A DNA stretch of 28,059 nt. Source: a virus (taxonomy: Duplodnaviria > Caudoviricetes). This document shows positions 1 through 28,059 of this stretch, one piece after another. The notes below the pieces were generated by a model that was given only the letters and a program-made list of their open reading frames with translations, ran no database searches and was not told the origin of the DNA. Each line of letters opens with the position of its first letter. Positions within the stretch are counted from its first letter, which is position 1. The stretch lies in IMG/VR virus record IMGVR_UViG_3300023257_000094, positions 1 to 28,059 of that record. One strand, 5' to 3'. A program made the translations under genes and the position numbers.

Positions 1-848
1 TTTTCATAGAATAAACATGTAATGATTTCTTTGTCTTGATATGATTCACCTGACTCATCGTCTTCATCTTTTTTACTAGGTGGTTTGACTGAATCTATAT
101 TATTGTATTCTTCTTTGGGGAATAACTCTTTGAATACATCGTATCCATAATCAATCTCCCAACACCAATCACGTGCTGAATCTTGGTCATCAGCCTTTGC
201 CATGTCATCAATCCAGCATCTCTTGGGATCTAATGCTTCACGAAATACTCCGTTGTAATCTTCTATTTCTCTTTCATTACCATCCTCATCAGCTACTGTG
301 CGTACTTCTAGTTTAGGATATGTACGTCCAATAGACCATCCGTATTTAACTAAGTTGAATGTAAATGGTAGTAAATACTTTCGTTTTGATTTTCCTTTTT
401 GCCATGAGTCTTTGTAAAGAGCTTCTACTAGTTTTGTGTTTTTTTCAAATTTACGTGCCTTTGGTATGAATACACCCTCTGGATTACGTTCTACAAGGAT
501 ACTAACTGCTGTTTGTAGCTTACTATAGAAGTCTGTAGTGGATATATCTGATTGCCAGTCATCATCTCCGAGTTTAACTGGGCGAGATAGCCAGCCTTTC
601 TCATCATCTGATGCGAATGCTACTGTTCCACCGTCTTGCTTTGAAAGTTTCTGTGGTATGTAAATATTGTCTATGGATTTCCATAATTCATCAAGGTTCT
701 TGCCAAATACACTTTCGCGAGAACGTTTTAATTCCTCGTCAATACGATTATCAAGCCAATCATAAGTATCAACCATCTCTGGTTCAGACTGTTTTGACCA
801 TTCTTTCTTCTCATCGAAGTCTTCTTTTTTAATCTTTTTGTCTGCCAT
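1..848 (-). CDS. Portal protein (P22-like), 5' part; runs off the window
   Basis: Manual translation from ATG at 848: MADKKIKKEDFDEKKEW...DFYSKLQTAVSILVERNPE...FNLVKYGWSIG...LDPKRCWIDD; open to the window edge; lies just downstream of the terminase. Confidence 0.75.
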   Translation of the reverse strand, partial: MADKKIKKEDFDEKKEWSKQSEPEMVDTYDWLDNRIDEELKRSRESVFGKNLDELWKSIDNIYIPQKLSKQDGGTVAFASDDEKGWLSRPVKLGDDDWQSDISTTDFYSKLQTAVSILVERNPEGVFIPKARKFEKNTKLVEALYKDSWQKGKSKRKYLLPFTFNLVKYGWSIGRTYPKLEVRTVADEDGNEREIEDYNGVFREALDPKRCWIDDMAKADDQDSARDWCWEIDYGYDVFKELFPKEEYNNIDSVKPPSKKDEDDESGESYQDKEIITCLFYE

Positions 849-1068
849 CTTTTAATTTGGTAAGTAATTTATTATTTTTTAATATTGTGTATATGTCAAT
901 AACATCGTTGACTGTAATGATACTTGAGTCTATTATAGCTTGTCTCCAAAAGCGTTCCTTCTCTTCGCTTATGTCTTCGAAATTATGCAAATGGAGTATT
1001 AGTAACAAATACAGATGGAGATGACCATTGTTATGACTCGATACGATTTTTACTCTATTCAAATTCAT
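829..1068 (-). CDS. Hypothetical protein
   Basis: ORF track; packed between TerL and portal with overlaps on both sides. Confidence 0.45.
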   Translation of the reverse strand: MNLNRVKIVSSHNNGHLHLYLLLILHLHNFEDISEEKERFWRQAIIDSSIITVNDVIDIYTILKNNKLLTKLKDGRQKD

Positions 1069-1216
1069 TCTTAATCTTTTGTATTAATCTCTGGAGTTCC
1101 TTGAATCCTTCTGAATCTCTTTTGTACTTCTGGTATGTTTCAGTCTTCATCTCATGCTGTCCACCTTTTACTGGTATGAGTATCTGAATAGATTTTCTTC
1201 TAAAGTGAACTTTCAT
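1055..1216 (-). CDS. Small hypothetical protein (53 aa, MKVHFRRKSIQILIPVKGG...)
   Basis: Manual translation; ATG overlaps the TerL stop (TAATG coupling). Confidence 0.5.
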   Translation of the reverse strand: MKVHFRRKSIQILIPVKGGQHEMKTETYQKYKRDSEGFKELQRLIQKIKNEFE

Positions 1217-3711
1217 TATAGTGAGCGGAAACGTTTATTAGTCTTACTAGCAAAATCTCTATCCTTTCTCTTCCATTCTTCGAACTTCTGTTGTACTGGA
1301 TCAAGTGGTGCAGCTGATTTAGTCTTGATACGTCTGCTCATCATTCCGTATCGTATCGAGTCATAGGCGTGATCCTCTCCACAATCAACATCTTCAATGT
1401 CATGCTTGTCTGTAATGAGTTCTGGTATTGTTCTGATTGCTTCTTTACAAGTGTTCCAGAAGAATATTGTTGGGCCTTTTAAGCGTTGATGGAACTCAAT
1501 CTTACCTTGATGTCTGTTTGTATATGCTTGTTCATAGCGTATGGGGAATATTGTTCGCATTACTTCAACACCACTCTTGCGCGTTTGTTCGTTCTTCTTG
1601 AATGAATCTACTCCAACTACTATGTATTTGATTGCTTCACGTCGTGATGGGTCTTCTGTCTCTGTGAATCCTGAGTAGTCTCTAGCGTCTTCAGCCCAAT
1701 CTTTGTAAGTCTTCCCAGTGCTGTAGATCTCTCTGTATACAATTATGTTACCTTCGTAATCTATTGCACACCAGTATAATGCACCCGGAGCTGTGAAACC
1801 GTAGTCAAAGCACATAAACTTCTCATATTCAGCTTCGATCGGCATGTCTTCAGGCTTTACAACTACTTTACTTTGGTTCCAATCAGTGAATGCTTGTCCT
1901 TCAAATACATCCCAATTACCATCTTTGAATGCTCTACGCATTGATTCTGGTAAGCCATCTAATGAGTCATAGTAGCTCTTATTAAGTAGGGGATTGTCAT
2001 CTGCTTTAGATTGAACGAATATAAATTGATCTGCTTCCTTCTCTGTCTCTTCAAAGACTCGATCCATCCATAATTGTTTAACCCAACCATGCCCTATTCC
2101 ACCGGGATTTGTTCCTGCAATGAAGCGTACATCAGTGACACCCGGCCACCTGAGACGCGTTCTAAGGAAATCAAACTTGTCTTTTGAGTTCATAGTAAGC
2201 TCATCTACTGCAATAATGGCAAATTCTGCTGATTTATACTTACTAGGATCATCTAGGTTACGAAATACTATTACCCAACTACCATATTGTGGCTTGGCAA
2301 TGAATGCTTTTCCGTACTGTTTATGATCTGCGTGGAAATCTCCCAACCATTCCGGGAACTCAAATGTTAGTTTTGAAAGGTGTCTATCTTTTAATGCTGG
2401 ATAATCCTCGCAGAATATACCTCCTACAATTCCTTTTAATCCAGTTTCAATTGTTTTCTCTAATAGATACTCAGCTACATGCCAACGTATCCAATAGCTA
2501 TTATGAGTTGGTATAAACTGCTTGCCAGCAATATACATTCCATCATGGTTTGCAATCTGTATACACCTCATCTTCTGTTTACCAACTAACTGTACATCGA
2601 CGATATATCGCCTGTTATTTCTAGAATTAATCTTATGTTTTTGTCGAGACACTTTCCTGCTTAAACGGAATACTGGGATGGTAGTTATAAACTTAGCATT
2701 ATGATACATTCCTATCTTACCATTGTTGTAACACGTCTTTTCCACCAATGAAGTATGAACAACGATGCCAAATGTTCTAATCAATTCTACTACATTCTCA
2801 AATAACCGTTTATCTTTAAGTGTTATTCCTATACCACCGTCTTTATCGCACCAACCATCTGTATCCATAACCCCTTGCAAAAGTGCCAATCGCTGATTAT
2901 GCGAAGCTCTTAAATATTCACTCGGTATATGCTTATTTCTATACAATCCATATTTACGAATCAATCCAATAAAACCAGTAATATTGTGTGATTTTATATT
3001 AGCATGATGAGTGACAGTAAACCCATCTCTCTCTATATTTTCAAAAATCTCTTTATCAATCCCAGTTATACCACCACTGATTGAGGTTCCATCACCGAGC
3101 CAAGCACCAAGTGTATAAGGGGAAATCGGTAGATTCTTCTCTAGCAATACTAATGGCTCTGGTTGTTCTATAGAGTGATTATTATTACCATCAACTAATA
3201 CGGTTTCAGCTATTTCTTTCGTGGTTCTTATTGTCCCAGTCGAGGGTTCTAAATAATTAAAGGTACGTTTTGTATTCAGTATTGCAAGATCTGGTCGTTT
3301 ACCAGTACCTAGCTTTACTCTTGTTTGTTTTCTTTTGAGTCGATATACATCATTTCGCCTAGATGCTATTCCTCTTTCTCGAATAGTCATCGTCTTCCAT
3401 AGATGACTTTGTCCAGCAATCATTGATGTTCCATCAGAGAAAAACAATTCGTATGCTTCATCCTCTGTTGGTTCAGTAACACCCATAACCATGACGGGTT
3501 TCCCATTTTCACCTAATACATAGTCACCAACAATAATATCTTTATTTTTTATCCATCCATTGGGAGTTGGTATATCCTCATTAAGTCTTAATAGTTTTCC
3601 CCCTCCCATAGCTCCGCCATATAGTGTGAATTTATGGGAGGAAGCAGCTTTACTCGCTTCGAGTTGCTTTGGGAAAAACTTAGCAAGTTCTGAAAACTTT
3701 ACTTTTTGCAT
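1216..3711 (-). CDS. terL: Terminase large subunit precursor containing an intein
   Basis: Walker A YGGAMGGGK|S (interrupted), Walker B IIAVDE, GTNPGGIGHGWVK, nuclease motifs FDYG and EDHAYDSIRY. Confidence 0.95.
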   Translation of the reverse strand: MQKVKFSELAKFFPKQLEASKAASSHKFTLYGGAMGGGKLLRLNEDIPTPNGWIKNKDIIVGDYVLGENGKPVMVMGVTEPTEDEAYELFFSDGTSMIAGQSHLWKTMTIRERGIASRRNDVYRLKRKQTRVKLGTGKRPDLAILNTKRTFNYLEPSTGTIRTTKEIAETVLVDGNNNHSIEQPEPLVLLEKNLPISPYTLGAWLGDGTSISGGITGIDKEIFENIERDGFTVTHHANIKSHNITGFIGLIRKYGLYRNKHIPSEYLRASHNQRLALLQGVMDTDGWCDKDGGIGITLKDKRLFENVVELIRTFGIVVHTSLVEKTCYNNGKIGMYHNAKFITTIPVFRLSRKVSRQKHKINSRNNRRYIVDVQLVGKQKMRCIQIANHDGMYIAGKQFIPTHNSYWIRWHVAEYLLEKTIETGLKGIVGGIFCEDYPALKDRHLSKLTFEFPEWLGDFHADHKQYGKAFIAKPQYGSWVIVFRNLDDPSKYKSAEFAIIAVDELTMNSKDKFDFLRTRLRWPGVTDVRFIAGTNPGGIGHGWVKQLWMDRVFEETEKEADQFIFVQSKADDNPLLNKSYYDSLDGLPESMRRAFKDGNWDVFEGQAFTDWNQSKVVVKPEDMPIEAEYEKFMCFDYGFTAPGALYWCAIDYEGNIIVYREIYSTGKTYKDWAEDARDYSGFTETEDPSRREAIKYIVVGVDSFKKNEQTRKSGVEVMRTIFPIRYEQAYTNRHQGKIEFHQRLKGPTIFFWNTCKEAIRTIPELITDKHDIEDVDCGEDHAYDSIRYGMMSRRIKTKSAAPLDPVQQKFEEWKRKDRDFASKTNKRFRSL
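2500..3594 (-). mobile_element. 365-aa intein with LAGLIDADG homing endonuclease, class-3 type, in the TerL Walker A motif
   Basis: Begins LLRLNEDIPTPNGW; block B SHLW; LAGLIDADG blocks LGAWLGDG and LQGVMDTDG; block F MRCIQI; ends IPTHN|S; removal restores GGGKS. Confidence 0.92.
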
Positions 3712-3717
3712 TCATTT

Positions 3718-4035
3718 CTATTCAGTTTCTTTCTTCTCTTCGTCTGTGTGATCTGATCCTGCTTCTTTCTCTTTAGCATTTTGAGCTATTGCTTCTTCGC
3801 TAAGAGCATCTTCAGGGCCTGAAACGTAAGATGGGTCTGAACCAGAAGGTTCGTCGTCTTCTTTTGGAGCTTCTTCAGTAGTAGCTTCTTCTGTTGATTC
3901 CTCAACAGGAGCTTCTGCTACTTCCTCAGTTGGAGCTTCTACTTCAGGAGCTTCTACTGGAGTACTTTCTTCGTCCATTGGTTTGAAGTTAGTTAATAAG
4001 TTCTTGAAAATTCGTTTTAATATATTGAAATTCAT
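3718..4035 (-). CDS. Acidic low-complexity protein (true start may be the internal MDEES)
   Basis: E/A/P/T-rich ORF between terS and terL. Confidence 0.55.
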   Translation of the reverse strand: MNFNILKRIFKNLLTNFKPMDEESTPVEAPEVEAPTEEVAEAPVEESTEEATTEEAPKEDDEPSGSDPSYVSGPEDALSEEAIAQNAKEKEAGSDHTDEEKKETE

Positions 4036-4319
4036 TTCTTTTTGTTAGGTTTATCTGTCTTTTTACCATCCATAACGATTTGTATTGCACCGTCTACATC
4101 AACTGTCATGTCAACTGATGATAGATCAGGTACTCGTTTCTTCATTACGGCTACTAATACCTTGTCTTCTTTGAATGCACGGGTAACAAAATGTTGAAGT
4201 AAGGTTTTCTTTTTCTTCTTCTCTACTGTTTTAATAGCTTCTTCAAGCTCATGTATTGCGGGATTCTTAGGTCTTCCATTGGCATTACCGTTCCAATCCT
4301 TACCACTTTTGAATGGCAT
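4032..4319 (-). CDS. terS: Probable terminase small subunit (GNxxGRP N-terminal motif)
   Basis: MPFKSGKDWNGNANGRPK N-terminus typical of small-terminase-like proteins; upstream of terL. Confidence 0.65.
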   Translation of the reverse strand: MPFKSGKDWNGNANGRPKNPAIHELEEAIKTVEKKKKKTLLQHFVTRAFKEDKVLVAVMKKRVPDLSSVDMTVDVDGAIQIVMDGKKTDKPNKKK

Positions 4320-4323
4320 AATA

Positions 4324-4485
4324 TTAGTTTATTATTGTTTTACTATTACCATATTTCTCCTTAAATTTAGCAAAGGTAAATTTGTCATTAGGGATATACA
4401 CCTTACCATTATGATCTCCATATAAAACAGTCTTTAAGCGATGACAGTTGGAGCATAATGAGTGTTTTAGTTCTTCTTTACTCAT
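4324..4485 (-). CDS. Small ORF with an HNH C-terminal remnant (LCSNCHRLKT)
   Basis: Manual translation MSKEELKHSLCSNCHRLKTVLYG... Confidence 0.35.
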   Translation of the reverse strand: MSKEELKHSLCSNCHRLKTVLYGDHNGKVYIPNDKFTFAKFKEKYGNSKTIIN

Positions 4486-4922
4486 ATAATTAGTATTGTG
4501 CTTTTATTTCTTCTTCTGTTGGTGTACTATTTGCGATCTCATAAATACCTTTAAGAGGAAGTTGTGTTTACATTTACCCCACGCCTTTTCAGTCTTCGCT
4601 TCCTCGATTGTAATTTTGTCTTGGTAAAATGTATCTGGCATATTATTTATTTAACTCTTTATATAAGATTTATAAACATATTTTAACTTACAAATGCTGT
4701 TTACTATATCAACAATAATTTCATCTCTTTCTCTGTAAGATATTTCGCGTCGAATATGTCTCATCATGAAATTGAAGCAATGCGCGTCTATTGTTGCTAT
4801 TCCGTTATTTTTCATATATTTGATTCATTGAAATTTATGTTTTGAGTATTATCATGTTTGTCTCTGCTCATGTGCTATGGGATCTGGGATCTGCCTTGCG
4901 GCTCACACGAACAGGGATAAAT

Positions 4923-4994
4923 AGCCGATAGTAGGAATCGAACCCACAATCTTATCCTTACAAAGGATGTGCCTTACCATTCGGCTATATCGGC
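4923..4994 (-). tRNA. tRNA-Thr (anticodon TGT), no encoded CCA
   Basis: Cloverleaf GCCGATA / GCC-GAATGGTAA-GGC / CATCC-TTTGTAA-GGATA / GTGGG-TTCGATT-CCTAC / TATCGGC. Confidence 0.9.
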
Positions 4995-5278
4995 CTAAAT
5001 GATGTAACAGGATCTCTTTCTTCTTTTACATACCCATCTGGTTGTAGTACCCGGAGTGTTATATTCTTCTTATGTTTTGCGCCGTATAATCTTAAAACTT
5101 TTCTGATAGCAGATGCTACATACCCGCGTTTTCCTACAATGAATGGTACGTCATCGTCATTAACTCGTAATGAAATTAATACTCCCATTTCATCAACCTT
5201 GCGCTCGGTACTAACATCCTCTGGATATTCACACAATGGTTTTACTATTGATTCTAAATACTTTTGATCTAATTCCAT
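4985..5278 (-). CDS. khpA: KH-domain RNA-binding protein (KhpA/UPF0109 family)
   Basis: YLESIVKPLCEYPEDV..ERKVDEMGVLISLRV..IVGKRG..AIRKVLR; GxxG loop retained. Confidence 0.85.
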   Translation of the reverse strand: MELDQKYLESIVKPLCEYPEDVSTERKVDEMGVLISLRVNDDDVPFIVGKRGYVASAIRKVLRLYGAKHKKNITLRVLQPDGYVKEERDPVTSFRPI

Positions 5279-5280
5279 AA

Positions 5281-5394
5281 TTATTTTAGTTTAGCACCGC
5301 ATTTACGGCAATATCCATAACCCTCAATTACCGAAATATCAGCGTTGCAACACTCTGATATACTTTTTTCTATTTCATTAATATCTTCATTCAT
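5281..5394 (-). CDS. Small Zn-ribbon protein (37 aa)
   Basis: Manual translation MNEDINEIEKSISECCNADISVIEGYGYCRKCGAKLK. Confidence 0.5.
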   Translation of the reverse strand: MNEDINEIEKSISECCNADISVIEGYGYCRKCGAKLK

Positions 5395-5410
5395 TAAAAT
5401 TTGTTATTAC

Positions 5411-5544
5411 CACAACACTTTAGGCGATAGATGAATTATTTGCATTTTGTCCAGACTTTTACGTCGAGATTGTGTGGCCTATGGCCCTATCGCCTTCAGT
5501 TCTGATGCTCCCGGGGGAGTTCAGCAACCGCCTGAAATATTGTG
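5411..5544 (-). ncRNA. Candidate structured RNA
   Basis: Nested inverted repeats whose G-U pairs work only on the minus strand (see findings). Confidence 0.4.
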
Positions 5545-5545
5545 A

Positions 5546-5710
5546 TTATTTTGTTACGCCATGACGTAACGCTACTAGTCCGCCAAATCCAAGAAGCACT
5601 AGAATCTGCTCGGTAAGCACTGGTGTTATTACGTCGATGAAGCCTAAAAACAAAGTGATTGCGGCCGCTCCGGCTACGATGTATGTTTTTTTGCCATTTA
5701 AGAAATCCAT
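5546..5710 (-). CDS. Small two-TM holin-like membrane protein (54 aa; below the ORF-track cutoff)
   Basis: MDFLNGKKTYIVAGAAAITLFLGFIDVITPVLTEQILVLLGFGGLVALRHGVTK. Confidence 0.7.
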   Translation of the reverse strand: MDFLNGKKTYIVAGAAAITLFLGFIDVITPVLTEQILVLLGFGGLVALRHGVTK

Positions 5711-5751
5711 GATTGTTAGTTAATTTTTGCTCGAATAACCATCACGGGGGT

Positions 5752-5780
5752 ATTGTAGCACAGGTGATTTTTACTTGCAA
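5752..5780 (-). promoter_or_regulatory. Sigma70-like promoter for the leftward (packaging) operon
   Basis: TTGCAA-17 nt-TACAAT with extended TGn; -35 lies in the palindrome TTACTTGCAAGTAA. Confidence 0.7.
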
Positions 5781-5807
5781 GTAACCAAAGGTCTTGTATT
5801 TCTAGAG

Positions 5808-5913
5808 TTATCAACATGGTTCGAATTTATTTCGAACCCAAGAGTTAGTTAAGTTAAGTTAAGTTAAGTTAGACCAGAACTTTCATGAACTTTCCAGAAC
5901 TTTCTAGAAAACG
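5808..5913. repeat. Origin-like repeat cluster
   Basis: TTATCAACA 5808-5816; inverted repeat GGTTCGAA-n5-TTCGAACC 5818-5838; (AAGTT)4 5851-5870; 10-bp tandem CCAGAACTTT/CATGAACTTT/CCAGAACTTT 5874-5903. Confidence 0.7.
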
Positions 5914-6160
5914 ATTGTAAATTATATCACTAAAAATGACAGTATATTATGCCAGATACATGATTAAATGTATATGATAAAACCATGTAATTATATCATA
6001 ATAGAAAAAAGTAACAAGAATGTAACAATGTAAAAAATCTTTATGGAAGGTTAGCCAAAAAACAGACTTATCAACACCTATTGTAGGTTATGCCATTAAA
6101 ATTAACTATTAATTTTTTAATTTAATCTCAATGTGTTTCTTTTGCCTTAGGTTAGCTCAC

Positions 6161-6189
6161 TTGACGGTATATACTATAGGGTGTATACT
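6161..6189 (+). promoter_or_regulatory. Sigma70-like promoter for the early operon
   Basis: TTGACG-17 nt-TATACT. Confidence 0.75.
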
Positions 6190-6219
6190 ACCTTATGTTA
6201 GATCAATAAAAACAAAAAT

Positions 6220-6402
6220 ATGACAAAGTACGAATTTACAAAAACAATCAATCAACGAATAGACTCACTCATACTAGATGGATTATACAAACCAGAAAAC
6301 AAGAAAGAGTTTAAGCATCTCTGTAAAATGCATAGAACTTATGTAATTAAACACCTATCAAATGAAGTTAAAGGAAAAAAGCTACAACCTATGGTTGCCT
6401 AA
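6220..6402 (+). CDS. Hypothetical protein
   Basis: First ORF after the promoter; A-rich leader. Confidence 0.55.
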   Translation: MTKYEFTKTINQRIDSLILDGLYKPENKKEFKHLCKMHRTYVIKHLSNEVKGKKLQPMVA

Positions 6403-6499
6403 TAAAACCTTTGTAGAGGTTAAGAGGTACGCGAAGAAACATGATATGTCATTCGCCGGGGTTATTAGAAAAGCACTAGAGATCTTATTTACAAATTAA
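6362..6499 (+). CDS. Ribbon-helix-helix (CopG/Arc-like) regulator, 45 aa (not in ORF track)
   Basis: MKLKEKSYNLWLPNKTFVEVKRYAKKHDMSFAGVIRKALEILFTN: beta strand followed by two helices with S..VIR.AL. Confidence 0.7.
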   Translation: MKLKEKSYNLWLPNKTFVEVKRYAKKHDMSFAGVIRKALEILFTN

Positions 6500-6641
6500 T
6501 GCGTGACTCAACTGTATTACCTATTGTACTACTCAGCTAACAAACTATTGATATGACTTCATGTTATATCACGACAAGCAGTAGGGTGTTTCAGAGGGGA
6601 TAACGGCTAGTACAGTTAATCTACGCATTAAAAAAATCTTT

Positions 6642-7109
6642 ATGGATACAAGAAAGAATACAAAGTTCCCCAAAGAGGCATACGCCGGGGTTATCGATAA
6701 GTATGAAAAACTCAAGGGAATAAAATTGCAGGGATCAGAACATCTCCCAATACAACAAGCAATCAAAACGATGTTTATGAATGAACGTACTATAAAGGAA
6801 ATCGTCGGATGCATGGATATATGTAATGAACGATACTCAGAATGGACAATGAATACTGTTAAAATGAAACTTCCTGAATTTGTTGCTGGAAATCTTGAGA
6901 TGACGAAGTTAAAAACATTCTACTATGAAAACCAAAGGGCAATAATGAAGTTCGGGAAAGTAATGATTCAATGTTCAGATGGAGAACTACGAGGGTTTAA
7001 TGATTTAGTAAGTAAATTAGAGGTACGAGAGGAGTCGATCTCGTGGCCAAAGACAAAAAGCGAAGAGGAAATGGAAACATACTTCGCGTCAAAAATAAAT
7101 ATTAATTAG
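6642..7109 (+). CDS. Hypothetical protein, possibly a replication-initiator C-terminal-like helical domain
   Basis: ORF track; helical, WTMNTVKMKLPEF motif. Confidence 0.6.
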   Translation: MDTRKNTKFPKEAYAGVIDKYEKLKGIKLQGSEHLPIQQAIKTMFMNERTIKEIVGCMDICNERYSEWTMNTVKMKLPEFVAGNLEMTKLKTFYYENQRAIMKFGKVMIQCSDGELRGFNDLVSKLEVREESISWPKTKSEEEMETYFASKININ

Positions 7110-7224
7110 AAATATATGAATGAAATCTATATGTTAACAGTAAAGTATCTTACAGGAGTAATAGTTTTTGCATGTATCATGGGAATTATCATAGCTAAAA
7201 TATATAAAATTAAAGACTAGATAT

Positions 7225-7455
7225 ATGACAAAAGCAAAACACTTAATGCAAGCTGACTACCACAAAGCAGAAATAGTATCTCTTAAATCCGAGAGACACG
7301 ATCTGTTATCAAATCCAACAATGACAGTCCAAGATGCAATTGATGGCAATATGTATATGGATGTATTAACGGCAGACCTCAAGTCTATTGATGCTCTTAT
7401 CAACTCACATACGTTTGATGGGTACGCCCATATTACATTAGCTGAAATTAATTAA
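7225..7455 (+). CDS. Hypothetical protein
   Basis: ORF track, operon packing. Confidence 0.55.
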   Translation: MTKAKHLMQADYHKAEIVSLKSERHDLLSNPTMTVQDAIDGNMYMDVLTADLKSIDALINSHTFDGYAHITLAEIN

Positions 7456-7461
7456 ACTATA

Positions 7462-7692
7462 ATGAAAAAGCTACTCAACTACTTATTATTCCTCATCATA
7501 ATCCTTATTATTTTGTGGGGAGCAACAGCTTTAAGAAACAGAAACACAACAATAGTCCCAGAGGTAACAGACACCGGCATAGTAGAGGCAGAAATAACAC
7601 AATCAGACCATTACAAAGACGCTCTCTTAGCATGTGACGTAGCAGAGGTTAGAAGTTGGGGAGAGCATCTATGGGAAATTAAATGTAAATAA
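7462..7692 (+). CDS. Membrane-anchored hypothetical protein
   Basis: N-terminal hydrophobic helix. Confidence 0.6.
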   Translation: MKKLLNYLLFLIIILIILWGATALRNRNTTIVPEVTDTGIVEAEITQSDHYKDALLACDVAEVRSWGEHLWEIKCK

Positions 7693-7693
7693 T

Positions 7694-7921
7694 ATGTTTA
7701 GAATAGCACCAAATTTAATAGCAAGAAAACATATAAAAAAAGGTGACGTTGTTGTAAGGGTATATAAAAACTATTGTAGACCAGCTGAAGCTGGAGATGG
7801 AAAATTTTTATATGGTGTATGTGAGAGTAATTGTCGCAAAGGGCAAAGGTGCAGAATAATCCCAGCCGGTAATATAATATTTGTGGGGAGCAACAGCTTT
7901 AAGAATTTGAATTTGAACTAA
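7694..7921 (+). CDS. Hypothetical protein
   Basis: ORF track, operon packing. Confidence 0.5.
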   Translation: MFRIAPNLIARKHIKKGDVVVRVYKNYCRPAEAGDGKFLYGVCESNCRKGQRCRIIPAGNIIFVGSNSFKNLNLN

Positions 7922-8030
7922 ACTAATATGAGACAAATAAAGGTTAGAGCTTTCAAGAAAACTTGGAAGAAAAATGAAATCGGAAACGTACACGAGAATA
8001 AAGATTTATTAATTAATTAAACAAAAACAA

Positions 8031-8468
8031 ATGGCAAAACAAACAAAGGAACAATACTACGCAATCATCATGATAATGGCAATAAGTGCTATGGCAACAT
8101 TCGTCTCATACAGTCAATTACAAGATGAACTATCCTATTCCACACAACCTGTAATTAAAACCCATACAGAGCAATCTGAAGTGCCTCAAGCTAATATAAA
8201 TGGGGATACATACGAAGTATCATGTTACACAGGCTATGAATCACATGGAGCTAATGGCAGGGAAGATGAGGTATCAGTAGCTACATATCAATTCCCTCAA
8301 GGTACATGGTTAGAAATCGAAGGCATAGGAAAACGTAGAGTGGACACAGTAACAAGTACAACGTATTCTAATAGAGTAGATATTTGGCTAGGAGATGGAG
8401 GAGAAGAACTATACGATTATTGCTTAAATGAATTTGGACTTAAACATCTAAAGATAAAAGAATTATAA
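8031..8468 (+). CDS. Membrane-anchored 3D-domain (MltA-like) protein
   Basis: N-terminal TM; EVSCYT..ANG..VA..FPQGTWLEIEGIG.R.VD..NRVDIW..FG pattern. Confidence 0.7.
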   Translation: MAKQTKEQYYAIIMIMAISAMATFVSYSQLQDELSYSTQPVIKTHTEQSEVPQANINGDTYEVSCYTGYESHGANGREDEVSVATYQFPQGTWLEIEGIGKRRVDTVTSTTYSNRVDIWLGDGGEELYDYCLNEFGLKHLKIKEL

Positions 8469-8674
8469 TGGAAGATAAAAAAGAGTGGTCATTTATATGT
8501 ACGAATTGCGCATCAAGAAACTTAGTACGATTTGATCCAGATTTATTTCCAGAAGATCTCGAAGTAGAGATATGCTATAAGTGTAGAAAGATATTAGCAA
8601 ACCATCATAGTCGTCAAAAACTTTTAGATGAAAAGTTACGAGGCGAAGTACAATATAATTTAGAAAATGATTAA
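8468..8674 (+). CDS. Zn-finger protein
   Basis: CTNC and CYKC pairs. Confidence 0.55.
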   Translation: MEDKKEWSFICTNCASRNLVRFDPDLFPEDLEVEICYKCRKILANHHSRQKLLDEKLRGEVQYNLEND

Positions 8675-8685
8675 TAAAGATATAT

Positions 8686-9597
8686 ATGAAAATTGACCTA
8701 AAAAAACTTGCTGAAATTGAGCAGTACATGCCAATTATAGTATTGAAGCAGAACATTCAAAATGCGGTACTCGATATGATGGGTAAGGTGCTTTTTGATG
8801 AAGGTAAACACACGTATACCCGGGTATCAGATGGGAAACTATTAGCTGGCGTTACATCTGTAACGAGTCTTGTACCGAAAGAATGGCTTGCAGCGTGGGG
8901 TGCTAAAGAATCTGTAAAGTTTCTAGGGTTCTCAGACTTCCCAGAAGACGTAGAGATTGCAGAGACAATGCTTAAAAAGATTAAAGCATGTAAAACAATC
9001 AAACAGTATGTCGCTATACTCAAGGAAGCAAAGGGTGCAGCGTTCAGAAAATCAAAAGATGCTATGCTCGATGGTAAAATTGGACATGATTGGATTGAGC
9101 GGTATATTAAAACTCAAATGCGTGGAGAGAAGGCTCCGGATATGCCAGAAGGAATGCTTGAACGTCCATTAAAACAATTCCTTGAATGGGAAAAGAAGAA
9201 TATAAAGCTATGGCTACTATCAGAAGCGCGTGTATGTGACCCAGAACGTGAATACGCTGGGACACTAGATGCTATGGCGATAATGAATGACGGATCATCT
9301 GCGATTATTGATTACAAATTTGCATCACACATCTCAGATGAATACTCATTGCAACTTGCCGGGTATGTCGCAACATTCGAAAAGTATGGAATAAAGATTG
9401 ATAAACGAATCATTGTACGCCTACCTAAGACACTTGAAATACCAGAATGGAATCCTAAGACGTATAAGTATAAAATGATTGAGAATAATATTGAAATTAT
9501 GAATTTTGATAAAAATTATGAATTTGATCGCGACACATTCTACTCAGCGCTCCCAGTTCGTAAGTGGGTTAATTTTGCACAAAAAAAATCTAATTAA
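8686..9597 (+). CDS. PD-(D/E)XK exonuclease (phage recombination nuclease)
   Basis: FDEGKHTY, GVTSV, GKIGH, YAGTLD...IIDYK, LQLAGY. Confidence 0.85.
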   Translation: MKIDLKKLAEIEQYMPIIVLKQNIQNAVLDMMGKVLFDEGKHTYTRVSDGKLLAGVTSVTSLVPKEWLAAWGAKESVKFLGFSDFPEDVEIAETMLKKIKACKTIKQYVAILKEAKGAAFRKSKDAMLDGKIGHDWIERYIKTQMRGEKAPDMPEGMLERPLKQFLEWEKKNIKLWLLSEARVCDPEREYAGTLDAMAIMNDGSSAIIDYKFASHISDEYSLQLAGYVATFEKYGIKIDKRIIVRLPKTLEIPEWNPKTYKYKMIENNIEIMNFDKNYEFDRDTFYSALPVRKWVNFAQKKSN

Positions 9598-9614
9598 GTA
9601 ATAAGAAAATAATT

Positions 9615-10058
9615 ATGGACTGCCCAGTATGTAAAGGCTTAATGTGGGATAACACCAATAACAAAAAATCCCCAACGTCACCAGATTACACTTGTAAGAA
9701 TAAAGAATGTAAGTGGTCACAAGATAGAAAAACTAAAGAGTATGTTCAAGGACAATATACAACTGCTGTATGGCTTCCTAAAGAACAAGCACCAGCACCA
9801 GCACCAGCACCAGCACCAGTAGCAGGAGCAAGCGCTGTACCTCAGAAGGTTGATATGAGTGAAGTTGTTACTATATTAAGAGATATTAATTCAGTACTAC
9901 ATACAGTATTCTCTAAAGAATTGATACAAAGATCAACGGAACTCGCTGAACATGAAACAGCTGAACCAATGCCAACTACTGATACTGATCCAGACCCAAC
10001 ACCAGTTGATTCTTCTGATGATGGTAGTGATATAAATGTGGAAGACATCCCATATTAA
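9615..10058 (+). CDS. Zn-finger protein with a PA linker and SSB-like acidic tail
   Basis: CPVC..MWDN..PDYTC..C; (GCACCA)5 at 9789-9818; ends DINVEDIPY. Confidence 0.7.
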   Translation: MDCPVCKGLMWDNTNNKKSPTSPDYTCKNKECKWSQDRKTKEYVQGQYTTAVWLPKEQAPAPAPAPAPVAGASAVPQKVDMSEVVTILRDINSVLHTVFSKELIQRSTELAEHETAEPMPTTDTDPDPTPVDSSDDGSDINVEDIPY

Positions 10059-10375
10059 TGAAGTGTACGTGTAATTATAACGAATCGGTAAAGTTTATAC
10101 CTAGAATAATTCATAATAGAAAATGTAAAATGAGTACCTATCTTGAAAAACACAACGAAGGACTGAGAAAGATAACGCAAGAAGACTATATTGAATATAT
10201 CAAAAGTATTCCGTGGGAAGTTATACATAGTCTAGCAATTATACGCATGGAAGAAGGAGACAAAAGGCACGGGGATTGGAGAAATAGATTCAAAACAAAA
10301 GCAGAATTGAGAAAAGAATTTATCGAAGAACAGTCAGACGGACTCAATTATATGGAAATGGAAATTGATTTATAA
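10058..10375 (+). CDS. Hypothetical protein
   Basis: ORF track; translationally coupled. Confidence 0.55.
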   Translation: MKCTCNYNESVKFIPRIIHNRKCKMSTYLEKHNEGLRKITQEDYIEYIKSIPWEVIHSLAIIRMEEGDKRHGDWRNRFKTKAELRKEFIEEQSDGLNYMEMEIDL

Positions 10376-10377
10376 AT

Positions 10378-10713
10378 ATGGCCTCAAGAAGAATGTTATC
10401 AAAATCTATAAGCTATTCTACAAAAGTAAATGAATTATCATCAGACTTTGCACGCTTACTGTACACATGGATAATCCCACATCTTGATGATTGGGGTAGG
10501 ACGGATGGTAATTCTCAAGGGATTAAACTTCAAGTAATGCCGGGATCAGATAAAACGGTAGAAGAATTTGAAAAAGCATTACAAGAAATGAATGATGTTG
10601 GACTCATAGATAGATATGAGGTAGAAGGAAAGATGTATATCCAATACACAAACTTCGATGAATATCAATGGGGACTAAAAAAAAGCGGAAAGAGTAAAAT
10701 CCCATCCGCATAA
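10378..10713 (+). CDS. Phage replisome organiser/replication initiator, N-terminal domain only
   Basis: MASRRMLSKSI...ARLLYTWIIPHLDDWGR...GLIDRYEVEGKMYIQYTNFDEYQ...SKIP. Confidence 0.75.
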   Translation: MASRRMLSKSISYSTKVNELSSDFARLLYTWIIPHLDDWGRTDGNSQGIKLQVMPGSDKTVEEFEKALQEMNDVGLIDRYEVEGKMYIQYTNFDEYQWGLKKSGKSKIPSA

Positions 10714-10723
10714 CAAGAATTAT

Positions 10724-11200
10724 ATGGTACAAGGTAATATATTTAACAGCAATACACTAGATGTAAAAATGTTAAAAACAGGTGATGAAAACTGTCCACA
10801 TTGTAATAGATTAATGCGTGCATACTGTAAGACAATGGATAGACGTTTGGCGGAGGAGCTAATAGAACTATATAAATCTGTTGGTGGTAACAGAAGAACG
10901 CCATTTAATCCTAAAGAAGTATTTGTAGGGAATCATAATAAAATTACAGACTTCCAAAAACTAGGATACTGGTGGCTTATAGAACGTACAGACAAAGGTG
11001 GTTGGTGGAAAGTTACATATGATGGTGAGCAGTTTCTAAGAGGGAATCTATCAATAGAAAAACAGATCTGGATATTCAATGGTGAGAAAATTCCAAACGA
11101 TAATCCAAACCCAGAGATGGTGCACATTGGCAACTTATGTCCCCGCTGGCAAACAGATCGCTTAGATTATTCAGAAGACTTTGTGTTAGCAAAGCTATGA
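10724..11200 (+). CDS. Conserved-looking phage hypothetical protein (CPHC plus winged-helix-like region)
   Basis: KLGYWWLIE...GWWKVT.DGEQFL. Confidence 0.65.
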   Translation: MVQGNIFNSNTLDVKMLKTGDENCPHCNRLMRAYCKTMDRRLAEELIELYKSVGGNRRTPFNPKEVFVGNHNKITDFQKLGYWWLIERTDKGGWWKVTYDGEQFLRGNLSIEKQIWIFNGEKIPNDNPNPEMVHIGNLCPRWQTDRLDYSEDFVLAKL

Positions 11201-11349
11201 TGACAACCTGCCCTGCATGTGGCGAAAGAAAACAAGTCAATAAAATAAACTCTCCACTTGATCGCTATCATAGAATGAAGAAGAAAGGATACTGGAGTTG
11301 CTACAAACAATATCTTAAAGCTAAAAAATTATTTGAACCCTATGACTAA
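11197..11349 (+). CDS. Small Cys-containing hypothetical protein
   Basis: ATGA-coupled start MMTTCPACG. Confidence 0.5.
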   Translation: MMTTCPACGERKQVNKINSPLDRYHRMKKKGYWSCYKQYLKAKKLFEPYD

Positions 11350-11554
11350 ACAAGAAGAACAAAAGTGTGAAGCATGCGATAAAGCATTTAAGTTCAACAA
11401 ACTATCACATACCCTATGTAATGATTGCTGTAATGAAGATGAACTAAAGGCATTTGCAAACCTACCAGATGAAATAAAAATAATAGAAGTAGAGGAATTT
11501 GTTAGTGGTCAAACTATTGATCCATACCAACAATACCTAGAACAAAGACTATGA
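11342..11554 (+). CDS. Small Zn-finger protein (MTKQEE start)
   Basis: CEAC and CNDC pairs. Confidence 0.55.
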   Translation: MTKQEEQKCEACDKAFKFNKLSHTLCNDCCNEDELKAFANLPDEIKIIEVEEFVSGQTIDPYQQYLEQRL

Positions 11555-11796
11555 CTAAACAAGAAGAACAAAAGAAATGTAAAGAATGTAATACAACTAT
11601 ACCCGACTTAGTCGCAAGCTATGAAGACAACTATTGTAGCAAGGAGTGTTATGAAGCCCAGAATAACGGACACAAATGTACAAGTAATTGTCGCAGAGAG
11701 GGTTGTCCACTATGTATTCACGGAGTACATGAGGAGATATATTGTGAAGTGTGTGACGATGAACAAAACCCTGATTGGGAGAAGGAGAAATCATGA
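11551..11796 (+). CDS. Cys-rich protein (MTKQEE start)
   Basis: Multiple CxxC motifs. Confidence 0.55.
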   Translation: MTKQEEQKKCKECNTTIPDLVASYEDNYCSKECYEAQNNGHKCTSNCRREGCPLCIHGVHEEIYCEVCDDEQNPDWEKEKS

Positions 11797-12377
11797 GAAG
11801 TGCTGAAGTTAGGGAAAGGATAAGCATTGGGATTAAAAAGCATCACGAAACCTTAACCACAGAACAAAGAAATAGTATATATGGTGGTGCTAATAAGGGG
11901 AAGAAAAAGGAAAAAAGCTGGTTAGACAGACAATACAAGGAACGGCAGGATTACGATAGAAATTACTACAAGAAGAATAAGGATAAAAGAGAATCCCAAA
12001 TAAAAGATTATTATAAGAACAATAGACAGAAAATATACAATAGAATGAAAAAGAATAAAGAAGATTACCCAGAAAAAGACAAAGCTAGACTTATGGTGCA
12101 AAAGGCAGTAAAGTCTGGTGAGTTGAAACGAGAACCATGCTTATTTTGTGGCAATGAGAAAGTGCATGGGCATCATCAGGACTATAGTAAACCCCTTTTC
12201 GTTATATGGTTATGCCCTAAATGTCATAAAACATATCATGCACTATCTGAACAACAACTAGATAAGCAGAAGGAAGAATTTATTAACTACGAAAGATGTT
12301 TAGGATGTGGCAAATTAGGCGAAGAAGATGAATACTCATTATCGAGGATATGTTTAGATTGTACGGAGAAACTTTAA
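11793..12377 (+). CDS. HNH-type endonuclease
   Basis: AVKSGELKREPCLFCG..VHGHHQDYSKPL.VIWLCPKCH; ATG at 11793 is coupled to the upstream stop. Confidence 0.75.
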   Translation: MRSAEVRERISIGIKKHHETLTTEQRNSIYGGANKGKKKEKSWLDRQYKERQDYDRNYYKKNKDKRESQIKDYYKNNRQKIYNRMKKNKEDYPEKDKARLMVQKAVKSGELKREPCLFCGNEKVHGHHQDYSKPLFVIWLCPKCHKTYHALSEQQLDKQKEEFINYERCLGCGKLGEEDEYSLSRICLDCTEKL

Positions 12378-12583
12378 CTGACTCTCTTAAATAAACTACT
12401 ATGAAGAAAACATTTAGCGGGTTTGCAAAAGATATACCCGAACAAATAAAAGACTGGATTGAAGGCGAAAGCTCTGGATACAAAATAGAGTTAAAAAAGA
12501 ACTATGACTAAACAAGAAGAAGCAGTTGAAATTCCTGATGCTCCACCATTTACGCATAACATTAAGAATTTATTAAATAATAT

Positions 12584-13588
12584 ATGAAATACTTATCAAC
12601 ATTTACAGGCATAGGTGGATTTGAATTAGGAATACAAAAAGCATATGAGTTGATTAACTTGCAAAGTAATAATAATTGTGATAATATAGATATATGCAAA
12701 AACAATGCCCAAAATGTAAAAAAACAAAAGATATATCAGAGTTCTATAATTCAGGAACAAACACAAGGAGATGTAAAGAATGTTCCAGAAAAGAAGCTAA
12801 TGATAGATATAAAAGAAACCCAGAAAAATATAAAGGGGCAGTTTCAAGGTGGAAAAAAAGAAACCCAGAAAAATATAAACAGATTACAAGAGAACAAAAC
12901 GAAAAAAGGAGAAAAAGAATCCTTGATATGTACGGAAGAAAATGTGCCTGTTGTGGAGAGTCAGAAGAAAAATTTCTCACACTTGAACATAAACGACAAG
13001 ATGGATATAAAGACAGAAAAAAATACGGAACAGGATATATGTATCAACTCGCACTCAAAGAAAATAATAAATCAAAATACGAAATTCTGTGCTACAACTG
13101 CAACAATGCAAGAGGAAGATATGGGGAATGTCCCCATTTGCGTAGGATTTAGTGAGATAAATAAATATGCAACTAAAATATATGAAAAACATTTCCCAAC
13201 ACATACCAATTTTGGAGACATCACAACAATCAATGCTAAAGAACTCCCAGACTTTGATTTACTTGTCGGTGGAGTGCCCTGTCAAAGTTGGAGTATTGCA
13301 GGAAAAAGAGGCGGATTTGAAGATGAGCGTGGAAATATGTGGTTTCAATATTCTCGCATACTTAGAGCAAAACAGCCCAAATTCTTCGTCGCTGAAAATG
13401 TTAAGGGACTTCTCTCCCACGATGGAGGTAAAAGCATGGAACGAATATGTGAAGAACTTTGCGGATGCGGTTACGCAATAGATTTTGAAGTACTTAATGC
13501 AAAGAACTTTGGTGTTCCGCAGAACCGTATGAGGGTTTTTATTATAGGAGTGCGTTTAGATTTACTTGACGAGTGTCAAGTGTTTTGA
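12584..13588 (+). CDS. dcm: C5 cytosine DNA methyltransferase, N-terminal part (motifs I-VIII), with a ~160-aa insert after motif I
   Basis: FTGIGG (I), SEIN (II), GDIT (III), GGVPCQSWS (IV), ENVKG (VI), QNRMRVFIIG (VIII). Confidence 0.9.
   Translation: MKYLSTFTGIGGFELGIQKAYELINLQSNNNCDNIDICKNNAQNVKKQKIYQSSIIQEQTQGDVKNVPEKKLMIDIKETQKNIKGQFQGGKKETQKNINRLQENKTKKGEKESLICTEENVPVVESQKKNFSHLNINDKMDIKTEKNTEQDICINSHSKKIINQNTKFCATTATMQEEDMGNVPICVGFSEINKYATKIYEKHFPTHTNFGDITTINAKELPDFDLLVGGVPCQSWSIAGKRGGFEDERGNMWFQYSRILRAKQPKFFVAENVKGLLSHDGGKSMERICEELCGCGYAIDFEVLNAKNFGVPQNRMRVFIIGVRLDLLDECQVF
12659..12687 (+). promoter_or_regulatory. Internal promoter for nested HNH1, probably leaderless
   Basis: TTGCAA-17 nt-TAATAT with TGn; ATG 6 nt downstream at 12694. 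Confidence 0.6.
12694..13152 (+). CDS. HNH endonuclease nested in an alternative frame inside the MTase gene
   Basis: CPKC..CKEC Zn finger; CACCG..FLTLEH..ILCYNCN..CPH. Confidence 0.85.
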   Translation: MQKQCPKCKKTKDISEFYNSGTNTRRCKECSRKEANDRYKRNPEKYKGAVSRWKKRNPEKYKQITREQNEKRRKRILDMYGRKCACCGESEEKFLTLEHKRQDGYKDRKKYGTGYMYQLALKENNKSKYEILCYNCNNARGRYGECPHLRRI

Positions 13589-13594
13589 TACACT
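13566..13594 (+). promoter_or_regulatory. Promoter for HNH2, probably leaderless
   Basis: TTGACG-17 nt-TACACT with TGn; ATG 6 nt downstream at 13601; -35 lies in the inverted repeat CTTGAC-gagt-GTCAAG. Confidence 0.65.
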
Positions 13595-13600
13595 TAATAC

Positions 13601-14008
13601 ATGAAAAATGAACAATATAAAGAAATGCACGAGGTATATAAAAAGGGTTTTTCCTTGGCAGAAGTTGGTAGAATGTTTGGCGTGGCTAGACAAACTGTCC
13701 ACAATGGACTTTCTCGGCGTGGTTATAAACCAAGAAAGAAAAAGCCACTACCTTTTTTAGTATTTAACGGAAATAAGTACACCTTAAAAAACCATGGATA
13801 CTATGGGAGAACCGATGGGGATAGAACTCTGATGCACCGAGATGTTTGGGAACACCACAATGGTAAAATACCACCAAGCCACGACATACATCACATAGAC
13901 CATGACAAAACAAACAACGATATTATTAACCTAGAACTTTACAAAAAATCAGAACACGCTAGAAAGTTCGCAACAGGAAACAATCAGTATGGCAAATTCA
14001 ATAGATAA
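13601..14008 (+). CDS. HTH-HNH homing endonuclease splitting the MTase gene
   Basis: GFSLAEVGRMFGVARQTV HTH; MHRDVW..HDIHHIDHDKTNN..NLEL..EH. Confidence 0.9.
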   Translation: MKNEQYKEMHEVYKKGFSLAEVGRMFGVARQTVHNGLSRRGYKPRKKKPLPFLVFNGNKYTLKNHGYYGRTDGDRTLMHRDVWEHHNGKIPPSHDIHHIDHDKTNNDIINLELYKKSEHARKFATGNNQYGKFNR

Positions 14009-14273
14009 ACTTAAACTAAAACTATTATGCAATCCAAAAATAAAAATGATGGCGTTCAACTTTCCACAAGGTACGAACAATACGAGTTCGCTAAGCGACA
14101 TCTTGGAGGAGAACCCAGACGAAAAGTATTTCCTATCGGACAAGCAGACACAAAGTCTAATAGCAACACACTCAGGACAAACTATTCAAATGGACACTCT
14201 AACGAAACCTATATTAGACAGCTTAACAAACCAAAGCACTCCAACGACAGAATCTACGGAACAGATGGAGTAA
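13989..14273 (+). CDS. Overlapping MTase-related peptide (FNFP...LSDILEENPDEKYFLS); start may be at the internal MMAFNFP
   Basis: Segment typical of the post-motif-VIII region of C5 MTases. Confidence 0.5.
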   Translation: MANSIDKLKLKLLCNPKIKMMAFNFPQGTNNTSSLSDILEENPDEKYFLSDKQTQSLIATHSGQTIQMDTLTKPILDSLTNQSTPTTESTEQME

Positions 14274-14494
14274 GTCCAACACTTAACACAGCACAAGGAG
14301 GAAACAGACAACCATTTATTCCAGAAGAATCAAGAATCCGCAGACTAACACCTCTCGAATGTGAACGCTTGATGGCTTACCCTGATGGTTGGACAGAGGG
14401 ACTAAGTGATACGCAGCGATACAAGACTCTAGGAAATGGCATTGTATCAAATGTCGTAGAAGCAGTTATAAGTCGACTAGAACAATCTAATTAA
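14027..14494 (+). CDS. C5 DNA methyltransferase, C-terminal part (TRD, motifs IX-X)
   Basis: HLGGEPRRKVFPI, GVSPTLNT, RRLTPLECERLMAYPDGWT, QRYKTLGNG. Confidence 0.85.
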   Translation: MQSKNKNDGVQLSTRYEQYEFAKRHLGGEPRRKVFPIGQADTKSNSNTLRTNYSNGHSNETYIRQLNKPKHSNDRIYGTDGVSPTLNTAQGGNRQPFIPEESRIRRLTPLECERLMAYPDGWTEGLSDTQRYKTLGNGIVSNVVEAVISRLEQSN

Positions 14495-14509
14495 ATAACA
14501 TAAATAAGC

Positions 14510-15082
14510 ATGAGAACAATCAAAGTATCAGATGAGACATTTGAACTCATCAAAGACCAATTGAAAGAAGACAAACCAAAAAAGAAAACAGAGATTCTAA
14601 ATAAGAGTGGTGGTGTACTTTATAGTTCTGATAAGGAGACTATAAAAGAAGCAGTTGTTGAGGCGGTGGACAGTGAAGCTGACCTGCGTGAAGCTAACCT
14701 GAGTGGAGCTGATTTGAGTGAAGCTTACCTACGTGGAGCTAACCTGCATGGAGCTAATCTGCGTGGAGCTAATTTGAATGGAGCTAATTTGTATGGAGTT
14801 AATCTGCGTGGAGCTAATTTGAATGGAGCTAATTTGTGTGGAGCTAATTTGAATGGAGCTAATTTGTATGGAGCTAACCTGCATGGAGCTGATTTGAGTG
14901 GAGCTAACCTGAGTGGAGCTGACCTGTGTGAAGCTAACCTGCATGGAGCTGACCTGATTGGAGCTAACCTGAGTGGAGCTGACTTAATGAACGCAAAGTT
15001 CTACGGTAAAGGTGGAGATACTAAAATCAGAAAGAAAGATTTAGACAACTTCTTAAAAGCACTTGGTATTGTAGTAGATTAA
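14510..15082 (+). CDS. Pentapeptide-repeat protein
   Basis: About 20 tandem A(N/D)LxG units (15-bp repeats at ~14675-14990). Confidence 0.9.
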
Positions 15083-15092
15083 CCTAAGAGAT

Positions 15093-15242
15093 ATGAAAGA
15101 AAAAACTAATACATGTAAAGTTTGCCATAAACAGTTCTCTTATAAACAAAGGGGATTCACTATTAGGAATACTTGCTCAAATGAATGTAGGCTTGAGGTA
15201 TCAAGACGATTAGGTAACACTTATTTTAATAAGAACGTATGA
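15093..15242 (+). CDS. Small Zn-finger ORF
   Basis: Manual translation: CKVC..TCSNEC. Confidence 0.45.
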   Translation: MKEKTNTCKVCHKQFSYKQRGFTIRNTCSNECRLEVSRRLGNTYFNKNV

Positions 15243-15261
15243 AACCACGAACAGCTATTCA

Positions 15262-15441
15262 ATGAAGTCAAAAATATGTAATGCGTGTGAAAAGGAATTA
15301 GAACTTGATCATTTTTGTAATGATAGAAGTAAGAAAAAGGACGGTAAGTCTACAATATGTAAGGAATGTCGTAGCGAAAGAGTTAAATTATTTAGAAAAA
15401 ATAACTTAAAATTAGTTAGGGAATATGATAGAAGGAGATGA
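15262..15441 (+). CDS. Zn finger like an HNH N-terminus, lacking the nuclease domain
   Basis: Manual translation: MKSKICNACEKELELDHF..KDGKSTICKECR. Confidence 0.5.
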   Translation: MKSKICNACEKELELDHFCNDRSKKKDGKSTICKECRSERVKLFRKNNLKLVREYDRRR

Positions 15442-15453
15442 GGAGAATAAAAC

Positions 15454-15482
15454 TTGACGTATTATTGGGAATGGTTTATTAT
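15454..15482 (+). promoter_or_regulatory. Sigma70-like promoter
   Basis: TTGACG-17 nt-TATTAT. Confidence 0.65.
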
Positions 15483-15515
15483 GTACATACAAGTACGAGA
15501 CCATTTTCATATAAG

Positions 15516-15546
15516 AAACGCGGGTTCTCGTACACCTGCGTTTTTT
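15516..15546 (+). terminator. Intrinsic terminator/attenuator
   Basis: AAACGCGGGT-TCTCGTAC-ACCTGCG followed by T6. Confidence 0.7.
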
Positions 15547-15840
15547 GTTACCCTAGAGAACATAAGTCTGACTGGCAGGGTTAAAAGCCGGTCTCGCTAT
15601 GCCCGATTCGCGTCCGACGCGACGGAATAGTTACATAAACTAAGTGCAGTAACCAATCTGTCTTCGGTGGATACAGCCGAAGTAAAATGCCTACTTAGTG
15701 CCTGTTAATACCTACACAGTAAGATGTATAAACATATAGTAGAGATTAAAACTACACTAATATATGCCTCACTCTATAAGAGAACAAAGCCCTCATCACG
15801 CCCTCGCTCTGGAATAGTCCCAATTAACACAGCTATGATT
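15547..15840 (+). ncRNA. Candidate structured ncRNA or long 5' leader
   Basis: No ORF in the track, GC-richer than its flanks, several hairpins and loop-pairing segments. Confidence 0.4.
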
Positions 15841-15867
15841 TTATAAATAAAATAATAGAACAATCAA

Positions 15868-16290
15868 ATGATAAATGCTAAGAAAAAAGGTAATGCTGGC
15901 GAAAATAGATTTGCTAAATGGCTAGCGTTAAAAGGGATTGATAATGCAAAACGCAATTCTGGGTCTGGTTCTGGACTTGCGAAGTCAGATGTGCATAATT
16001 CACTAGGGCTTAACCTTGAAGTAAAGACTGTTAAAGCTCTAAATCTAAAAAAAGCAATGGAGCAATCAGAGCGAGACGCAATGATGACGCACACTAAGCC
16101 TTATGTAGTTGTTCATTTTGATGGGATGCCTGAAGATACATGGATTATCTGTATGTCATCAGATGACTGGATTGAGTTATATAAACGCGCACAAGAGCCT
16201 AAGACCCCAGACAACGGAGGAAAAGAGCTTACATGGGCGTTAAAGACCCTCGTACAAGCCTGTAAGAAGGTAATTAAACTATTAGAATAA
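15868..16290 (+). CDS. Holliday-junction resolvase (Hjc-like PD-(D/E)XK)
   Basis: NAKKKGNAGE..RNSGSG..SDV..LEVK. Confidence 0.8.
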   Translation: MINAKKKGNAGENRFAKWLALKGIDNAKRNSGSGSGLAKSDVHNSLGLNLEVKTVKALNLKKAMEQSERDAMMTHTKPYVVVHFDGMPEDTWIICMSSDDWIELYKRAQEPKTPDNGGKELTWALKTLVQACKKVIKLLE

Positions 16291-16439
16291 ATATATGAAA
16301 ACATTTGAAGAATATTGGGCAGAAACAACAGCAGAACTTGGCATGGTTGGACAAGTGTCTGACGTAGAGGCTAAGAAGCATATTGCAAAACTAGAGTATG
16401 TGTTAAGGAACTTTATTAATGACTCATTAAAAAAGTAAT

Positions 16440-16826
16440 ATGAGCAAACTACTAACGACACCAGCAACAATCTCAAAAGTTCAAACAATGTCGCATCGTT
16501 CTTTACGTTTACAGGTAGACACAAACGAAGCATTATCTGATGAAGAGGTTGCAAAAATCATGTCTAACTATGAAAAGTTTGGATACTTTTGTTTTATAGA
16601 AGAAAAACATGGGGACATTAAACCAGAAGATCTTGTTGATCTACCTAAGCTACCTGCTACAGATGAATCAAGTAAAAAAACACCTAGTCAAAGACTAAGA
16701 AATGTACTTTATATTGAATGGAAGACACTAAAAACAAAAGAATATCAAGATAGGTACCCATTTGAAATATATTATAATGGTGAAATGAGTAGAGTTATCG
16801 AAGGAAGAAAAGATAAATTATTATGA
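16440..16826 (+). CDS. Phage hypothetical protein
   Basis: KTPSQRLRNVLY..W...FEIYY motif; last gene of the plus arm. Confidence 0.7.
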   Translation: MSKLLTTPATISKVQTMSHRSLRLQVDTNEALSDEEVAKIMSNYEKFGYFCFIEEKHGDIKPEDLVDLPKLPATDESSKKTPSQRLRNVLYIEWKTLKTKEYQDRYPFEIYYNGEMSRVIEGRKDKLL

Positions 16827-16868
16827 TTACAATTGGGACTTGCTTAGAAAGTTTTTAGATCAAGTAGA

Positions 16869-17567
16869 TTAGAACTTTGGTAATCCCTCTATATCTCGTA
16901 AATTCATTGGTACTGGGAAACCAGCGCCACTTTCAATAAACTCACCAAGACTAACACCAATACGAACTTTAACTGTATTGTCATCAAATTTTCTAAGTAA
17001 GCATCTCTTTGATCTACGTACACCTAGTGTAGCGTATTTTGCTGATACTTTTAATACTGTTGGTTCTTTGCTACCCGGTAAATCACAAAAGAATTTGTAA
17101 ATTGCCTTGTTGTAATTCATTGCTTTGTCAAACTGCATAAGTCCACCGTTAATTATATAATTGTAATACCACTCCGGATCTATCCAATTTCCTTTTGAAT
17201 CTTCTATATCCGTGTGAAGATGTGGTCGATATTTTATTATCACACCACGTGAGTTTCTCATACTACCACTGTTTCCAGTGACAGCTATTTGTTGACCAGC
17301 ATTTATTCGCTGGCCACTACGTACTAGAACCTTATCGAGATGTAGGAATCTATGTAAGTATCCTAGATCATCTAAAAATTCTATACGTAATCCACCGGTT
17401 ATACCAGTGCTAATAATTTTTATTCTACCGCCCGTTGGAGCATATAAGTTTACAAATGACGCTACATAATCTGTACCGTAATGATGTCTACCCCAATAAG
17501 CATAGTAATTCCGGTCTTTGAATCCCGCTGTTATAACTCTCTCATCTAAGCAAAATCTATTTGACAT
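16869..17567 (-). CDS. M23 peptidase (probable endolysin)
   Basis: HYGTD, FLHL, TGNSG, PHLH. Confidence 0.9.
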   Translation of the reverse strand: MSNRFCLDERVITAGFKDRNYYAYWGRHHYGTDYVASFVNLYAPTGGRIKIISTGITGGLRIEFLDDLGYLHRFLHLDKVLVRSGQRINAGQQIAVTGNSGSMRNSRGVIIKYRPHLHTDIEDSKGNWIDPEWYYNYIINGGLMQFDKAMNYNKAIYKFFCDLPGSKEPTVLKVSAKYATLGVRRSKRCLLRKFDDNTVKVRIGVSLGEFIESGAGFPVPMNLRDIEGLPKF

Positions 17568-17569
17568 AA

Positions 17570-18331
17570 TTATATTTTATAAAGTTTACCACCGTAGAAA
17601 AATTGATAATCTACAATAGGGATCTGATAAAGATGAAATCTGTCTTTGTTTTTTTTCTTATATACAACACTAAAGCAATGTTGCCAGTTAGGATCGCCTG
17701 TCCAGTCAGGGTTTAAGTCACACAAGCATCCATTCTCATACCCTACAAGGGTACCACCACCATAGATAGTCTTGTAGTAACTACCCATTCTATGGCAGTG
17801 ACCCTGTATTGCGCAGATAGCTTTGTCTTCTACAATACTTTTAACTGAAGCTGTAGAGTGTTTAGAAGCCTTATTCCAGTGTCCAATATACAAGGCTCCA
17901 TACTTTGTATATGATTCCTTTAATCCTGAGTAAACTATCTCTATATCTAAACTTTGGTCAATCTGATCCTCTAGTTTGGTTCCATTAAGCCCGTACAGCC
18001 CTTCAGCGTTGATTAGGTATGTTTTGAAGCGATGTTCGTGGTTTCCAAAGATATAGATTATTCTCGCCTTAGGGACAAGCTTACGTACTGTAGCGAGAAA
18101 CTCATTCAGCATCTCTATTTCTCTTGCTAGTTGTCTTCCTTGATTATTGTCAGGTGGTTTAGGAAACTTAGATAACGCCCAGCAATCAATTAAATCTCCA
18201 TCTAAAAATACTACATCAGGCTTCTCTTTCTTGATAAACATTAAGAATAAATCAACAGCTTTTTGGTCGTGGTATGGAAAATGAATATCATTTGCTATTA
18301 CAGCTAGTTCCCACTCTTTTCTATTTATCAT
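17570..18331 (-). CDS. Calcineurin-like metallophosphoesterase
   Basis: DIH, GDLID, GNHE, GHCHR. Confidence 0.9.
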   Translation of the reverse strand: MINRKEWELAVIANDIHFPYHDQKAVDLFLMFIKKEKPDVVFLDGDLIDCWALSKFPKPPDNNQGRQLAREIEMLNEFLATVRKLVPKARIIYIFGNHEHRFKTYLINAEGLYGLNGTKLEDQIDQSLDIEIVYSGLKESYTKYGALYIGHWNKASKHSTASVKSIVEDKAICAIQGHCHRMGSYYKTIYGGGTLVGYENGCLCDLNPDWTGDPNWQHCFSVVYKKKNKDRFHLYQIPIVDYQFFYGGKLYKI

Positions 18332-18567
18332 AACCCCTCTATTTTAGTTATTAAGCTTTTATGAATAACTGTAAAGTCTTTATCTTTTTCTGTTTTATCA
18401 GAAAACCCAGCACTAACGATGTGTATTTCGTTTTTCTTTTTGACGATATAACCTACGTTCCATCGTTCAGTCATACTGCCAATTTCTGAATCTATATGAG
18501 AGGTGGGGTCGGTCCAGTATACTTTGTATACCGTTTTTTTCTTGACCCCACCCAGTTTAATTAACAT
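18328..18567 (-). CDS. Phage hypothetical protein
   Basis: V.W.D..VGY..I...I pattern; coupled to neighbours. Confidence 0.65.
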   Translation of the reverse strand: MLIKLGGVKKKTVYKVYWTDPTSHIDSEIGSMTERWNVGYIVKKKNEIHIVSAGFSDKTEKDKDFTVIHKSLITKIEGL

Positions 18568-18862
18568 AATCGTTAACCATTTGCAGATAAATCTGCTTCA
18601 TTGATCTAAAGATCCGAATCTGTTTTTGTTTTGATGGTCTTTTTAGGAGCCTTTTTTGTTTCATCATTATTGCGATGATCCTTTCTTCGAAACGACGAAT
18701 AATCGTTTCTAACTCTCTATGACATTCGTTACAAAATAGAACTTTTATTCTGTTTTTCTTTCCCTTACCGAACCAACGTACAGGGTGGACGTGGTGCCGA
18801 CTTGGGGAATTAGCACGTTTTCCACCTTTTTTTAATTTCTTATTACACTTGCTACATCGCAT
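18557..18862 (-). CDS. Small HNH-family protein
   Basis: CSKC..RHHVHP..FCNECH. Confidence 0.7.
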   Translation of the reverse strand: MRCSKCNKKLKKGGKRANSPSRHHVHPVRWFGKGKKNRIKVLFCNECHRELETIIRRFEERIIAIMMKQKRLLKRPSKQKQIRIFRSMKQIYLQMVNDYVN

Positions 18863-18868
18863 GTATGC

Positions 18869-19111
18869 CTACCATTTCTTCCCGACTATTCGGGATGCGA
18901 AGTATTGTTTGTATTTCTGAGCCGTAACCCAGTCTGTCTTGTGCCACCCGCATTCAGAACATGCAAAGCTACATTTGAAGAACGCTCGACAATGAGTGAT
19001 AACTCGTATGCGTAACTCCGCCTTTTGTCTGCATGCTTGGCATACAAAGTCTAGGCAAAATCGCATGTTAGCCATCTTCAATCTCCTTAATCTCTTTCTC
19101 GAGGGATTCAA
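18869..19111 (-). CDS. Zn-finger protein (start possibly internal)
   Basis: CQAC and CSEC pairs. Confidence 0.5.
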   Translation of the reverse strand: MNPSRKRLRRLKMANMRFCLDFVCQACRQKAELRIRVITHCRAFFKCSFACSECGWHKTDWVTAQKYKQYFASRIVGKKW

Positions 19112-19259
19112 TCCAAGCTATTGGATATAGTTCCATCTCACAAATAATAGAGATGACGATTGGTGAGAAGTATTCTGTTGGTATTTTACCAGCCACAGAA
19201 ACCGCCTTTGCTACGTCACGGAGACGTTGCAATACTTGAAGCTTCTCTTCGTTAGTCAC
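19068..19259 (-). CDS. Hypothetical protein
   Basis: GTG start, operon packing. Confidence 0.5.
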   Translation of the reverse strand: MTNEEKLQVLQRLRDVAKAVSVAGKIPTEYFSPIVISIICEMELYPIAWIESLEKEIKEIEDG

Positions 19260-19295
19260 AATGGACTCCTTTTCTAAATTGTTAAAAGAACGGTT

Positions 19296-22200
19296 TTATA
19301 GTTTTGGTAGTTTCGGTAATGAAATACCTTCGCCACCTATTGATGGTAATTTTGGTAAAGTTGGTAATCCAGACGTACTTTCTTTCTTCTTATCACTTGC
19401 ACCACTTAAAGCATATTCACTCCAACCGAGTATCTGTCCAATACCATTTCGTGCGTTTCCTTCTAGTAAGTCAGCTATGCCCTTAGAGATTTGTAATGCT
19501 TGTTGTGTTGGTAATCCAATAGAACCACCGACACCAGCAAGACCATCAACTGCTTGCATATAATCCTCTGTTGTAATGTCATCTGCTCTGAGGTTACGCA
19601 TTATCTTGTTTACGTCTTTTGCAATAGTAGCAACTGGTATCTCTAAATCCCAGACTTGCATACCAAGCGCACCTCTTAAAATACTATCAGCAATATCACC
19701 AAAGATAAATATGCCATTGATTGATCCTAGTAAACCAGCACGTAAGTATTCTTTCTTGTCCTTGTCACTGAAACCACCTAAGTTTGCGATGAACTGGAAT
19801 GTTACAGGCAATAATACATGATAGATAAATAATGTCTTTGCAACTCTTGTAAGGTTCTTTTTAGATGCACCACCATCTTGAAATAGACTGCGGACTGCAT
19901 TGAGTTCCTTCTGAAAATATGAACGCTGTGAGGATTTGAACATTGTGAATAGTTTTTCAAGACTGCTTCCACGTTGTGCCTGTGATAAACGTGAAATATC
20001 AGAAGACTGTTGTGTCCCTTGACTGAACTCCTCATAAGTACCGATAACCTCATCAAGTGCTTTCCCTTCTTTGAGTAATGACTTACGCATAGCCCATGCA
20101 CCCATAAGGATTGCACTCTTATCACCAAGACGTACATTCAACATCATGGTATTAAAGAAGTTCTGACTCTTGGAATACTTTTTGTATACATCAGATTCAA
20201 CTGCTGCTTTTATATCACGTTCAAGGTTTGATCCACGTTCTTGTATGAACGTACTTTCGTCTAACAGGATTCGTGTATTCTTAATTGGGTTCTTTAAGAA
20301 GTCTGCAACACCAACGGTAAATTCTTTTGGAGATAACTTCTCCATATATGCAAGTGTTGAGACTAACTGTTTAATAGCAATAGCTGGTTTTATCATCAAT
20401 GCACCAACAGTGAACTTCTTACGAAGCCAATCGATAGCATTAAATGTTCGCGCTGTTCTGTTGCCGTTCGTTGATAAATCGTTGATAACATTTCCAATAG
20501 TTTCTAACATCGGCTTGCCAAACTCCTGCTTGATTGCTTCACGCACCTTACTATCTGAAAAGACGCTATCCATTTCTCGTATCTTGTCTACCCATGCAAT
20601 GTAGTAGTTTGTTTCTGTAATGTGTCTATCAAGTGCTTCTAAACTACCTTGCTTTGCAATAGGTAGGATATTATTTACACGACTCTTGAGACTCTTGTTT
20701 GTTACAGCTCTGCGATATGTTGCTTCTTGTATGAACTCACCGAAACCTTTTGAGGTATCAACTCTAAATCCAACTCTTTGAATCGGTGAATAGAACTTGT
20801 TGAATGGTAAATCAACACCATTGATTATTCGATATACTTTATTGATCTTATGGTACTGTTCCAGATACAACTCCATTTGCTTATCTGCGAATGTCTTATC
20901 TTTGTTTGTGAGATTATCTTCGATTGTGGACATAATTTCTTCTGTATATTTATTAGCTTCTGTAAAACTTGAAAAAAGCGTCGGGTCTTGAAATTCCATG
21001 TACCGTTTTATCATTTCATCTTTTGTCATAACAAGATCGCGTGTCTTTCCATCAGCCCACCTATATGTTCCTAAGTATACTTCTTCATTGTTTTCAATAA
21101 TCTGTTTCTGGATAGCTGTTTTGTTATTCTCAATGCCATACGATTTAGAAATTATTGTACTCAACTTCTTAACATATTTCGCCTGTGATTCTTTATATGT
21201 GTTTTCTTGATTCAAAACACTAAAGACTCGGTTGAGAGCTGTGTCCCCAACTTTACTATTAAAAGAAAGTGCTGTCAGAATCCCCTGCCAATCTAAGACC
21301 CAGCTTTTTCCTAAAGACTTGAATAGTTGTTTCGCTCGTTCTTTTCTTGTAAGTTTTGACTCTGCTGCGATAGCACGATCTGGTGATATACCTTTATTGC
21401 CAGTGACCTTATCAACAACGAGATTCCTTCTGCGGTCTATTTCTGCTTGCGTATTAAGTTTGCGCAATTCAGCAGTCATCTGACCTGACAGTCTCATCTT
21501 TCTAATCTCACCTAAGAGTTCTTGTAATGAAGCGGAGTCCTTAGAAGTCATGGAGAGTATTCTATTCTCTAGTGCTACCTCTGGTGGTACGGACTTCTCG
21601 TTCTCGTATTGTTTGAGATTTGCTTCCAGCCGGGCTTCTTTCGCTACATTTTTAAGTTTTATCACATCTCGTACTGTATCAAATACTTTCTGAACATCAG
21701 CGGTGTATTTCCCCCTTGGTTTACCTGATTGACTTCTAGTTTTGGTTTTCCTTATCTCTTGTACAATATCTTTGCGTAAGCTTGATCGTTCTGACTTCTC
21801 TGTTATATCTAAAATACGCTCTTGGTATTGCTGTAAATCCCTTATAGTCTTTGCGTTCTTTACTTTTACTAAGATTTCTTTGCGCCCTGCGTCACTACGC
21901 TTTAAGTTCTTTTGTATAAAATCAATAAGACTACGCTTGATTTTCTCAATGTCTTTAGTCTTGTTTGTTTGCTTCAGTAAAGGTATTTTCTTAGAGATCT
22001 TTGCTGTAATATCTTTTTGTAGTATTTTTAAGAACTTGCCTTTAGTTTTTTCATTTGCTTTCTTTGATAGGCCTCCCACACCTCTTTCTTTAACTGTTGC
22101 TTTGATTTGCCCTTCGTTGAGATCAACGCGATTAGTTTTTTCATTTGCTTTATTATATTGATCTCTAGCTGTAGCCTTTGTCTCTACTGGTGTGTACTCA

Positions 22201-24167
22201 ACACCTTTCTGTGGTTCACTAGTAATGGTAGTCCCAGCCTTTGGAGCTTCTGCTTTACTAGGAGTCTTAGTCTCTGGAGCAGCAGGTTCAATCATATTCT
22301 CAGGAACACTTTCACCTGCTATCTTCTCAGGAATCTTTGCTTTATTATATATATCTGTTAGTTGGGATTTTGTTTTAATTAAGTCTTTATTCCATACTCC
22401 TATATTTTTAGCAAAAGGAACTTCTGCTGTTATTTGTCCATCATATCCTAACTTTTTTAAGATAGTTTTAATTTCTGATAATTCAGCGAAATGTGCTTTA
22501 CCACCTTTTATTCCTTTTAATACTTGCTCTGTAGAAAATGGATGAAAACTAAAATTCTTTTCTCCGTAAGGAACATTTTTAGCTAACTTTGCATTAACAA
22601 TTTCTTCAATTTTAGATACAAGTTCAGCACTTGGTTTTCTCATATCAGCTAGGTTAGCAGATTTATCTAATACCATTTCATTTACTACTGACTTATTTCC
22701 ACCAAATGATTTGGCATAAGTAGCATCATCTGTTAGATAAAATGTTTTGCCAAAGTTTGATTTACCTAATTTAACTGAATCTATTTTAGAACCCCCGTGA
22801 TATAAAACTTCTTGTGCATTAATAAACTCCTCAGCTGTCTTAAACTTCTGTGCTTCTATAAATCGTGGTATGAGTCTTATCTTTTGATTTGATACTTCAT
22901 TCTTTATCATTAGACTTTTTGATGTGTTCTCATCTTTTACAAAAGGAATCTTTGCAAACCCTGCACGGTTCTCTGATGTCTGTGACTTCACAAAGTCTTT
23001 AGCCTGTTCACTTCTAACAGTATCAGTTGTAAGCCCTGCTGGGCCACCAAGTAAGAATCCGAAGAATGCTGCTTCACCAACACCAGCAAGTACATCTCTA
23101 TTCTCGTCATACACTTGTGCCACAACATTAGCGACAATCTCCTGCAAACTTTCTGTACCACTCTCAAGTGCGCCTTGTTTTAGAATACGCTGTGTTACTT
23201 CTTTAAGAATACTGCGTTTCATTTTCTTACCAATAGGACTTCTTGTTAAGGCTTTCCCAATAGGGATTGTATCAATTAAACCATTAGCAATACCAACCAT
23301 TAACATTACCTTCTCTGCGGTTTCATCATCTGCACCAAATGCTTTTGCGTCTTGATATGCAAAACCACCCTCAAGCGAAGCAGAAGTTCCAAACGCAACA
23401 GCACCAGCAACAAACGGGCCACCAACAGGAAGTGTTGCTAGACCTATCCCATAACTAGCTGCGAGATTAGGTAGATTTTGTCCAAGTCCGCGTGCTGTCC
23501 ATTTTGGGTCTCGTATCTTATTCATAAATGTTTGACCATCATGAATATCAATACCCTTAACTACTGTAGATAGTTTCTGGTCGCTATTTGCTGTATCAAG
23601 CAACTTCTGTCCTATCTCCTTATAAATTTTCTTTGTAAGCACACCTGCTGTTGATCCAAGTGCTGATCCTGCTGCAAGCGTACCACCTCGTAAACTCTCA
23701 GTAAATACTTCAATAGCAGACATGTCCTCTTGCTCTTTACGTTTGCGCTTATCTTCTACTTTCGTAAATCTACGTTGCCCTGAATCAGGAAGAATACCGA
23801 CTGTAGATGGTCGGCCTAGCACAACATTCTTTTGTATGCGTTGTCCTATGTCTCCAACCTGCGCATTAACTGGGCCTAAACCAAGGTTCAATCTCTCATT
23901 AATAGTCATTGGTTTGGAACGTGGTGCATCAACATTGAACTCCAGTCTGCTCGGTCTTGGTGTAAAGGTTTTTATTGGCTCTCTACCAAAAAACTGCTTC
24001 CCTATTCGTTGTTGGGGATTGAAACGTAAAATGTTCTCAAGTGGACTAACTTGAGTTTTCTTCTTAGTATTTTTTGTAAGAAGCGGTATAAGGTTACCAG
24101 ACGAACCTTGACCGCTACCTACAGAAGTGTTTGACTTCTTCTTTGGTAAAAGCGGTATTAAGGACAT
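19296..24167 (-). CDS. Large internal virion/ejection (polyvalent-type) protein with an ART-like domain
   Basis: 1623 aa; Gly/Ala hydrophobic region with EGGFAY and ESGTESLQE; LYHGG..FYLTDDATYAKSF..GYDG module; helical C-terminus. Confidence 0.75.
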   Translation of the reverse strand: MSLIPLLPKKKSNTSVGSGQGSSGNLIPLLTKNTKKKTQVSPLENILRFNPQQRIGKQFFGREPIKTFTPRPSRLEFNVDAPRSKPMTINERLNLGLGPVNAQVGDIGQRIQKNVVLGRPSTVGILPDSGQRRFTKVEDKRKRKEQEDMSAIEVFTESLRGGTLAAGSALGSTAGVLTKKIYKEIGQKLLDTANSDQKLSTVVKGIDIHDGQTFMNKIRDPKWTARGLGQNLPNLAASYGIGLATLPVGGPFVAGAVAFGTSASLEGGFAYQDAKAFGADDETAEKVMLMVGIANGLIDTIPIGKALTRSPIGKKMKRSILKEVTQRILKQGALESGTESLQEIVANVVAQVYDENRDVLAGVGEAAFFGFLLGGPAGLTTDTVRSEQAKDFVKSQTSENRAGFAKIPFVKDENTSKSLMIKNEVSNQKIRLIPRFIEAQKFKTAEEFINAQEVLYHGGSKIDSVKLGKSNFGKTFYLTDDATYAKSFGGNKSVVNEMVLDKSANLADMRKPSAELVSKIEEIVNAKLAKNVPYGEKNFSFHPFSTEQVLKGIKGGKAHFAELSEIKTILKKLGYDGQITAEVPFAKNIGVWNKDLIKTKSQLTDIYNKAKIPEKIAGESVPENMIEPAAPETKTPSKAEAPKAGTTITSEPQKGVEYTPVETKATARDQYNKANEKTNRVDLNEGQIKATVKERGVGGLSKKANEKTKGKFLKILQKDITAKISKKIPLLKQTNKTKDIEKIKRSLIDFIQKNLKRSDAGRKEILVKVKNAKTIRDLQQYQERILDITEKSERSSLRKDIVQEIRKTKTRSQSGKPRGKYTADVQKVFDTVRDVIKLKNVAKEARLEANLKQYENEKSVPPEVALENRILSMTSKDSASLQELLGEIRKMRLSGQMTAELRKLNTQAEIDRRRNLVVDKVTGNKGISPDRAIAAESKLTRKERAKQLFKSLGKSWVLDWQGILTALSFNSKVGDTALNRVFSVLNQENTYKESQAKYVKKLSTIISKSYGIENNKTAIQKQIIENNEEVYLGTYRWADGKTRDLVMTKDEMIKRYMEFQDPTLFSSFTEANKYTEEIMSTIEDNLTNKDKTFADKQMELYLEQYHKINKVYRIINGVDLPFNKFYSPIQRVGFRVDTSKGFGEFIQEATYRRAVTNKSLKSRVNNILPIAKQGSLEALDRHITETNYYIAWVDKIREMDSVFSDSKVREAIKQEFGKPMLETIGNVINDLSTNGNRTARTFNAIDWLRKKFTVGALMIKPAIAIKQLVSTLAYMEKLSPKEFTVGVADFLKNPIKNTRILLDESTFIQERGSNLERDIKAAVESDVYKKYSKSQNFFNTMMLNVRLGDKSAILMGAWAMRKSLLKEGKALDEVIGTYEEFSQGTQQSSDISRLSQAQRGSSLEKLFTMFKSSQRSYFQKELNAVRSLFQDGGASKKNLTRVAKTLFIYHVLLPVTFQFIANLGGFSDKDKKEYLRAGLLGSINGIFIFGDIADSILRGALGMQVWDLEIPVATIAKDVNKIMRNLRADDITTEDYMQAVDGLAGVGGSIGLPTQQALQISKGIADLLEGNARNGIGQILGWSEYALSGASDKKKESTSGLPTLPKLPSIGGEGISLPKLPKL

Positions 24168-24168
24168 A

Positions 24169-25632
24169 TTATGATTGTAATTCTTTTAGAATCTCACGAT
24201 CTTTATACCCAGCATTACGCATTTCCCTAACTCTTGCCATATAGGTTTCTTCAGCATACTTCGTTACATCTACTTTATCTCCTATGCCTAAGAAGCCACC
24301 CTTCATATATCCAGCGTCTTGTGCTGCTTTTTTAAGTGTCTCACCATATGTATTTACAAAGTAATCTGCACTCAGGAACTGTCTATTTTCTGTTTCAGTA
24401 TCTGCTTCTTCGGTTAAGTCTCTACCGAATGTACTATACAATGCGTTCTTCTGTTGATCTGAAAGATCTGTTGCACCAACAATATCATCAACTGTATTAC
24501 CATTTTGAATATTTGTTTCAAAGTTTTGTATATCAGTTTGTAAAAACCCTGCACCTAGTAATGTATTGATATTAGATGTACTAAATGTAAATTCATCTTC
24601 ATAATCACCCGATGGTTGATTCGCTCTATTAGCTGATGCTGTTTGTGCTGCTTTTAGACCACGTTCTTGATCGTATCTTTCACGTGCAACACGACTCATA
24701 GCCTCCCATGTTGATTTTAGTTCTGGGAATGCCTTTAAGAATAACTCAGGTGCTTGTCCTGACTCTAATGCTTCTGGGCTAAATGCTAGTTGGCGTAATA
24801 CTTCCATCTCAGCGTTATTAGCAGCTTTCTCTTCAGCACGTTGTAATGCGGCCATACCGTTACTAATCAATCCAGTAGGCATACCAGCTACTTGTTCAAG
24901 TTGAGCAATTTGTTCAGGTGATGTTCCTTCTAAAGCCATTGGGCCAAAGGTAGAGAACATATTAAAGACTTGGTTCTGTATTCCAACTTGGAAGTCTTGT
25001 TGTCGTTGATAGTTACGTGATTCAACATCTGACTTTAATTGAAATTCTTGTATCTCTTGACTTCTCATATTCTCACCAACAGTAGATGCCATTGATAGTA
25101 CATTACCAAAGTTTTGAATCTGTCCTTGATAACTTGTGATCTGTTCATTAATACCTTCAATCTCTGGAGTAATTGCTGATGCATCAGCGCTTCTTAATGC
25201 TGATTGTTCTTGTGGAGATAATGATCGTAATTCTTCTGGAGTAATTTCACTAACTCGATCAAACTGTGCTTTTAGTAATGCATTCTTTCTAGTCTGAAGA
25301 CTTGCTGGATTTAATCCTTGATACGTTTTAAGTACGTCCATTAATGCAGTATTAAATTGACCAAAGCCCTCTTGTGATGGAGCTTCAGGTACAGGTGGTG
25401 GAGGAGTAAGTCCTCCAAATAATTGTGAGGTTGATCTTGATTGTTGGGACTCTGGACGAGCAGCTATTGGAGTAGTTGGTGGTGCTCCTTCGTATCCTAT
25501 AGCACGTTCATTCGCGCCCATAAGGAAAAACCCCTCACCAAATAATTGTGATGCTTGTCTTGACCCTGATAATACAACCTCCTTTTGACCAGTCGTAGGA
25601 TTAATGAGGGTAGCGAGTTTTGTATTAATCAT
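24169..25632 (-). CDS. Internal virion/ejection protein (likely start MINTK at 25632)
   Basis: Q/A-rich helical ORF adjacent to the large virion gene. Confidence 0.65.
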   Translation of the reverse strand: MINTKLATLINPTTGQKEVVLSGSRQASQLFGEGFFLMGANERAIGYEGAPPTTPIAARPESQQSRSTSQLFGGLTPPPPVPEAPSQEGFGQFNTALMDVLKTYQGLNPASLQTRKNALLKAQFDRVSEITPEELRSLSPQEQSALRSADASAITPEIEGINEQITSYQGQIQNFGNVLSMASTVGENMRSQEIQEFQLKSDVESRNYQRQQDFQVGIQNQVFNMFSTFGPMALEGTSPEQIAQLEQVAGMPTGLISNGMAALQRAEEKAANNAEMEVLRQLAFSPEALESGQAPELFLKAFPELKSTWEAMSRVARERYDQERGLKAAQTASANRANQPSGDYEDEFTFSTSNINTLLGAGFLQTDIQNFETNIQNGNTVDDIVGATDLSDQQKNALYSTFGRDLTEEADTETENRQFLSADYFVNTYGETLKKAAQDAGYMKGGFLGIGDKVDVTKYAEETYMARVREMRNAGYKDREILKELQS

Positions 25633-25651
25633 ATGTTTATTATAGTTAATT

Positions 25652-26785
25652 TTATTGTAAAAGTAAAGACCTTTTTGCTCTATAGGCAGTTTCAAGTTCG
25701 CTAGCTCTTTGTTTTTCTGACACTAACTTACTACGCTCTAAGCTTCCTTCAATACCATCAGATAGTGAATATAGTGGTTGTTCTTCACCAAACTCTGCTT
25801 CTCTTTGACCAGCTATAAATGTTGGGCGTGCTAATCCTTGTGATGCACCAAGTCCTTGTCCAAGTGCTTCACTTCCTAAGAATCTTTCACCTGCTAATAC
25901 AGATTCACCCATACCAAATCGTAAAGAATCTCGTGATCGACCTACGTCACGATTTGCTTGTTCTGCTAATTTACGTTCTGATTCTTGTCGTCTACCAGAA
26001 AATGTTAATCCACGTTCAGCAGATCCTGCAGCGATTTCATCATACGTATCTTCTACTCCTCTAGTATAATCTGCTTCTTGTTGTTCTTGTAGTTTTAGAT
26101 TACGAGAAAAATTAGTTTTAAGATCTGTAATAGCATCATCTGTTATACGTTGATAGTAGGGATCCATTTCTATTTTAGCTTGCTCTAAGAATCCAGCAGC
26201 TATCTCTGGAGTTATTTCAATATCAGGTAGTGGTTGTTCTCCCTTTGCGATAATGCCATCAAGTTGAATTTCAAGTTGGTCTAATATTTCATTGAGTGGC
26301 CCGGGAATATCTACACGACCGGGTTTTCTTAATACATATCCAACACCATCTTCCCATGCGTAACTCAAATTCCTCATAGCATCTTGCTTCCTTTGATCTC
26401 CAATATGCTTTAAGTCAGATGTATTAATTGGTGCAGGTGCTACAGCTCTAGGAATAATTGGTTTAGGTGGAGCTTTCATCGTAACACTTGTACCACTAGG
26501 GCTAGATGCTGGTTTTGTAAGCACTGGTTTTACACTAAAGGTTGTTTTAACCGTACCTGCTCTTGGATCAACTATAGTTACTCTTGAACCCTTACCTGCT
26601 CCATATATATTTTGAGTGTTCTTTAGAAGAGCACGTTCTAATTCACGTGTTCCTTTCCCATACCACATCTCTTGCTCTGGAAGAGATGGTGTACGACCAA
26701 AGTATGCTCGATAATAACCATCGATTATTTTTCGAGATGTTTCATTCTTTGGTAGTTGATAATTATTATCTGATTGTGTTGCCAT
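25652..26785 (-). CDS. Internal virion/pilot-like protein
   Basis: DPYY..coiled coil..AERGLTFSG motif. Confidence 0.65.
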   Translation of the reverse strand: MATQSDNNYQLPKNETSRKIIDGYYRAYFGRTPSLPEQEMWYGKGTRELERALLKNTQNIYGAGKGSRVTIVDPRAGTVKTTFSVKPVLTKPASSPSGTSVTMKAPPKPIIPRAVAPAPINTSDLKHIGDQRKQDAMRNLSYAWEDGVGYVLRKPGRVDIPGPLNEILDQLEIQLDGIIAKGEQPLPDIEITPEIAAGFLEQAKIEMDPYYQRITDDAITDLKTNFSRNLKLQEQQEADYTRGVEDTYDEIAAGSAERGLTFSGRRQESERKLAEQANRDVGRSRDSLRFGMGESVLAGERFLGSEALGQGLGASQGLARPTFIAGQREAEFGEEQPLYSLSDGIEGSLERSKLVSEKQRASELETAYRAKRSLLLQ

Positions 26786-26802
26786 ATATTATTTGTTATT
26801 TA

Positions 26803-27072
26803 TTATATAAATTTTATAAGTCCAACTATTGCGGCTATAAGAAGTAGAATTATTGAAACAAGAATACTAATATATTGCTTCTTATTTGAAAGCATAAAAT
26901 CAACAATAGATTCCCTTAGATCACTTACCTCTTTTTTCACTTCTTCAATCTGATGTGGTAAATGATTCTCTACACGTTTTTTAATGTAACTAACAGTCTC
27001 TTTAGTGTATTTATTATCTGCCTCGAGGGTAGTCACTCTTTCGTGTATTTTTATTTTGTCTCCGTTTTCCAT
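26803..27072 (-). CDS. Coiled-coil protein with a C-terminal TM helix (holin/XhlA-like)
   Basis: HERVTTLEA..NHLPH..ISILVSIILLLIAAIVGLI. Confidence 0.65.
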   Translation of the reverse strand: MENGDKIKIHERVTTLEADNKYTKETVSYIKKRVENHLPHQIEEVKKEVSDLRESIVDFMLSNKKQYISILVSIILLLIAAIVGLIKFI

Positions 27073-27094
27073 AATTATTTGATTAGATTTTCGT

Positions 27095-28057
27095 TTAGTC
27101 TTTAGCTATTAATTCTCCCTCAAACCAAGTAAGGTCTGTATCACCTTCGTACGTTGGGCTTCCAGCACCTGCTTCATAGTTTGTTACCCAGAAGTCATCA
27201 CCAGCGTCAAGTTTAACCAAAGTTGTTGATTGAAATGCTTGACCACCAGTAGACGCTGCTTCCCTTCTATATTTTCGTATAACAGTTCCTTCATGAAGGA
27301 AGTTGATACCATATCTTATATTTGCTATTGTTGTTGTTATCCAAAGTTGGCAAGTAAATCTATATTTACCAGAAACTGGTGCGGTAAATTTACCAGTACC
27401 AGTTGCATAGTTACTACCATCATCAAATTCTTCTGCATTAAATACTATTGTTGAACTATCTCCGTAAGAAGTATTACTCGAAAGGTATGCTCTGAAGCCT
27501 ATAAACTGTGGTTTAACATCTCCACTTGTTACAGTAAATGAATCTTCATCAAAGCTTGCTATTCCTTTTACTGAACTTGTTGCTAAATCATCTTCTGTGA
27601 TAACTTCTTTCCATGATGCTGATGCTCCTTCGTAATAGACTGGCTTATCTTTTGTTGAATCGTAAGTAATAGACCCCTCTTCAATTTCAAGTGGAGAATC
27701 TCCAGAATAAACACGAACTTTAACGTGGTCTAAGGATGTTGTTGTTCCATCCCATTTAGCTTCTGATATTACTTCAATTCCAGTGATTACTTTTCCAACA
27801 GCGATTTCTCCATCAAAAGCAAAGTCATAAAAATCTACCCAATTAAATGAGGTTGCTGAACCAGCATAAAGTCTTAGTCTAAAATTAGCGTCATGAACAT
27901 CACTACCAACCCAAGTTGTTGACCACAATTCAGTTGTACCATCTCCAAATGTTTTCTCAGCCTCAGCTCCCGTATGTGTTACTGAAATTGTTTCTTCCCA
28001 CGTTGTTCCTCCGTCTTTAGATAGTTTTACATAAATATTACCGTTTGGTGCGGTATG
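27095..28057 (-). CDS. Tail fibre/receptor-binding protein with a C-terminal C1q-like domain (5' end outside the window)
   Basis: Frame is open to the window edge; FRAY..IVFNAEEFD.GSNY..TGKFTAPVSGKYRF..LDAGD..TWFEG. Confidence 0.8.
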   Translation of the reverse strand, partial: HTAPNGNIYVKLSKDGGTTWEETISVTHTGAEAEKTFGDGTTELWSTTWVGSDVHDANFRLRLYAGSATSFNWVDFYDFAFDGEIAVGKVITGIEVISEAKWDGTTTSLDHVKVRVYSGDSPLEIEEGSITYDSTKDKPVYYEGASASWKEVITEDDLATSSVKGIASFDEDSFTVTSGDVKPQFIGFRAYLSSNTSYGDSSTIVFNAEEFDDGSNYATGTGKFTAPVSGKYRFTCQLWITTTIANIRYGINFLHEGTVIRKYRREAASTGGQAFQSTTLVKLDAGDDFWVTNYEAGAGSPTYEGDTDLTWFEGELIAKD

Positions 28058-28059
28058 AG

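Follow-up and report, generated by a model that had tools for sequence, protein, structure and literature searches.

The locus described here raises the question of how a complete HNH endonuclease gene can persist inside a conserved DNA methyltransferase (MTase) gene, read in another frame, without being spliced out. The window, that is the whole stretch of 28,059 nucleotides analysed, is a 28-kb phage contig whose genes include a terminase large subunit, an exonuclease and a RusA-like resolvase, and the sequencing runs listed as containing its sequence are from salt-lake metagenomes, with no RNA run among them. In the original prediction, made from the sequence alone, the nuclease was read as a homing endonuclease nested without splicing, with the host protein carrying a passenger loop translated from the off-frame of the nuclease gene. 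This reading is supported, sequence patterns and a structural model pointing to the absence of splicing and to translation of the loop. We consider it likely that the nuclease gene, HNH1, persists without splicing because the MTase is probably translated straight through the insert as a disordered loop, and that the element moves by homing. A promoter-like box, a two-frame host gene and a change in motif III of the carriers, all described below, were absent from that prediction.

Results

HNH1 lies in an open methyltransferase frame

As originally described, a complete HNH gene is nested within the MTase ORF (Table 1), and no stop is present in the MTase frame across it, while 16 are counted in the remaining frame. 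The prediction had also listed six HNH1 Leu and Ile codons at risk of creating a stop in the MTase frame, all ending in C or T, and four stop-making codon pairs in the neighbouring, non-nested HNH2; the same six codons were recovered, each ending in C or T, and HNH2 contains all four pairs (TTA GTA, TTA AAA, ATA GAC and CTA GAA) plus ATG AAA and CTG ATG, with 6 stops in its own +1 frame. Simulation by synonymous recoding, proposed as a check, gives a chance of an open frame of P ∼0.002. If the codon usage of the other 27 genes of the window is applied, the expected number of stops in the MTase frame over HNH1 is 4.2 and the probability of none is 0.0021, a value of 0.0014 being obtained with the codon usage of the plus-strand genes and ∼0.003 if the last 10 codons are omitted. 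The corresponding frame is open in 0 of the 27 other window genes.

Table 1. Coordinates of the features of the nested locus, given as window positions.
Feature	Position	Strand	Basis or remark
C5 cytosine MTase alpha-N ORF, 334 aa, motifs I-VIII	12584..13588	+	Pfam DNA_methylase E 3.5e-59
alpha-N motifs FTGIGG, CVGFSEIN, PCQ, ENV, QNRMR	12602, 13139, 13277, 13394, 13520	+	
Passenger loop, MTase frame, between motifs I and II	12649..13138	+	spacer length, pLDDT
Extended -10 promoter-like box TG-n-TAATAT, 6 nt upstream of HNH1 ATG	12679..12687	+	putative function
HNH1, nested endonuclease VII-like (beta-beta-alpha-metal) nuclease gene, 152 aa, frame 3	12694..13152	+	
Two identical 24-nt copies, 45 nt apart, inside HNH1	12811..12879	+	15-codon duplication preserving both frames
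Remnant of +1-frame beta-like ORF over catalytic region, 104 aa	13167..13481	+	premature end
Motif III codons N-F-G-D, F at 13211-13213	13208..13219	+	predicted resistant version of HNH1 target
HNH2 promoter-like site TTGACG-17-TG-TACACT, 6 nt upstream of ATG	13566..13594	+	also codes final alpha-N residues
HNH2, HTH + HNH_3	13601..14008	+	HNH_3 E 2e-15
beta-like C-terminal ORF, 94 aa, SLSDILEE...KYFLS at 14088	13989..14273	+	+1 frame vs alpha-C; PHROG DNA methyltransferase 5.9e-7
MTase alpha-C ORF, 155 aa: variable region, RRLTP 14339, GN motif X 14432	14027..14494	+	

The final 7–9 codons of HNH1 and its TAG stop coincide with conserved motif II, so that the insert lacks a 3′ end separate from host sequence, and in the nested relatives inspected the nuclease stop is always found where the host sequence resumes. 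HNH1, at 33% GC in an AT-rich window, matches PHROG HNH (1.5e-16) and endonuclease VII families, with Pfam Endonuclease_7 just below cut-off, and contains C84xxC87, E98-H99, R108, C133xxC136-N137 and C146-P-H148. C84, C87, H99, R108, C133, C136 and N137 are invariant in 16 nested copies, in which E or D occupies position 98; the DHHRN/DHDH motif is without its second His, R101 being found there in HNH1 and the position varying among relatives. Structure searches with HNH1 returned only PacI as a weak match (E 0.15 against solved structures, E 0.07 in the fold search). A near twin, L001, compared with the window over 1950 bases of the locus, shows 6 differences, 0 of them in HNH1; all 6 are packed into 19 bases (13375–13393) upstream of motif VI, resembling a small recombination patch. 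The MTase is neighboured by a third endonuclease-like gene (PHROG 2340, 11775–12377), a pentapeptide-repeat gene (14510–15082) and a short ORF with a zinc finger (15214–15441) that looks like the N-terminus of an HNH protein.

Nearly all nested relatives keep the host frame open

The original prediction called for a search for other nested cases, and in total the host frame is open in 33 of 34 distinct relatives within methylase genes and in 3 of 167 free-standing copies. A first set, scanned with the nuclease as query and with the host frame disregarded, comprised 79 distinct genes, weak loci L013–L016 having been dropped as they gave no match on re-search. The frame is open in 22/22 of its distinct copies inside methylase genes, including the twin, and in 1/57 other copies; the single open case, L082, may be due to chance (P 0.02). 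The ORF at L082:627–1550 begins with the helix-turn-helix of IS605 OrfB and has a TnpB-like tail, in the manner of an IS605-type remnant. The second set, obtained with a query alignment built from nested copies, comprised 144 loci, 127 of them new, with open frames in 10/10 flanked copies compared with 2/110 free copies (P 6e-13). Among seven second-set copies with a methylase on one side only, five adjoin a methylase gene and one, L254, is nested and open up to the contig end. In L289 (1770–3689), situated inside an N6/N4 methylase gene, 8 stops are present and the host gene is split between profile positions 61 and 60, and thus read-through is not the sole solution of this nuclease family.

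The nested copies occupy four sites in two methylase classes. In the first set, seven including the twin lie at site A, between C5 motifs I and II (two are cut at the contig 5′ end), two at site B, between motifs II and III, eight at site C, between motifs III and IV, and five at site D, in an N6/N4 methylase. A quick tree of the HNH proteins, which has many long branches and in which we rely solely on the three nested groups that are starred or have 92% support, places the nested copies in three groups; two free-standing members within these have 8 and 3 stops. L020 and L021 have the N-terminal half of the HNH protein in common and differ in both its C-terminal half and the host. A protein search with HNH1 returned 9 relatives, the window's own protein not among them, and DNA scans returned 141 in metagenome contigs. 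Cultured-phage relatives of HNH1 amount to 50 records with <60% identity. The survey suggests that nested genes of this kind are common and have been overlooked. L181, a copy nested in a C5 MTase, is located on a contig labelled as a Saccharibacteria genome bin, and the carrier protein P0059 has Trp at many conserved Gly positions, a pattern suggesting that its genome reads TGA as Gly and that the wrong code was used in translating it.

Selection acts on the nuclease frame and probably on the composition of the loop

The nuclease frame is under purifying selection, pN/pS of HNH1 being 0.32–0.41 against 8 nested relatives. Among nested copies pN/pS is 0.11–0.57 in the HNH frame and 0.69–3.2 in the host frame, and the latter range does not indicate that the amino acids of the loop are conserved. 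With pS at 0.34–0.93, synonymous sites approach saturation, indicating that stop avoidance does not merely reflect shared ancestry. Avoidance is specific to the context in which a stop would arise: in nested copies A-ending Leu, Ile and Val codons occur at 0/165 positions before a purine compared with 37/158 before a pyrimidine (P 3e-13), and at 217/706 positions before a purine in free copies.

Nested copies also use fewer T-ending synonymous codons at residues where T cannot create a stop. T at the avoided codon position would specify a hydrophobic residue in the host frame, and hydrophobic residues make up a fraction of 0.215 of the off-frame reading in 12 nested copies versus 0.328 in 38 free copies, the comparison being limited to copies with enough flanking genes. 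The effect is present in every nested group when GC is allowed for. Because the pattern was noticed in the data and the relatives are not independent, the P values attached to it are too small, both for the second set, in which 10/10 copies fall below the free-copy trend (P 1.5e-5), and for the window alone, where the effect is weak (1/22 versus 100/405 at 4-fold sites, P 0.036; 25/40 versus 339/500 at 2-fold sites, P 0.49; pooled P 0.36). Free-standing L009 retains the avoidance. These codon patterns are a sign of probable selection on a translated, hydrophilic loop.

The spacer between motifs I and II is 172 aa in the window and has a median of 45 aa (range 13–108) in 84 insert-free relatives, fourteen proteins having been skipped by the motif parser in this survey; the left edge of the loop is near 12648, where the match to habitat relatives stops. 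An AlphaFold prediction based on 79 sequences assigns a pLDDT of 78–98 to core residues 1–30 and 181–334 and <50 to loop residues 56–73 and 84–175, and the part after the loop superimposes on M.HhaI at 1.6 Å over 145 columns. In this model, the MTase core is predicted to be intact on both sides of a low-confidence loop.

Intron, intein and restart signals

The claim that the locus lacks an intron or intein signal was confirmed by Rfam, Pfam and junction-pairing analysis. Over 11500–15500 no Rfam family reaches its cut-off, the four matches all having E 0.9 or worse, and no intein family is matched in Pfam. A terminal His-Asn before a downstream Cys, as found in inteins, is not conserved in the host frame of the relatives. 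The junctions differ across the four sites, and their pairing is at chance level (−15.2 kcal/mol versus −15.9 ± 6.2 at random). Non-HNH sequence in the insert amounts to ∼45 nt on the 5′ side and none on the 3′ side. Contigs of eight DNA runs contain no spanning piece and only insert-free relatives from the same habitat. Restart of translation at Met181 (13124, after a GAGGA run) was rejected, as this Met is absent in P0021 and P0059 and restart does not need an open frame.

The host gene in two frames and three pieces

The alpha-N ORF of the window contains motifs I–VIII only, the rest of the enzyme lying beyond HNH2, which is inserted after motif VIII and splits the MTase gene into alpha-N, a beta-like piece and alpha-C; the last matches DNA_methylase positions 216–322 (E 1.4e-13). 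The catalytic motifs are intact, motif VIII being QNRMR, not QNRER. The same split is observed in many relatives that end in LDLLD-CQ-F. In L025 (3800–3930) HNH2 is internally deleted, with the promoter start and 3′ end left, and the MTase still consists of three ORFs. An unrelated second HNH gene is nested in frame 2 downstream of motif VIII in L021, L026 and L123; the alpha-N frame continues across it to fuse with the beta-like SLSDILEE motif, alpha-C starting in the third frame. L021 and L026 thereby have two nested nucleases within one MTase ORF.

In insert-free relatives with a loop of at least 35 aa, the +1 frame is open across the loop in 22/22 cases and the +2 frame in 0/22. The beta-like motif is present in 18 of these 22, its ORF extending into the loop in 17 of the 18. 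The beta-like ORF of the window is in two pieces, while that of relatives continues uninterrupted into the SLSDILEE motif. Judged from these reading frames, the host family itself appears to be two-framed, with an EcoHK31I-like layout. In L002, L010, L124, L139 and L152, which have short motif I–II loops, the +1 frame is more conserved than the MTase frame, and in some relatives, such as L152, the +1-frame loop looks like what we presume to be target-recognition repeats joined to the beta-like ORF.

Mobility and predicted target of HNH1

Carriers at site A occur in three host clades amid insert-free alleles, and grouping them as a single clade is rejected (AU P 7e-74; 10 versus 16 rows, on 26 chosen rows). 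P0061, a carrier by loop length but without passenger sequence, was omitted from this test and counted as a non-carrier for motif III. The motif III Tyr (N-Y-G-D) is present in 0/13 carrier proteins and 94/107 non-carriers, the best of 159 columns, with P 1.2e-10, a value that is too small because the pattern was noticed in the data and the rows are related. The carriers have Phe, Leu or Trp at this position, in all three host clades, and 13 of the 107 non-carriers likewise lack the Tyr. At the DNA level the Tyr codon is found in 22/22 insert-free loci parsed and in 0/9 carrier loci, and habitat relatives have A, the Tyr-type base, at 13212. Site B elements, which are sisters of those at site A, insert directly before motif III. 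The changed motif III of the carriers, taken with the known co-conversion of sequence away from an endonuclease gene, leads us to predict that the cut site lies at motif III.

A promoter-like box upstream of HNH1

The extended -10 box is found at both insertion sites A and B, its bases varying, with the same box and 6-nt spacing in 7/8 elements with upstream DNA in view; it is missing in L005. In site C and D copies it is absent from 11 of the 12 checked (1/12 has it). The same arrangement plus a -35 box precedes HNH2. A generic promoter scan did not report the HNH1 box, and returned 6 promoter-like sites compared with 7.4 by chance. The spacing of the box points to a possibly leaderless HNH1 transcript. 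In the plus-strand genes from 6642 to 16826, the leaders of most listed start codons are A/T-rich and without a clear Shine-Dalgarno run. A palindrome at 13563–13582 overlies the HNH2 -35 box, and the HNH2 product has an N-terminal helix-turn-helix; self-repression of HNH2 via this palindrome is possible.

Discussion

The proposed explanation consists of steps of unequal strength. Very probably the host enzyme requires motif I to stay joined to motifs II–VIII, so that selection would remove stops from the intervening frame. We hold with nearly as much confidence that the loop is retained in the protein and that selection favours a hydrophilic composition. The nuclease would probably be expressed from a leaderless transcript of its own, initiated at the extended -10 box, and there is good reason to expect that the element spreads by homing in mixed infections, the nuclease likely copying itself into intact genes. 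We also lean towards HNH1 cutting insert-free alleles at the motif III N-Y-G-D codons, ∼60 nt past its stop, with carriers resisting through a co-converted change of the Tyr codon. The motif I–II site is likely permissive because the MTase family already appears to use this loop as a +1-frame beta-subunit passenger.

Translation through the insert could also occur without homing, the nuclease benefiting the phage, for instance in competition with co-infecting phages, and being moved between MTase alleles by ordinary recombination. Purifying selection and the scatter of carriers over the host tree fit recombination as well, as do the common N-terminal half and the differing C-terminal half and host of L020 and L021. 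Recombination does not, however, predict the loss of one conserved codon, 60 nt downstream, in 13/13 carriers of three clades, nor sister elements inserting directly at motif III, and we regard this explanation as unlikely. The loop might alternatively be clipped after translation by proteases or an unknown excision at the protein level. Clipping would need the open frame too, the loop is predicted to be disordered, and fragments of C5 MTases can reassemble, as described in the accessible text of PMC3404938; the lack of an intein match or a conserved His-Asn before a downstream Cys, the lack of host-frame amino-acid conservation and the differing junctions at four sites nevertheless make it quite improbable.

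Removal or skipping of the insert in RNA, by an unrecognised intron or ribosome bypass, has a precedent in group I introns, in which homing genes of the endonuclease VII-like type are found (PMC6083498, accessible text). Here nothing reaches the Rfam cut-off, the ∼45 nt 5′ and 0 nt 3′ of non-HNH sequence and the random-level junction pairing speak against it, and removal would neither need an open frame nor select loop residues, so that we consider it very improbable. Hardly any weight is given to the open frame being chance or a relic in a dead, three-piece MTase. The gene is indeed also split by HNH2, its beta-like ORF stops short at 13481 and motif VIII has QNRMR in place of QNRER, but the frame is open against P 0.002 in the window and in 33/34 relatives, the catalytic motifs are intact, and the split is common in relatives, outlasts HNH2 deletion in L025 and has the natural M.AquI split nearby (PMC3404938, accessible text).

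Translation of the MTase through HNH1 combined with homing thus remains the preferred explanation. In a wider form, which we hold about evenly balanced between right and wrong, an endonuclease VII-like family would have adopted dual coding at least three times, with a stop-free hydrophilic off-frame, its own leaderless promoter inside the host frame, insertion at four sites in two unrelated methylase classes, exploitation of the host's second-frame passenger loop and protection of the element's allele through co-conversion of a single codon, located at a cut site readable from alignments. Selection on how hydrophobic a frame is, as proposed here for one without amino-acid conservation, bears on the origin of overlapping genes.

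Comparison with known systems

Free-standing endonucleases that home without introns cut away from their insertion site, with co-conversion of the flanks (intronless homing, PMC2988022, accessible text), as proposed for HNH1. The mobE insertion in nrdA gives genes in pieces (PMC3045599, accessible text); HNH2 and L289 similarly split host genes without splicing, whereas HNH1 leaves the host ORF continuous. The HNH1 core resembles F-CphI and the DHHRN enzymes (PMC6083498) in its C-terminal endonuclease VII-type core with CxxC, an acidic residue and His, Arg, and CxxC-Asn, but its subgroup has Glu for Asp and the second His is absent; DHHRN enzymes, as described in the accessible text, are free-standing or in an intron, whereas HNH1 is nested.

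M.EcoHK31I is a two-frame alpha/beta C5 MTase (PMC2836561, PMC3404938), to which the relatives of the window are likened by layout, a second long +1-frame ORF lying within the MTase gene. Unlike in the accessible description of M.EcoHK31I, the beta-like frame of the window is cut at its start by HNH1 and in its middle by HNH2. M.AquI is naturally split (PMC3404938), and the split in the window MTase lies near this natural one, as far as the accessible text locates it.

Closest in design are the ShiLan domain and the Pacc40 gp60 insertion, HNH genes hidden out of frame in the methylases of actinobacteriophages (Arsenault, Gosselin, Gogarten 2025, PMC11855218). According to the accessible text, ShiLan has in common with HNH1 a frame-3 HNH gene in a phage methylase, a stop-free host frame, no intron or intein signal, a predicted loop away from the enzyme and a patchy spread, the last also described in the accessible part of PMC9957025. 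The ShiLan nuclease is of the HNH_3 type, with no similarity (E 1.9) to endonuclease VII-like HNH1, and its host, gp65, is an N6/N4 methylase whereas that of the window is C5; the site D relatives of HNH1 are found in the host family used by ShiLan, roughly 12 residues further downstream than ShiLan itself. Inteins containing frame-3 genes of the endonuclease VII-like type have also been described (bioRxiv 2025.01.02.630785, accessible text). These genes are of the same nuclease class and relative frame as HNH1, but the passengers are spliced out by the intein, while no intein is detectable around HNH1.

Leaderless translation was proposed for ShiLan as speculation, and the accessible text of PMC11855218 leaves open the translation of the passenger, the expression of the hidden nuclease and what the nuclease cuts, neither testing the open frame for selection nor giving a promoter or a target site. 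A literature search, with subscription papers mostly outside its scope, found no report of this design in C5 MTases or metagenomic phages beyond the Gogarten-lab papers; the nuclease family, C5 host sites, selection tests, promoter and predicted target are new here in so far as none was found in the literature searched. The HNH1 lineage provides sequence evidence bearing on passenger translation, nuclease expression and target. The nesting design itself was already published in 2025, and HNH1 is a separate, widespread lineage of it.
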